Positions 1 through 64,000 of a stretch of DNA of 64,000 nt are shown here, in pieces. Source of the stretch: Candidatus Hydrogenedentota bacterium (GTDB lineage Bacteria; Hydrogenedentota; Hydrogenedentia; Hydrogenedentales; SLHB01); the NCBI GenBank assembly GCA_963668025.2, contig CAXXTH010000017.1, positions 1,024,001 through 1,088,000 on the forward strand, read 5' to 3'. How positions within the stretch are numbered: the first letter of the stretch is position 1; each line of letters starts with the position of its first letter. Below the pieces are notes generated by a model. It saw nothing but the letters and a program-made list of their open reading frames with translations, was not told the origin of the DNA and made no database searches. A program made the position numbers and the translations under genes.

Positions 1-2
1 TG

Positions 3-371
3 CGGCGCGTGCTGCGTCCCGGCGGCATGGCGTATCTGAATCTACCCGCGTACCAGTGGTTGTATTCGTCCCATGATGTCCATGTGCATACGGATCACCG
101 CTTCACACGCGGAGAAGCCGTGCGCCTGCTGGCCTCGTGCGGGTATACTGTGCTGGACGCTACCTATTGGAATATGCTGCTGTTTCCTCTGGCGGCCGCG
201 GGGCGCTTGTGGCGGCGCTGGCTGCCCCGGGAACAGTCGGATTTGGATACAGATACAAGCGGAGCCAGCAACGCGCTGTTCACGGCCGTGCTGGCGTTCG
301 AGCGTTTTTTATTGCGGCGCATGAACGCGCCTTTTGGCCTTTCCATCATGATTACAGCGCGGAAGGATTAA
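3..371 (+). CDS. Class I SAM-dependent methyltransferase, C-terminal part (5' end outside window)
   Basis: Frame opens with RRVLRPGG, typical of class I methyltransferases; P-AYQWLYSSHD...H.HRF motif typical of glycan-cluster methyltransferases. Confidence 0.8.
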   Translation, partial: RRVLRPGGMAYLNLPAYQWLYSSHDVHVHTDHRFTRGEAVRLLASCGYTVLDATYWNMLLFPLAAAGRLWRRWLPREQSDLDTDTSGASNALFTAVLAFERFLLRRMNAPFGLSIMITARKD

Positions 372-374
372 TTT

Positions 375-2015
375 TTGATGGATGCGCGAAAGACCAACCT
401 GCTTGTGCTGGGATGCATTTTGATCTTGGCGGCGGCGCTGCGCTTTTGGGGGATCAGTTTCGGCCTCCCCCATCCCGAATGCAAGCCCGACGAAACGATC
501 ATCGCACGCGCCGCCTTGGGCATGCTCGCCTCCGGCAGTTTCAATCCCCACTTTTTCGATTATCCGTCCTTGTTCCTCTATCTCACCGCCGGGCTGTACG
601 CGCTGCTTGGCCATGCGCGCGTGGCGCTGGACATAGACCCATCCTTCAGCGCGTTTCTGGCGTCCTATGAAGCGGACCCCACACCCTTTCTGATGCTTCA
701 ACGGCTCGTGTCCTGCTTGGCGGGCATCGGCGCCGTCGGGATGGTTTATCCGCTGGGCAAGACATTCGCCAGCGCCCGTGCGGGCCTGCTCGGGGCCTTT
801 TTCATGGCCGTGGCGTATTTGCCTGTGCGGGAGGCCCATTTCGGCGTTACGGATTCGCTGCAACTGCTCTTCATCTGCTTGTGCGTGTATGTGCTGGCGC
901 GCGCGCGCCATGCCCCGCGCCTTAGGGATTACGCGCTGGCGGGGTTTCTGGCGGGCCTTGCAACGTCCACTAAATACCCGGGGATTTTTTTGGCCGCACC
1001 AATGGCCGTGCTTCATCTGCTCGATACGGCGCGCCAACGTGGCGGCTTCATCCGGCGGCTTGTGCTGGCCCCCGGCCCCTGGCTCTTCGGGCTCATCATG
1101 TGCGGCGTGTTTCTCATGATCACGCCATTCGCCATCCTCGACTACCCTGCTTTTACTGCCCACAACGCCAGTGTGGCCCAGTCGCTCAATGACGGTTTCA
1201 TCCACATCTCTGGACACGGCTGGGTGCGGCATATCACCTTCTCGCTATATTACGGCATGGGTCCCGTCCTGCTGCTCGCCGCCGTGGCGGGAGCTTGCCT
1301 GCTGGCCAGGCGCGACTACCGGAGCGCATTGCTCTTTTTATCGTTTCCGGTGGTTTTTTATACCGTCACTGGGCGCAGCCTGACCGTGTTTCCCCGCTAC
1401 ATTCTGCCGGTGGCCCCGTTTTTATGCGTAGGCGCGGCCATATTTGTGGACCGGTTCGCGGAATGGCCCACGAAGCGCCATGCGCGCCTGGCCTGGGGGC
1501 TGGCGCTGGTGGCGCTGATCGCCTTGCAGCCACTGCGCGCCTCGATACGCTGCGACAAGCTGCTTGCCCGGAAAGACAACCGTCTCGTAACCACCGAATG
1601 GCTCTATGCGCGCATCCCATCCGGCAGCACGATCTACCAGACCGGCAACCAATACGACCGGCTGGACCTGCCTGCCGCCCCCGCGAGTTATGGTATTTGG
1701 TGGTACAACTCCGAGGCCGACCAATTCATCGCCCAAGGCCAGCCCACGGACGCCGAGCCGGATTACATTATCGTGGCCCGTTCCGCGCTGTTCCGCTGGG
1801 ATTGGTTTCCCCGCACCCTGCCCGGCATCGAGCGCCGCGTCCGCAACAATTATGAACTCCTGCAATACTTCTGGGCGCAGGAATTGGATTATCCTTATAA
1901 CTATTATGACAACCAGGACGCATTCTATTTGCCCTATGCGGGCGTCCGGGGAGCCAAGCGGCCCGGGCCGAATTTTTACATCTACATTCGCAAAGACTTA
2001 CTGAAGCAGGGCTAG
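375..2015 (+). CDS. GT-C fold membrane glycosyltransferase (ArnT/PMT, GT39/83-like)
   Basis: Many TM segments; LRFWG...PDE, P.FFDYPSL, GLA.STKY and RYILP motifs. Confidence 0.8.
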   Translation: MMDARKTNLLVLGCILILAAALRFWGISFGLPHPECKPDETIIARAALGMLASGSFNPHFFDYPSLFLYLTAGLYALLGHARVALDIDPSFSAFLASYEADPTPFLMLQRLVSCLAGIGAVGMVYPLGKTFASARAGLLGAFFMAVAYLPVREAHFGVTDSLQLLFICLCVYVLARARHAPRLRDYALAGFLAGLATSTKYPGIFLAAPMAVLHLLDTARQRGGFIRRLVLAPGPWLFGLIMCGVFLMITPFAILDYPAFTAHNASVAQSLNDGFIHISGHGWVRHITFSLYYGMGPVLLLAAVAGACLLARRDYRSALLFLSFPVVFYTVTGRSLTVFPRYILPVAPFLCVGAAIFVDRFAEWPTKRHARLAWGLALVALIALQPLRASIRCDKLLARKDNRLVTTEWLYARIPSGSTIYQTGNQYDRLDLPAAPASYGIWWYNSEADQFIAQGQPTDAEPDYIIVARSALFRWDWFPRTLPGIERRVRNNYELLQYFWAQELDYPYNYYDNQDAFYLPYAGVRGAKRPGPNFYIYIRKDLLKQG

Positions 2016-2053
2016 AGCGTTTCAGAATTGGATGTAGCACGGTACAAGGCTTT

Positions 2054-2101
2054 GTGGCATGGCCGTCCCGGCCATGCGCATGGGCGAGACGCCCATGCCA
2101 C
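2054..2101. repeat. REP doublet (inverted pair, REPIN-like)
   Basis: GTGGCATGGCCGTCCCGGCCATG-cg-CATGGGCGAGACGCCCATGCCAC. Confidence 0.85.
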
Positions 2102-2150
2102 TTCGCTACACACCATCTTGATACACTCTATCGACAGGGAGAATGGGGCG

Positions 2151-3230
2151 ATGTTCACGTGTTCCCTGACAGATGCGATGCTGTCCCGTGAAGAGCAAGC
2201 ACGCTTTCGCGATTTCCTCCAACGCCATGGCGTGGATGACGCCATCTGGGAGCCATACGCCCGCGCGCTGGCCGTCTCCTCACCCATTACGAAGCCCATG
2301 GCGCTCCGGGTGTTTCATGAAAACAAGCTGGCGGGCGCGGCGTTTGTCGTGAAATGCAAGGCGTATGGGCGGGCGATGTTTGACCATCCGCTATTATATC
2401 GCTCCATCGACCTGGCTGGCTTGCCTGCATTCATCTGGATGCGCACGGGATTTTGCGCCGACCTGCTGGCTAATCCGGGCTTTATCGCCGAGGGTTTCGA
2501 GGAGCAGGCGGTCCTACAGTCCATGCTGGCGGAACTTCGCTGCAGCGCTTACGGCGTGATCGTCACGGATTTCCCCGCCAACCAGGCGCTGCACGGCGCG
2601 GCCAGCGTGTTCTCTTACGTGAAGAATGGCGCGGTGTCGCTGCACGGGATGCATGCGCGGGTAGACTTCATGGGCCAACACCACCGCTTGCGCCGCAAAG
2701 TCCAGTGCTTCACGCAACAAGGTGGGGAAATCGAGGTGGTGTGTGGCGCGATGACGGTTGAAGCGCTTCAGGCGGTGCGGCGTTGCATCGACGCGACCGT
2801 TCGTGAAAGCATTATTTATACGCCCTTCCAGGATATCTTCACGGAAGCCGCCTTGTCGGCATGCCAGCTCGACTCGATCCAAATGGTGCATGCCGTTGCG
2901 CGGCTGCATGGAGAGATAGTGGGTTATCACACCTTTGTGCGGAGCGGGCGCGGGCTGCATATGTTGCATGGCGCATTCGACCGCGGCTGCTCGGATTTGC
3001 ACCATTGTTATGAAAACGTGATTCTGGCCGCCGTGGAGTACGCCCTCGAGCATCAACTCGAATGCGTTCATTTCGGCCCCATCCTCAACGAGACCAAACG
3101 GCGCATGATGAACCAAACAGCATCCTGCGCCATCTATTTCCATAGCCAATATGCCTGGCTGCGCTTCTTGATTCCCATCGCATTCCGTTGCTCGAAGATG
3201 CAAAGCCCAAAGCTTTTGATGTTTGGGTAG
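2151..3230 (+). CDS. GNAT/FemAB-like acyltransferase-fold protein
   Basis: C-terminal GNAT-like pattern (IVGYHTF...YENVILAAVEYA...HFG...ETKRRM); ATG 2151 follows GGGAGA; the longer ORF start at 2028 runs through a REP. Confidence 0.55.
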   Translation: MFTCSLTDAMLSREEQARFRDFLQRHGVDDAIWEPYARALAVSSPITKPMALRVFHENKLAGAAFVVKCKAYGRAMFDHPLLYRSIDLAGLPAFIWMRTGFCADLLANPGFIAEGFEEQAVLQSMLAELRCSAYGVIVTDFPANQALHGAASVFSYVKNGAVSLHGMHARVDFMGQHHRLRRKVQCFTQQGGEIEVVCGAMTVEALQAVRRCIDATVRESIIYTPFQDIFTEAALSACQLDSIQMVHAVARLHGEIVGYHTFVRSGRGLHMLHGAFDRGCSDLHHCYENVILAAVEYALEHQLECVHFGPILNETKRRMMNQTASCAIYFHSQYAWLRFLIPIAFRCSKMQSPKLLMFG

Positions 3231-3237
3231 TAGCGGC

Positions 3238-4071
3238 TCAGGCTTTGCCCATGATCATGGCGAGGCTGATTTGAATGACGTTGATGTCGAAGATGAGCTG
3301 TATCGCCGCGAGCAGCACCAATACGAAGATGATGCGGTTGAACAGTTTTTCGGATACCCGCGTATGCATCCATTTCCCCATATACGAGCCGATGGGCACC
3401 AAGGGGATAAGCACGAGATCAAACAGCAGCACGTCTTTTTGCATAAGCCCCACGCCGAAAAAGAAGGGCAGCTTGGTGATGTTAATCAGGGCGAACGTCC
3501 ACGCCACAGTGCCCACGAAGAGTGACTTGCCGAGTCCTTGTGCGAATACATAGAGGTTCACGATAGGCCCCGCCGCGTGGGCGATGGCGGAGCAGAATCC
3601 CGCCGCAATGCCCGTGGGAATAGCCACGCGCAGGCCGGGCCGGTATTGTTCGACCCAATGGAGCGCCGCTTCTTTCACGAAAATGTAGATCGCAAAGAGC
3701 AGGGCGATGATGCCGACAAACAGCTTGATGGGCCGCTCGAATGATTCAATGCCTTCCTGTCCCACCCGGTACCATACCCATGCGCCGAGCAGGATGCCGA
3801 TGATCGAGGGCAGGTACATCTCGAGCACTTTTCGCCATACTTTATTATCCCAGTGATGGTAGATGGCGTTGATGTCGCACAAGATGAGCAGCGGCAGCAT
3901 GGTGGCCGACACCAGATCGACCGGCATGACCAGCATCATCAGCGGCAGCGACAGGATGCCCGCGCCGCCCGCGAATCCGGATTTGCTAATTCCCTGGATC
4001 AGAATGGCCAGCGCGACGAACACCCAAAAAATGCTTATCGGCACATCCGGCAGGACAAACGTGGAAAACAC
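3238..4071 (-). CDS. TauE/SafE (TSUP) family permease
   Basis: GISKSGFAGGAGILSLP and AHAAGP motifs, about 8 TM helices. Confidence 0.85.
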   Translation of the reverse strand: MFSTFVLPDVPISIFWVFVALAILIQGISKSGFAGGAGILSLPLMMLVMPVDLVSATMLPLLILCDINAIYHHWDNKVWRKVLEMYLPSIIGILLGAWVWYRVGQEGIESFERPIKLFVGIIALLFAIYIFVKEAALHWVEQYRPGLRVAIPTGIAAGFCSAIAHAAGPIVNLYVFAQGLGKSLFVGTVAWTFALINITKLPFFFGVGLMQKDVLLFDLVLIPLVPIGSYMGKWMHTRVSEKLFNRIIFVLVLLAAIQLIFDINVIQISLAMIMGKA

Positions 4072-4083
4072 GGGGCGCTCCTT

Positions 4084-4520
4084 CTATTCTTCGTATTCGG
4101 CGGTGACGACGCTCGATAGCCCGCCCCGGGGATTGCAGGCGATCACCACGCGCATCCGCTTGGGATGGCAGGCCTTCACCAAGTCATCGAGCATGCGGTT
4201 CACCAAGTGCTCATACCAGATGCCCACATTGCGATAGGACAACAGGTAATACTTGAGCGACCGCAACTCGATGCAGTAGCGTCCCGGCGTATAAGCGATG
4301 GTGATGCGGGCGAAATCGGGCAGGCCGAGAAAGGGCACACGGACGTGAATTCGTCCGTCTCGGTGACGATCTCCATGGCCTTGCCCACGGGCTTATCCGC
4401 ATAAGCGTACTCGAAGCATTCGAGGCATCCGGCGTCAATGGCCTCTTCGCCTTGAAACGGGAGCGACTTGTCTTGTGCTTGAAAGGCCTGCCGGACGCTG
4501 GGCTGCTGTTCATTCTCCAT
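4084..4520 (-). pseudogene. queF: preQ1 synthase QueF (type I), frameshifted near 4326
   Basis: EFTSVCPFS in one frame continues as GLPDFARITI...ELRSLKYYLLSYRNVG...PRGGL in another; TCGGCCTG lacks one G. Confidence 0.85.
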
Positions 4521-5212
4521 AATAGTAACACCTCGCGGAATTGGTCTCTTGGACCACCGTGGCCAGGGGCGTTTGGCCCATTTCGGCCAGCCGGTTCCAG
4601 AGCCATTGGCACATATGCTCGCACGTCGTTCCCTCGAGGCCCGGCGTTTCATTCAGACAGGTATGGTCAAGCACCGCCATATATTTCTTCGAGTGCGGCG
4701 CGCAGGGACTCCATGTCCGCCGCCCCCGCCTCGACGCGGTAGCTATGCCCATGCAGCAAATGGCATGGGTGGCTATCGGGCAATTGGGGCAGCGATTGGG
4801 CCGCCTCGAAAGTGAAGCGCCAGCGCGCGGGCAATTTCTTCGAGGGCTCGGCCTCGAGTTGCACCGGCTTGAACGCCAGATCGCCCACGATGGACACCCG
4901 CACATCGGCGAGCATCGGCAATTGCGGCTGCAAACGTTCCAGAATCCACGCCCTCAGCGCGGGCAGCCGGGTATCCTGGAGCTCCGGCGTATTCTCATTC
5001 AAATAATGATGGTCCAGTTGCGCATACAGCGGCTGGAACAAGGCCTTAATATCGCCATAGTCCATCAGCCACCCATATTCCGAAGCCACCTTGCCCGCCA
5101 CGACGAGATCAGCGCGATAGCTATGGCCATGGACACGCTGTTGGCGCGCATCGCCACGGGGATTCCGATGAGCCGCCTCGAAGAAAAACGTACGAACCAA
5201 TTCCACCTTCAC
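4510..5212 (-). pseudogene. queD: Tandem two-domain QueD (6-carboxytetrahydropterin synthase), frameshifted near 4677
   Basis: Two FEAA(H/Q)...HGHSY...LDH domains; EEIY continues as AVLDHTCLNE...QET in another frame; TATGGCGGTG has one extra G. Confidence 0.8.
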
Positions 5213-5332
5213 GGGGTGCGCCTCCTGTATGCCGGAGCCCCAAACGGCTCGGACGGCAAAGGAGTATTATGCGGCAAAGACAGGGCGGCATGCCACTGCG
5301 TGGTGGTGGGGAACTGCTCGTAACCGTATTCC

Positions 5333-5355
5333 GTAGCATGGGCGTCCCGCCCATG
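5333..5355 (+). repeat. REP singlet
   Basis: GTAGCATGGGCGTCCCGCCCATG. Confidence 0.85.
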
Positions 5356-5385
5356 ACTCGATCCTATGTGTTATGGGGGAGAGGC

Positions 5386-6357
5386 CTACTTGTGCGCACC
5401 CATTTTTTCATGATTTATTTGCATGAACTCCTCGCACATCGCTTGAATCGCTTCCTCCGAATGGCCCGCGCCTACGGGATCGGCATACCACTTGGCGATA
5501 TACCCGCCGTTGTCGCGTCCGAGCAGGCTGGCCAGTTTCCGGCAATAGGCGCGGATATCATCTAGGCTGCCCCGGCACATCATGTTTTGTATGTCCACTG
5601 GGCACCAGAAACAGATGCGCCCGCCAAACCGGTTTCCGAGCACCTCAAGCCCCATATTCTCCTGCTGGTCCATTTGAATGACATCAAGCCCGGCCTCGAT
5701 AAGGTCATCGAGAATATCCACGATATAGCCGCAGGAATGCATCAGCGTGATTAGTCCGGCGTCATGGCATGCCCCAAACACCCGCGCATATCTCGGTTTC
5801 CATATCTCCCGCCATTTGTCTGGGGAGATCATCAAACGATCCTGCAAACCCAAATCATCCGCCAAAATAAGGCCGTCGAGTCCGGCTGCCGCAAACTTCT
5901 GAATGGCAACTAGGTTCATGTCCGCCAATAGGTCGATCAAGCGGGCCAGTTCATTCGGATACTCGTAGATATCCGTCCAGGTGTTTTGCAGTCCTCGCAC
6001 GAAGTGGACCCGCTCGTAGAGCGATATGCCCGTAGCAAGCAGGAAACGTTCTCCCGCGGCTTCCCGCGCTCCTTCCAAGGTTTGCCATCGGTTCGAGGTG
6101 TTTATATCGGGTATGGCCAATTCATCGAAATGCGCCCAGTCCTTCAATGGGAACTCCTGTACTTCTCCCAGGTTGCACGCGCCAATGTTTTTCCAGACAG
6201 CGCCCCATTCATCTGTCCCATTGGCGGGCCGGGCATCCGGGTGGGGAGCCATGCCCGTCCATGCGAAGTCAGACCCATAGGGCTCCGGGAGGTCCATGGG
6301 AAGCCGGTCAATTCCCTGAAAAGTGGCGGCGTTTCGCACAAGTTCACGGCTGGTCAT
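5386..6357 (-). CDS. Uroporphyrinogen decarboxylase / MtaA-CmuA family protein
   Basis: DEWG, ADDLG.Q..LMISP, MHSCG, D.Q motifs; AGGAGA precedes ATG 6357. Confidence 0.85.
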   Translation of the reverse strand: MTSRELVRNAATFQGIDRLPMDLPEPYGSDFAWTGMAPHPDARPANGTDEWGAVWKNIGACNLGEVQEFPLKDWAHFDELAIPDINTSNRWQTLEGAREAAGERFLLATGISLYERVHFVRGLQNTWTDIYEYPNELARLIDLLADMNLVAIQKFAAAGLDGLILADDLGLQDRLMISPDKWREIWKPRYARVFGACHDAGLITLMHSCGYIVDILDDLIEAGLDVIQMDQQENMGLEVLGNRFGGRICFWCPVDIQNMMCRGSLDDIRAYCRKLASLLGRDNGGYIAKWYADPVGAGHSEEAIQAMCEEFMQINHEKMGAHK

Positions 6358-6458
6358 TGGTATTCTCCTATACATCCTGGCCTGCGGTTGCGGGCGTCTT
6401 GCCGTAGAATAACATAATATATGATAAAGTTGCGAGGGCTAGATCTTTGCAGCAATTC

Positions 6459-6506
6459 ATAGCATGGGCGTCCCGCCCATGTGCATAGCCGGGACGCCCA
6501 TGCTAT
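6459..6506. repeat. REP doublet
   Basis: ATAGCATGGGCGTCCCGCCCATG-tg-CATAGCCGGGACGCCCATGCTAT. Confidence 0.85.
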
Positions 6507-6595
6507 CGGAGCTGGTAATTGCCCCGCCGCCAGGGCTTGCAAACCATCCTCCGCCTCAGCTACAACCAGATACAATTCATGTTGAGGATACTATC

Positions 6596-6946
6596 ATGGA
6601 AACAGCGGACAAGCGGCGGTATTCGATCTCCGAAGTGAGCGAACAGACCCAAGTGCCAGCGTATGTCCTTCGCCAATGGGAAGAACGCTTTCCCCAACTC
6701 AAGCCCCGGCGCGACCGCGTCAAACGGCGTTATTACCTCTTGGAAGACATCCGGATTGTACAACGCATCAAGGAATTGCTCTGGCAGGAAAAGATGACCA
6801 CCACGGGGGCGCGGCGGGTGCTGGCGCAGGAACTTCGGGGGGAAGGCCGCCCCCGGACGCGCCAGGAAGCCATTGACTTGCTGGATCAGATCGAGGCCGA
6901 AGTCCGCGCCATGCTTGCCATGCTGGATGAATATCTGCCGGAATGA
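6596..6946 (+). CDS. MerR-family HTH regulator
   Basis: YSISEVSE...VLRQWE..FPQLKP.R....RRYY; GAGGA RBS before ATG 6596. Confidence 0.9.
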   Translation: METADKRRYSISEVSEQTQVPAYVLRQWEERFPQLKPRRDRVKRRYYLLEDIRIVQRIKELLWQEKMTTTGARRVLAQELRGEGRPRTRQEAIDLLDQIEAEVRAMLAMLDEYLPE

Positions 6947-6992
6947 TATCGCAGCCAGGAATACATGGTAAACTTCGTCGATGGCGGAATTA

Positions 6993-7147
6993 TTTTAGAC
7001 ATGATTTACATGATGAGACAAGATTTTTAATAGCGAACTCGTTTCCTAAAAAAGCGCGCTCGAGCGCTTCATCGATCCGCTTTCACCTCTGTAAATTATC
7101 ATGGCGGGCTTGTCCAATCTTGTTCATCATGTAAATCATGTCTAAAA
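6993..7147. mobile_element. MITE-like element with ~32-bp terminal inverted repeats
   Basis: TTTTAGACATGATTTACATGATGAGACAAGATT (6993-7025) matches the reverse complement of 7116-7147 apart from one indel. Confidence 0.7.
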
Positions 7148-7306
7148 AAAGGCTCTTGCTTCAGTCCGGCAATATGCAACGAGCATTTGAATCAACATTC
7201 AGATGATGAAGAGGAAAAATAATCCAAGCGCATTGAAAAGCTTGCTTCCAACGATTGGGATGCTTAACGTAATACAATCGTCTATGGCAATACTGTGGGG
7301 AATAGC

Positions 7307-8449
7307 ATGGCTCGTTTACTGATTACATCCATCCTCCGCCATACGAAGCCGGAAGAACCATCCGGTTTTCTCAACACAGTGGAACTCGCTTCGGGGATAC
7401 TTACCGGCCGCTGCCCGCTGCCGGAGCCGCCGCATACCCATGCCGATCCGAATCCACGTGGGGGCATGCGGGGTGCGAAGGGCATTACGCTGCTGCCCGA
7501 TGGCGTGCTAGTGGCGAACCATAGCGAAGTGTTCGACTTCGATACGGCATGGCGCATCCGGCGGGTCATGTCGCATCCCTCGTGTTCGGGGATTCATGAC
7601 ATCCTGTATCAGAGCGGCGAACTGTGGATCACCTCTTCACGCAATGACCTCGTGTTCGTGTTCGGGCTGGATGGCGGGCTGCGGCGGGTAGTCAATTTAC
7701 GGGCGGAGAAAGCCGTGCGCCAGGCGCTGGGCTGGGGCGCGCCGAATCTGCTCGATGAACAGGCCATCGCGGAGGGCCGCATCGATTTCCGCGACCCGCG
7801 CACGCATACCTATGAAACCTATGATGGCGCGCATGTGAACAGCCTGGCCATGCTGCCGAGCGGCGATATCTTGATTATGATGGGCTTGGTATGGACGCGC
7901 TCGATGACGCGCTTGTTCACGCTCAAGAAATATTTGAAGCGCTGGCATTTGTGGGAGCCCCTGGTGGCGGCGAACAAAGCCGCCGCATGCGCCTTGGGCC
8001 TCAAGAAGCAACTGAACACGGACATGGCCTTTCACGCCGCCACGGGCCAGGCGGCGGTCGTGCGCGTGCATCCCGAGGGCCGGGTGTCCGTGCCGCTCGT
8101 GTTGCGCCAGTGCAACACGCCCGTGCATAGCCTCCTGGCCGAACCGGATGGGACGGTCCTTTTCGATGACACCAGCGCGGGGGATATCGTGCGGTTTCAT
8201 CCCGATACGGGCGCGATTCTGGCTCGGACGCCCATCGGCGAGCCGTTTTTACGGGGTTTGGCGCGGGTGTCTGAGCGCGAAGTGGTGGCGGGCGGCGTGC
8301 GGGGCATCTACCTAGTGGAACTCGAAGCGGGCCAGGTGGTTCAGCGCATTCCGCTGTTCGAGAATCCCAACGAATCGGTTTACGATATCAAGGTGCTGCC
8401 GGATACGTTCCATTCATTGCCAGAAGCCTTGGCGCGTGAGGATGTTTGA
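7307..8449 (+). CDS. Hypothetical beta-propeller-like protein
   Basis: Repeated short beta-strand blades (KGIT, IHDI, HVNSL, VHSL, FLRGL, VYDI); overlaps the next gene. Confidence 0.6.
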   Translation: MARLLITSILRHTKPEEPSGFLNTVELASGILTGRCPLPEPPHTHADPNPRGGMRGAKGITLLPDGVLVANHSEVFDFDTAWRIRRVMSHPSCSGIHDILYQSGELWITSSRNDLVFVFGLDGGLRRVVNLRAEKAVRQALGWGAPNLLDEQAIAEGRIDFRDPRTHTYETYDGAHVNSLAMLPSGDILIMMGLVWTRSMTRLFTLKKYLKRWHLWEPLVAANKAAACALGLKKQLNTDMAFHAATGQAAVVRVHPEGRVSVPLVLRQCNTPVHSLLAEPDGTVLFDDTSAGDIVRFHPDTGAILARTPIGEPFLRGLARVSEREVVAGGVRGIYLVELEAGQVVQRIPLFENPNESVYDIKVLPDTFHSLPEALAREDV

Positions 8450-9626
8450 TATGGCTCGTGCGGTCTATCTGTCTCCCGGTTCGAGCATGCTTGCCGGGCA
8501 CTGGCTGCGCCAAAGCGGCGCCGAAGGCGAAATCGTCCTCCTTGCGCCTGATGCGGCTCGAAGCGAGGCCGAAGACCTGCGCGCGCGCTATCCGCGTATG
8601 GTCCGCGTGGCCGGTTTTCCGGGCGAGCCCCTTGATGCCGCCCTGCTCGAGGAAGGCGTGGCCATTCCCGCCGCGCCCGGAATGTCCGTCTTGCGATTCC
8701 AGCCCAGCGTACGCATTCCCGATTGGAATCCCCTGTTTCCCGTGTTCCGCGCTTTATGGCTCAAGGGTTTTCGCCGCTTCACCGTCTGCACGCCCGCCGG
8801 GGCGCGCACGGTTGAAATCCCGCATATGCTCGATGCCTTCCAGGGCGTTCATGCGGGAAAACGCTGTTTCGTGGCGGGCAATGGCCCCAGCCTGAACGCC
8901 ATCGACATGGCGCGTTTGAACGGCGAGATCACCTTCGGCGCGAACCGGTGTTTTCTGGGGTATCCGGCATGGGGGTATTCATTCACCTATTGGGGCATCA
9001 TGGACCGTGTCCAGATCGAGGAATACGGTCCGGAGTATGAAGAGAACGCACGGGCGGAAAGCGTGAATTTTCTGCCGTTCGAATACTTGCCTTGGATGAA
9101 CACCCCGAACGCATGCCCGGTGCATTTCGACTACGAATGGCGATTGCCGCCTCGGTTCTCCGAGCAGCCGGACGTGCTGCATCAAGGCTATTCGGTCGTA
9201 TATATGCTGATCCAGATCGCCGCGTACATGGGCTGCAATCCGATCATCGTGATCGGCATGGACCACCGCTACAATCTGCGCCGCACCTGGCGGCCCTTGG
9301 AACGGATGCGGGGCGAACTGGCCCAGCGGCTGCATGATACGCGCTTGTACCGGTTCTATCAGCTATGGCGTTCTTCAACCCGCGCGGAAGGGGCAGCCGC
9401 TCCCAGCAGCCACTATTGGGAAGCGCGGGACGCTACAAAACCCACCCATTTCACCCGCGAATACACCCACGAGAAGCATTTCGCCCGGCCTCATCCGGAA
9501 CGCACCGAGGCGGCCATGGCGGCGGCGTCGCGCTGGGCAGAGGCGCATGACATTCAGATCCTCAACGCCACACCCGATAGTGCGTTGAAGGCGTTTCCGC
9601 TGGTCCCGTTTTCGAGCTTGTTCTGA
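8436..9626 (+). CDS. DUF115/MAF (MptE-like) glycosyltransferase-related protein
   Basis: KRCFVAGNGPSLN, FGANR, IQIAAYMGCNPIIVIGMDH, ILNATP.S.L..F motifs. Confidence 0.8.
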   Translation: MRMFDMARAVYLSPGSSMLAGHWLRQSGAEGEIVLLAPDAARSEAEDLRARYPRMVRVAGFPGEPLDAALLEEGVAIPAAPGMSVLRFQPSVRIPDWNPLFPVFRALWLKGFRRFTVCTPAGARTVEIPHMLDAFQGVHAGKRCFVAGNGPSLNAIDMARLNGEITFGANRCFLGYPAWGYSFTYWGIMDRVQIEEYGPEYEENARAESVNFLPFEYLPWMNTPNACPVHFDYEWRLPPRFSEQPDVLHQGYSVVYMLIQIAAYMGCNPIIVIGMDHRYNLRRTWRPLERMRGELAQRLHDTRLYRFYQLWRSSTRAEGAAAPSSHYWEARDATKPTHFTREYTHEKHFARPHPERTEAAMAAASRWAEAHDIQILNATPDSALKAFPLVPFSSLF

Positions 9627-9683
9627 ACCCGCTTAGAAATACGGAACGGATATGAAAACGGATGAATAGTCTTGTTAATCAAT

Positions 9684-10358
9684 CTACGAATGCTCTCCGT
9701 ATTCCCGTATCAATTGACCCGCCCATACAAACAACGGCTCCGAGAACTGTTCAAAATCTATATCCTGAGTTTGTTCTTTGAGCTTGGCCGAGGCCTCGAG
9801 TATGTGTTGTTCCCGTGGAGGCAGCAGCGTCAGCAGCTCCTTTTTCGTCTTGATATAGACGCCCGCGCGTTCAAAATAAACGGCCTGCACCACAAAGACC
9901 GCCGCCTTATATAGAGATTTCAGAATTCCCAAATCCTTTTCATGTACGATGTTGTGGCCGCACATATGATACATATTGCATGCGCCAATCCGAATGGCGC
10001 GCCGGATATCCTCCTTCTTGAGCATCGGACGCAAGTAGTCAATGCTTCCATAAAGTGGCGTTGTATCATGGTAAAACTGAAACAGATCGGATTTTTCCCA
10101 ATCCATGAGTTCCTGTTTGCCTGAGATGAACCCGCAGACTTTATCCCGATAAGGCAATGCTGAAATAGCATCATCATACGATCTCAGGTCCTGTACTGTT
10201 GCTTCGTCCAGAATGACCACCACGTCGATGTCGCTGTCTGCTGTAGCTTCGTTCCGGCCATAACTGCCCTGCAAACCCACAAACACCAGCCGCTCTCCAA
10301 ACAGCTCTTTTACCGTCTGAATATATTGTTGAATCCAAATGCCGATATCGAAACTCAT
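9684..10358 (-). CDS. Nucleotidyltransferase domain protein (Pol-beta superfamily)
   Basis: GLQGSYGRNEATADSDIDVVV = GS...DxD motif; GGAGA RBS. Confidence 0.85.
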   Translation of the reverse strand: MSFDIGIWIQQYIQTVKELFGERLVFVGLQGSYGRNEATADSDIDVVVILDEATVQDLRSYDDAISALPYRDKVCGFISGKQELMDWEKSDLFQFYHDTTPLYGSIDYLRPMLKKEDIRRAIRIGACNMYHMCGHNIVHEKDLGILKSLYKAAVFVVQAVYFERAGVYIKTKKELLTLLPPREQHILEASAKLKEQTQDIDFEQFSEPLFVWAGQLIREYGEHS

Positions 10359-10556
10359 GGAATTCTCCTGTTTTTGCCATTACCCGATCTGACATAAGTT
10401 ATGCGCACTGCACATTTCCGCCATGCCAGTAGCGTGATTTCCCCTGATCGCGTAGATAGTGGGATGCTTGCGAGCCGGTGCATACAAATACTGCATATTT
10501 TCATGCTCATTCATTCCAGGCCGCCGCATGATTCCTTTCACCTATTTAGTGAGATC

Positions 10557-10587
10557 ACATGGCATGGGCGTCCCACCCATGCCATGT
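10557..10587. repeat. REP variant forming an extended hairpin
   Basis: ACATGGCATGGGCGTCCCACCCATGCCATGT. Confidence 0.75.
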
Positions 10588-10845
10588 AGAGTGCATATAT
10601 CCTTTTTATCCGGCGATATGGGATCGATGCGAGCTTGCGTTCCGACGCGGCCTTAGGTATACTCAGTATACTTTATAAACATTTGGCCCTTTCTACTCGT
10701 GTGAACGGAAACTACAAGATATTGGGTTATTCGATCATCGTTCTAGTTTCGTTTATGTTTTTCGATGTGAAAAAGCAGGCCTGTTTGCCGTTCTGTTTTT
10801 TGATATACTGATCAGTGCTGCGGATACGTCAATTAGGGGAATGAC

Positions 10846-11814
10846 ATGAAGCGATTCCTTGCGAAACACTCGCCGCTTGTAATTTTTGCCGTATTGTGTA
10901 TTGTGCTGGCGTTTCTGAGTGAGAATTTCGGCAGCGCATCCAACCTGCAAAGCGTGTCGATGCGCACCTGTGTGGTGTCCATTGTGGCGGTGGGCCAGGT
11001 GTTGGTCATTATTTCGGGCGGCATCGATCTTTCCGTGGGAAGCGTGGCGGCGTTGGGGGGCATCATGGCCGCATGGGTCATGAACAGTGCTTGTTGGGGT
11101 GGAGCGGGCGTTCATCCGCTGTCGCAAACCATCGCGGGGGTGTTGGCCGGGGCAGGCGCGGGTATGTTGTGCGGGCTGCTCAATGGCCTGTTGGTGACCG
11201 CGGGGCGCATCCCGCCATTCATCGCCACGCTGGGCATGATGATGGCGGCGCGCGGAGTGGCGTTGCTGGTGGCGGGCGGCAGCCCGATTTATAATTCGCC
11301 CGTGCCGTACCGGTATCTTGGCGGCACCCGGGGCTGGTGGATTCCGGTGGTGATCGCGGGAGGCATCATGCTGGTGTTCGCCATCGCGCTGGCCACGACT
11401 CGTTTTGGACGGCATCTGTTCGCCACGGGCGGAAATGCCTTGAGCGCGCGGCTGAGCGGCATCCGGGTGGACAGGGTCCGGCTGGCGGCCTATTCCCTAT
11501 GCGGCCTGCTCGCTGGTTTTGCGGGCTGCGTGCTCGCTTCGCGTACGGGCATTGCTGATCCCACGGCGGCGGAGGGCATGGAGCTGGACGCCATCGCGGC
11601 TTGCGTGATTGGAGGCGCGAGTCTGATGGGCGGAGAAGGCGGTGCGATTGGAACCGTGGCGGGCGCGCTGATCATGAACGTGCTGGTCAATTATTGCAAC
11701 CTGGAGAACATCGATTCCTATTGGCAGAAAGTGCTGATTGGCGTATTGATAGTAGCGCTGGTGTGTTACGACACGTATCGCAAACGCCGGGCAGGGCTGT
11801 TGCGGGATGAATAA
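10846..11814 (+). CDS. Sugar ABC transporter permease (RbsC/AraH family)
   Basis: GGIDLSVGS, IPPFIATLG, T.FGR, ELDAIAACVIGGASL.GGEG. Confidence 0.92.
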   Translation: MKRFLAKHSPLVIFAVLCIVLAFLSENFGSASNLQSVSMRTCVVSIVAVGQVLVIISGGIDLSVGSVAALGGIMAAWVMNSACWGGAGVHPLSQTIAGVLAGAGAGMLCGLLNGLLVTAGRIPPFIATLGMMMAARGVALLVAGGSPIYNSPVPYRYLGGTRGWWIPVVIAGGIMLVFAIALATTRFGRHLFATGGNALSARLSGIRVDRVRLAAYSLCGLLAGFAGCVLASRTGIADPTAAEGMELDAIAACVIGGASLMGGEGGAIGTVAGALIMNVLVNYCNLENIDSYWQKVLIGVLIVALVCYDTYRKRRAGLLRDE

Positions 11815-11822
11815 TCTTAATC

Positions 11823-11845
11823 GTATCATGGGCGTCCCGCCCATG
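11823..11845 (+). repeat. REP singlet
   Basis: GTATCATGGGCGTCCCGCCCATG. Confidence 0.8.
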
Positions 11846-12017
11846 CCAGCCGGGCCGCGATGCCGTTTAGCTGCGCCATGATGCGCTAAAGATTTTGCTG
11901 CGAATGCCCTGTTTTTCTAGATGCGGCGATGCCTCAAGAAAAAGTTGGCATTCTATATGCTTTTTATGGTATTATACAGTTTCCGTTACAGGAAGCCGCG
12001 AAGCCGGATATACAGGC

Positions 12018-12046
12018 TTGACAAAGCAATATGAGTATGCTAACGT
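12018..12046 (+). promoter_or_regulatory. Sigma70-type promoter for rpoBC
   Basis: TTGACA-N17-TAACGT with TG extension. Confidence 0.65.
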
Positions 12047-12189
12047 TGCCGTTTGTGCGTCCAATGATATCCAATAGGTCTTTTCGAGAGGCCCGAGTTT
12101 TTCTCGGGGCTCTCTTCGTGTGTCTGTTCAGCGCCGTGGCCTAGGCAGGTTACAGGTGCGCACTAACCAAACCACGAGGGGTTAACCGC

Positions 12190-15100
12190 ATGGCTGTCGC
12201 TCCCCAAATAACTCGAGGGCGTCCTTCTTTGGGCCGTATACCGGACCAGATGGATCTCCCCGACCTGATTGAAATTCAGACCAAGTCGTACGCGGATTTC
12301 CTTCAATGGGAAGTGCCGCCCGAAGAGCGCCATCCGATCGGGCTCCAGGAGGTATTCCTGGACGTGTTTCCCATCTCATCGCCAGACGGCATGACGCGCC
12401 TGGAGTTTGTCTACTATTCTTTTACGCCGCCGAAATACACGGTGCAGGAGTGCCAAGAGCGCGGGCTTACCTATGCGGCCTCGCTGAAGGCGTTGCTGCG
12501 CCTGGTGCGGTATGAGGAAGTCGGAAGCTCGGGCGAAATGCGCGAGCGGCTGATGGTCGAGCAGGAAGTATTCTTGGGCGAACTGCCCATGATGACGCCT
12601 ACGGGCACTTTCATCATTAATGGCGCGGAGCGCGTGATTGTAAGCCAGCTCCATAAATCGCCGGGCGTGTCCTTCGAGACCAAGCTGCACCAGAATGGGC
12701 GTTCGCTGCTCACCGCGCGTATCATCCCGTATCGCGGCGCATGGCTCGAATTTGAATATGATATTAACGATATTCTGTGGCTGACGATTGACCGGCGTTC
12801 GCGCATTCTCGCCACGGCTTTTCTTCGTGCTTTCGGATTCCAGGATAACGCGGGCATTCTCCAGCTTTTCTACAAAATGGAGACCGCTATTCTGGGCCGC
12901 ACCCGTGTGAAAATTGACACCAAATCCATCGGAGTCGAGGAGTTGGTGGGCCGCATACTGGGCGAAGACGCCGTCGATGACGAAACGGGCGAGATTCTGG
13001 CCGAAGCGGGCGATGAACTGAACCAGGCCGCCGTGGACCGCTTGTTAGCCTCCACCGCAAAAGAGATTCAGCTTCTTCGCCATGAGGATGTCACCAAGGA
13101 TTCCTCGATCATCCATACGCTGGCGCTGGATAACACCCAGACAGAAGAAGACGCCCATCGCGAGATTTACGCGCGTATCCGCCCCGGCGATCCGGCCACG
13201 GACGCCACGACGCGCAACTTCTTCCAGAAGCTGTTTTTTGATGCCAGCCGTTACGATTTCGCGTCGGTTGGACGTTATAAGATCAACCGCAAGTTGGGTT
13301 TGCGTATTTCGCAAGAGATCAAAACCCTCACGAAAGAAGATGTGATCGCCACGCTGCAATACCTGGTGCGCCTGCGCACGGGTGAGGGCGTGCTCGATGA
13401 TATCGACCATTTGGGCAACCGCCGTGTGCGCGCCGTGGGCGAATTGCTGGGCAACCAAGTCCGCATCGGCCTGGTGCGCATGGAGCGCACGGTCCGCGAG
13501 CGGATGAACTTCCAAGAAGAAGATCAGCTTACACCCCAGAGCTTGGTGAATCCCAAACCGGTGAGTGCGGTCATCAAGGATTTCTTTGGCCGCAGCCAGC
13601 TCAGCCATTTCATGGACCAGATCAATCCCCTTGCCGAGCTGACGCACAAGCGCCGTCTGAGCGCGTTGGGCCCGGGCGGCTTGAGCCGGGATCGCGCCGG
13701 ATTCGAGGTGCGCGACGTACACGCCACGCACTATGGCCGTATTTGCCCCATCGAGACCCCTGAAGGCCCGAACATCGGTTTGATGGCGTCCTTATCGACC
13801 TATGCCCGCATCAACGAGTATGGCTTTTTGGAAACGCCGTATACGAAGGTCGAGAATGGGTCGGTCACGCACACCATCGAAATGCTTTCGGCCTACGATG
13901 AAGATAATTATATCATCGCCCAGGCCAATGAACCCGTTGACAAACGGGGCCGCTTCAGCAATGCGCAAGTGCTGGCGCGCCGCCGGGGCGATGTCCCGCG
14001 CGTCGAGCCGGAGCAAGTGGACTACATGGACGTGTCGCCCAAGCAGTTGGTAAGTGTGGCGGCCGCCTTGATCCCCTTCCTCGAGCATGACGACGCGAAC
14101 CGCGCCCTCATGGGTTCGAACATGCAGCGCCAAGCGGTGCCGCTGTTGCGCGCCGAATCCCCCTATGTGGGCACGGGCCTCGAACATGTGACCGCTAAAA
14201 ACGCCGGTACGGTCGTCAAAGCCGACCGCCCTGGCGTGGTCGAATATGCGGACGGCGAAGTGATCCGCGTCCGCCATATCGCTGCGGGAAAAGAGAAAGA
14301 CGAGAATCCTTTCCGGGCGGATGAAGATGTGTACCGCCTGAAAAAGTACGTGCGCTCGAATCAAAACACCTGCATTAACCAGCGTCCCATCGTTCAAAAA
14401 GGCGATGTCGTCGAAGCGGGGCAGATTATCGCGGATGGCCCGGCGGCGGATCATGGCGAGCTGGCCCTTGGACGCAACGTGCTTGTGGCGTTCGTGCCTT
14501 GGGAAGGATACAACTTCGAAGACGCCATCCTCATTAGCGAGGATTTGGTGAAAGAAGACACCTTCACCTCGATTCATATCCAGGTGTTCGATATCGAAGC
14601 CCGCGACACCAAGCTGGGTCCCGAGGAAGTCACCCGCGATATTCCGAATGTCAGTGAAGACGCCCTCAAGAATCTCGATGAGAGCGGCGTAGTGCGCATT
14701 GGCGCAAAAGTGAAGCATGGCGATATTCTGGTCGGCAAGGTTACTCCGAAAGGCGAGACCGAGCTTGCTCCCGAAGAAAAGCTCCTGCGTGCTATTTTCG
14801 GTGAAAAGGCCGAAGATGTGCGTGATGCCTCTCTCACGGTGCCGCCAGGTTGTGAAGGCGTGGTGGTGGATGTCAAAGTGTGCAGCCGCCGCGACAAAGG
14901 TTCGGATAATGCGGCCAAGAACTCGTTGACCGCCCAAGTGACGCGCCTCAAGCGGGAATACCAAGACCAGATCAACGCCATTCGCGATACGTTCGTGCGC
15001 TTGATGAAAGATGACCTCATTGGCCGCAAGATCCTCGAGGATGTCGTCGATCATAAAACCGATGAGCTGGTGCTCGAAAAGAACAAGAAGGTCAAGGTTT

Positions 15101-16053
15101 CCCATATCGAGAAGGCCGAATATAGCGTCCTGGCCCGCTTGCGCATGGAAGACAAGAAAATACAAGAAAAGCTTACCCGCTTGGTGAATATGGCGGCCAT
15201 GGAAGAGGCCAAGCTGGTGGCGTTCCGCGATAGCAAAATCGAAACGCTCCGCAAAGGCGATGAACTGCCTCCCGGCGTGATCAAGCTGGTGAAGGTGTTT
15301 GTGGCCACGAAACGCCGCCTTTCCGTGGGCGATAAAATGGCCGGGCGCCACGGCAATAAGGGCGTTATCTCGCGGATTATGGCTGTGGAAGATATGCCGT
15401 TCCTGCCAGATGGAACGCCTGTGCAGATTGTGTTGAATCCGCTGGGCGTGCCTTCGCGCATGAATGTGGGCCAGGTGCTCGAAACGCACTTGGGCTGGGC
15501 AGTCAAACAGCTTGGATTCAAAGTGGCTACGCCGGTGTTCAACGGCGCTTCCGAAGAGGTGATACGGGAATACCTCCGCAAGGCGGGCTTGCCGGAATCG
15601 GGCAAGACCAAACTGCTGGATGGACGCACGGGACGAAGATTCGACCAAGAGGTGACGGTCGGCCAAATCTACATGATGAAGCTGAATCACTTGGTCGATG
15701 ACAAGATTCACGCGCGCGCCATCGGGCCGTATTCGCTCGTGACGCAGCAGCCACTCGGCGGTAAAGCCCAGTTCGGCGGCCAGCGTTTCGGCGAAATGGA
15801 AGTGTGGGCGCTTCAAGCGTATGGCTCCGCCTATACGCTGCAAGAATTACTGACCGTGAAGTCGGACGATATTCAGGGCCGCACGAAGGCTTATGAGGCC
15901 ATCGTAAAGGGCGACAAAGATGTCGAGCCTGGCACGCCAGAATCGTTTAATGTGCTTATTCGAGAGATGCAAAGCCTTTGCCTGGACGTAATTAAGCTGG
16001 TCCGGGTTGAGGATGGCAGCGAAGGTGACGAAGAAGAAACGCTGGAGGGCTAA
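12190..16053 (+). CDS. rpoB: RNA polymerase beta subunit
   Basis: [55 protein letters not shown]. Confidence 0.99.
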
Positions 16054-16057
16054 GACC

Positions 16058-19000
16058 TTGGCGAAGTATGTTGCAACGACAGGCGAGCGTTTCGACGCTT
16101 TGCAGATCCGGCTGGCTTCCCCCGAGGAGATCCTCAAGTGGTCTCGCGGCGAGGTCAAAAAGCCGGAGACGATCAATTACCGCACCTTCAAGCCGGAAAA
16201 GGATGGGCTCTTCTGTGAGCGCATTTTCGGCCCAGTGAAAGACTGGGAGTGCGGATGCGGCAAATATAAAAAGGTCAAACACCGGGGCATTACATGCGAC
16301 CGGTGCGGAGTCGAAATTACCGAATCTAAAGTGCGCCGCGAGCGCATGGGCTGCATTAAGCTGGCCGTGCCCGTGACCCATATTTGGTTCTTTAAGACGA
16401 CCCCGAGTTGTATCGGCAATCTGCTCGATTTGTCGATCCGTGTGCTCGAGCGCATCATTTACTTCGAGAACTATATCGTCATAGATCCTGGCGACACCAG
16501 CCTCGAAAAGATGCAGACGCTTACGGAAGACGAGTATCAAGACGCCCGCGAGGAATGGGGCGACCGCTTCGCGGCCAAGATGGGCGCGGAAGCCATCAAG
16601 ATGTTGCTGGATGAAATTGACATCGAGCAACTGAGTGAAGAGCTGCATGGCCAGATCACCATCACTTCTTCGCAGCAAGCCCGCACGAAGGCCATCAAAC
16701 GGCTGAAAGTCGTCGAGGCCTTGCGCAAATCAGGCAATCATCCCACGTGGATGGTCCTGGATGTAGTCCCCGTTATTCCGCCGGATCTGCGCCCGCTGGT
16801 GCCTCTCGAGGGCGGCCGATATGCGACGAGCGATCTGAACGATCTGTATCGCCGGGTGATCAACCGCAACAACCGCCTTAAACGGCTCATCGAACTGCGC
16901 GCGCCGGAAGTGATCCTGCGGAATGAAAAGCGCATGCTCCAAGAAGCCGTGGATGCCCTGTTCGATAACGGGCGGCATGGCCGCACCGTGCTGGGCGCGG
17001 GCAACCGGCCCCTTAAATCCTTGAGCGACATGCTGAAAGGCAAGCAAGGCCGCTTCCGCCAGAACTTGCTGGGCAAGCGCGTGGACTACTCGGGCCGCTC
17101 GGTTATCGTGGTGGGCCCCGAGTTGAAACTGCACCAGTGCGGTTTGCCGAAAAAGATGGCCCTCGAGCTTTTCGAGCCGTTCATCATTCGTGAGTTGAAA
17201 GAGCGGGGCATCGCCTCGACCATCAAGGCCGCCAAGCGATGTATCGCCCAAGGCCGCGAGGAAGTGTGGGATATCCTGGAAGAGGTGATTGCGGACCACC
17301 CCGTCTTGCTCAACCGCGCACCGACGCTCCACCGCTTGGGCATTCAGGCGTTCGAGCCGGTCCTGATTGAAGGCAAGGCCATTCGCATCCATCCGCTGGT
17401 GTGCGCCGCCTTCAACGCGGACTTTGACGGCGACCAAATGGCCGTGCATGTGCCCCTAATGCCTGCGGCGCAACTCGAAGCGCGCCTGCTGATGCTGTCG
17501 TCCACGAACGTGTTCTCGCCTTCAAACGGGCGGCCTATCGTGACGCCTTCGCAAGATATCGTGTTGGGCATTTCTTATATGACCAAGCACAGGCCAGGCG
17601 CAAAGGGCGAATGGAAGCCCGAATGGAGCGGTCCAAACGGCGTTATTCTCCAGCCGGGCCGCCTGTATCATGACCTGGCTTCGGTGATTCTCGCCCACGA
17701 AATGGGTGCGGTTGATCTACATGCCGCGATAAAAGTGCTATGCGGCGGCCAGCTTGTCGATACAACCGTTGGCCGTGTCTTGTTCTGTGAAGCCCTGTTG
17801 GATGAAGTGACGCTGCATGATGTGAATGCGGAGCAAGACAAAGGTTCCATCGGTGACATCATTGCGAACGCTTATGCGCGCAATGGCCACGCGAGGACCG
17901 TTAAGCTCCTCGATTTGCTGAAACGGGTCGGCTTCAAATACGCCACTTTGGCGGGCATCTCCGTTGGCATTTGCGATGTATTGGTGCCTGAAGAGAAGAA
18001 AGAGCTTATCCTGGCCGCGGAAAAAGAAGTGGCTCGGATCGACGATATGTATCAAAACGGGCTTATCACCGAAGGTGAGCGCTACAATAAAGTGATTGAC
18101 CAATGGACTTCCACGGCGGAAGCCGTTTCCACGGCCATGCTTAAACGTATGGCGGAGAATGAGCAGGGCTTTACCGGCATCTATTTAATGCTGTCCTCCG
18201 GCGCACGCGGTACGAAGCAGCAGGTGCGCCAGCTTGCGGCCATGAAAGGCCTCATGGCGAAGCCCTCGGGCGATATCATCGAATCGCCCATCACGTCCAA
18301 TTTCCGTGAAGGCCTGACCGTGCTCGAATACTTCATCTCGTCCCACGGCGCCCGTAAAGGCTTGGCCGATACGGCTCTTAAGACCGCTGACGCGGGGTAT
18401 TTGACCCGCCGCCTTGTGGATGTAGCTCAGGATGTGGTCATTCAAGAATTCGACTGCGGCACCCTCAATGGCATCTGGGTGGAAGCCCTCATGGACGGCA
18501 CCGACATGGTGTCCCCGCTCGAAGAGCGTATAGTCGGTCGGCATGCCTTGGATGATATCACGGTGCCGGGTGAGGCGGAGCCCATTGTGGCCGCTGGCGA
18601 AGTGATTACGGAAGAAAAGGCCAAACTTATTGTCAAAAAAGGACTTCCAACGGTCCGCATCCGCTCGGTGCTGACCTGCACCTCGAAGCGGGGCGTGTGC
18701 CAGCTTTGTTACGGCTCCAATCTGGCGACAGGCAACCTGGTGGAATTGGGTGAAGCGGTAGGCATTGTTGCCGCTCAATCCATCGGTGAGCCGGGCACCC
18801 AGCTTACCATGCGCACCTTCCATATCGGTGGCGCGGCAAGCCGCCAGGTCGAAGCCAGCGAAGTGCGCATGTCCGAGACCGGCTCCATCGAATACAACAA
18901 TGTCCGCACGGCCATGAACCGCGATGATAAACGCATTGTGGTGAATCGCGGCGGTGAAATCATCGTGCGCAATTCGGATGGCAAGGAAGTGCAGCGCTAC

Positions 19001-20191
19001 GCGGTTCCTTCTGGCGGTTTCTTACTGGCTGAAAACAATCAGAAGGTCAAGAAAGGCCAGACCATCTTTACGTGGGATCCGTATAACGTTTCGATTGTCG
19101 CCGAGGCTACGGGCTCTATTCGCCTCGAGGGCATGATTGAAGGCGTGACGATGCGCAAAGACATCAATCCGGATACCGGCCTCGAAGAGCGCGTAATCAC
19201 CGAGCATAAGCAAGACTTGCATCCGCAGATCACCATTCAAGGCGAAGGGAAGGAAGTGCTTTGTTTCGCGACCATTCCCGCTCAAACGCACGTGATGGTG
19301 ATGGATGGGCAGGATGTTCAAGCGGGCGATTTGCTGGCCAAGACCCCGCGCCAGTTTAGCAAAACCAAGGATATCACGGGCGGCTTGCCCCGCGTGGCCG
19401 AGTTGTTCGAGGCGCGCCAGCCTAAAGACCCGGCCATCATTAGCCATATTGACGGCATGGTCGAATTGGGCGGCGCGGCCAAGGGCATGCGCAAAGTCAA
19501 GGTCATTCCCCCGGTGGGTAAAGAGCGTGAATATACGATTCCGCCCGGCAAGCACCTCAACGTGCAGGCGGGCGATCGGGTGTACGCGGGACAGCGCCTG
19601 ACGGACGGCCCGGTGATTCCCCAGGACATTTTGGATGTCCAAGGCGAACACGCCTTGCGCAAATACTTGCTCGATGAAATCCAGCAAGTGTACCGCCTGC
19701 AAGGCGTTCGTACGAACGATAAGCATATCGAGGTGATTATCCGCCAGATGCTGCGTAAAGTGCGTATCAAAGACGATCCAGGCGATTCGCCGTTCTTGGC
19801 CCATGAAGAAGTGGACAAGATCCGCTTCCAGGAGACGAACGAACAGGTGCGCGCCAAAGGCGGGCGTCCCGCCGAGGCGGAGCCTATCCTGCAAGGCATC
19901 ACCAAGGCCGCCCTGAGCACGGAAAGCTTCGTAGCTGCAGCGTCCTTCCAGCAGACCACCCGCGTCCTTACAGAGGCGGCCCTGTCGGGCAAGCGCGATT
20001 TCCTGCGCGGCCTGAAAGAGAATGTGATTATCGGCCACTTGATCCCGGCTGGTACAGGAAGCCCGCATCATCAGAATACGACTTCGGTGCTGACGGAAGA
20101 CTTGCTGGCGGATTTCACCGAGCATCTCGAGGTCGGCCCCAGTTTGGAAGAACCGATGATGCTGGATGAGGAAGAAGACGCCACGGCATAG
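16058..20191 (+). CDS. rpoC: RNA polymerase beta' subunit
   Basis: [12 protein letters not shown] active site, Zn ribbons; TTG start after GGAGG. Confidence 0.99.
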
Positions 20192-20254
20192 CGCCGTGGC
20201 GGCGGGACCCTCCGCTTCAAAAAAAGGGGAGTAGAAGTTTTTTTCACTTTTTGC

Positions 20255-20283
20255 TTGACATGACCGATTCTATGTGATAGATT
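20255..20283 (+). promoter_or_regulatory. Sigma70-type promoter of the str operon
   Basis: TTGACA-N17-TAGATT, TG extension, T-rich UP-like tract upstream. Confidence 0.7.
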
Positions 20284-20383
20284 AATCGGCCGCTGTCTAG
20301 AGGGGCATGGTGCGCTGGCAATTTTTGTCGGCCGCCGTTTCCGAGTAGAGATTGGCTCTATCTTGGCCAAAGGAGACTAGGTT

Positions 20384-20806
20384 TTGCCGACCATTAACCA
20401 ACTGGTTCGAAACTGCCGTAAGAAGGTAGAGACGAAGACGAAGTCGCCCGCATTGAAGCGTTGTCCGCAAGCTTCAGGCACATGCACCCGTGTGTACACG
20501 GTAACACCCAAAAAGCCGAACTCGGCTTTGCGCAAGGTGGCCCGTGTGCGCCTCAAGAACGGCATGGAAGTGACGGCGTATATTCCTGGCGTTGGGCACA
20601 ACCTGCAGGAGCACTCGCAGGTGATGATTCGCGGCGGCCGCGTTAAAGACTTGCCGGGCGTGCGCTATCACCTTATTCGCGGCGTGCTGGACGCCAATGG
20701 CGACTGCGGCGGTACAGCCAGTTTGAAAGATGACGGCGGCAAGAAAATTCATAAAGGCCGCTGGGTTAGCCGTTCCAAGTACGGCGTGAAACGGCCTAAG
20801 GGCTGA
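20384..20806 (+). CDS. rpsL: 30S ribosomal protein S12
   Basis: [31 protein letters not shown]. Confidence 0.99.
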
Positions 20807-20827
20807 GGTAGGGAGGAATAGCACCCC

Positions 20828-21301
20828 ATGCCGAGAAGACGTGAAGTCCCGAAGCGGATACCGCTTCCGGACCCGAAATATAAAAACGTAATCCTTGCCA
20901 AATTTATCAACACCGTAATGGTGTCGGGCAAGAAAAGCGTTTCCGAAGCGATAGTGTATGGCGCGTTGGATGTGCTGAAGGCCAAAGGAGCCAAAGAAGA
21001 ACCCATCCGGGTATTCGAGACGGCTATCGATAACGCCAAGCCGATCCTGCAAGTGAAGTCCCGCCGAGTGGGCGGCGCCACTTATCAGGTTCCGGTTGAA
21101 ATCGCACCGAAGAACCAGCAAGCGCTGGCATTCCGCTGGATTATCGAGTTCTCCCGCAAGCGCGGTGAAAAAACGATGGCTGAACGCCTTGCCGCTGAAT
21201 TGCTGGATTGCTATAACAAGCAAGGCAATACCATCAAACGCCGGGAAGATACGCATCGCATGGCGGAAGCCAATAAGGCATTTGCCCACTTGCGTTTCTA
21301 G
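20828..21301 (+). CDS. rpsG: 30S ribosomal protein S7
   Basis: [22 protein letters not shown]. Confidence 0.99.
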
Positions 21302-21622
21302 CGGGAATCCGCTTCCGCCTTTTCGCGGAGAGCGTAGCATAGTTTGAATTTATGCCGCATGCGCTTCAGGGTGCTATCGGCTTATACCATGCAACGGGTG
21401 CCATGCGCCTAGAACAGTTGAATCTTAGCCAAACAAGGACGTTCGCCGGAAAAGTGCTTCGGATAGCCTCGGCGGGCCAACTTCAAGCGGATGGCGTTAA
21501 GAATCATGCAATTACAAGCAACAGAAAGCGAGAGCAGGCGCTTAGCCTGTGATAACACCCCGGTCTCTGGGTTTCCAGAGGCAGTGGTGTCGCTTTAAGT
21601 TGCTGGAAAGGTCTACGTTTCA

Positions 21623-23743
21623 GTGGCACGACAATATCCGCTTGAAAAAACCCGTAATATCGGGATTATGGCCCATATCGACGCCGGTAAAACGACGGTC
21701 ACCGAGCGCATGCTCTACTACTCCGGCCGCATCCACCGCGTGGGCGAAGTCCACGACGGGACAGCGACCACGGACTATATGGTCCAAGAGCGCGAGCGCG
21801 GCATCACCATCACCTCAGCGGCGACCGCATGCATGTGGAAAGACTATCGGATTAACATTATCGATACGCCTGGCCACGTGGACTTCACCGCAGAGGTTGA
21901 ACGCTCGCTCCGGGTGCTGGATGGCGCTGTTGCGGTTTTTTGCGCAGTCGCGGGAGTGCAGCCTCAATCGGAAACCGTCTGGCACCAAGCCCAGCGATAC
22001 CGGGTGCCATGCATCGCGTTCATCAACAAGATGGACCGGGTCGGAGCGGATTTTCACCGCGCCGTGCGCACCATGCGGGAGCGTTTAGGCGCTCATCCGG
22101 TGCCGGTGCATTTGCCGATTGGAGCGGAAGATACGTTCGAGGGTGTGGTGGATTTGATCCGAATGCGCGCCCTTACCTGGGACGGAGAAGGCATTGACGC
22201 CAAAATACTCGAGTCCGAGGTGCCGGAAAATCTTCGCGAAGAGGCGGAAATCGCCAGGCATGACTTGATCGAGGCCGCGGCTGAGTTTGATGAGGTTGTC
22301 ATGGGGAAATATATCCATGAAGAGCCTATATCGGAAGAAGAACTCATGACGGCGTTGCGAAAAGGCACCATGGCTTCGCTGGATCCCGATAACACCCATA
22401 AGCCTATTTGCCCGGTAGTATGCGGTACGGCATTGCGGAATAAGGGCACCCGGCTGGTGCTGGATGCGGTCATTGATTACCTCCCGTCTCCGCTCGATGT
22501 GGGTGCGGTGACCGGAACGGACCCGGATAATGACGAGGTGTCGATAACACGCGAACCTGCGGATGATGCGCCTTTTTCGGCATTGGCATTCAAGATTTTA
22601 ACCGATCCCCATGTGGGAAGGCTGACGTTTATTCGAGTGTACTCGGGCACGGTGAAAGCCGGTGATATGGTGCTCAACATTCGAACAGGCCGAAAAGAAC
22701 GGCTTGGACGCCTCCTCGAGATGCATGCCGATGAACGCATTGACTTGGAAGAGTTGCGCGCCGGAGATATTGGCGCGGTGATCGGGGCCAAGAATACGAC
22801 GACCGGGGATACGCTGTGCGACCCGAAACATGAATTGGCCCTTATGCCGCTGACCTTCCCAGAGCCGGTGGTGCATGTGGCCATCGAGCCTAAGACGAAG
22901 GCGGACCAAGACCGGCTGTCGGACGCGCTGAACAAATTGAGCGACGAAGACCCGACGTTCCAGGTCCGAAGCGATGAAGAGACTGGGCAGACGATTATTG
23001 CCGGCATGGGTGAGCTTCACCTCGAGATCATCATTGACCGGATGTTTAGGGAATTTAACGTGGGCGCCAACGTGGGCAAACCCATGGTGGCGTATCGCGA
23101 AAGCATACGTAAGCGGGCGGAATCAGAAATCCGCTTTATACGGCAGACAGGCGGCCGTGGGCAGTATGGCCATGTGGTGGTCGCTGTCGAGCCTGGGGAG
23201 CCTAACTCCCACTTTACATTTGAAAATGCGACCGTCGGGGGCGTTGTTCCGAAAGAATACATCCCGGCCGTGGAGAAAGGGGCCAAGCAGGCCCTCGAAA
23301 GTGGAATCGTGGCGGGATATCCCATGGTGGATGTCAAAGTCACCCTCCTTTTCGGGTCTTATCACGAGGTGGATTCCTCGGAGATGGCCTTTATGACGGC
23401 GGCCTCGATGGCGGTCCGGGACGCGGCGCCAAAGGCGCAGCCGGTGCTCATTGAACCGGTGATGCGAATCGAGATTGTTTGCCCAGACGAGTATACGGGC
23501 GAAGTGATCAGCGATTTAAATGGCCGCCGCGGTCGGCTGGAGGGAATGGACCTTCAGGATAATATACGCAAAGTACATGGGTTTGTGCCGCTCGCGGAAA
23601 TGTTTGGGTATGCGAATGACATTCGTTCGCGGACCCAAGGCCGGGCGTCCCATAGCATGGATTTTGAACGGTACGAGGAAGTGCCTGCGGGCATTGCAAA
23701 CGAGATTATGGAACGGACAGGTAGTTCATTCCGGTTTAGATAA
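21623..23743 (+). CDS. fusA: Elongation factor G
   Basis: [23 protein letters not shown]. Confidence 0.99.
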
Positions 23744-23841
23744 GATTAAGCCCTATTGGGGCGGTAGGTTAAACCGCCTACGAATGATAACGTATTCGGG
23801 AAAGCCAGTCCCATTACGTGACGCGTTGAAGGAGATGCATC

Positions 23842-25035
23842 ATGGCCAAGGAGAAATTTGCGCGGACCAAGCCGCACGTGAACATCGGCACGATTGGGCA
23901 CGTCGACCATGGTAAGACGACGCTGACCAGCGGCATCACAAGGGTGCTGGCTGAGCAGGGTCATGCGAAGCTGATGGCGTTCGACCAGATCGACAAGGCT
24001 CCCGAAGAGAAAGAGCGCGGGATCACCATCTCCATCGCCCACGTCGAGTACGAGACCGATAAGCGCCACTATGCGCACGTGGACTGCCCCGGCCACGCGG
24101 ACTACATCAAGAACATGATCACCGGCGCGGCGCAAATGGACGGCGCGATCCTGGTGGTGGCGGCGGACGACGGCCCCATGGCCCAGACGCGCGAGCACAT
24201 CCTCTTGGCCCGCCAAGTGAACGTCCCAGCCATTGTGGTGTTTCTGAATAAAGTGGACATGGTGGACGACCCCGAGCTGCTCGACCTCGTGGAACTCGAG
24301 CTGCGCGAGCTGCTGACCAAATACAATTTCCCGGGAGATGATATCCCCATTATCCGCGGTTCAGCGCTGGCGGCGATGGAAGGCAACAACGAAGAGCTGG
24401 GCAAGAAAGCCATCATGCAGTTGATGGACGCGGTGGACAATTTTATCCCCACGCCCGAGCGCGCGCTCGATAAGCCATTCCTGATGCCGATGGAAGACGT
24501 GTTCACGATCACGGGCCGTGGTACGGTGGTGACGGGCCGCATCGAGCAAGGCATCGTCCATGTGCAAGACAAGGTCGAGCTAGTGGGCATCAAGCCTGAG
24601 ACGCAGAACTCGGTGGTGACGGGTGTGGAAATGTTCCGCAAGCTGCTGGACGAAGGGCAGGCGGGCGATAACGTGGGCTTGTTGCTTCGAGGCATCGACC
24701 GCACGAACGTCGAGCGCGGCATGGTGGTGGCCAAGCCGGGCAGCATCACCCCGCACACGAAATTCGAAGGCAACGTCTACGTATTGAAGAAAGAAGAAGG
24801 CGGCCGCCATACGCCGTTCTTTAATGGATACCGCCCGCAGTTTTACTTCCGCACGACGGACGTGACCGGGGCGTTGGACATGCCGGAAGGCGTGGAAATG
24901 GTGATGCCGGGCGACAGCGTGACGATTACGGCGGAATTGATTATGCCCATCGCCATGGATGAAGGCTTACGCTTCGCCATCCGCGAAGGCGGCCGTACGG
25001 TCGGCGCGGGCGTGGTCACGAAGATTTTGAAATAA
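23842..25035 (+). CDS. tuf: Elongation factor Tu
   Basis: [30 protein letters not shown]. Confidence 0.99.
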
Positions 25036-25059
25036 CGAAGCAGGAGACCGGAAAAGGCC

Positions 25060-25371
25060 ATGGCTGGAACGCAAAAAATACGGATTAAGTTGAGGGCGTA
25101 CGATCACCGCTTGCTTGATGCCTCTACGCAAGAAATCGTGTCGGCAGCGCAGCGAACAGGGGCGGGAATCAATGGCCCCATTCCATTGCCGACGGCCATC
25201 ACCAAGTATACTGTGAATCGGTCCCCGCATGTGGACAAGAAATCGCGCGAGCAATTTGAAATGCGTACGCATAAGCGGCTTCTAGATATCGTGAATCCTA
25301 CGGCGCAGACGGTAGATGCGCTCATGCGCTTGGATCTGCCTGCAGGCGTGGATGTAGAGATTAAACAATAG
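25060..25371 (+). CDS. rpsJ: 30S ribosomal protein S10
   Basis: [21 protein letters not shown]. Confidence 0.99.
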
Positions 25372-25518
25372 CCCGAGAGGGAGACGGTGTTCCGGCGCAA
25401 TAGTGCTGGAGCCATCGCGGTATCGCACAGCGGGGTGAGGCCGAAAGAAAGGCCGAACCAGGGATGAGAGCGCCCCTCTTCAAGGTGGCGCAAGATACTG
25501 ACGAGGACATACACAACG

Positions 25519-26154
25519 ATGCTCACAGAATTGATGGGCAAGAAGCTGGGCATGACCCGCATCTTTGCCGACGATGGACAATGGATACCGGTAACGGTGC
25601 TCGAAGCGGGGCCGTGTACAGTCATCCAGTGCAAGACCCAGATGAGTGATGGCTATGAGGCCGTGCAACTGGGCTTTGGCGATATTAAAGAAAAGCACTG
25701 CAAAAAACCGCTTCTCGGCCATTTCGCCAAATCGGGAGTGGCCCCAAAACGCAACCTGCGCGAAGTTCGCGTGGACGCTTCGGCTGAATGGAAAGCCGGT
25801 GATGAAGTCCGCGCGGATATCTTCCAGGCTGGTGACCTTATTGATGTCATCGGCACTTCAAAAGGCAAGGGGTTCCAAGGCGTGCAAAAACGCCATGGGT
25901 TCAAAGGCGGCCCCGGAACGCACGGCTCAAACTTCCATCGCCGTCCTGGCTCGATTGGACAGAGCGCCGATCCTGCGGAAGTATATAAAGGCGTTGGACT
26001 TCCGGGACAAATGGGCAACGTGCGCGTCACGGCCAAAAACCTCCAAGTGGTGACGGTAGACACCGGCAAAAACTTGGTGCTGGTCCGTGGTACGGTGCCT
26101 GGTGCAAACGGCGGCTTGGTCGTGTTGCGCAAACGCGTGAAAGGAGCCAAGTAA
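25519..26154 (+). CDS. rplC: 50S ribosomal protein L3
   Basis: GKKLGMT, SKGKGFQG, HRRPGSIG. Confidence 0.99.
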   Translation: MLTELMGKKLGMTRIFADDGQWIPVTVLEAGPCTVIQCKTQMSDGYEAVQLGFGDIKEKHCKKPLLGHFAKSGVAPKRNLREVRVDASAEWKAGDEVRADIFQAGDLIDVIGTSKGKGFQGVQKRHGFKGGPGTHGSNFHRRPGSIGQSADPAEVYKGVGLPGQMGNVRVTAKNLQVVTVDTGKNLVLVRGTVPGANGGLVVLRKRVKGAK

Positions 26155-26156
26155 CC

Positions 26157-26813
26157 ATGGCATCGGCTATTATTTATAAGATGGATGGCACGGAAGCGGG
26201 CTCCACGGAATTGGATTCTCGCATCTTCGAAACCCCTGCAAATACCGTAGTGGTGCATGATGTGGCGGTGGCGCTTCGCAACGCGCAACGCCAGGGAAAT
26301 CATGAGACGAAGACACGCGCCCATGTCAGCGGCGGCGGCATTAAGCCTTACCGCCAAAAGGGCACGGGCAACGCCCGCCATGGCAGTACGCGCGAACCTC
26401 AAATGAAGGGCGGCGGCTCGGTGTGGGGTCCGCACAAACGCAGCTATCGCCAGAACGTCTCCATTCAGCTTCGCCGCCAAGCCTTGTGCGTCGTGCTCAG
26501 TGAACGGGTGCGAAAAGGCGTATTACGAATTCTCGATAACCTGGCGTTTGAAGCCCCCAAGACAAAAGATTTTGCCGCAATGGCCACTCGCCTGGCACCA
26601 GGGAAAGGCAAGACGCTCTTTATAATGGCGGAAGTGGATACGACGGTGCTGATGTCCGCACGGAATCTGCCCCGAGTGAACGTATGCACGGCAATGGATT
26701 TGAATGTGTTGGATGTGCTCGATGCGGGTCAAGTGGTGATCGTTCAAGACGCCTTATCGACACTAGGCGAGCGCCTGGCGAATATGAAGATCGGTAAGGA
26801 GCGCGAGCAATGA
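26157..26813 (+). CDS. rplD: 50S ribosomal protein L4
   Basis: KPYRQKGTGNARHGS. Confidence 0.99.
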   Translation: MASAIIYKMDGTEAGSTELDSRIFETPANTVVVHDVAVALRNAQRQGNHETKTRAHVSGGGIKPYRQKGTGNARHGSTREPQMKGGGSVWGPHKRSYRQNVSIQLRRQALCVVLSERVRKGVLRILDNLAFEAPKTKDFAAMATRLAPGKGKTLFIMAEVDTTVLMSARNLPRVNVCTAMDLNVLDVLDAGQVVIVQDALSTLGERLANMKIGKEREQ

Positions 26814-27094
26814 AATCCGACATCAATTACATTATAAAAGCCCCGATGCTGACGGAAGAATCGACTATACAGACCGAATCGAAGAATCAGTATGTGTTTC
26901 GGGTCGATCCCAAAGCGAATAAACATCAGATCCGGGATGCAGTGGAAAAGATTTGGTCTGTGAAAGTAATGTCTGTGAATACGATGAACTACCAGGGCAA
27001 AAAACGACGCAGGGGCCGCATCGAAGGCCGCAAGCCGGATTGGAAGAAGGCCGTGGTAACGTTGCGCAAGGGCGATTCGATCGAGCTGCTGTAA
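26810..27094 (+). CDS. rplW: 50S ribosomal protein L23
   Basis: ANKHQIRDAVE, WKKAVVTL. Confidence 0.98.
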   Translation: MKSDINYIIKAPMLTEESTIQTESKNQYVFRVDPKANKHQIRDAVEKIWSVKVMSVNTMNYQGKKRRRGRIEGRKPDWKKAVVTLRKGDSIELL

Positions 27095-27129
27095 GAGTTG
27101 ATCGGGCTTATCCGTTGGAGTGTTAAGGA

Positions 27130-27957
27130 ATGGGTGTGAAAAGATTCAATCCGGTGACCCCCTCTCGCCGGAATATGACGGTCTCGGACTTTGCCGAAGT
27201 GACCAAGAGCACACCGGAGAAGTCGCTGCTGAGGCCAAGAATGCAGAAGGCCGGCCGCAACAATCTGGGGCGTATCACCATGCGGCGGCGGGGTGGCGGC
27301 CATAAGCGTCGCTATCGGGATATAGATTTCCGGCGTGAAAAACAAGGCGTGCCCTGCAAAGTGGTTTCCGTTGAGTATGATCCGAATCGTTCGGCGCGTA
27401 TCGCCTTGGTTGCATATGCGGATGGTGAAAAGCGCTATATCGTGGCCCCGAAGGGCATCGAAGTAGGCGCCACGCTGCAAAGCGGACCGAAAGCGGAATA
27501 TCAGTTAGGAAACACGTTGCCATTATCGAGTATCCCTCTGGGCTCGATGGTGCATAATGTGGAGCTTACCCCGGGAAAAGGGGCGCAAATGGCCCGTTCC
27601 GCAGGGGCCGGGTGCCAGTTGCTGGCGAAAGAAGGACGGTTTGCCGCGTTGCGGCTTCCCTCGGGGGAGATGCGGCGGGTGTTCATCGAGTGCCAAGCGA
27701 CCGTAGGCCAGGTAGGAAATGAAGAGCATTCCAATTTAGACAAAGGTAAAGCGGGTCGTAACCGCTGGTTAGGACATAGGCCTAAAGTGCGCGGCGTAGC
27801 CATGAATCCGGTGGATCATCCACACGGAGGCGGTGAAGGGCGCACCTCGGGCGGACGGCATCCGGTGTCTCCGTGGGGCGTGCCCACGAAAGGGTACAAG
27901 ACCCGTTCCAAGAAGAAGAGTTCAAATCAGTTCATAATCAGGCGCCGCAAGGTCTAA
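27130..27957 (+). CDS. rplB: 50S ribosomal protein L2
   Basis: [25 protein letters not shown]. Confidence 0.99.
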
Positions 27958-27982
27958 AGCGTCGAAGCAGGAGATAGATGCT

Positions 27983-28258
27983 GTGGCTCGTTCAGTAAAG
28001 AAAGGCCCGTTTATTGATGTGCACCTGATTGAGAAGGTGCAGAAGGCGCAAGTGGCGGGGGATCGCAAAGTGATCCGTACGTGGTCGCGCCGTTCCACGG
28101 TAGTGCCCGATATGATTGGGCTGACTGTGGCGGTACATAATGGGGCAAAGTTTATCCCGGTGTTTGTCACGGAGAACATGGTAGGGCACAAGTTAGGAGA
28201 ATTTTCTCCGACGCGCACTTTCCGTGGACACTCGGGCACGAAATCGGACAAGAAATAG
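27983..28258 (+). CDS. rpsS: 30S ribosomal protein S19
   Basis: [17 protein letters not shown]. Confidence 0.99.
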
Positions 28259-28309
28259 ACTAGACGGCAACCGTGGATGCATGGACTGTCCACGAAGGAG
28301 ATAAAGGTC

Positions 28310-28657
28310 ATGGCGAATGCCGTTGCGAAAGCGAAATACCTGCGAATTGCGCCGCGCAAGATGCGTTTGGTGGCGGATTTGGTGCGGGGCCGCAAGGTGG
28401 TGGAAGCCAAGGAGATACTGAACTTCACCCCGCGCGGCGGAGCGCCGTTGCTGAAGAAGGTATTGGATTCGGCGGTGGCGAACGCGGAGAGTAAAGCTGC
28501 GGAGACCCGCAAACGGATCGATACGGACGGCATGGTGGTTCGTGAGGTGCATATCGATGGTGGATTCACGATAAAGAGGATGCAGCCGGGCCCTCGAGGC
28601 CGGCGCTGCATGATTCGCAAGCGCACGAGTCATGTCATGTTGATTATCTCGGATTAA
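28310..28657 (+). CDS. rplV: 50S ribosomal protein L22
   Basis: PRKMRLVADLVRG, SAVANA; AAGGAG RBS before ATG 28310. Confidence 0.98.
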   Translation: MANAVAKAKYLRIAPRKMRLVADLVRGRKVVEAKEILNFTPRGGAPLLKKVLDSAVANAESKAAETRKRIDTDGMVVREVHIDGGFTIKRMQPGPRGRRCMIRKRTSHVMLIISD

Positions 28658-28714
28658 GGGACGTGGGTCTGGAGGACAGGCTTTAACAAGCTGGTTCCGG
28701 TTAAGGAGAGCGTT

Positions 28715-29419
28715 GTGGGTCAAAAAGTTCATCCCTTAGGCTATCGCCTGGGCGTGATTCGGACGTGGAGTTCGATATGGTATGCTGGGCGTGAATACGC
28801 GAATTTGCTTCATGAAGATTTGAAGCTGCGGGAGTATGTGAAAAAGCGCCTGTTTAACACAGGTGTGGCCAAAGTGGACATCGAACGCGCGGGCCACAAG
28901 GCGAAAGTGCATATTTACACCGCACGTCCCGGTTTGGTGATTGGCCAGCGGGGCGCGGAAGTGGATAAGCTGCGGTATGAACTCGAGCGGCTTACCGGGC
29001 GCGAACTCCTGATTAATATTCATGAAGTGTTAAGCCCGGAGTTGTGTTCGCAGCTTGTCGCGGAGTCGATTGCCGCACAAGTGCAACGCCGCGCTTCCTT
29101 CCGCCGTGCAATGAAAAAATCGGTGCAAAGCACGATGCGCTTAGGCGCAAAGGGCATTCGCGTCCGCATTGCGGGTCGGTTGAACGGTGCTGAAATTGCC
29201 CGCCAGGAGCAAGCGCGCGAAGGCAGCGTGCCGCTTCACACCTTGCGAGCCAATGTTGATTATGGATTTGCCATTGCGTATATGACCTACGGAACCATCG
29301 GCGTCAAGGTATGGATTTATCACGACGACGTGGAGCCTGGCCAAATGGTGACAGGGCCCACGGAAGCGCGCACGACGGCGGGCGGACGCCGCTCCCGCCC
29401 TGCTGGCGGCCGAAGCTAA
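28715..29419 (+). CDS. rpsC: 30S ribosomal protein S3
   Basis: [28 protein letters not shown]. Confidence 0.99.
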
Positions 29420-29433
29420 GGAGAGCATGAACC

Positions 29434-29841
29434 ATGTTGATGCCGAAACGTACCAAGCACCGTAAAGTTCAGCGTGGCCGCCGTAGGGGCATGTCCAAAG
29501 GCGGACAGAATGTGGATTTTGGCGAATATGGCTTGAAGGCCATGCGCGACGGCTGGATAACCGCCCGCCAGATTGAGGCGGCTCGTATGGCGCTAACCCG
29601 CACGATTCGCCGTGGCGGAAAGGTGTGGATCCGGGTATTCCCGGACAAGCCCATCACGAAGAAGCCGGCTGAAACCCGCATGGGTAAAGGCAAAGGCGCC
29701 CCGGAAGAGTGGGTAGCCGTTGTAAAGCCTGGAAGGGTGATGTTCGAGTTGGAAGGGATTACCGAAGAGCTTGCGCGCGAAGCCGTGCGCTTAGCGGGCC
29801 ACAAACTTCCTATTGAGACGAAGTTCGTAAAGAGGGCCTAA
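29434..29841 (+). CDS. rplP: 50S ribosomal protein L16
   Basis: [12 protein letters not shown]. Confidence 0.99.
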
Positions 29842-29880
29842 TACAGGGTTTGTGGCGGGCAGGCCGAATGGAGAAGATCG

Positions 29881-30090
29881 GTGAAAGCAAGTGAACTGCG
29901 AGAATTGACCGGTGAAGAGTTGCAGCAGCGGCTGCAGGAACGGACCGATACGATTCGGACTTTCCGGTTTCAGATGGCTACGAGCCATGTGGAGAATGTG
30001 CGCGGGGTGCGCAATGCCCGGCGGGATGTAGCGCGCATTAAAACGATCCTGCGTGAACGGGAACTGGCTGCAACCAAAGAGGCGAAGTGA
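29881..30090 (+). CDS. rpmC: 50S ribosomal protein L29
   Basis: KASELRE...RRDVARIKT; operon position. Confidence 0.97.
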
Positions 30091-30353
30091 CGAAGATGGA
30101 AGAGCAAGGCCGCAGGAAAGAGCGCATAGGGCTAGTGACCAGCAACGCCATGGAAAAAACCGTGACGGTGAGTGTGGAACGCCTGGTGCCGCATCGCTTA
30201 TACAATAAAGCCATTAAACGCACGAAGAAATTTAAAGCCCATGATCAAGAAAACCAATGCAGCGTGGGCGACGTGGTGCGGATTCAGGAGACGCGGCCTT
30301 TGAGCAAGACCAAGCGGTGGCGCGTCGTGGAAATCGTTAAAAAGGTGGAATAG
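30087..30353 (+). CDS. rpsQ: 30S ribosomal protein S17
   Basis: [15 protein letters not shown]. Confidence 0.98.
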
Positions 30354-30414
30354 CGCTGCGGCGCTGGCCGGAGCGGTGGGCCGCTGGGGCCTGACCAAGG
30401 CGGGATGGATACCC

Positions 30415-30783
30415 ATGATTCAGATTTATTCGAACCTCGATGTGGCGGATAACACAGGCGCGCGGCGCATCCGCTGTATACAAGTGATGGGCGGCACGCG
30501 ACGCCGGTATGGACGCTTAGGCGACATCATTACCGCGTCCGTCCGTGAGGCGCTGCCGAACTCGGCCGTCAAAAAAGGCGATATCGTGAAAGCGGTGATC
30601 GTTCGCACCAAAAAGGACACGCAGCGCCCGGATGGGACTGTGATCCGCTTTGATTCGAATGCGGCCGTGATCATTAATGCGCAAAAAGAGCCTCGTGGAA
30701 CACGTATTTTCGGGCCCGTGCCGCGTGAATTGCGTGATAAGGGTTATATGCGTATTGTTTCACTGGCGCCGGAAGTCGTTTGA
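30415..30783 (+). CDS. rplN: 50S ribosomal protein L14
   Basis: MIQ...[19 protein letters not shown]. Confidence 0.99.
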
Positions 30784-30844
30784 GGAATAGAATCCCGCAG
30801 GCGGCCTCAACATCCGCTGGAGTGCGAGAAAAGGAAACAAGGCC

Positions 30845-31159
30845 ATGCATATCAGGAAAAACGACACCGTCGTGGTTATCACGGGAAAATATAAGGGACG
30901 CCGTGGGCGCGTATTGCGCGTGCTGGCGAAAGAAGACCGGCTTGTGGTGGAAGGCGTAAATATGATTAAAAAGCATATGCGCCCTCGTACGCAAAACCAG
31001 CAAGGCGGCATTGTGGAACGGGAAGGCACCATTCATATGTCGAATGTGATGCCGTGGTGTGAGACCGCAAGCCGCCCATCGCGGATCGTGATGAAGCGGC
31101 TGGAAGATGGCTCCCGTGTCCGCACGTATAAAGTCAACGGTGAAACGTTAAACGATTAG
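30845..31159 (+). CDS. rplX: 50S ribosomal protein L24
   Basis: KOW motif D.VVVITGK.KG; VEGVN. Confidence 0.98.
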   Translation: MHIRKNDTVVVITGKYKGRRGRVLRVLAKEDRLVVEGVNMIKKHMRPRTQNQQGGIVEREGTIHMSNVMPWCETASRPSRIVMKRLEDGSRVRTYKVNGETLND

Positions 31160-31288
31160 TGGACGGCAGTTGGCGCATCGGCGCAAGCGGATGCGGGGAA
31201 CGGTTGAAGGGCGGAGCGATCCGTAGCCAGCCAGGCGAGAATCCTGGCGTTTGGTCAGCGAGACGCTACGCGAAGAGAGGCAAGAACC

Positions 31289-31834
31289 GTGGCAGCAAGA
31301 TTACGAGAGCGGTATGTAACTGAAATCCGGCCCGCTATGCAGAAAGAATACAACCATAGCACCGTGATGGCAGTGCCCAAGCTGGACAAAATTGTCATTA
31401 ATATGGGCGTCGGCGAAGCGCAGACGGAGCCCCGGCTCCTGGATGCGGCCATAGTGGAGCTGGGCGCTATCACGGGCCAGAAAGCGGCTATCCGCAAAGC
31501 CCGCCGCTCGATTGCGGCGTTCAAAGTGCGCGAAGGCGCGAACAATGCATGCATGGTCACCCTTCGCGGCGATCGGATGTACGAATTTATGGACCGCATG
31601 CTGAACATCGCCATTCCGCGTATTCGTGACTTTCGCGGCATATCCCCTAAGAGTTTCGACCAGCAAGGGAATTTCACGCTGGGATTAAAAGAGCAGACGA
31701 TATTTCCTGAGATTGACATGGACAAAGTGGTCAAGGTCCGTGGAATGAACATTACGTTTGTAATTGGAAACTCGGCAAACATAGATGAGAATCGGGAACT
31801 GCTCCGCCGGTTCGGAATGCCTTTCAGAAACTAG
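31289..31834 (+). CDS. rplE: 50S ribosomal protein L5
   Basis: [25 protein letters not shown]. Confidence 0.99.
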
Positions 31835-31853
31835 GCGGACGGGAGTTTACATC

Positions 31854-32159
31854 GTGGCAAAGAAATGCAAATTCGAGAAAAAGAAGCGGTTGACGAAGCT
31901 GATTGTGCGCTATGCGGCGCGCCGCGAGCAGATCAAGACGGTGATCGCGAATCCCGAGTCGACCATGGAAGAGCGTTTGGCGGCGTATGGCAAGCTTGCT
32001 CGCATGCCGCGAGACTCGAGCCCGACGCGGCAGCGCAATCGGTGTGACCTTTCCGGACGGCCGCGGGGATACATGCGAAAATTCCGCTTATCGCGTATTG
32101 CGTTTCGCGAGCTTGCCCTTGAAGGGCAGTTGCCCGGCGTGACGAAGTCGAGCTGGTAG
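31854..32159 (+). CDS. rpsN: 30S ribosomal protein S14 (101-aa, Zn-independent type)
   Basis: GTG start; [24 protein letters not shown] lacks the CxxC pairs. Confidence 0.97.
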
Positions 32160-32198
32160 GATAGAGCGGATCAACGAAGTGTTTGAGGAACCATCACC

Positions 32199-32597
32199 AT
32201 GACGATGAGCGACCCTATTGCGGACCTGCTGACACGCGTACGGAATGCGTTGTCCACGGGGAACACCCGAGTGGATATTCCCGCCTCCACGATCAAAGAA
32301 GAGATCTGTAAAGTGTTGGAGCGGGAAGGGTATATTGAAGGCTATAAGAAGATCGAGACGGAACACCAAGGCGTCTTACAGGTGTCCTTGCGTTATACGT
32401 CCGACCGCAAGCCTGTAATCCAAGAAATACGGCGCATCAGCAAGCCAAGCCTCCGCGTTTATGTGAAGAGCGATGACATTAAGCAGGTTCGCACCGGGCT
32501 AGGTGTCTCCATTCTAAGCACTTCGCGCGGCCTTATGACCGGCAAGCAAGCCCGCCAAGAGAATATAGGCGGCGAGTTGTTGTGCGAGGTATGGTAG
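32199..32597 (+). CDS. rpsH: 30S ribosomal protein S8
   Basis: DPIADLLTR.RN, STSRG.MT, GGELLC. Confidence 0.99.
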   Translation: MTMSDPIADLLTRVRNALSTGNTRVDIPASTIKEEICKVLEREGYIEGYKKIETEHQGVLQVSLRYTSDRKPVIQEIRRISKPSLRVYVKSDDIKQVRTGLGVSILSTSRGLMTGKQARQENIGGELLCEVW

Positions 32598-32708
32598 GCG
32601 GCATCCGCCAAGGCAAGCCCGCTGGGCGTTCCGTTCAGCAAGGAGCTTGATAGGAACAGTTACTGAAGACCCTTCTAAATAGGGCGTGTAACGAAAGGAA
32701 CGAGAACC

Positions 32709-33248
32709 GTGTCACGTATAGGTAAACTTCCGGTGCCGGTGCCTGCCGGAGTAAAATGTGAACTTGCGGGCGCGCATATCACAGTGACGGGCCCAAAAGG
32801 TACGCTCGAGCGGACCTTGCACCCCGCTGTACAGGTGGCTCTTGATGAAGGGGCGTTGACGGTCTCCCGGCCCAATGACGAGCCTAAGAATCGGGCTCTG
32901 CATGGATTGACCCGCGCCTTGATCCAGAATATGGTGGCTGGCGTTACGCAAGGGTATGAGAAGACGCTCCAAATTGAAGGTGTTGGCTATCGCGCATCCA
33001 TGCAAGGCCAGACCCTTCAACTGTTGCTGGGATATAGCCATCCGGTGCTTGTAGAGCCTCCCGAGGGAATCACATTCGCCGTCGAAGGCACGCAGACCAT
33101 TAAAGTGGCTGGGATCAATAAAGAACTGGTTGGCCAGACCGCCGCAAATGTGCGGGCATGGCGTAAGCCGGAGCCGTATAAGGGCAAAGGCGTACGATAT
33201 AGTACGGAACGGGTCCGTCGTAAAGTGGGTAAAGCGGGTGTGAAATAA
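32709..33248 (+). CDS. rplF: 50S ribosomal protein L6
   Basis: SRIGK.P, PEPYKGKG. Confidence 0.99.
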   Translation: MSRIGKLPVPVPAGVKCELAGAHITVTGPKGTLERTLHPAVQVALDEGALTVSRPNDEPKNRALHGLTRALIQNMVAGVTQGYEKTLQIEGVGYRASMQGQTLQLLLGYSHPVLVEPPEGITFAVEGTQTIKVAGINKELVGQTAANVRAWRKPEPYKGKGVRYSTERVRRKVGKAGVK

Positions 33249-33308
33249 TCGTAGGCGGCTTCATCCGAAACTGGGATGCGGCAGACTATCGTGTGGAGAT
33301 ATAGGCGG

Positions 33309-33662
33309 ATGGCCAAGGGATTTACCAAACAAGAGCGGCTTGCCCGGCGGCATGAGCGGGTGCGAATACTCATTCAAGGAACGGCTGAACGCCCGCGCTT
33401 GACCGTGCGCCGTTCCAGTAAGCATATCTATGCCCAAATCATAGATGATTCCACGGGAACGACCCTTGCCGCGGCTTCATCCGTCGCGTTGAAGATCGTG
33501 GGTGGGAATGTGCAAGGGGCTAAGGCCGTTGGAAAAGCCATTGCGGAAAAAGCAGCAGCGGCGTCCATCGAATGTGTATGTTTTGATCGGGGCGGCCGTT
33601 TATATCACGGCCGCGTGAAAGCGCTGGCCGATGCAGCTCGAGAAGGCGGCCTGAAGTTCTAG
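33309..33662 (+). CDS. rplR: 50S ribosomal protein L18
   Basis: RPRL.V.RS.KHIYAQ, FDRGG..YHGRV. Confidence 0.98.
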
Positions 33663-33712
33663 TAGGAAGCAGCGTTCAGGAAACGAACCAGTATCGAGAT
33701 GGGAGAGCAAGG

Positions 33713-34255
33713 TTGAGTACCATGCAAAGTAAACGCGAAGGACGGGGCGAAGGCGCCCCCCGCGAGCGTGATTCCGAAGAATCGGGCCTCATTGAACAGG
33801 TCGTAAAGATCTACCGCGTGGCGAAGGTCGTTAAAGGTGGTCGTAATTTCCGCTTTAGCGCCGTGGTCGTGGTGGGCGATGGCAAAGGCCATGTGGGCGC
33901 CGCTAAAGGCAAAGCCCGCGAAGTGCCCGAAGCCATCCGGAAAGCCATTGAACGCGCCAAACGCAACATGCACACGGTTCCGATTGTCCATACGACCGTG
34001 CCTCATGATGTTCTAGGCCGGGCGGATGCGGCGAGCGTGATGCTTAAACCGGCCTCGCTGGGTACAGGTGTCATCGCGGGCGGGCCGGTGCGCGCCGTCT
34101 TGGAGGCGGCTGGATATAAGAATATCCTGAGCAAATCCTTGGGTTCAAACAATGCCACTAACGTGGTATGGGCGACCATCGATGCGTTAGGCCAGTTGCA
34201 GACTTCGGGAGCCGTAGCGGTACGCCGGGGGCTGGCAGAGGAAGCGGTGCTTTAA
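33713..34255 (+). CDS. rpsE: 30S ribosomal protein S5
   Basis: [22 protein letters not shown]. Confidence 0.98.
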
Positions 34256-34342
34256 GCCGCCTAATTGGCTGGTTTAAGGGCATTATGTTGAGTTAATATG
34301 AGTTCATTTGGGTTCTTATAGTTACGCAAAAAGGGATGAGTT

Positions 34343-34816
34343 ATGGATTTGAACACGCTCAGCAACGCGACCTGCGCTCGCAAGTCACGCAAGCGCGTCG
34401 GACGCGGCCCTGGCTCCGGCACCGGAAAGACCAGTGGGCGAGGACATAAAGGGCAGAAGGCCCGTTCAGGTTATTCGCGCAGGGGTGGTTTCGAAGGCGG
34501 GCAGATGCCCTTGAACCGGCGCTTGCCCAAACGGGGTTTCAATCACGATGACCGCTTCGCCATGTTTGTGGTGAATTTGGATGTGCTGGACAAGTTTTTT
34601 GCGGATGGCACGGAGGTGACCCCGTTAGCGCTTGTGGCGGCGGGTTTGGCCAAGGAAACCAAAGGCGGTGTCAAGATTTTAGGGCGCGGCGAACTGACGA
34701 AGAAGCTGGCCATACAGGCCCATGCCGTCAGTGATGGCGCTCGGGCGAAGATAGAAGCGGCGGGAGGCTCTGTCACGCTTGTCGCAGTATTAGCCCCGGC
34801 TGTCAATGAAGCTTAG
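34343..34816 (+). CDS. rplO: 50S ribosomal protein L15
   Basis: GRGHKGQKARSG, FEGGQMPL.RRLPKRGF. Confidence 0.99.
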   Translation: MDLNTLSNATCARKSRKRVGRGPGSGTGKTSGRGHKGQKARSGYSRRGGFEGGQMPLNRRLPKRGFNHDDRFAMFVVNLDVLDKFFADGTEVTPLALVAAGLAKETKGGVKILGRGELTKKLAIQAHAVSDGARAKIEAAGGSVTLVAVLAPAVNEA

Positions 34817-34829
34817 GAAGGAGTGAGCG

Positions 34830-36170
<1,341 letters not shown>

Positions 36171-36183
36171 TTGAAAGGATGAT

Positions 36184-36858
36184 ATGGGTTTGCGAATTGT
36201 GATGTTAGGTGCGCCTGGCGCCGGTAAAGGCACTCAGGCGGAGACCATAGCCGCTAACTATGGGCTGCCCCATATCTCGACAGGCGATATTTTTCGTAAA
36301 CACTTAAAAGAAGGCACGGACCTCGGCAAGCAAGTGCAAGGGTATTTGAATTCGGGCGCTTTGGTGCCGGATGACTTAACCTGCTCTATCGTCGCCGACC
36401 GGCTTACCCAAGCGGACTGCGCCGCGGGATATATTTTAGATGGGTTTCCCCGCTCCCAAGTGCAAGCGGAGGCGTTGACAAGCCTGTTGGATAAAAAAGG
36501 CGAACAAATTACATTGGCGATTGATGTCGATGTGCCCGATGCGGAAATTATCGTTCGACTGAGCGCGCGCAGGTCGTGTGCAGTGTGTGGGGCCATCTAT
36601 AACTTAAAATTCAAGGCTCCCAAGGGCGAAGCAGGAAAATGTGACCGGCCTGGATGCGCGGGCGATTTGATACAGCGGGAAGACGACAAGCCCGATACGA
36701 TTTGCCAGCGGTTGAATGTATATCATGAGACGACGGAGCCGATCATCGCCTACTATAAGGAAAAAGGTTTATTACATTCGGTTCCCGCTTCGGGGTTAAC
36801 GCCTGATCAAGTATATGGTGAAATCGAGACTATCCTGAAGGCCTCGAAGACGGTTTAA
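36184..36858 (+). CDS. adk: Adenylate kinase
   Basis: GAPGAGKGTQA, LDGFPR, Cys-rich LID. Confidence 0.99.
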   Translation: MGLRIVMLGAPGAGKGTQAETIAANYGLPHISTGDIFRKHLKEGTDLGKQVQGYLNSGALVPDDLTCSIVADRLTQADCAAGYILDGFPRSQVQAEALTSLLDKKGEQITLAIDVDVPDAEIIVRLSARRSCAVCGAIYNLKFKAPKGEAGKCDRPGCAGDLIQREDDKPDTICQRLNVYHETTEPIIAYYKEKGLLHSVPASGLTPDQVYGEIETILKASKTV

Positions 36859-36863
36859 AAGCA

Positions 36864-37640
36864 TTGATTGCAATACGTTCGGAAAAAGAAATTGGCTTTC
36901 TTCGGGAAGCGAATCATTTAGTGGCCGATATATTGGCGGCCATGGCGGAAATGGTGGAGCCGGGCATCACCACGGCTGATTTGGAAGCAGTCGCGGCGAA
37001 CATGATTCGGCTGGCTGGCGCGGAGCCGGTATTTTTAGGATATCATGGGTATCCGGCGTGTACGTGCATATCCGTGGATGAAGTGATCGTACATGGGATA
37101 CCCGGCCGCCAACGCCTGAAAGCGGGCCAGATAGTCAGTATGGATGTCGGAGTCCGGTGGAAGGGATATGTAGGCGACGCGGCGTTGAGCGTGCCATGCG
37201 GCGAGGTGGATGATACGCGCCGCCGCTTGATGGACGTAACGGAGCGCGCGTTAGCGCGGGGAATAGCCGCCGCATGCGCCGGGAATCACTTGCGGGATAT
37301 ATCCCGGGCGGTGCAACAGACTTGTGAAGCGGCGGGATTCTCGGTTGTGCGCTCTTTTGTAGGGCATGGCGTGGGCGTCCGGATGCATGAAGAGCCGCAG
37401 ATCCCGAATTTCGATACCGGTGAGCGCGGGCCTCTTTTGCGGGAAGGCATGGTGCTTGCGATTGAGCCCATGGTGAATGCGGGCGTCTACGACGTAAAGA
37501 TATTGCCTGATGGCTGGACGGCGGTTACGGCGGATAAAAAGCCGAGTGCGCATTTTGAACACAGTGTGGTCGTGCGGAATCGGGCGGCGGAAGTGCTTTC
37601 GACAACTCCGCGGCGCGTGTGGGGCATGGGTGCCGTTTAA
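36864..37640 (+). CDS. map: Methionine aminopeptidase type I
   Basis: VHGIP, GHGVG..MHEEP, AIEPMVN, SAHFEH. Confidence 0.98.
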   Translation: MIAIRSEKEIGFLREANHLVADILAAMAEMVEPGITTADLEAVAANMIRLAGAEPVFLGYHGYPACTCISVDEVIVHGIPGRQRLKAGQIVSMDVGVRWKGYVGDAALSVPCGEVDDTRRRLMDVTERALARGIAAACAGNHLRDISRAVQQTCEAAGFSVVRSFVGHGVGVRMHEEPQIPNFDTGERGPLLREGMVLAIEPMVNAGVYDVKILPDGWTAVTADKKPSAHFEHSVVVRNRAAEVLSTTPRRVWGMGAV

Positions 37641-37697
37641 CTGGCAAGTAGCCGTCGCATGAGCTAGGCGCTTGTTCGGCTAAGGACGCAAATACGA

Positions 37698-37922
37698 ATG
37701 GGAATGCAAAAGGAAGAAGCAATCGAGGTGGAAGGCACGGTCGTAGAGCCGTTGCCGAATGCCATGTTCCGAGTCAAGCTGGACAGTGGCCATATGGTGT
37801 TAGCCCATGTATCGGGGAAGATGCGGATGAATTTTATTCGGATTTTGCCGGGTGATCGGGTCAGGCTCGCGATGTCGCCTTATGATTTGACTCGAGGGCG
37901 CATCACGTATCGATATAAGTGA
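37698..37922 (+). CDS. infA: Translation initiation factor IF-1
   Basis: [18 protein letters not shown]. Confidence 0.99.
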
Positions 37923-38027
37923 AGTGGCGCGCACGCCGCTGCATAGGCGGAGCTCGCGGAGAGGCAGAGATAAGGCCCATCGGAAGCGCTTGAGGGCGAT
38001 ACGGCTGGAGCCGCTTGGAGTTAGGCA

Positions 38028-38141
38028 ATGAAAGTACGCAGTTCGGTAAAGAAGATTTGCGAGAAGTGCAAGATTATCCGGCGGCACGGCAGCGTGCGGG
38101 TGATCTGCGAGAATCCCCGGCACAAGCAGCGCCAGGGATAG
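38028..38141 (+). CDS. rpmJ: 50S ribosomal protein L36 (below the ORF-track length cutoff)
   Basis: Hand translation [37 protein letters not shown]. Confidence 0.97.
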
Positions 38142-38206
38142 GTGATACCGGCTGGGCGGAGCATTTAGCTCCGAAACACTAGCAGGCAACGTGGAGAACG
38201 AAGCGC

Positions 38207-38572
38207 ATGGCACGTGTAGTTGGTGTGGATCTCCCCCGCGATAAGCGGGTGGAAGTGGCCCTAACGTACATTTATGGCATTGGCCCAAACAGATCGAGGG
38301 AGATCCTTCGAGAGACGGCGGTGAGCCCAGACACTCGAGTCCGTGATTTAACGGACGAAGAGGTGAGCAAGATCACTGGCGTAGTGACGAATAATTATAA
38401 GACGGAGGGTGACCTCCGGCGCGAGGTGGCCGCGAATATTAAGCGGCTCATGGACATCAACTGCTATCGCGGGTTGCGGCATAAACGCGGCCTTCCAGTG
38501 CGGGGACAGCGGACGCATACTAATGCGCGCACCCGTAAGGGACCGCGTGGCGCGACGATCAAGAAGAAATAA
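38207..38572 (+). CDS. rpsM: 30S ribosomal protein S13
   Basis: [26 protein letters not shown]. Confidence 0.99.
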
Positions 38573-38589
38573 CGAGGAGGATCCGGTCA

Positions 38590-38988
38590 TTGGCCAAGGA
38601 GAAGCGCAAAGGTAAAGCGAAGAAGCGTCGCACCACGCTCAGCGTTACCTCCGGCGTCGCCCATATTCAGGCGACCTTTAATAACACGATCGTATCGATC
38701 ACGGACGCCCAAGGCAATGTAGTGGCGTGGTCGAGCGCAGGCCAGGTGGGTTTCATAGGCTCTCGAAAGAGCACGGCCTTTGCGGCGCAGGTTGCCGCAG
38801 AAGCAGCAGCCCAAAAGGCCAAGGAAGTTGGGCTTAAAGATGTACGCGTCCACGTGAACGGTCCGGGAGCGGGCCGTGAGTCCGCCATTCGCGCGATTCA
38901 AGCGGCTGGATTGGACATCACCTTAATTCGAGACGTAACGGCGATCCCGCATAATGGATGCCGTCCGCCGAAGCGCCGGCGTGTATGA
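38590..38988 (+). CDS. rpsK: 30S ribosomal protein S11
   Basis: [20 protein letters not shown]. Confidence 0.99.
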
Positions 38989-39093
38989 GAGCATAAGGCG
39001 GCCTAAGGGCCGTGGCGGTGACTCCATGAGAATCAAGCGCCTAAGAATTGAAAACGGGCGGTTATTGAGCCCTACTGCCGGAGGCGAGAAGGC

Positions 39094-40149
39094 ATGATAT
39101 CGAAGGAATTTGTGATCCCAAAGACGGTCAAAGTCGAGGACGGTGCGACGGACCGGTATGCGCGTTTTGTCGTAGAGCCGTTTGAGCGCGGTTATGGCAC
39201 TACCGTAGGCAATTCATTGCGGCGGGTGCTGCTGGCTTCGTTGCAGGGCTCCGCAGTGACGGCTATCCGCATCGAGGGGGTTCAGCACGAATTCTCCGCG
39301 ATTCCTGGCGTGCAAGAAGATGTGACGGACATCGTACTAAACTTTAAAAAATGCCAGATAAAGTTAAACCGTGAAGAGTCCGTTATTTTCACCTTTAAGA
39401 CAAAGGCGGATGGAGCGGTGACCGCAGGCGATATTTTTAGAGAACACGATGTGGAAGTGTTTAATCCCGAGTTGCTTATATTCACATGCACGGCGCCAGG
39501 GACCGAGGTCGAGATGGAGATCAAGGTCGCGCGAGGGCGGGGATATGTCACGGCGGATCAGTTCGAGCTCGAGCACGCTCCGATTGGAACGATATATTTA
39601 GATGCGAGTTTTTCGCCCGTCACCAAGGTGAATTTCTTGGTGGAGGATGCTCGAGTGGGCCAGCAGACCGACTATGACCGTTTGCTGCTGGATGTGTGGA
39701 CGAATGGGTCCATTTCGCCGGAAAAAGCAGTGGAGAGTGCAGCCAACTTGCTGATCGATCATCTGCGGATACTGGCGACGCAGACCAGGGAAGATGAAAT
39801 CAATTATGCCGATGGCATGCCGGAAGACCCGGAATTGACGAGGAAAATGTCGAGGCCGGTGGAAGAACTGGAATTGAGCGTACGTGCGGCCAATTGCCTT
39901 AAATCCGCTAACATCAAGACGATAGGCGATTTGGTCACACGAAGCGAACCGGAGATGCTTCAGTTCCATAATTTCGGCAAGAAATCGCTTGATGAGATTA
40001 AGGTGATTCTCGAAACGCTAGGCCTTTCGCTGGGCATGAACCGCGACAAGTCCAAAGATGCGTTTATGGCGGCGTCGCAAGAAAGCAATCCAACGCCGAT
40101 GGATGATTCCGCCGAAGAGATAGACGACGAAGAAGACATAGAAGAGTAA
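39094..40149 (+). CDS. rpoA: RNA polymerase alpha subunit
   Basis: EPFERGYGTTVGNSLRRVLL, LELSVRAANCL. Confidence 0.99.
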   Translation: MISKEFVIPKTVKVEDGATDRYARFVVEPFERGYGTTVGNSLRRVLLASLQGSAVTAIRIEGVQHEFSAIPGVQEDVTDIVLNFKKCQIKLNREESVIFTFKTKADGAVTAGDIFREHDVEVFNPELLIFTCTAPGTEVEMEIKVARGRGYVTADQFELEHAPIGTIYLDASFSPVTKVNFLVEDARVGQQTDYDRLLLDVWTNGSISPEKAVESAANLLIDHLRILATQTREDEINYADGMPEDPELTRKMSRPVEELELSVRAANCLKSANIKTIGDLVTRSEPEMLQFHNFGKKSLDEIKVILETLGLSLGMNRDKSKDAFMAASQESNPTPMDDSAEEIDDEEDIEE

Positions 40150-40173
40150 CAACGAGGATAGAGGTAAGAATCC

Positions 40174-40548
40174 ATGAGGCATCGTAATGCAGGCCGCCGC
40201 TTAGGGCGGACCACGTCTCATCGCAAGGCTACCATGAAGAATCTGGCGCTGGCCTTGTTCACCCATAACGCCATCGAAACGACGGTGGCGAAATCCAAAG
40301 AGCTGAAGATATTCGCGGAGCCCCTGATTACTTTGGCGAAGACGGATTCCGTGGCCAATCGCCGGAGGGCCTTTGCAGCGCTTCGTAGCGACAGTGTGGT
40401 TAAGAAGCTGTTCACGGAAATCGCGCCTTCGTTTGCCACGCGTCCGGGTGGGTATACCCGTATGCTGCGAACGGGCGTCCGGCTGGGAGACGCCTCACAG
40501 ATGGCGCGTCTGGAACTGGTCGGCATGGGAGAGCATTCGCAAGACTGA
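40174..40548 (+). CDS. rplQ: 50S ribosomal protein L17
   Basis: MRHR...LGR, RPGGYTR. Confidence 0.99.
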   Translation: MRHRNAGRRLGRTTSHRKATMKNLALALFTHNAIETTVAKSKELKIFAEPLITLAKTDSVANRRRAFAALRSDSVVKKLFTEIAPSFATRPGGYTRMLRTGVRLGDASQMARLELVGMGEHSQD

Positions 40549-40591
40549 GTGTAGATTCAGTTTTTGGCGCTGCTTATATTCACGAATCATT

Positions 40592-40635
40592 CATGCGGGA
40601 GAATCCCCTCGAAGGGCTTCTCTCGCATGTGTTTT
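40592..40635 (+). terminator. Intrinsic terminator after rplQ
   Basis: CATGCGGGAGAA...TTCTCTCGCATG stem followed by TGTTTT. Confidence 0.65.
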
Positions 40636-40647
40636 ATGGGAAGCATG

Positions 40648-40673
40648 AAAAAAGGGCCCGCGAGCGAGCCCTT
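40648..40673 (-). terminator. Intrinsic terminator of the minus-strand dehydrogenase pair
   Basis: AAAAAAGGGCCCGC-ga-GCGAGCCCTT; U tract on the minus strand. Confidence 0.6.
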
Positions 40674-40695
40674 GCGCGTGGACAGGGAGTACGCC

Positions 40696-41505
40696 TCAGT
40701 GCATTTCCTGGCCGCCGGTGACGTTGATGGCTTGGCCGGTCATGTAGCTGGCGGCGTCGGAAGCGAGAAACACGACCACATTGGTGACATCGCGCAATTC
40801 GCAAGGCCGCTTCATGGGGACCTGGTTAATGTATTTCTGCCGTACTTCTTCCTCGGTGATTCCTTGATTACGGGCATACTGCTTGAGCAGGCTATTTGGC
40901 CCTTGGGTCCAGAGGGTGGAATTGAGCAGATTGCCCGGGCATACCGCATTGACGCGAACACCGCGTTCGGCGAATTCGAGCGCTAGGCTTTGGGTGACGC
41001 CGATGCCGCCAAATTTTGACGCCGCATAGGCGCTGTTGCGGAAGCTGCCCTTTTTGCCGGATTTCGAGTTGATCTCGATGATGGAGCCGCCGCCGGACGC
41101 CAGCATGGCGCGGGCGGCTTCCCGAGCGCAAATGAAATAACCCACGAGATTGACATCAATCACTTTGCGCCATTTCGCCACATCGAACTCCAACGAGTCG
41201 CCGGAGAAAAGAATGCCGGCGTTGGCGACGAAGATATCAAGGCCGCCGAGCCATTTCACGGATTCTTCGACGCCTTGGCGGACGGCGTCCGCATCCGTCA
41301 CATCGACTTTCCGGGCGAGGAGGCGCTGGCCGGTTTGGGTGGAAACGGATTGTGCGGTATTTTCCATGGCTTCGAGATTGATATCCCAGCCGACGATGTC
41401 ACAGCCTTCTTCCGCAAGATGGGAAACGATGGCTTGGCCCAGGCCTTGGGCTCCGCCGGTGACGATGGCTTTCTTACCTTTTAAAATGCTCATAATTAAC
41501 TCCAC
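40696..41505 (-). CDS. SDR, sorbitol-6-phosphate dehydrogenase-like (SrlD/SorD)
   Basis: TGGAQGLG, NSKSGKKGS..NSAYAASKFG, CPGNLL.S. Confidence 0.85.
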   Translation of the reverse strand: MELIMSILKGKKAIVTGGAQGLGQAIVSHLAEEGCDIVGWDINLEAMENTAQSVSTQTGQRLLARKVDVTDADAVRQGVEESVKWLGGLDIFVANAGILFSGDSLEFDVAKWRKVIDVNLVGYFICAREAARAMLASGGGSIIEINSKSGKKGSFRNSAYAASKFGGIGVTQSLALEFAERGVRVNAVCPGNLLNSTLWTQGPNSLLKQYARNQGITEEEVRQKYINQVPMKRPCELRDVTNVVVFLASDAASYMTGQAINVTGGQEMH

Positions 41506-41614
41506 GCAATAGATTGGTTTCGATTAAGGATTCTGCAAGAAGACGGCGGCTTGTCTGAAGCCGCCGCCTTGTGTGGATTTTGTCCAAGAAGCTGTTCGCG
41601 AGTCTAGCAGCTTC

Positions 41615-43228
41615 TTACAGATTCATGGAGATCAAGGCTTCTTCCGCTTTTTTGGTCCAAGCGCCAGCTTCGCCGAGCAGGTCTTTGAGTTCGGGAAGGC
41701 GTTCGGGGACTTCCTCGAGGGCCATCAACGGCAGATCGGGGATTTGCGGATAGATGACCGTTTTACCAGGGAAGCGGGCATTCTTTACGCCTTCCAGGCC
41801 TTCGCGAGCGGCGTTAAGGCCGCCGATGGCGGCGACGCTGAGGTCGGTGTTCAGATCACCGGCTTCGACCATCTCGAGGATACGGCGCAGATCGCTGATC
41901 CGTGAGCCGCTCGAACCGATAATTTTGACGCCGCGGCATAGATCGTCGAGTTCGATGGGGGCCGGGCTTCCGATAGGAATACCGGCAAAGGCGTTAAGGA
42001 GGGCGTTATCCGCCGCAAGGCTCACCGCAAAAGCGACGAGCGCCGGAACCGGGGCGAGGACGCAGACATCGTTATAGCCGTTGGGGGCGAGCTCGCGTAT
42101 GCGGGCATTCATCGCGTCTTGCGATTCGAATTCGGATGGGCTCAGTGTGAACAGCTCGATTCCTTTGCGTTTGGCCATCTCGCCGAAGCGGTTCACAATG
42201 TGGTCCAGGCGGGAGCGGTCGAGATCGGTGACGACGACGCGTTTGGAGCCGCAGGGGATCTCGATGGCGCGCTGGACGTGCATTTGGCCCATGGGGCCGC
42301 CCGCGCCGATGAAGATGGATGCGCCTTGAGGCATGAGGTCAATGCGGCTGTTTGCGTCCTTGATGGAAGCCACGTCGTCCGCGCCGCCGTAGAACCGGAT
42401 ATTCTCGTAGTGGATGCGGCCGATATCCAGAATAACGGGGCCGGACTCAACGGGCTTGCCTACGAGATACATGTTGCCGTTTTTGTCGAGGCGGTCTGCA
42501 AGCGCCGCCACTAGATCGGGAGTAGGCTCCGGCACGATGATATCGGTGTATTTCTCTTCGCCCAAGCCATCCAGGCTGCGGGAAATCACGGTGGCGTCCG
42601 GATGTTCGGAACACCATTTCGCGTCGAGATCATCGGTAATGATAAGCGTGCCGCCTTCGCCTGGCTCGAACCGGTCCTGGAGGTTATACGACATTTCCAC
42701 GCAAGCCCAAGGTTCGGCGAGTGCGGATTGGCTGTAGCCGGTCTCATCTTTCACTGGGAGGAGGTAACAGCCCTCGTCGCCATCCAGCACCCGTTCATCC
42801 ACATAGCAAAATTGTTCAAGGCCGCCTGGAATAAGGTAGCCGAAGGCGAAACCTATGCCGTTGACATAGATGTCGGCCTGAATGATGAATCGTTGGCCGG
42901 GCGTGAATTTGTGCGCCCAGTTTTTGCCCACTTTCATGACAGTCGCGGAGCATTCATGGCCCAATACGGTGGGATCCGTGGCCAGGTCGCGCCCGCGAAG
43001 GCGGGGATGCTTGCTGCCTTGGTTAATGATTTTGATATCCGATAGGCACAAGCCCAGGGCATCCACGCGCAACAGCAATTCGTTGTCGCTGGGCTCGCGC
43101 AGTTCGAGGGTGACGGGTTTGCCGTCTTTGCCAATGTTTTCGAATCCCGCTCCGAAAATCTGCCATGCGTCATAAGACGCGGGCAGCGGAAGCTGGGCCT
43201 TGCGGTATTGTTCCATCTTGCCGTTCAC
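41615..43228 (-). CDS. Zn-dependent MDR dehydrogenase, L-sorbose-1-phosphate reductase (SorE)-like
   Basis: GLCLSD.K, GHE, ALAEPWACV, GAGGPMG. Confidence 0.8.
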   Translation of the reverse strand: MNGKMEQYRKAQLPLPASYDAWQIFGAGFENIGKDGKPVTLELREPSDNELLLRVDALGLCLSDIKIINQGSKHPRLRGRDLATDPTVLGHECSATVMKVGKNWAHKFTPGQRFIIQADIYVNGIGFAFGYLIPGGLEQFCYVDERVLDGDEGCYLLPVKDETGYSQSALAEPWACVEMSYNLQDRFEPGEGGTLIITDDLDAKWCSEHPDATVISRSLDGLGEEKYTDIIVPEPTPDLVAALADRLDKNGNMYLVGKPVESGPVILDIGRIHYENIRFYGGADDVASIKDANSRIDLMPQGASIFIGAGGPMGQMHVQRAIEIPCGSKRVVVTDLDRSRLDHIVNRFGEMAKRKGIELFTLSPSEFESQDAMNARIRELAPNGYNDVCVLAPVPALVAFAVSLAADNALLNAFAGIPIGSPAPIELDDLCRGVKIIGSSGSRISDLRRILEMVEAGDLNTDLSVAAIGGLNAAREGLEGVKNARFPGKTVIYPQIPDLPLMALEEVPERLPELKDLLGEAGAWTKKAEEALISMNL

Positions 43229-43564
43229 CGTGGGCTCCTTCCTGCTCCAGTTTTGAGGTGGTTTAGTATGTGTTTAGCTCCGAATGCTCAACATTATTCG
43301 GGGCGATGCTTGTTTCTGTCATATACTGGCTACTATTCACATAAAGTAAAAAGCGGCGTATCTGTAGCGGTAATTTTTGCCTGCTCATTCCTCGGCGGCA
43401 TCCATCCGGTTCTATTTTATACAATATTCCGCATAGGCTCCAAGCCGACAATTACTCTAGTGTAGCATGCCCAGGGATTCTAGCCAAATTGGCCCGCACC
43501 ATTTTTCTGAAATCGCCGAAATAGAAATGGGAAAGAGCACGATGAAATGCATAGCCAGCTTCTT

Positions 43565-43587
43565 GTAGCATGGGCGTCCCGGCCATG
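43565..43587 (+). repeat. REP singlet
   Basis: GTAGCATGGGCGTCCCGGCCATG. Confidence 0.85.
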
Positions 43588-43616
43588 TGCGTTTGTAACA
43601 CTTTAACCAATGTCTT

Positions 43617-43766
43617 TTTTTCACCACGGGGACACGGGGAGCCACGGGGAACGCATACCGCGCCCCATGGTGTTCAGCATTATGGTCGTTGTTTTTACCC
43701 AGAGAGTTAAGTTCTATTTCTGGGGGATTTATTTCATGAACGCCCTTCGTTCCCCGTGGTCAAAAA
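43617..43766. mobile_element. MITE-like element with CACGGGGA repeats and terminal inverted repeats
   Basis: TTTTTCACCACGGGGA-CACGGGGA-GC-CACGGGGA ... TCCCCGTGGTCAAAAA (15/16 inverted match). Confidence 0.6.
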
Positions 43767-43982
43767 GGCTTCTTTGAACAGGATTGCCACTACCTGCATG
43801 TTATTCCTAGTTCTCAAACGCTCATGAATTCTCCCGACAACTCGTTTTTCATAGATCGAACCTATGGGTTCATGATATGGTCCATCTGTTATTGCGCTCG
43901 GATATGAAGCTGCCGTTTATATGTGAAAGGCAGCCTCTTGCTTAAACGGGGCAGCCGCCCCATACTTAAGGAGAAGCGCCGT

Positions 43983-44312
43983 ATGTCCAGCCGTGTGCCT
44001 GAGTGTTTTGAGCAAGTCACTGCCGTGGTGAAGGCCAATCTTTTTTTTGAAGGAAAAGTGGCCAGCCACACGTTGTTGTTCCCGGATGGAACCAAGAAAA
44101 CGTTGGGCCTCATCTATCCGGGCGTGTATACCTTCAATACTGGCGCGCCTGAGCGCATGGAAATAACTTCCGGTTCCTCCAAAGCCAAGGTTGCTGGCGC
44201 ATCGGACTGGACGGGCTACAGTGCAGGCGCGGCGTTTGATGTGCCGGGCAATTCCTCTTTTGAGATTTCTGTTGAAGAAGGCGTCTTGGAGTATGTGTGC
44301 TCGTTTAGGTAG
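43983..44312 (+). CDS. ppnP: Pyrimidine/purine nucleoside phosphorylase (DUF1255)
   Basis: KAN.FFEGKV.S, KKTLG.I.PG.YTFNT.APE.M, YVC. Confidence 0.9.
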   Translation: MSSRVPECFEQVTAVVKANLFFEGKVASHTLLFPDGTKKTLGLIYPGVYTFNTGAPERMEITSGSSKAKVAGASDWTGYSAGAAFDVPGNSSFEISVEEGVLEYVCSFR

Positions 44313-44402
44313 GGGATAAGCGGACGCGCAGGAGATCAATCCTAAGTTTGCTGCGTTTTTTTAGCCTTGGACAAAATATCAATATAGGTGTGTATTTTAA
44401 TC

Positions 44403-45674
44403 ATGAAAGCTGAATATATTTCCTTATCTGTGTTTATAGTGGCGTATATCCTTTTTGTGGCGTTGCCAGAGCGGCGCAGTTTGACGGCAATCTGCGCCGC
44501 GCTATTGCTTGCATTGTCCCCGGTGCTCACATTTCGCGAGGCGTTGGGGGCGATCAATTGGAATGTGATGGGCATATTCGTAGGCACGCTTATCGCGGCG
44601 GATGTGTTTATTGAAAGCCGGTTTCCCGCCTTTTTCGCGGAGGCGATCATCAATCGTGCGAAAAGCGTGACGTGGGCTATCTTGTTCATCTGCGCGATGA
44701 CGGGATTCGTCTCGGCGTTTGTGGAGAATGTCGCTACAGTGCTGATCGTCGCGCCTATTGCGCTATCCTTGTCAAAGAAATTGAATATCAAGCCAGTGAA
44801 AGTGATGATCGCCATTGCGATCACGAGCAACTTGCAGGGGGCCGCCACGCTTATTGGCGATCCCCCTAGTATGCTGCTTGGCGGGTACGCCAAAATGACG
44901 TTCATGGATTTCTTCTTCTACCAAGGGAAGCCCAGCATCTTTTTTGCCGTGGAGCTTGGCGCAGTACTTTCGATGATCGTACTGTATTTTGTGTTCCGCA
45001 AGCATCATGAAAAACCGGTCTTCATTGGTGTTGAAACAGTGAAATCGTGGGTGCCCACGATCATGCTGGTGCTGCTGGTGGCGGCTCTGGCGTGCAGTTC
45101 GTTTTTCGACAAGGATTTCTCCATTCTGGCGGGCGTGTTGTGCATGGTGTTCGGCGTGGCGATGCTCATTTTCGAAACGCGGTTTAACCGAGGCCACATC
45201 GTTAGCAGTTTACGCAAACTCGACTGGGACACCACGTTTTTCTTGATGGGCATCTTCATTTTGGTCGAGAGCCTCACGTTAACGGGCTGGATTGATGCGG
45301 CGTCCACGTGGCTGTCGCATATGGTGGGCAGCAATGTATTGCTGGGATATGTGATTCTGGTGGTGTTCGCGGTGATGTTTTCGGCGGTTGTGGATAATGT
45401 GCCTTTTTTGGCGGCGTCGCTGCCGATTGCGCAATCCATGGCGGCGAAGATGGGCGTTCCGCCCTCGCTGCTGCTTTTTGGGCTGCTCATTGGGGCGAGT
45501 TTAGGGGGGAACATTACTCCCATAGGCGCATCCGCCAATATCGTGGCCTGCGGGCTTCTGCGGAAAGAGGGATATACGGTCTCGTTCCGGCAGTTTGGCG
45601 CGATATCGATACCGTTCACGCTGGCGGCAGTGATCCCGGCGTCTGTTTTTATTTGGTGGATATGGGCTCCGTGA
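44403..45674 (+). CDS. ArsB/NhaD/SLC13 (ion transporter superfamily) permease
   Basis: SAFVENV, TLIGDPP, SAVVDNVP, GGNITPIGASAN. Confidence 0.88.
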   Translation: MKAEYISLSVFIVAYILFVALPERRSLTAICAALLLALSPVLTFREALGAINWNVMGIFVGTLIAADVFIESRFPAFFAEAIINRAKSVTWAILFICAMTGFVSAFVENVATVLIVAPIALSLSKKLNIKPVKVMIAIAITSNLQGAATLIGDPPSMLLGGYAKMTFMDFFFYQGKPSIFFAVELGAVLSMIVLYFVFRKHHEKPVFIGVETVKSWVPTIMLVLLVAALACSSFFDKDFSILAGVLCMVFGVAMLIFETRFNRGHIVSSLRKLDWDTTFFLMGIFILVESLTLTGWIDAASTWLSHMVGSNVLLGYVILVVFAVMFSAVVDNVPFLAASLPIAQSMAAKMGVPPSLLLFGLLIGASLGGNITPIGASANIVACGLLRKEGYTVSFRQFGAISIPFTLAAVIPASVFIWWIWAP

Positions 45675-45703
45675 AGGGCTTAGTGTTTGCTTCGTAATCG
45701 AAC

Positions 45704-45774
45704 GTGGCATGGGCGTCTTCCCCATGGAGTGATGGCGTATCGCACTTGCTTCATGGGGGAGACGCCCATGCCGT
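45704..45774. repeat. REP doublet with ~25-bp spacer (REPIN)
   Basis: GTGGCATGGGCGTCTTCCCCATG ... CATGGGGGAGACGCCCATGCC. Confidence 0.85.
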
Positions 45775-46004
45775 GATCAAGCCTAGCAAAATGCCGCGCT
45801 ATATAACCGGCCACCTTTTTCGCCGTGTTTTTCGGGTAAAGTGGAAACTCTCATCGTGTTGTGGGCATTGTATTACGGTAGGGATGGCATGGCGGCCGTG
45901 GCATATAGATTGCAGCGCGTCGGGGGATTAGGATACGATAGAGGGCTTGAAGGAGAAAGGCGCTGTCCAAGAAAAGGTGAAAGCCGCGCCGATGAAAGCC
46001 ACAG

Positions 46005-47009
46005 ATGAATACCGGAACACCGCATGGCCCACTCAAACGCCGCGAGAGCAGGGCGATTCCATACACGCGGCAGCAGCCTAAGCCTTCCCCTGGACGGGCA
46101 TATGAAAAGGCGTTGTATAGTTGGTATCGAGATTTGTGGGAACACGCGGAAAATAGCCGGCGGCTCAAATATGCATTAATTATATCATTGGTGCTGCACG
46201 GACTTGTTTTTTTGGTGCTATTTTTTGGAATGCAGTATCGCCCACCCATCAAACCGGCTGGAGTGTACCACGTATCTTTCGTGACGGATGCCGCTTCGCC
46301 TAATTCGCTGGCGACGGCAGTGAAGCCGCCTACGCCAGAGGTTAAAAAACCGGAGCCTCCGAAGCCGGTCGAGAAGAAAGAGCCACCCAAACCGGTGGTC
46401 AAAAAAGATCCTCCAAAACCGGTTGAAAAGAAGGAGCCTCCGAAACCCGAGGTGAAAAAAGAAACTCCCAAACCGGTGGAGAAAAAGACAGAAACTCCGA
46501 AACCGCCAGAAAAGAAAGAGCCGCCGAAAAAAGAGACGAAAAAAGTGCCGGATATGAAGCCGCTGGCGCCGCCGGATGAACCTCAGCCCGATATAGAGCC
46601 GCTGGCGCCGCCGGATGAGCCGGTACCCGATATGAAGCCTATTGCTCCGCCAGATGAGGCCCTTCCGACAGATCCGAAGAGCCTAGACACGGTGATCGGC
46701 ATGCAGAGCAATTTGCCGAGCGAGTTGAGCGGATGGAGCCGCCTGGTGCAGCGCCAGGTGTTTAATTCTTGGCAAATGCCAATTGGCGTGCGTGCGGACC
46801 CCGAGGAGAATCAGGCGGAGATATCCGTATGGGTGAACCGGAATGGAGAATTGGTTGGGGAGCCGGTGGTGTTGAGCCAGGGACTAGACCCGGAGCTCGC
46901 GCAAACGGGTATCGAGGCGGTCAAAAACGCCGCGCCATTTCCGCCATTTCCAGACAATTTTTCGGATCCGGAGCAGCAGGTGGTTTTTACATTTACGCCT
47001 ATGCTGTAA
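46005..47009 (+). CDS. TolA/TonB-family energy transducer (start uncertain)
   Basis: TM helix with SxxLH, long Pro/Lys/Glu repeats (KKEPPKP, 3x PDxxPxAPPDE), TonB_C-like end AAPFPPFP; directly upstream of tolB. Confidence 0.85.
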   Translation: MNTGTPHGPLKRRESRAIPYTRQQPKPSPGRAYEKALYSWYRDLWEHAENSRRLKYALIISLVLHGLVFLVLFFGMQYRPPIKPAGVYHVSFVTDAASPNSLATAVKPPTPEVKKPEPPKPVEKKEPPKPVVKKDPPKPVEKKEPPKPEVKKETPKPVEKKTETPKPPEKKEPPKKETKKVPDMKPLAPPDEPQPDIEPLAPPDEPVPDMKPIAPPDEALPTDPKSLDTVIGMQSNLPSELSGWSRLVQRQVFNSWQMPIGVRADPEENQAEISVWVNRNGELVGEPVVLSQGLDPELAQTGIEAVKNAAPFPPFPDNFSDPEQQVVFTFTPML

Positions 47010-47059
47010 TATGATGGACTTAAAAGAAGCCGCCCTGTGGGGGGGCAAAAGGATAACGA

Positions 47060-48367
47060 TTGAAGGAGATTGCTGACGTGAGATGTTTATCACTATCGTT
47101 GATGGTTGTTTTAGCCTGTGCATGCGCTGGTGCGGAATCGGGCATTAGCATTAATATTCAGAAATCGCTGGGCCGCACACCTATCGCGGTGCCGGATTTT
47201 GGAACTGCGCCAGGCCAGGAGGCGCTCGGCGTCGAATTGGCCAACATCATGCGCTACGATTTGGAATTCACGGGCATGTTCCAGATTGCATCCCGTGCGC
47301 AATATCCCCCCTCGTTCACCGGCTTTACAGCGGACGCCACTAAGATTAATTTCCAAGACTGGAAAAACGCGGGCGTGGAATATTTGGTGTACAGCTATGT
47401 ACGCCAAGAGGGGGAGAACCTTGTCATCGAATGCCGTTTATTTGATGTGCTGGCGGGCAATCCCGTGGTGGGCCAAGCGCCAACCGCCAAGATGGAATGG
47501 AAGCGATTCGCGGTGCATTTACTTTCCGATGACATTGTGAAATATACTTCGGGTGTCCCAGGCATCGCGACTTCACAGATCGTTTTCAGTGGCGGCGCAA
47601 CGGGTAAAAAAGAGATTTATGCGGTTGATTATGACGGTGCAAATTTGAAAAAAGCGACGAGCCATCAATCTATTTCGATCATGCCACGTTTAGCGCCTGA
47701 TGGCAATCGAGTTGCCTATCTATCCTATAAAGACCGGTATCCGTTCCTCTATGTGTTGAATCTCCGCACCGGCGTATCGACGCCCTTGTCCAAGGATGTG
47801 GGAATGAACGTGTCTCCCGCATGGTCTCCTGGCGGCAATCAACTGGCCATCGCGCTCAGCAAAGATGCCAACGGGGAGATTTACATGGTGAACCCGGACG
47901 GCTCAGGCAAGCGCCGCATCACGAATGATAAATCACTAGATACATCGCCGTGTTTTTCTCCTAGCGGCAGCGAGATTTGCTTTGTCAGCGACCGGCAAGG
48001 GCGGCCGCAAGTATTCGCCATGGGCGCGGATGGAAGCAATGCGCACCGGCTTTCGTTCCAAGGCGGGAATTCCTACAGCCCCGTATGGTCGCCCGATGGC
48101 AAGTCGATTGGCTATGTGTGCGATATGGGCGGCCTCAATATATGGGTAATGGGCTCGGATGGTTCGAATCCCCACCAGCTCACCTCTTCGGGTGGCGAAG
48201 CGCCAAGCTGGTCGGCGGATTCGAGGCATCTCGTTTTCGCTTCGACACGCGGGGGCCGTTCAGAACTTTGGGCGGTGAATGTGGCGACGGGTGAGGAGCG
48301 CCGGATTCCGATCCCCGAGTTGAGCTGCCAAGGCCCTTCGTGGGGCCCGCGCCGCGCGGCGGGATGA
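47060..48367 (+). CDS. tolB: Tol-Pal beta-propeller TolB
   Basis: PIAVPDF N-domain, DYDGAN, PD40 repeats P.WSP.G. Confidence 0.92.
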   Translation: MKEIADVRCLSLSLMVVLACACAGAESGISINIQKSLGRTPIAVPDFGTAPGQEALGVELANIMRYDLEFTGMFQIASRAQYPPSFTGFTADATKINFQDWKNAGVEYLVYSYVRQEGENLVIECRLFDVLAGNPVVGQAPTAKMEWKRFAVHLLSDDIVKYTSGVPGIATSQIVFSGGATGKKEIYAVDYDGANLKKATSHQSISIMPRLAPDGNRVAYLSYKDRYPFLYVLNLRTGVSTPLSKDVGMNVSPAWSPGGNQLAIALSKDANGEIYMVNPDGSGKRRITNDKSLDTSPCFSPSGSEICFVSDRQGRPQVFAMGADGSNAHRLSFQGGNSYSPVWSPDGKSIGYVCDMGGLNIWVMGSDGSNPHQLTSSGGEAPSWSADSRHLVFASTRGGRSELWAVNVATGEERRIPIPELSCQGPSWGPRRAAG

Positions 48368-48391
48368 AGTAGCAACTAATCAAGGAATCAG

Positions 48392-48426
48392 AAAGGCCTT
48401 GCTCATTGCGAGCAAGGCCTTTTTTT
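48392..48426 (+). terminator. Intrinsic terminator after tolB
   Basis: AAAGGCCTTGCTC-attgc-GAGCAAGGCCTTTTTTT. Confidence 0.85.
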
Positions 48427-48498
48427 AAGTAGAACAAGATTGTATACACCGATGCGGCGCTCATCGAACCGTGTAGATCCAGGTCGATTTTGAATGCC

Positions 48499-48547
48499 GT
48501 GGCATGGGCGTCGCCATCCATGTGCATGGCCGGGACGGCCATACTAC
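48499..48547. repeat. Degenerate REP doublet
   Basis: GTGGCATGGGCGTCGCCATCCATG-tg-CATGGCCGGGACGGCCATACTAC. Confidence 0.75.
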
Positions 48548-48654
48548 GGGAGAGGTGAAATCATCTGCTTTGTTGTATCCAATCTTGAATCGATCCAATG
48601 GCGCATTATTTTCCGAGAAAAGAAAAATGCGGCATTATTGGCCTTGCTACTTAA

Positions 48655-50097
48655 TCACTCCCAATCCATGCCGTATTTTTGAAGGCGGTAGCGGAGCGAA
48701 CGGGGGGTGAGGCCGAGCAATTGGGCGGCCTTTTTTTGGGAATAGCGGGCGCGTTCGAGCGCTTGCTTGATCAGGTTGATCTCGATATCAGCCACATGGG
48801 TTTCTAGATCGAGCCCTTCCATGGGGAGCTGGCCCGGGGGGCGAATCGCGGAAACCGCCGTGGGCGCGGCGTTGTCGCTTGCATATTGCTGGACATTTGC
48901 CGGCAGATCATTCACGTCGATGCATGCGCCGCGGCACAGTGCAACGGCCCTTTCCATGATATTCTCGAGTTCCCGGACATTTCCCGGCCATTTGAAACCG
49001 CAGAGGCGCTCTTCCGCTTCGGGGGTGATATCAAGGGGCTTGCGTCCCATTTTGGCCGCGTGGGCGGCGGCGAAATGGCGGGCAAGCAGACGTATGTCGT
49101 CTCCCCGGGTGCGCAGTGGGGGCACAGTGATAGGGATGACATTGAGGCGGTAGTAGAGATCCTCGCGGAACTTGCCTTCCTTGGCCATTTGTTCGAGGTT
49201 CCGGTTGGTGGCGGATATGATGCGGACATCCACGGGGATGGCTTTTGTGCCGCCTACAGGCGTCACAATGCTGATATCGAGGACGCGCAGGAGTTTGACC
49301 TGGAGCGGCAAGGGCATTTCGCCAATCTCGTCCAGGAAAAGCGTGCCGCCGTTGGCGACGACAAACAGCCCTTCCTTGCGCTCGACAGCGCCCGTGAAAG
49401 CGCCCTTTTCATGGCCGAACAGTTCGCTTTCGAGTAGGTTTTCCGGGAATGCGCCGCAATTGATGGCTACGAAGGATACGGATGCGCGCTGGCTGAGCTG
49501 GTGGATGCCCCGGGCGACCAGTTCTTTGCCGGTGCCGCTTTCGCCATGGATGGCGATGGTGCTCGATAAGGTGGCCACGCGGCGGATCATGGTGCGCACT
49601 TCTTCGATGACGGGGCTGTTGCCCACGATGTTATCGAGCTGGCCGCGCAGGGCCTGGTCTTTGCGCAAGGCGGTGTTTTCGCGTACGAGGTCGCGCTGTT
49701 CGATGGCGCGGCGGATGATGATGCGCATTTCATCGTTTTTGAAGGGCTTCATGATGTAATCGGCGGCCCCCCGCTTCATGGCCTCGATGGCCACCTCGAC
49801 GGAGCCGTGGGCCGTCATCATGATGGCGGGGGTATTGGAGGCGTGTTCGGCGATCCAATTCAGCAGCGCCATGCCCGCATCGCGCTGGGTGCCCATGCGA
49901 AGGTCCGTGACGACGCAGTCAAACGTGGAAGCTTCTAAGCGGGCTTGGGCCTGGGACACATTGGCGGCGGATTCGACTTCATACCCATCGTTCTGCAAAA
50001 CGATCTCGAGCAGCTCACGCATGCCGCTTTCATCATCGACCACGAGAATGCGCGCTTTTGCGGGCTTATTTACTCGTTCCACCCCATGTGCCGCCAT
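48655..50097 (-). CDS. pilR: Sigma54-dependent response regulator, PilR-like
   Basis: Receiver + GESGTGKE + GAFTGA + WPGNVREL + Fis HTH (RSLRYRL); pil context. Confidence 0.85.
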   Translation of the reverse strand: MAAHGVERVNKPAKARILVVDDESGMRELLEIVLQNDGYEVESAANVSQAQARLEASTFDCVVTDLRMGTQRDAGMALLNWIAEHASNTPAIMMTAHGSVEVAIEAMKRGAADYIMKPFKNDEMRIIIRRAIEQRDLVRENTALRKDQALRGQLDNIVGNSPVIEEVRTMIRRVATLSSTIAIHGESGTGKELVARGIHQLSQRASVSFVAINCGAFPENLLESELFGHEKGAFTGAVERKEGLFVVANGGTLFLDEIGEMPLPLQVKLLRVLDISIVTPVGGTKAIPVDVRIISATNRNLEQMAKEGKFREDLYYRLNVIPITVPPLRTRGDDIRLLARHFAAAHAAKMGRKPLDITPEAEERLCGFKWPGNVRELENIMERAVALCRGACIDVNDLPANVQQYASDNAAPTAVSAIRPPGQLPMEGLDLETHVADIEINLIKQALERARYSQKKAAQLLGLTPRSLRYRLQKYGMDWE

Positions 50098-50103
50098 AAT
50101 CCG

Positions 50104-51738
50104 TTATTCTCCGAAGCGGGCCGCGGGCAGCCGCACGATGAGCGACGCTCCGTGTTCCCGGCGTGATGTGACATGAATAGTGCCATCATGAGCCGAGATA
50201 ATCCGCATGCACACGGCAAGGCCCATGCCGACCCCCGATTCTTTGGTAGTATAGAAAGGCTCGAAGATCCGCGCAACCTCATCCGGTGGAATGCCCGGGC
50301 CTTCATCCTCGAATACGACCGCCACCGATACCTGATCCCGCGAAGCGGAAATGGTGAGGGTTCCGTTTTCATTCATGGCTTCGACCGCGTTTTTGCCGAT
50401 ATTGATGAACACTTGCTTGAGCTGGGCGCGGTCGCCTGAGATAGGGCAATGCTCCGCGCCATGCTTGAGTTCCATATGGAGGCCGTTTCCGTTCACGCTG
50501 CGCTGGAGCAAGCCAGCCACTTCATCGAGGAGTTCCCATAAATCAAACGGATGGCGCTCCATGCGGGGCTCCCGGGCGAAATCGAGGAACTCGCTGACAA
50601 TATAGTTCAATTGGTCGCATTCGCGCATGGCGATGCTAGTGAGGCGGCGCGCCAAGACTGGTTCTTCCATCGAGCGTTCTAGTTCCTCGATAGCGCCGCG
50701 GATGGCGGCCACCGGATTTCGGATTTCATGGGCAAGGCCCGTGGACAATTCGCCCACTGCCGCGAGGCAGTCTTGGCGTTTGAGTTCATCGCGCATGATG
50801 GCCAGCTCGGTGAGGTCGCTGAAGGCGACGATGCTGCCGTTCAGGATGCCTTTCGAGTCATACATGCAACTGGTGCTTAAACCGAGCAAGCGGACATCAT
50901 CTTCGCCGATAATCGCCTCGAACTCATACCGGGTATAGTCGCGCCGGGTGCGAATCGAAGTAAGCACCGGGCATTCGCCGCTGGCGGCGGTGCGAAGCAC
51001 TTCTTGGACGGGCAGGCCGACCCCTCCGCCTTCTTCGAGCGCCAAGATGCGGCAGGCGGCTTTATTGAGAACCATCACGGCGCCTTCGGCGTTGGTGATG
51101 ATGAATCCGTTATTCATGTTGTCCAGGATTTCGCGCTGGAACTGGTTCAAGCGGCGCACCCGTTGGTTCCAATAGCCGCTAATCGCGGCGGTGAGGTAAT
51201 ACGCCAGGCCTTGTACGGCGAATTTGTAGGCCATGTCGGGAATGGCCTCGATTTGCCAAGCATCCCATCCCACCACATGCCCGCCGAGTGGCGATGAAGT
51301 CATGACTTGAATCGCCATGAACACGGTGGCCAGCGATGCGAAAACAAATCCTTGCGCGGGGCTTAACAGCAGGCTGGCTTCCAACACCACCACGACGAAC
51401 AGGAAAGTGGCGAAACTGTTCGAGCCGCCCGTGAAACTGATGGTGGCGGCCACGACGCAGAAGTCCACCAGCATTTGCGCCCAGGTGAGCAAGGTGGCCT
51501 TGACCAGCGGCCCGCGCACGAGCGACGCCAGATACCAGCAGCAACTGATGAATCCGAACAGATAGAAGCCGCTGAGGAGCCCGAGGCGGAAGCTGCTGGC
51601 GTCGTCCATGAGGATATAGGCGCCCAAGGCCATGAACAACAGCACGCCCACGCGGATGGCTCCGACATACCACAGCCAAACGGCGGGGCCTTCAATGGAA
51701 ACCCGGAAAAGGTCGGCGGAGTTGGGCCGTTTCTTCAC
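50104..51738 (-). CDS. pilS: Sensor histidine kinase, PilS-like
   Basis: About 6 TM helices with TGG..S.F, PAS, AHEIRNP, N/G/F boxes; adjacent to pilR. Confidence 0.82.
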   Translation of the reverse strand: MKKRPNSADLFRVSIEGPAVWLWYVGAIRVGVLLFMALGAYILMDDASSFRLGLLSGFYLFGFISCCWYLASLVRGPLVKATLLTWAQMLVDFCVVAATISFTGGSNSFATFLFVVVVLEASLLLSPAQGFVFASLATVFMAIQVMTSSPLGGHVVGWDAWQIEAIPDMAYKFAVQGLAYYLTAAISGYWNQRVRRLNQFQREILDNMNNGFIITNAEGAVMVLNKAACRILALEEGGGVGLPVQEVLRTAASGECPVLTSIRTRRDYTRYEFEAIIGEDDVRLLGLSTSCMYDSKGILNGSIVAFSDLTELAIMRDELKRQDCLAAVGELSTGLAHEIRNPVAAIRGAIEELERSMEEPVLARRLTSIAMRECDQLNYIVSEFLDFAREPRMERHPFDLWELLDEVAGLLQRSVNGNGLHMELKHGAEHCPISGDRAQLKQVFINIGKNAVEAMNENGTLTISASRDQVSVAVVFEDEGPGIPPDEVARIFEPFYTTKESGVGMGLAVCMRIISAHDGTIHVTSRREHGASLIVRLPAARFGE

Positions 51739-52808
51739 GCGCCTCCTCGTTCGATGAGGCGCTGAAGGCCTTCTGGATCGTGGCTGCTCTTGAAGGCGGT
51801 TTCCATGGTGATGAGGTTGCGCCGGAGCAGGCGGAAGAGGGATTGGTTCATGGTGATCATGCCTTCGCCAGCGCCGATTTCGATCATGGATGGGATTTGT
51901 TCGAGTTTTTCTTCGCGCATGAGCGAGCGAATGGCCGTGTTGGGTATCATGATCTCGAGGGCGATGACCCGCCCGCGGCCGTCGGCCCGGGGGAGAAGTT
52001 GCTGCACGACCACGCCCTCGAGCACAAAGGACAACTGCGTGCGGATCTGGGCTTGCTGCGCGGCGGGAAACACGTCCACGATGCGGTTGATCGTTTGGAG
52101 AGCGTCGTTGGTGTGCAAGGTGGCGAACGCGAGATGGCCCGTTTCCGCCGTGGTGATGGCCGCCGAGATGGTCTCGGGATCGCGCATTTCACCGATGAGG
52201 ATCACGTCGGGGTCTTGGCGGAGCACATGGCGCAATGCGGCGGCGAACGACTTGGTGTCCGCATGCACTTCCCGCTGATTGATGACGGAATGGTTATGCC
52301 GGTGCAGGTATTCGATGGGATCCTCGATGGTGACGATATGTACGCTGCGTTCGCGGTTGATGCGGTCGATAATCGAGGCCAGGGTCGTGGATTTACCGCT
52401 GCCGGTGGGGCCGCAGACGAGGATCAATCCGATAGGGCGGTGGGCGAAATCGGCCACCACGCGCGGCAGGCCTAATTCATCGAATGAGCGAATCTCGAAT
52501 GGAATCGCGCGGAACGCCGCCGATATGGAACCCCGGTCGCGGTAGACATTTAAGCGGAAGCGGCTTAGCCCCGTGATGCCAAAGGAGAGGTCGCATTCCT
52601 TGTCGGCTTCGAACGAGGCCACTTGTTCTTCATTCATGACGGAGTACGCCAATTCTTGTGTATTTTCCGGGCGCAAGAGCGGATATCCTTCCAGGGCTTG
52701 AAGCGCGCCATGGACACGGACAATAGGGGGCACGCCGACGGAGATGTGCAGGTCGCTTGCACCCATTTCGATGGTCTTGGTGAGTAGTTCCTTGATGCTC
52801 AGTTCCAT
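51735..52808 (-). CDS. pilT: Type IV pilus retraction ATPase
   Basis: ASDLH, GPTGSGKSTT, TIEDPIE, AETGHL, AIRSLMRE. Confidence 0.96.
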   Translation of the reverse strand: MELSIKELLTKTIEMGASDLHISVGVPPIVRVHGALQALEGYPLLRPENTQELAYSVMNEEQVASFEADKECDLSFGITGLSRFRLNVYRDRGSISAAFRAIPFEIRSFDELGLPRVVADFAHRPIGLILVCGPTGSGKSTTLASIIDRINRERSVHIVTIEDPIEYLHRHNHSVINQREVHADTKSFAAALRHVLRQDPDVILIGEMRDPETISAAITTAETGHLAFATLHTNDALQTINRIVDVFPAAQQAQIRTQLSFVLEGVVVQQLLPRADGRGRVIALEIMIPNTAIRSLMREEKLEQIPSMIEIGAGEGMITMNQSLFRLLRRNLITMETAFKSSHDPEGLQRLIERGGA

Positions 52809-52960
52809 ACCGCCTCCTCCAGTTCCCCCGCTGGTTAGTATTCTAGCAATCGACCAAGACTTTTCAGCTTTGTTCAGTCATCATAGACATCTCCATCATG
52901 TCTATCCGAAAATATCATTCGACTGGCCTTATCTTGTTTTCAACTGAAGATGTCGAATCG

Positions 52961-53251
52961 CTACTTTCGAGTTCCCGATACGGCTTGTGTATGCATGCAG
53001 GTTGTTTGTGTATTTTCGATTTCTTCGTAAATGGTCTCTGGGGCGATATCCGCGCCATTTGGCCAAGTGATAGCGCCACCTTCAATAGCAGTCATTTTGA
53101 AAAAAGCTATTTTCCGAAGCGGCTCAAATACGGCGCCTCTATTCACCCATTTAGAAAAATCGACTTCTCCCATTAATCCATTATCGAATTCGATTTCGTA
53201 GGTGTATTGTGATTTATAGCTAATCCTGACAATATCGTTGAGATTCCACAT
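52961..53251 (-). CDS. DUF2442-family protein (putative TA partner)
   Basis: I.FDNG..G.VDF...G.VFEPL...F....GG.I.WPNGADIAPE.IYE. Confidence 0.85.
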   Translation of the reverse strand: MWNLNDIVRISYKSQYTYEIEFDNGLMGEVDFSKWVNRGAVFEPLRKIAFFKMTAIEGGAITWPNGADIAPETIYEEIENTQTTCMHTQAVSGTRK

Positions 53252-53257
53252 CAATCT

Positions 53258-53731
53258 TTACTCCAAAGGCGCTATCTGATTTATTAGCGTGCATTGGCTG
53301 GCTCGTTCCCAGTTCTCCTGTACTTCAATTGCATGCAGATCGATCCATTCTCGAACGAGTTTAGTTGCCGTTTTCGATTGTAGATCACCGGCTAAAATAT
53401 TACCTCGAAAGTCAAACAATGCTTTTACTCCATACTAATATCTGGCAAAACGTTATTTTCTTGAGAAGATTCTCTTGGGAAACCAATATGTATTAACTGG
53501 TTAGAACTTACGATTTATATATTATCATGGCAGATGTATCCTTTGAACGGTGGGGCAAGCCCCACCCTACCTTTAAAATTTTAGTGTAATTAGTGTATTT
53601 CGTGGTTTAAATATCCGAATCTTTGGTTGCGGCTGCGCCGCGCTATGATATTCTATGTGGAGATTTGGGGGATTATGATCTTCATAAAACAATCGGACGA
53701 CAATCCCGAAAAACATAGAAATCACAGGTAT
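53258..53731 (-). pseudogene. DUF4160-family gene split by a 213-bp insertion; start codon reads ATA
   Basis: 5' half PVISMFFGIVVRLFYEDHNPPNLHIEYH (53731-53645); 3' half GVKALFDFRGNILAGDLQSKTATKLVREWIDLH...IAPLE* (53431-53258). Confidence 0.85.
53549..53570 (-). repeat. Second-class GTAG REP
   Basis: Minus strand GTAG-GGTGGGGC-TT-GCCCCACC. Confidence 0.75.
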
Positions 53732-53765
53732 TACTGAATTTTCGCTCCGTGTCACCAATCTTTCA

Positions 53766-55505
53766 TTAATCCGCCGCAGACACGCGCAGCACTTCTTCGA
53801 TGGTGGTCATGCCATGAGCGGCCTTGGACAGGGCGTTCTGGCGCAAGGTGCTCATGCCGCATTCGATGGCGCGCCGTTTGATGTCGCTCGAGGTCGCGCG
53901 TTTCATGACCAATTCCTGGAGTTGCGGATAATTGGGCATGGCTTCAATGACCGCGAGGCGGCCGCTGTATCCGGTGTCTTTGCATTTGGCGCAGCCGCGC
54001 CCGCGCACGAATTGCGGGGGCGGAGCGCCTTCAGGATGGCGGTATTGGATGCGCTGGAGCACTTCGTCCGGCACTTTGATGGTCTGTTTACAGTTTGAAC
54101 AGACCTTGCGCATCAGGCGCTGCGCCGCCGCGAGGCCCACGGAAGATTGCACGAGGAAAGGCTCGACGCCCATATCGGTGAGGCGGGTGAATACGCTTGC
54201 GGCGTCATTGGTGTGCAGGGTGCTCAGCACCAGGTGGCCGGTAAGGGCGGCCTTGACCGCGATATCGGCGGTTTCTTCGTCGCGGATCTCACCCACCATC
54301 ACGATGTCGGGGTCTTGGCGCAGAATACTGCGCAATGAGGCCGCGAAGGAGAGGCCGATTTCGGAATGCACCTGCACTTGGTTGATGCCGAACAAGTCAT
54401 ATTCGACGGGGTCTTCGACCGTCACGATATTGCAGTCGGGTTTGTTGAGCTTGTGGAGTGCGCTGTAGAGCGTGGTGGTTTTGCCGCTTCCCGTGGGGCC
54501 TGTCATCAAGATCATCCCAAAAGGGAGCTTCAAGGCGTCATTAAACGCTTCCATAGGCTGTCTTTCGAAACCTAGGGCGTCCAGGTCAAGGGTCAGATTG
54601 CCCTTGTCTAGAATACGCGCCACGATCTTTTCGCCATGGGAGCAGGGCAAAAACGAAATACGGAAGTCGACTTCGCGGCCCTTATATTTAATGCGGAACC
54701 GGCCGTCTTGAGGAACGCGGTGTTCCGCGATATCGAGGTCGCTGAGGATTTTGAACCGGGAAGTCAAGGCGGCTTGGACGCTCTTCGGGGGGTTTTTGGT
54801 TTCCTCGAGCATGCCGTCGATACGGTAGCGGACGCGTAGTGTGCGCTCGAAGGGCTCGATGTGAATATCGCTCGCGCCGGAATCGAGGGCACTGGCGATA
54901 ATAAGGTTTACGAGCCGGATGACCGGGCCTTCTTCCGCCTCGAGTTTGAGTGTGCCGATATCGCCAATGTCATCTTTTTCCTCGATGACATCCAATGTGT
55001 CGCTGACGCCGTCATCCGCTAAAAGCTCGTTATAGAGTTCCGAGTTTTGTTTGCCGCTGTAATGGCGGTTGATGGCGGCGCTCAACTCGGACGCCACGGC
55101 GACAACAGGCTCGATCTCATAGCTGGTGAGCATGCGGAGATCGTCGAGCGCCATGATGTTGAGCGGGTCCGACATGGCAAGGGTGAGCACGTCGCCGGTC
55201 ACGGAGACGGGAAGCATTTGGTATTGGCGGGCCAGGGATTCGGGCACTTCATTGAGCACTTCCTGGGCGATTTTATAATTGGCCACCCGGATATGGGGTA
55301 TGCCGAGCTGGTCGCTGAGCGTCACGACCAAGTCTTCCTCGCTGAGGTAGTTTTTGCTGAGTAAAATGCTGGCGAGGCTCTGGCCGGTGGCGCGTTGTAT
55401 GCTGACGCATTCGCGCAGTTGTTCGTCGGTGATAAGCCCCTGTTCGAGAAGGACATCACCCAGCCTGCGCTTGGCTGTTTTTGTCAATTTTCGGTCTCCT
55501 GCCAT
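53766..55505 (-). CDS. pilB: Type IV pilus assembly ATPase (PilB/GspE) with N-terminal MshEN-like domain
   Basis: RLGDVLLEQGLI, ASDIHIEP, PQDGR, GPTGSGKTTTLY, tetra-Cys motif. Confidence 0.93.
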   Translation of the reverse strand: MAGDRKLTKTAKRRLGDVLLEQGLITDEQLRECVSIQRATGQSLASILLSKNYLSEEDLVVTLSDQLGIPHIRVANYKIAQEVLNEVPESLARQYQMLPVSVTGDVLTLAMSDPLNIMALDDLRMLTSYEIEPVVAVASELSAAINRHYSGKQNSELYNELLADDGVSDTLDVIEEKDDIGDIGTLKLEAEEGPVIRLVNLIIASALDSGASDIHIEPFERTLRVRYRIDGMLEETKNPPKSVQAALTSRFKILSDLDIAEHRVPQDGRFRIKYKGREVDFRISFLPCSHGEKIVARILDKGNLTLDLDALGFERQPMEAFNDALKLPFGMILMTGPTGSGKTTTLYSALHKLNKPDCNIVTVEDPVEYDLFGINQVQVHSEIGLSFAASLRSILRQDPDIVMVGEIRDEETADIAVKAALTGHLVLSTLHTNDAASVFTRLTDMGVEPFLVQSSVGLAAAQRLMRKVCSNCKQTIKVPDEVLQRIQYRHPEGAPPPQFVRGRGCAKCKDTGYSGRLAVIEAMPNYPQLQELVMKRATSSDIKRRAIECGMSTLRQNALSKAAHGMTTIEEVLRVSAAD

Positions 55506-55825
55506 ATGGCGTCCCCCCAGGTGCGCCCAATATCCGAACGCACTGGGCATAGCCCAGGCGGCTTACTTGGGCAACGAAGCTATTATCTCATATTCCAGCG
55601 TAAAACGTGTAGTGGCGGATTACTCCCCAAATCACCCGATACGGTTTTTTGTATCATACTTGATAGCGTTACAACTCAATCTAGGCAATCACTTTTAACG
55701 CAAAGGCGCGGAGAACGCGGAGGTCCGCAAAGTAGAAAAATCATTTTCAAACAGTTTTTCGCACCTTCGAGAGTGAACTCCGTAAGCGGCAATGGAGAAG
55801 AGCGGATTCTCGGCGGCGCTTCGGA

Positions 55826-58144
55826 TTATTCCGTAACGTCTTCGCCGATATGTCCGAGTATTTCGCCCACGAGGTCCGCCGTGACGGTTTGCCCCATGAG
55901 ATCGGCATACGCGATGATTTTGCGGAGTGCGCCGGTCATTTTGCGCACGTCGCTCGAGACGCGGGTGGCGATGAGCACCAGCAGTTCTTCGGGCACATTC
56001 GCGCTGGCCTGTTTGACTTGGTGGCGCAAGATGCTGAGGCGGGTTTCCCATTCGGGAGGGACGAGGCAGGTGACGATACCGCTGCCGAAACGGGAGACGA
56101 GTCGTTTTTCGAGCTGGCCGAGCCGGTCGGGGGCTTTATCGCCGGCGATAATGATTTGGCGGCCTTCTTCGTGGAGGGTGTTGAAGATGTGGAAGAATTC
56201 TTCTTGCGCTTCGATGCGGCCGCCCAGGAATTGGATGTCATCGAAAATGAGGACATCCCATTGGCAATAGTTTTCGCGGAATTCATCCAGGGTGCGTTCT
56301 TGAAGGGCGTCCATGAGCTTGCGTGCGAAGCGGCTTGATGAAACAAACCCGACGCTGGCATCCGGCTCGGATTGGAGGATGGCGTTGCCGATCGCGTTGA
56401 TCAAGTGGGTTTTTCCGAGGCCTACGTCGCCATGAACAAAGAACGGATTGTAGCTTTCTCCGGGATTTGCGGCCACGGCGGTACTGAGGCGGAGGGCGAA
56501 TGCATTGGCTTTTCCGCAGAAAAACGTATCGAAGGTATAACCGGCGAGGGGGGATTCCGACTCGAGGGCCATTTGGATGCGGTCGTCAATATGAAGCTTG
56601 ACGCCGGGGCCTTCCATGGCTTCGAGGATATCTTGTTCAGTTTTTCCGAGCAGGGCGGCGGCTTGGCGGCGTTTGCGCTGGGCTAATCCGCCATGTTGGA
56701 GCGAGCGGCGGGTGAGGGTGCTGACGGAAGCGATTTCAACTTGGTCGGCGGCGCGCTGGGCTTCTTTTTCCGCGCGGGAGGCGGCCTCTTGTGCGGCTTG
56801 GGTGGCGGCGAGAAGCTGGGCGGTTTGGTTTTCCTGGCTGGCCATGGCGGTCTGAATGGCGGCTTGCGCGGCCTGTGCGGCCTGCATGGCGGCTTCCGTG
56901 AGCTGGGCCATGCGCGCTTCCTGCGCCGCTTGGCTGAGCTGAATGGTTTCGAGTGCTTCGATGGCGGCGCCGCCCAACGGTTCGCGGTTCAATTCTGTTT
57001 CAGGCTGGCCGGCTGTTTCGGCTTTGGAGAGAAGCGACTGAGCGCGCAGCATCTGGGCCATGTCGCCCAGGGCTTCCCGCATTGCGTCGCGCAGGCTGCC
57101 ATGCATCACCTGCGCAAGCTCCTTTGGCGACGGCCCGGCGGGCGGGGCGCTTTTCACCACGGTGCTCATGGCTTCTTTCATGGCGTCTTGCAGGGTGGCG
57201 CGCATCTCGCTCACGACGGCGCGCATGGTGGCTTCCGGCGCGTCGGACGCCCGGGGCGTGATGCTGGATAGGGAGTCGCGCATGGCTTCCCGGACGCTTT
57301 CGCGCATGATGGCCGCGATATCGGCCGCGCTGGGCGTAGTGGAAGCAGGCGCTCGTTCGGCTGCACGGCGCACTTGCTCGGCAATGGCGAGGGCGGCGTC
57401 TTGCATGGCCCCGTGGACGCTTGCGCCCACGGCGCGGGCTAATTCCTGCGTGTCAATCGCAGGGCCTTGCGTAAAGTAAGCGTGGCGTGGCGGCGCTGTT
57501 TCCAGCGCTGTTTCGATTGCTTCGTTTTCCTCTTCCTCCTGCGGAAGAATTGGCTCGGGCGGTGGGGCGGGCGCTTCCTCTTGGGGAGGGAGATGCCGCA
57601 AGGCGGCCAATCCGAAACTGGCCATGCTGGTTTCTTCCGCGGATTCTTGGGAGCGCTTGAATAGGCGGCTGGCCACCTGAATGAAGTGGTTGTATTCGCA
57701 TAAAATGGGCTTTATTTTCAGATCGGGGCATGCCGTACGCACTAATTCGAGCGCCCGATCATCCAGGGGATCCACCATGGCGACGGTGAGGATCTTCCCG
57801 AGTCTATCAATGGGCAGCACGCCATGCTCGAAGCAGGTTTCGGCGGGCATGAGGGAGAGAATGTCTTCGGCAATGTGGTAATCGAGCAGGTTAATGTGCG
57901 GGATGCGGCATTGTTTGACGAGAAAGGTGAGCAGCACGTCTTGCTGGATATGCCCCAGTTCGACCAATGTTTGGCCTAGAAACGCGCCGGTTTCTTTTTG
58001 GCGTTCGAGGGCCTCCTCGAGCTGCTTGGGGGTGATGATCCCTTCCTCGAGCAGAATATCGCCTAACCGGCGGCGATTGGGGGTTAGGCTGTCCACACCC
58101 GGCGCGGAGTCGTCCGCGTCGTTTCTTTTCATTCGTCTAAACAT
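55826..58144 (-). CDS. MshEN/T2SSE_N domain + helical linker + DnaA-type AAA+ domain (no DnaA domain I or IV)
   Basis: RLGDILLEEGIITPKQLEEALERQ-5aa-FLGQTLVELGHIQQDVLLTFLVKQ; C-terminal YTFDTF, YNPFFVHGDVGLGKTHL, DDIQFL, QEEFFHIFN, RLVSRF, DVRKMTGAL; start could be 58195. Confidence 0.88.
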   Translation of the reverse strand: MFRRMKRNDADDSAPGVDSLTPNRRRLGDILLEEGIITPKQLEEALERQKETGAFLGQTLVELGHIQQDVLLTFLVKQCRIPHINLLDYHIAEDILSLMPAETCFEHGVLPIDRLGKILTVAMVDPLDDRALELVRTACPDLKIKPILCEYNHFIQVASRLFKRSQESAEETSMASFGLAALRHLPPQEEAPAPPPEPILPQEEEENEAIETALETAPPRHAYFTQGPAIDTQELARAVGASVHGAMQDAALAIAEQVRRAAERAPASTTPSAADIAAIMRESVREAMRDSLSSITPRASDAPEATMRAVVSEMRATLQDAMKEAMSTVVKSAPPAGPSPKELAQVMHGSLRDAMREALGDMAQMLRAQSLLSKAETAGQPETELNREPLGGAAIEALETIQLSQAAQEARMAQLTEAAMQAAQAAQAAIQTAMASQENQTAQLLAATQAAQEAASRAEKEAQRAADQVEIASVSTLTRRSLQHGGLAQRKRRQAAALLGKTEQDILEAMEGPGVKLHIDDRIQMALESESPLAGYTFDTFFCGKANAFALRLSTAVAANPGESYNPFFVHGDVGLGKTHLINAIGNAILQSEPDASVGFVSSSRFARKLMDALQERTLDEFRENYCQWDVLIFDDIQFLGGRIEAQEEFFHIFNTLHEEGRQIIIAGDKAPDRLGQLEKRLVSRFGSGIVTCLVPPEWETRLSILRHQVKQASANVPEELLVLIATRVSSDVRKMTGALRKIIAYADLMGQTVTADLVGEILGHIGEDVTE

Positions 58145-58345
58145 GCCGTCTCGCGGCTCCCTGCTGCACCTATTGCTCTGGATGAATGGTATCATTCAGG
58201 AACATGGCGGTCAAGCGATTTTCTTGCGTAACCCTTTAATCATCAATTAGTTGTCAAATGAAGCTAGCTTGAACGAGCTTGGATGTGTGATGTATGGCCG
58301 TGCATACCTGCCGCATCTGTTTGTTGTATGAAGGAATAAAATCCC

Positions 58346-58368
58346 GTGGCATAGGCATCCCGCCCATG
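58346..58368 (+). repeat. Degenerate REP singlet
   Basis: GTGGCATAGGCATCCCGCCCATG. Confidence 0.7.
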
Positions 58369-58480
58369 GAGCGTTTGGATATTTTGAGGCGCTGTAGTGG
58401 GTTACTTCAAAAATAGGGCTGGCCAGCCGCAGGTAGAAAGAGGGGCGTGTAGGATTCGCGCTTTTTTGAAAAGGAGGTTT

Positions 58481-61400
58481 TCAGGAAAAGAGCCTTTCGC
58501 GCATCAGGCAGGCGAAGCCCGCCATCAGTACGGGAAGAATGGCGGCGCGCATGGGCGCTTGGGGGACACTGTCCGCATTATATGGGTCCGTGCCGAGGGC
58601 TATTTCCACCGCGTCTGGAACGCCATCGCCATCCGCGTCGTGTGTGGGATTATAGGTGATGGTTATATCGGCGCTTCCTATTTCAGCGCCGCTGGCGTCC
58701 AGGGCGGTGATATGCAGCATATTCTGGCCAAGAATCAAGGGGAGCTCGATGCGCCATTCGGTTTCGTTTGGGGGGTGGGCGTAACGGACGCCATTCACGT
58801 CTAGTTCCGCCATGCCGGTTTCGCATGCGCCCTCCAAGGTAAAAGGGGAGATGCCAGTGGTGAAATCCTGCCCATAATTCGTGGAGATGAGCAGGGGTGG
58901 CCCGGGGCCTTCGCCGCCGGTGAGTTTGAAAATCCGCTGTTCGTTTTGCTCGAAGTCTGCACTCCAACTGGTGATGGCCGTTCCGATGAGGGCATTTGCG
59001 GTTACGTCAACGACATCCACGGGCGAGGCTCCGTCTTCGAGAATGGAAATGTCGTCGAAGGCGATATTTGTGGCGGCATACGTTCCATACACCTTCAACA
59101 ACACCCGCAGTTCGTTTGTGTAGTCGGCGGCGGTGTTCGAGAAGGTGAAATCGCCGGAAAAGGAAGTCCAGGATTTATCTTGCAGCGGCGAAGCCGTTCC
59201 CGTGGCGAGCACCGCCGTGTAGGACGCCGTACTCCATTCATGGGGTTGAAACACCAGATAGATGTAATCCGATGCGCCTGCGGCGCTGGCGTCCAGGCCA
59301 TCTATGTATACGCTGCCGGAAACGTGATAGGTTTTGCCTTGTTCCGCCTGGAGGGTGATGCCAAGCGGTTCCGAATACTGGCCGGGCGTGCTCGTGAACG
59401 GCCCTGTTTGCAGGGCGTTCGCGCCCGTATGGGCGAGCGCGCTGGTGGCGGTGCAGACAGGCAACGCGCCATACGAGGGGCTTATCCAGCAGCCGAATCC
59501 GCTTGTGGGCAGCGCGCCGGTGAATTTCTCGAAGCCGCCGTTGGGCGCTTTTTCGCCTGGAATCTGGAAGCAGCGCCTGCCGCCGCGCTCCCGCGCATAC
59601 ACATATAAATAGCGGCCATTGTAGTTAGCGGCGTCCGCCGTGCTGAGCGTGCCGGCATCCACCAGCAAGTTGATTCCGGCATACCGCGCCAGGCTCCGCA
59701 CGAGCGGAGCAGACAGGCTGGGAGCGCCGCAGAAGACGCTGTTCCATTCATTATTTTCTTGTAGCAGCAACGCGGGCAGCCCGTTGCCGCTATAGGTTCC
59801 CAGTGTGGTGAAGCCGCCTTTGGTGGAATCGCCATAAAACGAGGGGGCGATTGTGGAGGCGGACCCGAAGGCATGCCCAGCGAGGCCCTGTGCAATAGGT
59901 GATACGCCCGCCGCCATGGTGATAGTGGTATTGGCGGGCGCCGCGTTTTTCAGGAGTGGGAAGCCTGTGATGTCCTGCATATCCGCCAGCGAAAGGCCGG
60001 TTTCATTCACGTAGCCTGGCGCATACAGCCACACGAGGGTATGGCCGTTGTTTTTAGCGCCTTCCACGAGCGCCCGTTCATTCGCGGCCATGCGGAACGT
60101 ATTGACGAAAACATACAGTTTCACGCTGGATGGGATATTCGGAAGGTCTTGGATATGGTAATACCCCACGGGAACGCCGGATTCCTGGAAAACGCTCCGC
60201 TGCGCATAGGCGTTGGGCTGGGTGAGTGCGTTGCAGCCGGATTTGAGCCAGTAATAGGTTTCTTCGTCATAGATAAGGGCAACGCTTGGTTTGTAGGCCA
60301 TCGCGGCGTCAATGGAATCCTTGTAGGTTTCAGAAACCACGGCGTTGTTGCTCCAGATCGAAGGGGAGTTGAACCGCCCATCGGCCCATAGGTCCATCCA
60401 CCATAGTGCTTGATTGTGAGCGATGACATTGCCGTAATCGCGGCGCAGGCATTGCATGGTGTCCCATTCCGTCGAATACCAGGGATTAAAATTGTCCGGA
60501 TTTCCGCTGGGGTTCACCACATAGGTGTTCGAGTCGTTCTCCTGCAAGTACATTTTGCCCGAGAGCGCCACGGAATCCACCATGGACATCATGTTGCATG
60601 GCCCGCCTATTTGCCGGTCAAAATACGATACGGGGCTGCATAGGATATCGATGTCCGGCGATTCGAGGAGCCGCCGCAGGGCCAAGTGGCCCGAATGGGC
60701 GATGCCCCGGGTATAGCCGTTATTGATCAATTCGGTTTGATAGCCGTAGAAGGCGGCCACCAGGGATTTATGGCTGGTGAGCTGTTTGACGAAGGCCGCC
60801 AGCTCCGCGATGCGGTCCGCCACGAGGTTGTTATGGTATTCACAATAGTCTGGCACGGCGCGCTGTTTGGCGGGATCGCGAAAAAAGCCGTCATCGCCTT
60901 TTTGCCATTCGGCGGCGGAGGGGATGGAGATGGCGTTGAACGCGGCGTAGCTGGTTCTCCATGCGGTGTTCAGGTTCTCGATGGAGCCGTACCGTTTTTC
61001 GAGCCAGGCCACATACCGCAAGCGGTTCACTTCGCTATAGTCCCAAAAGCTAGATGCGATCTCGGGGTAGAACCACTCACCTCCGGATAGATAGGTGAGA
61101 TGATAGCCGATGATGCGGTCTTTGTAGGGCGTGTTGTGGAAAAAGCGCACCAGGCTCTCGATTTGAGCTTTCGCGTCGGTAATGAATATATCCGAGGCGA
61201 GTGAAGGCCCGGCGGCATAGGAGGTTTGCCCGCCGTTTTCGTCCACGAAGAGCTGATCGGCGTGGTTGGTTTTCCATACCGCGGAGGGGAAGATGGAAAT
61301 GCGCGGCAGAATCCATGCGTTGGGATTCGCCTGGAGCAGGAGGTCCGCCATGCCCGTGCTCATGCCCTCCCAGGGCAGATTGATGGGGATTTGCACCAGG

Positions 61401-62146
61401 TTGACGCCCGCCGACGCCGCCAGGGCGGCTTCTTCGTAGACAGCCGGATTGCCCGAATTGCCGAAGAAAAAATCGGGCGTTTGCACATTGCCGTTGATGT
61501 ACAAGCGTGGCGAGCCGTTGCGATCCCGTTTGATTTCCGCATGGGGAATGTCTGCAGAAAGCTCCCCTGGTGTGTCCATGATCTCCATGGATACGCTATC
61601 CAGGCAGGCCGCGCCCGAGACAATGCCCGTATTGAGCACCATCTGGATGTCCGCGCGGGTTGCGCCTTGCGGCAATGCACTCACGATTTCGACCGGCATA
61701 TACTCGTGGGTTCCCGCATAATCACCATTGGCGTAATGGTAGGCGAGTACTTGGCTCGAAGCGTTCCAGATGGCCACCACAAAGCGGAGGCCTTGATTGG
61801 GATTTGCCAATTGGAGGTTTTCCGTCTTGATGCAGAGCCGCACTTTCAAGAGCGAGCCTGCGGGCTGTGTGGCCACGCTTACGCCATTATGGAGAATCAA
61901 CAGGCTCTCCGTCCCGCCGAAGGCGGTTAGCGCCGCGGCATACGAGCCTTCATATATGTGGTCCGCATTGTTGGTTGTATTCCAACTCAGGGCTTGGCTG
62001 TCTGGATTGTATACGGTCCAACCGCTGGTGTTGCCTTGCTCGAAACCGCCATTGGGGAGGTTGAGCATGGCGCTCGAAGCTTCTGGAGCGCCAATCAGCG
62101 TTATGAGGCATAGAATTGCGATGGGGATGTGTGCCAGAACAAGCAT
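58481..62146 (-). CDS. Secreted multi-domain glycoside hydrolase (clan GH-A, GH42/beta-galactosidase-like) with two CBM4/9-like modules and a C-terminal anchor
   Basis: Signal peptide, two NGGFE modules, GGEWFY and QEND putative catalytic Glu, DADGDGVPDAVE..LGTDP, hydrophobic tail; AAGGAG RBS before ATG 62146. Confidence 0.72.
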   Translation of the reverse strand: MLVLAHIPIAILCLITLIGAPEASSAMLNLPNGGFEQGNTSGWTVYNPDSQALSWNTTNNADHIYEGSYAAALTAFGGTESLLILHNGVSVATQPAGSLLKVRLCIKTENLQLANPNQGLRFVVAIWNASSQVLAYHYANGDYAGTHEYMPVEIVSALPQGATRADIQMVLNTGIVSGAACLDSVSMEIMDTPGELSADIPHAEIKRDRNGSPRLYINGNVQTPDFFFGNSGNPAVYEEAALAASAGVNLVQIPINLPWEGMSTGMADLLLQANPNAWILPRISIFPSAVWKTNHADQLFVDENGGQTSYAAGPSLASDIFITDAKAQIESLVRFFHNTPYKDRIIGYHLTYLSGGEWFYPEIASSFWDYSEVNRLRYVAWLEKRYGSIENLNTAWRTSYAAFNAISIPSAAEWQKGDDGFFRDPAKQRAVPDYCEYHNNLVADRIAELAAFVKQLTSHKSLVAAFYGYQTELINNGYTRGIAHSGHLALRRLLESPDIDILCSPVSYFDRQIGGPCNMMSMVDSVALSGKMYLQENDSNTYVVNPSGNPDNFNPWYSTEWDTMQCLRRDYGNVIAHNQALWWMDLWADGRFNSPSIWSNNAVVSETYKDSIDAAMAYKPSVALIYDEETYYWLKSGCNALTQPNAYAQRSVFQESGVPVGYYHIQDLPNIPSSVKLYVFVNTFRMAANERALVEGAKNNGHTLVWLYAPGYVNETGLSLADMQDITGFPLLKNAAPANTTITMAAGVSPIAQGLAGHAFGSASTIAPSFYGDSTKGGFTTLGTYSGNGLPALLLQENNEWNSVFCGAPSLSAPLVRSLARYAGINLLVDAGTLSTADAANYNGRYLYVYARERGGRRCFQIPGEKAPNGGFEKFTGALPTSGFGCWISPSYGALPVCTATSALAHTGANALQTGPFTSTPGQYSEPLGITLQAEQGKTYHVSGSVYIDGLDASAAGASDYIYLVFQPHEWSTASYTAVLATGTASPLQDKSWTSFSGDFTFSNTAADYTNELRVLLKVYGTYAATNIAFDDISILEDGASPVDVVDVTANALIGTAITSWSADFEQNEQRIFKLTGGEGPGPPLLISTNYGQDFTTGISPFTLEGACETGMAELDVNGVRYAHPPNETEWRIELPLILGQNMLHITALDASGAEIGSADITITYNPTHDADGDGVPDAVEIALGTDPYNADSVPQAPMRAAILPVLMAGFACLMRERLFS

Positions 62147-62334
62147 GAGAACAAGCTCCTTTTCCTGAGGCGGTATGTACAGATTCATGCTACTGATTTT
62201 GGCGGTATTGCGCCTTCACAATCTCAAAAGCGAATAGGACAATCTAGCGTATCTGTGTTGCGGAAGATATTGGAATGCGTGATTTGTTTACTGGAATAGA
62301 GGGGCTAGGCCCGGCGGGAAAAACGGAAGGCTGC

Positions 62335-62364
62335 TTGACAACAGAGGGGGAGGCAGGATATACT
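62335..62364 (+). promoter_or_regulatory. Sigma70-type promoter
   Basis: TTGACA-N18-TATACT. Confidence 0.6.
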
Positions 62365-62413
62365 GAATATATTAACAGGTATATGATGGCGAAGGCCTTC
62401 AAGGAGGTCCATT

Positions 62414-62635
62414 ATGGCGACCGCACCGTATCTGTTCGAGATGGAGCCGTTCAAGGTCCGGCGCGCCATGCGTTTTCGGAGGACATCCGCGCCGCTGCCC
62501 AGCGGGGTGCGAAATGCGCTTGATCATTTAAAGCAAGTGCTGGACGCCTTGCCGCCGGAGGAAATAGAACGGCGCCGGCAACGGTATGAGCGGGTTTGCG
62601 GGATAACTGGGCCGCGCTTGCCAAGATCGAGTTGA
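62414..62635 (+). CDS. Small hypothetical protein (73 aa)
   Basis: Perfect AAGGAGGT RBS and upstream promoter; family not recognised. Confidence 0.65.
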   Translation: MATAPYLFEMEPFKVRRAMRFRRTSAPLPSGVRNALDHLKQVLDALPPEEIERRRQRYERVCGITGPRLPRSS

Positions 62636-62713
62636 TAGGTTCGAGAAAAGGCGGTTTGTTTGCGCTTTCTATGTGGAGCGCTGGCGTTGAAGCAGCGCCT
62701 AATCTTGTTTTAT

Positions 62714-62926
62714 TCAGGCAACGGAAGCGCTAGGTGATTTGCTGATGGCCAGATAGCGCCTGATTTCCGCGAATGCTTCCGCTGCGCATTCGGGGCAATA
62801 TCCATGGCTGACATCTTCCGGGCTGCACGGAAGCTCCCTATCGAGCCATGTCCCGTTGAGGCGGATTTTTTGGCACACGCAACACTGCACCACCATTGCA
62901 CTTCCTGTTTCCGTGTATGTCTGCAT
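62714..62926 (-). CDS. Small putative Zn-binding protein (CxxC...HGxCxxC)
   Basis: CCVCQKIR...SHGYCPEC; GGGAG RBS. Confidence 0.75.
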   Translation of the reverse strand: MQTYTETGSAMVVQCCVCQKIRLNGTWLDRELPCSPEDVSHGYCPECAAEAFAEIRRYLAISKSPSASVA

Positions 62927-62983
62927 TTTGTAACTCCCGAGTTAGTTTTTGTTTGAAGCGGAATACGCAACCAAGAGGAGGGA

Positions 62984-62999
62984 AGCATTTCTTGTGCCT
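62984..62999 (-). promoter_or_regulatory. Candidate sigma54 -24/-12 promoter
   Basis: Minus strand AGGCACAAGAAATGCT (GG-N10-GC), about 57 bp before the small Zn-protein start. Confidence 0.5.
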
Positions 63000-63194
63000 A
63001 TCCTTGCGTATGGGAGTATTTTCTTTTCAAGCCATTGAAGACGTGTGAGTTGCGTAAATCGGGCGAAACGGGTTTTCCCGGATGGATTGACGTGGGGTGT
63101 CCTAGAGCGGAAGAATATGCCGCCTATTGTCAAAAAACGAGCAGTTTGAAGTCTCTGGGGAAGAAGAAGGGGCCTGCGTTTGAAAAATCCCGAG

Positions 63195-64000
63195 GGGTGT
63201 GCGTCCCAATTGTGCTTTCATGCGGCATCTTTCCTAGCTCTGTCGGCCCAGAAGTCTTCGAAGTCTCTGTTCAAGAAGGCGCATCGTAGCGTAATGATCT
63301 TGTTTGCACCGTTGACCGTCCATCTCATTCCGGACTGCTTGAGCCGTTTTCCTACAACATTTTTGCAGCCGGCCTCTATGACGCCGGAGCCGACGAACAG
63401 TTTTTGTTCCCGGAATTCGGCATAGCGCATCATGTGGGCGCGGCTGCCCAGATACAGAAAATGTTCCCAGGCCGCCTTGCCGTCATCGTCGTGGCTGGGC
63501 ATGTGTGGCCGCAGTAGCTCCAGGGCCTGCGCGGCCTCTCCCTGCCGCACGAGTTCGCTGAGGCTTTGGCGCATCCGCATCCCCAGCTCAGTGGTCTTCC
63601 CAAAGAGCAGCGCGCACAACAGCGCCAGGTGTTCCAGTGCGTGATACAGGTCGAGGATGTGAACGGCCCCGGGGAAGTAGTCGGCGGCGATGTTCGCTAT
63701 CCATTGCGCGCCGTCGGAAAGGACCACCACCTTTTGCGCGCGTTCCAGTCCACGGCGCTGGGCTTCGGCGAAGATGCGGCCTGCAAAGGCTTCGGCGTTT
63801 TCCACGGCGCCGGAAAAGGTGGTGCTGCCGGGGTCGCGCACCGGCTCCCCCTTCTCGTCCGTGCTGGTTTGTGTGAAGACGCATCCGATTTTGGCCTCAC
63901 GGGTTTTGGCGGATCCGTCTTGCGCCTTTCCCTTGCGCCCGTCCGTTTCGGACTTGACGACGGGAACCCCCGTGCCGTCCATTTCGATGTACAGGACGGG
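63195..64000 (-). mobile_element. ISKra4-family insertion sequence, right part (transposase 3' portion ends at 63218)
   Basis: DGTGVP, SDGAQWI, LD.YHA.EHL, GSGVIE.GCK.VV..RLKQSGMRW; IR-like end GGGTGTGCGTCCC at 63195. Confidence 0.88.

Follow-up and report, generated by a model that had tools for sequence, protein, structure and literature searches.

A DnaA domain III joined to a putative c-di-GMP receptor module leads the type IV pilus motor operon of Hydrogenedentota

FimX–PilZ–PilB, in Xanthomonas and Pseudomonas, and the flagellar brake YcgR are cases in which a c-di-GMP receptor controls a motor in trans. The receptor domain MshEN can also be joined to quite different proteins, and Junkermeier and Hengge are said to have described, in 2021, its fusion to an NfrB-type glycosyltransferase. 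Domain III of DnaA, by comparison, is known for its part in replication, and Hda – to our knowledge the only well-known relative of it that stands alone – works in replication too. The N-terminal clamp-binding motif of Hda reads QL[SP]LPL.

As described in Wang 2016 (PMC5013675), MshEN pairs two motifs of 24 residues each across a spacer of 5 residues, with R, K, P or N at position 1 in the relaxed form of the motif. The glycine at position 3 makes backbone hydrogen bonds to guanine: in MshE of V. cholerae, c-di-GMP binding was abolished when Gly11 was mutated, and c-di-GMP induced no thermal shift in the variants G11L and G40I; in XpsE, a set of changes that included G11V and G40L abolished binding (Wang 2016, PMC5013675).

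The gene discussed here lies in a window of 64,000 nucleotides (the whole stretch of DNA analysed) and encodes, in this order, an MshEN motif pair with an MshE/PilB-type N-domain, a stretch predicted to be disordered, a linker of helical repeats that varies among relatives and, at aa ~520-768, a complete DnaA domain III (Table 1). It resembles MshE/PilB-type ATPases such as V. cholerae MshE (Wang 2016, PMC5013675) in its motif pair with a 5-aa spacer followed by MshEN_C/N1, in its place in a type IV pilus locus and in its match to 5htl_A. It departs from them in having DnaA domain III, after a 350-aa linker, instead of the hexameric secretion ATPase (PF00437), a motif II that starts with Phe, and an N1-like domain with four family-specific conserved Cys residues. 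With DnaA (TIGR00362) it shares a complete, gapless domain III at 43–44% identity, including the ATPase residues, the arginine finger and sensor II; however, it lacks domain I, domain IV and DnaA-box binding, scores below the equivalog cut-off, has changed ssDNA/trio-contact positions and forms a long separate branch. Like Hda/HdaA, the domain-III-only DnaA inactivator, it carries a DnaA-related AAA+ domain without domain IV, yet it is only 21% identical to Hda structures, has no conserved clamp motif and possesses a 515-aa N-terminal extension and a pilus operon. FimX–PilZ–PilB and YcgR share the logic proposed below – a separate receptor controlling a motor ATPase with no c-di-GMP binding of its own – but their receptor folds (EAL, PilZ) are unrelated and come without an AAA+ module. 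Other MshEN fusions, such as the NfrB-type glycosyltransferases (Wang 2016, PMC5013675), likewise use MshEN as a portable c-di-GMP input domain, whereas the output here is an initiator-clade AAA+ ATPase. No publication on the MshEN–DnaA architecture was found (one reference list aside, the search turned up no paper that pairs the two words), in agreement with the first-pass annotation, which knew of no characterised protein of this design; the main text of Wang 2016 (PMC5013675) does not mention it, and the supplementary architecture tables of that paper might list it.

Table 1. Coordinates of the fusion gene, its parts and its operon neighbours in the window
Feature	Position (nt)	Strand	Basis or remark
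MshEN/DnaA-domain-III fusion, whole gene, 772 aa	55826..58144	(-)	stop codon 55826-55828
Sigma-70-like promoter match, TTGACC-17-TACCAT, TG before -10, 42 nt upstream of start	58186..58214	(-)	consensus match only
Putative c-di-GMP receptor motif pair, aa 26-78: RLGDILLEEGIITPKQLEEALERQ, 5-aa spacer, FLGQTLVELGHIQQDVLLTFLVKQ	57911..58069	(-)	NF053729, motif definition from Wang 2016
MshEN_C/PilB-N1-like alpha-beta domain, aa 80-165	57650..57907	(-)	family-specific conserved C79, C104, C139, C149, H153
Pro/Glu/Ala-rich stretch, aa 167-229	57458..57646	(-)	predicted disordered (pLDDT < 50)
Variable helical linker, aa 230-515, repeated motif of type IMRESVREAMRDSL	56600..57457	(-)	sequence repeats and AlphaFold2 model
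DnaA domain III (AAA+ with initiator-specific motif and lid), about aa 516-772, no domain IV	55829..56599	(-)	Pfam, alignment, Foldseek
Walker A GLGKT, aa 575-579	56408..56422	(-)	alignment of relatives
Walker B DDIQF, aa 635-639	56228..56242	(-)	alignment of relatives
Arginine finger R685 (= B. subtilis DnaA R264)	56090..56092	(-)	alignment
Sensor II arginine R734	55943..55945	(-)	alignment
pilB, type IVa pilus assembly ATPase, next gene in operon	53766..55550	(-)	TIGR02538 675.6 bits; motif II without its glycine
pilT-family retraction ATPase	51735..52808	(-)	profile matches
PilS-like sensor histidine kinase	50104..51738	(-)	6TM_PilS, PAS, HisKA, HATPase_c
PilR-like sigma-54-dependent response regulator	48655..50097	(-)	domain matches

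The gene translates without internal stops. Starting instead from the in-frame ATG at 58195 would lengthen the protein by 17 aa (a 789-aa reading), but the ATG at 58144 is preferred, because relatives start at the same position. A profile scan, which the first-pass annotation had suggested, matched MshEN (PF05157, aa 97-182, 5.8e-15) and Bac_DnaA (PF00308, aa 553-709, 6e-58) on the 789-aa reading and gave no match to Bac_DnaA_C. AlphaFold2 models both end domains at a pLDDT of ~96. An assembly chimera or a mis-joined reading frame, named at the outset as what would overturn the fusion, can be dismissed: both domains are present in 120 of the 120 best database relatives, on contigs of up to 7.9 Mb, the loci come from independent assemblies, and a search for points in favour of a false join found none. 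By its Pfam and NCBIfam domains and the like architecture of these relatives, the fusion is real. The ESM Atlas, searched with the whole protein, returned only the family's own two clusters, with Hydrogenedentota as the commonest phylum, and the linker (aa 225-510) gave no usable match there. The window contains 26 matches to sigma-54 promoters, sought as a link to PilR, where chance alone would give 37, and none of them lies in the gap upstream of the fusion.

The N-terminal module contains two 24-aa motifs (aa 26-49 and aa 55-78) with a 5-aa spacer, a 53-residue unit; the NCBIfam c-di-GMP motif model NF053729 scores the fusion at 65.9 bits against a cut-off of 38 and matches 20 of 20 sampled fusion relatives. 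The first-pass annotation had read two full motif copies here, followed by the remainder of a PilB-type N-domain. The pair, its spacer and its location stand, as does the MshE/PilB-type N-domain, which extends to aa 165, but motif II begins with Phe (FLG), not Arg. Among the best 120 relatives, position 1 is R in motif I of 87 and F in motif II of 117, the latter outside the relaxed set [RKPN]; a strict regular expression finds the motif pair with 5-aa spacer in 56, a single motif in 39 and none in 25, and the position-3 glycines are kept in 100 (G28) and 99 (G57). Since motif II starts with a residue outside the relaxed motif of Wang 2016, c-di-GMP binding by the fusion is best regarded as putative, although the Phe could stack on guanine. 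In the AlphaFold2 model, the confident N-terminal part (aa 23-165) comprises a four-helix bundle and the MshEN_C fold, and Foldseek matches the module to MshE-N with c-di-GMP (5htl_A; E 1.6e-8, TM 0.70, 38% identity, 138 columns); its identity to the N-terminus of the neighbouring PilB is 34%. Paralogues combine this Cys-rich N-module with other outputs (cNMP-binding or PAS-GGDEF), a reuse that fits a sensor or address module.

At the other end of the protein, the first-pass annotation had recognised DnaA domain III with intact Walker A, Walker B, arginine finger and sensor II, and all four are indeed present throughout the 120 best relatives: K578, D635/D636, R685 and R734 are invariant, and T579 is kept in 119. 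Residues 140-374 of the DnaA that the genome itself encodes (473 aa) form a gapless alignment with the C-terminus of the fusion (43% identity), so that the initiator-specific motif is kept, and the fusion ends just where that DnaA starts domain IV (residue 374 of 473), as had been proposed; neither domain I nor domain IV is matched in the fusion (PF11638, PF08299). The best structural counterpart of the AAA+ part by Foldseek is domain III of B. subtilis DnaA (8bv3_A; E 1.3e-22, TM 0.91, 44% identity). The equivalog models score below their cut-offs – TIGR00362 (DnaA) at 302.7 bits versus 343.9, and TIGR03420 (Hda) at 91.7 versus 194.8 – and comparison with Hda structures (3bos, 5x06) gives 21% identity and an rmsd of ~5 A. 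The hexamer QMALES, offered earlier as a weak candidate for an Hda-like clamp motif, is ruled out by conservation, its Q (Q524) being Q in only 6 of the 120 best relatives. A separate canonical dnaA, the presence of which was to be confirmed, is found in the genome. In the tree, the AAA+ domain of the fusion is set apart from all 42 sampled canonical DnaAs (branch length 1.51, SH-aLRT 100), and the Hydrogenedentota's own DnaA groups with that of other bacteria, not with the fusion. When stand-alone AAA+ proteins of 145-462 aa were searched for, about 35 of the 120 matches listed were of the fusion type (48–69% identity, without Bac_DnaA_C); most of these are probably fragments, because they lie on 1-4 kb contigs. 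A few others sit on longer contigs (e.g. P0135, P0139, P0149).

DnaA domain III binds and stretches ssDNA, and B. subtilis DnaA with I190A is unable to promote strand separation (Pelliciari 2023). In B. subtilis numbering, the equivalents of R202 and E228 are present in all 120 best relatives of the fusion and that of R281 in 118, and the K222 position is basic in 108 (R98/K10). The E183 equivalent is S in 110 and the N187 equivalent R in 83; the I190 position is variable (A28/K24/S17/M14 of 120), and at I193 the commonest residues are L44/A17/M16. At these last four positions, the genome's own DnaA retains E, N, I and I. DNA binding by the fusion nonetheless stays conceivable, because R202, E228 and the basic K222 position are kept.

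Hydrogenedentota is an almost uncultured phylum, and its genomes were sampled at 20 loci chosen to span 14 of its 15 families. The first-pass annotation had placed the fusion directly upstream of pilB and in the same orientation; this holds in the window and in 20 of 20 sampled genomes, so that the proposed survey bears out both the architecture (in 120 of the 120 best relatives) and its synteny. In 18 of the 20 loci, pilT, pilS and pilR then follow pilB. The window's upstream protein was matched at none of the 20, and the operon contains no competence genes in the window or the sampled loci. A scan of 185,579 species genomes gave pilB downstream in 63 of the best 80 loci; five of the other 17 run off the contig and 12 are paralogues with other outputs. 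Among 135 genomes of the phylum, the AAA+ match beats any listed canonical DnaA match in 107 (E <= 1e-69 versus 2.3e-66). Three of the remaining 28 (G094-G096) have fusion-length frames, and re-examination of five of the 28 revealed the fusion beside pilB in two and the N-module in a shorter or contig-start frame in two, but no fusion in one. All 15 families of Hydrogenedentota are covered. Such a neighbourhood is a sign of co-regulation, not of physical partnership.

The fusion and the PilB encoded next to it differ in which of them keeps the glycines. In the fusion, the position-3 Gly is present in 17 of 18 readable sequences for motif I and in 17 of 20 for motif II; the motifs of the operon PilB are degenerate, with 7 of 21 and 0 of 21, respectively. 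As NF053729 still scores the PilB N-termini above cut-off in 21 of 21, a loss of c-di-GMP binding by PilB is read from single residues only, and the model cannot separate the N-module of the fusion (20/20) from that of PilB (21/21), so that the contrast lies in the Gly positions alone. The T2SSE ATPase domain (PF00437) is matched in the neighbouring PilB but not in the fusion. A complex prediction for PilB (21 rows) with the AAA+ domain (21 rows), run without controls, scored 0.00 against a mark of 0.32 and is uninformative either way.

The lead position in the pilus motor operon makes regulation of that motor, rather than replication, the likeliest role, and we give a somewhat better than even chance to the fusion being an accessory regulator of the type IVa pilus motor and not a replication protein. 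In the mechanism that we infer, the N-terminal module would be a two-part copy of the N-terminus of PilB/MshE: the four-helix receptor would sense the second messenger, and the N1-like domain would target the protein to a partner – at the pilus base or on PilB – used by PilB's own N-terminus. The DnaA-type AAA+ domain may serve as an ATP-dependent head-to-tail oligomerisation switch, making the fusion multivalent, much as hexameric PilB displays six N-modules, and the repeat-built helical linker may be a spacer or scaffold of variable length. As the operon PilB has lost the Gly needed for binding, the fusion would bring pilus extension and retraction under c-di-GMP control in trans; its effect may be that of an adaptor or activator, or that of a competing decoy (a clutch). 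We know of no initiator-clade AAA+ protein that works on a pilus motor. A DnaA fold repurposed for the pilus machine had been the second option of the first-pass annotation, and the pilB-operon setting of all 20 sampled loci supports it.

Its other option, in which a DnaA paralogue gated by c-di-GMP targets DnaA or the clamp, gains no specific support. In such a scheme, the DnaA-type domain would co-oligomerise with the true DnaA, cap it or stimulate its ATP hydrolysis as Hda does, so that c-di-GMP or pilus state gates initiation. Links among pili, c-di-GMP and the start of the cell cycle are described in Caulobacter, the domain III is bona fide (43% identity to the genome's own DnaA; TM 0.91 to that of B. 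subtilis), a separate canonical dnaA is available as target, and the coupling stays conceivable because the arginine finger (120/120 best relatives) and oligomerisation residues are intact, with the R281 equivalent in 118/120. We nevertheless hold it to be unlikely, given the clamp-motif Q in 6/120 best relatives, the distance from Hda in both TIGR03420 score (91.7 vs 194.8 bits) and identity (21%), the long, fully supported branch against 42 canonical DnaAs while the phylum's DnaA groups with the others, the lack of domains I and IV, the change of four ssDNA/trio-contact positions that are retained in the DnaA of the same genome, and an operon context that is pilus-only in 20/20 loci. That the c-di-GMP-bound fusion, at the pilus base, frees or activates its DnaA-type domain, which then joins, caps or discharges oligomers of DnaA at the origin, is allowed by the intact arginine finger and oligomer-interface residues and required by no test; we consider it decidedly improbable.

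Many bacteria take up DNA by means of type IV pili, and a pilus-tethered DnaA-type domain might bind ssDNA and receive or process DNA from natural transformation. The ssDNA binding and stretching by domain III described in Pelliciari 2023 agrees with this, as do the conserved R202, E228 and K222 equivalents (120, 120 and 108 of 120 best relatives), but the I190 position, needed for ssDNA binding, is variable, the E183 and N187 equivalents are replaced, and the operon is devoid of competence genes, so that we think such a role very improbable indeed. It is also rather unlikely that the fusion is a general c-di-GMP effector or scaffold with a target other than the pilus motor, co-transcribed with pilB through a common signal. 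The same N-module does drive unrelated outputs in paralogues (cNMP-binding, PAS-GGDEF), and the repeat linker resembles a multi-site scaffold; however, strict pilB adjacency over 14 sampled families, with a non-conserved upstream neighbour, would be unusual for unrelated genes, and the closest resemblance of the N-module is to the N-terminus of PilB-type ATPases.

Whichever role applies, public records name the fusion 'chromosomal replication initiator protein DnaA' or 'DnaA/Hda family protein', which misleads genome annotation. A DnaA domain III fold with conserved ATPase machinery has been fixed through the phylum's whole history as the lead gene of a pilus operon, behind a putative c-di-GMP receptor. 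If the replication reading is true, the fusion would tie second messenger and pili directly, at the protein level, to replication initiation, and surface or pilus state would time initiation across the phylum. If it is instead a regulator of the pilus motor, it would be the first case of an initiator-clade AAA+ module acting as a pilus-motor switch and a new route to c-di-GMP control of the motor in trans, after decay of PilB's own receptor.

The fusion, a gene with an MshEN c-di-GMP receptor N-module joined through a linker to DnaA domain III, encodes a protein that is at once an MshEN effector and a paralogue of DnaA domain III. Pfam matches it to MshEN (PF05157, 5.8e-15) and Bac_DnaA (PF00308, 6e-58), with no match to Bac_DnaA_C, and NCBIfam to the 53-residue c-di-GMP motif model NF053729 (65.9 bits, cut-off 38), while its DnaA equivalog score of 302.7 bits lies under the cut-off of 343.9. 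The C-terminal 235 residues align without gaps to residues 140–374 of the genome's own DnaA (473 aa; 43% identity), the alignment ending at the start of DnaA domain IV. Pfam, the alignment and the structure model thus bear out the first-pass annotation, which had described MshEN with a DnaA domain III lacking domain IV, and whose nucleotide positions for the paired MshEN motifs agree with those listed in the table. The start is taken as 58144 – rather than an in-frame ATG at 58195, 17 codons farther 5′, which gives a 789-aa ORF – because the relatives' N-termini, M(F/L)xR.K, coincide with it and because of the sigma-70-like match.

Features of the fusion gene, its surroundings and a further DnaA-like gene (window coordinates unless stated)
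Feature	Position	Strand	Remark
Upstream gene	58481-62188	-	1235-aa protein
Sigma-70-like match, TTGACC-17-TACCAT	58214-58186	-	consensus match
Fusion gene	55826-58144	-	772 codons, open throughout
Motif I, RLG...Q	aa 26-49	-	
Motif II, FLG...Q	aa 55-78	-	5-residue spacer between motifs I and II
Conserved-cysteine region	57698-57910	-	aa 79-149 of fusion
RKRRQAAALL	56648-56677	-	aa 490-499 of fusion
PilB c-di-GMP motif region	55311-55469	-	aa 28-80 of PilB; Gly positions
pilB	53766-55550	-	TIGR02538, 675.6 bits
Split DUF4160 gene	53261-53716	-	pilB-pilT interval
DUF2442 gene	52961-53254	-	pilB-pilT interval; intact
pilT-family ATPase	51735-52808	-	TIGR01420, 479 bits
PilS-like kinase	50104-51738	-	downstream, same strand as fusion
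Sigma-54 response regulator	48655-50097	-	downstream, same strand as fusion
Third DnaA-like protein	G000:C17:485264-487418 (L132:5265-7418)	+	717 aa

In an AlphaFold2 model built from an alignment of 120 sequences, the N-domain (aa 23–165) and the AAA+ domain (aa 520–765) are both predicted confidently (pLDDT about 96), separated by a disordered segment (aa 167–229) and long helices (aa 230–500, pLDDT 66–88). Foldseek against the PDB pairs the C-terminus with domain III of Bacillus subtilis DnaA (8bv3_A; E 1.3e-22, TM 0.91, rmsd 2.0 Å, 44% identity) and of T. maritima (2z4r_A), and the N-terminus with c-di-GMP-bound MshE-N (5htl_A; E 1.6e-8, TM 0.70, 38% identity).

The fusion is a real and old family. 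A search over 5.8 billion proteins returned 3331 matches among 7999 scored candidates, and the best 120 of these matches – the relatives referred to below – all combine PF05157 with PF00308, at lengths of 567–1184 aa. Sources that name an organism give Candidatus Hydrogenedentes or an 'FCB group' MAG; the proteins are recorded as 'DnaA/Hda family protein', 'ATP-binding protein' or 'chromosomal replication initiator protein DnaA'. In the ESM Atlas the fusion belongs to two clusters, whose members are 100% Bac_DnaA and 100% MshEN and come most often from Hydrogenedentota. Within that phylum, 107 of 135 genomes have a match that outscores every canonical DnaA match listed (E ≤ 1e-69 vs 2.3e-66), and three further genomes (G094–G096) have fusion-length frames. 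Five low-scoring genomes were rechecked with an N-module profile: two carry the module in 764-aa and 730-aa frames adjoining a PilB-like frame, two match it strongly within a shorter frame or where a contig begins, and one gives weaker matches only. All 15 families of Hydrogenedentota are represented; with both domains in every one of the 120 relatives, this rules out an assembly chimera.

A scan of one genome per species (185,579 species), using patterns specific to the fusion-family N-module, found 132 relatives. Among the best 80, most bear the title Hydrogenedentota, Hydrogenedentes or Hydrogenedentales, and some twenty are otherwise labelled, chiefly 'uncultured Nitrospirales/Nitrospiraceae' but also 'uncultured bacterium', Rhodothermaeota, FCB group and Bathyarchaeia; judged by length, at least four of the latter correspond to contigs of genomes placed in Hydrogenedentota. 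A pilB gene lies downstream in 63 of the 80 loci, the other 17 comprising five that end at a contig edge and 12 paralogues with other outputs.

The position directly upstream of pilB and co-oriented with it, first noticed in the window, recurs in all 20 loci fetched to span 14 families of the phylum. In 18 of them pilT, pilS and pilR then follow; none is visible in the stretches fetched for the remaining two (L027, L028). One locus, L034, has its N-module divided between two frames, which may reflect a frameshift or sequencing error. The gene upstream of the fusion in the window, whose product weakly matches glycoside hydrolase, CBM_4_9 and bacterial TSP3 models, is not conserved at this position elsewhere, all 20 loci being without a counterpart. 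The pilB–pilT gap, roughly 950 nt in the window against about 20–250 nt in the other 17 loci showing both genes, is therefore an insertion particular to this genome; within it, an insert about 150 nt long breaks the DUF4160 gene into two pieces, which correspond to Pfam profile positions 1–31 and 27–65.

The Walker A Lys, both Walker B Asp residues, the arginine finger R685 (equivalent to B. subtilis R264) and the sensor II Arg are invariant among the 120 relatives, and the R281 equivalent is kept in 118; such conservation points to selection on the AAA+ domain for ATPase activity with head-to-tail oligomerisation. Contacts with ssDNA and the DnaA-trio in the cryo-EM structure of B. subtilis DnaA, as described by Pelliciari et al. 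(2023), were mapped through a gapless alignment. The R202 and E228 equivalents are invariant, and the K222 position is Arg or Lys in 108 of 120; the E183 position is Ser in 110, the N187 position Arg in 83, and the I190 (A28, K24, S17, M14 and others) and I193 (L44, A17, M16 and others) positions are mixed. In B. subtilis, an Ala variant at I190 does not promote strand separation (Pelliciari et al. 2023). Since these four positions are changed while the genome's own DnaA retains E, N, I and I, DnaA-like DNA binding by the fusion is doubtful.

A quick maximum-likelihood tree of domain III (unrooted, SH-aLRT support only) covered 69 rows: 24 fusions (every fifth of the 120), three divergent fusions, 17 Hydrogenedentota DnaAs and 25 DnaAs from elsewhere (one in three of those with 430 aa or more). 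All 27 fusion domains lie on one side of a branch of length 1.51 (support 100) and all 42 canonical DnaAs on the other, where the DnaAs of the phylum itself group as a clade (support 100) within those of other bacteria. The fusion domain therefore split from DnaA proper long ago or has diverged fast, and a recent origin by copying of the resident dnaA is rejected. Nor is it an Hda: it scores 91.7 bits against the NCBIfam cut-off of 194.8, and Hda structures match with just 21–22% identity (rmsd about 5 Å). The genome also has the separate canonical dnaA, with domain IV, whose presence was to be confirmed. A third, more weakly matching DnaA-like protein begins with a Bac_DnaA-type AAA+ domain (1.1e-12) and continues as a coiled coil of over 500 aa. 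Its gene lies among those for TPR/PMT_2 membrane proteins, a metallophosphoesterase and FliD, and the protein may represent another case in this phylum of the DnaA fold serving outside replication.

The N-module and the N-terminus of the neighbouring PilB share 34% identity. The module has four cysteines absent from PilB's equivalent domain, C79 (118/120), C104 (120/120), C139 (112/120) and C149 (118/120), which together with H153 (114/120) may form a metal or redox site; W151 is kept in 113. The Gly at motif position 3 donates a backbone hydrogen bond to guanine; mutation of Gly11 abrogates c-di-GMP binding by V. cholerae MshE, G11L and G40I give no thermal shift with c-di-GMP, and binding by XpsE was lost when G11V and G40L were among its changes (Wang et al. 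2016). For motif I, 17 of 18 readable fusion sequences keep this Gly, and for motif II 17 of 20; the operon PilBs have it in 7 of 21 (RLP in 11) and 0 of 21 (SLP, SLA and similar), though all 21 N-termini still exceed the NCBIfam motif cut-off. Fusion motif II begins with Phe in 117 of 120, outside the relaxed motif given by Wang et al. (2016). Two other PilB-like ATPases of the genome (L124, L128) retain both glycines. The receptor module is markedly expanded in the phylum, with 12 PF05157 matches in the window's genome and 8–21 matches to the fusion-family N-module profile in related genomes.

Linkers span 159–776 aa, and 95 of 120 contain a helical repeat of the type I-M-R-E-S-V-R-E-A-M-R-D-S-L (median two copies; none in shuffled linkers). 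In L041 and L047 the linker contains a helical unit of about 65 aa, repeated in tandem three or four times with near-identical sequence; such repetition explains the spread of lengths in the family, and these two linkers point to recent repeat expansion. Before the AAA+ domain, most relatives have a short conserved motif, R-x-R-H-A-S-V-x-P-F (H 81, S 94, V 98 of 120), decayed to RKRRQAAALL in the window's fusion. Paralogues in other Hydrogenedentota genomes join the same Cys-rich N-module and one similar helix ('MxDSMRDTY') to other outputs: cNMP-binding at nine loci (L086, L089, L096, L099, L108, L110, L113–L115) and PAS-GGDEF diguanylate cyclase at three (L101, L104, L109), Pfam confirming four of the 12; none adjoins pilB. 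When 1.84 billion representatives were searched with a profile, 379 proteins reached E ≤ 1e-30, of which the best 150 comprise DnaA-type (83), cNMP-binding (12), T2SSE ATPase (6), glycosyltransferase (5), GGDEF (2) and receiver (1) proteins and 41 with MshEN only or fragments; this census reaches beyond the Cys-rich subfamily because the profile also matches general MshEN proteins.

FimX/PilZ/PilB and YcgR, GspE N1 with GspL, and work on pili and the cell cycle in Caulobacter offer comparisons for the fusion. The first-pass annotation had proposed, as its main idea, that it acts on replication initiation. The intact arginine finger would suit such a role, but the Q of QMALES, its candidate Hda-like clamp motif, occurs in only 6 of 120 relatives, the protein is not close to Hda and gene context lends no support; we regard this coupling as quite unlikely. 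A general effector merely co-transcribed with pilB is also unlikely, if a shade less so, and DNA handling at the pilus base appears very improbable. What stands from the earlier interpretation is its alternative of a DnaA fold put to use in the pilus machine, and that the architecture is new and uncharacterised: no paper describing it was found (the supplementary tables of Wang et al. 2016 lay outside the search), and 'MshEN' and 'DnaA' co-occurred only within one reference list.

The evidence favours the pilus motor over replication. From anatomy, conservation, operon position and the decayed PilB motif, we infer, with slightly better than even confidence in the whole, that the N-module would sense c-di-GMP and dock at the site used by PilB's N-terminus, and that the DnaA-type domain would serve as an ATP-driven oligomerisation switch making the protein multivalent. 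As an adaptor or a competing decoy, the fusion would thereby confer c-di-GMP control on the PilB/PilT motor in trans.
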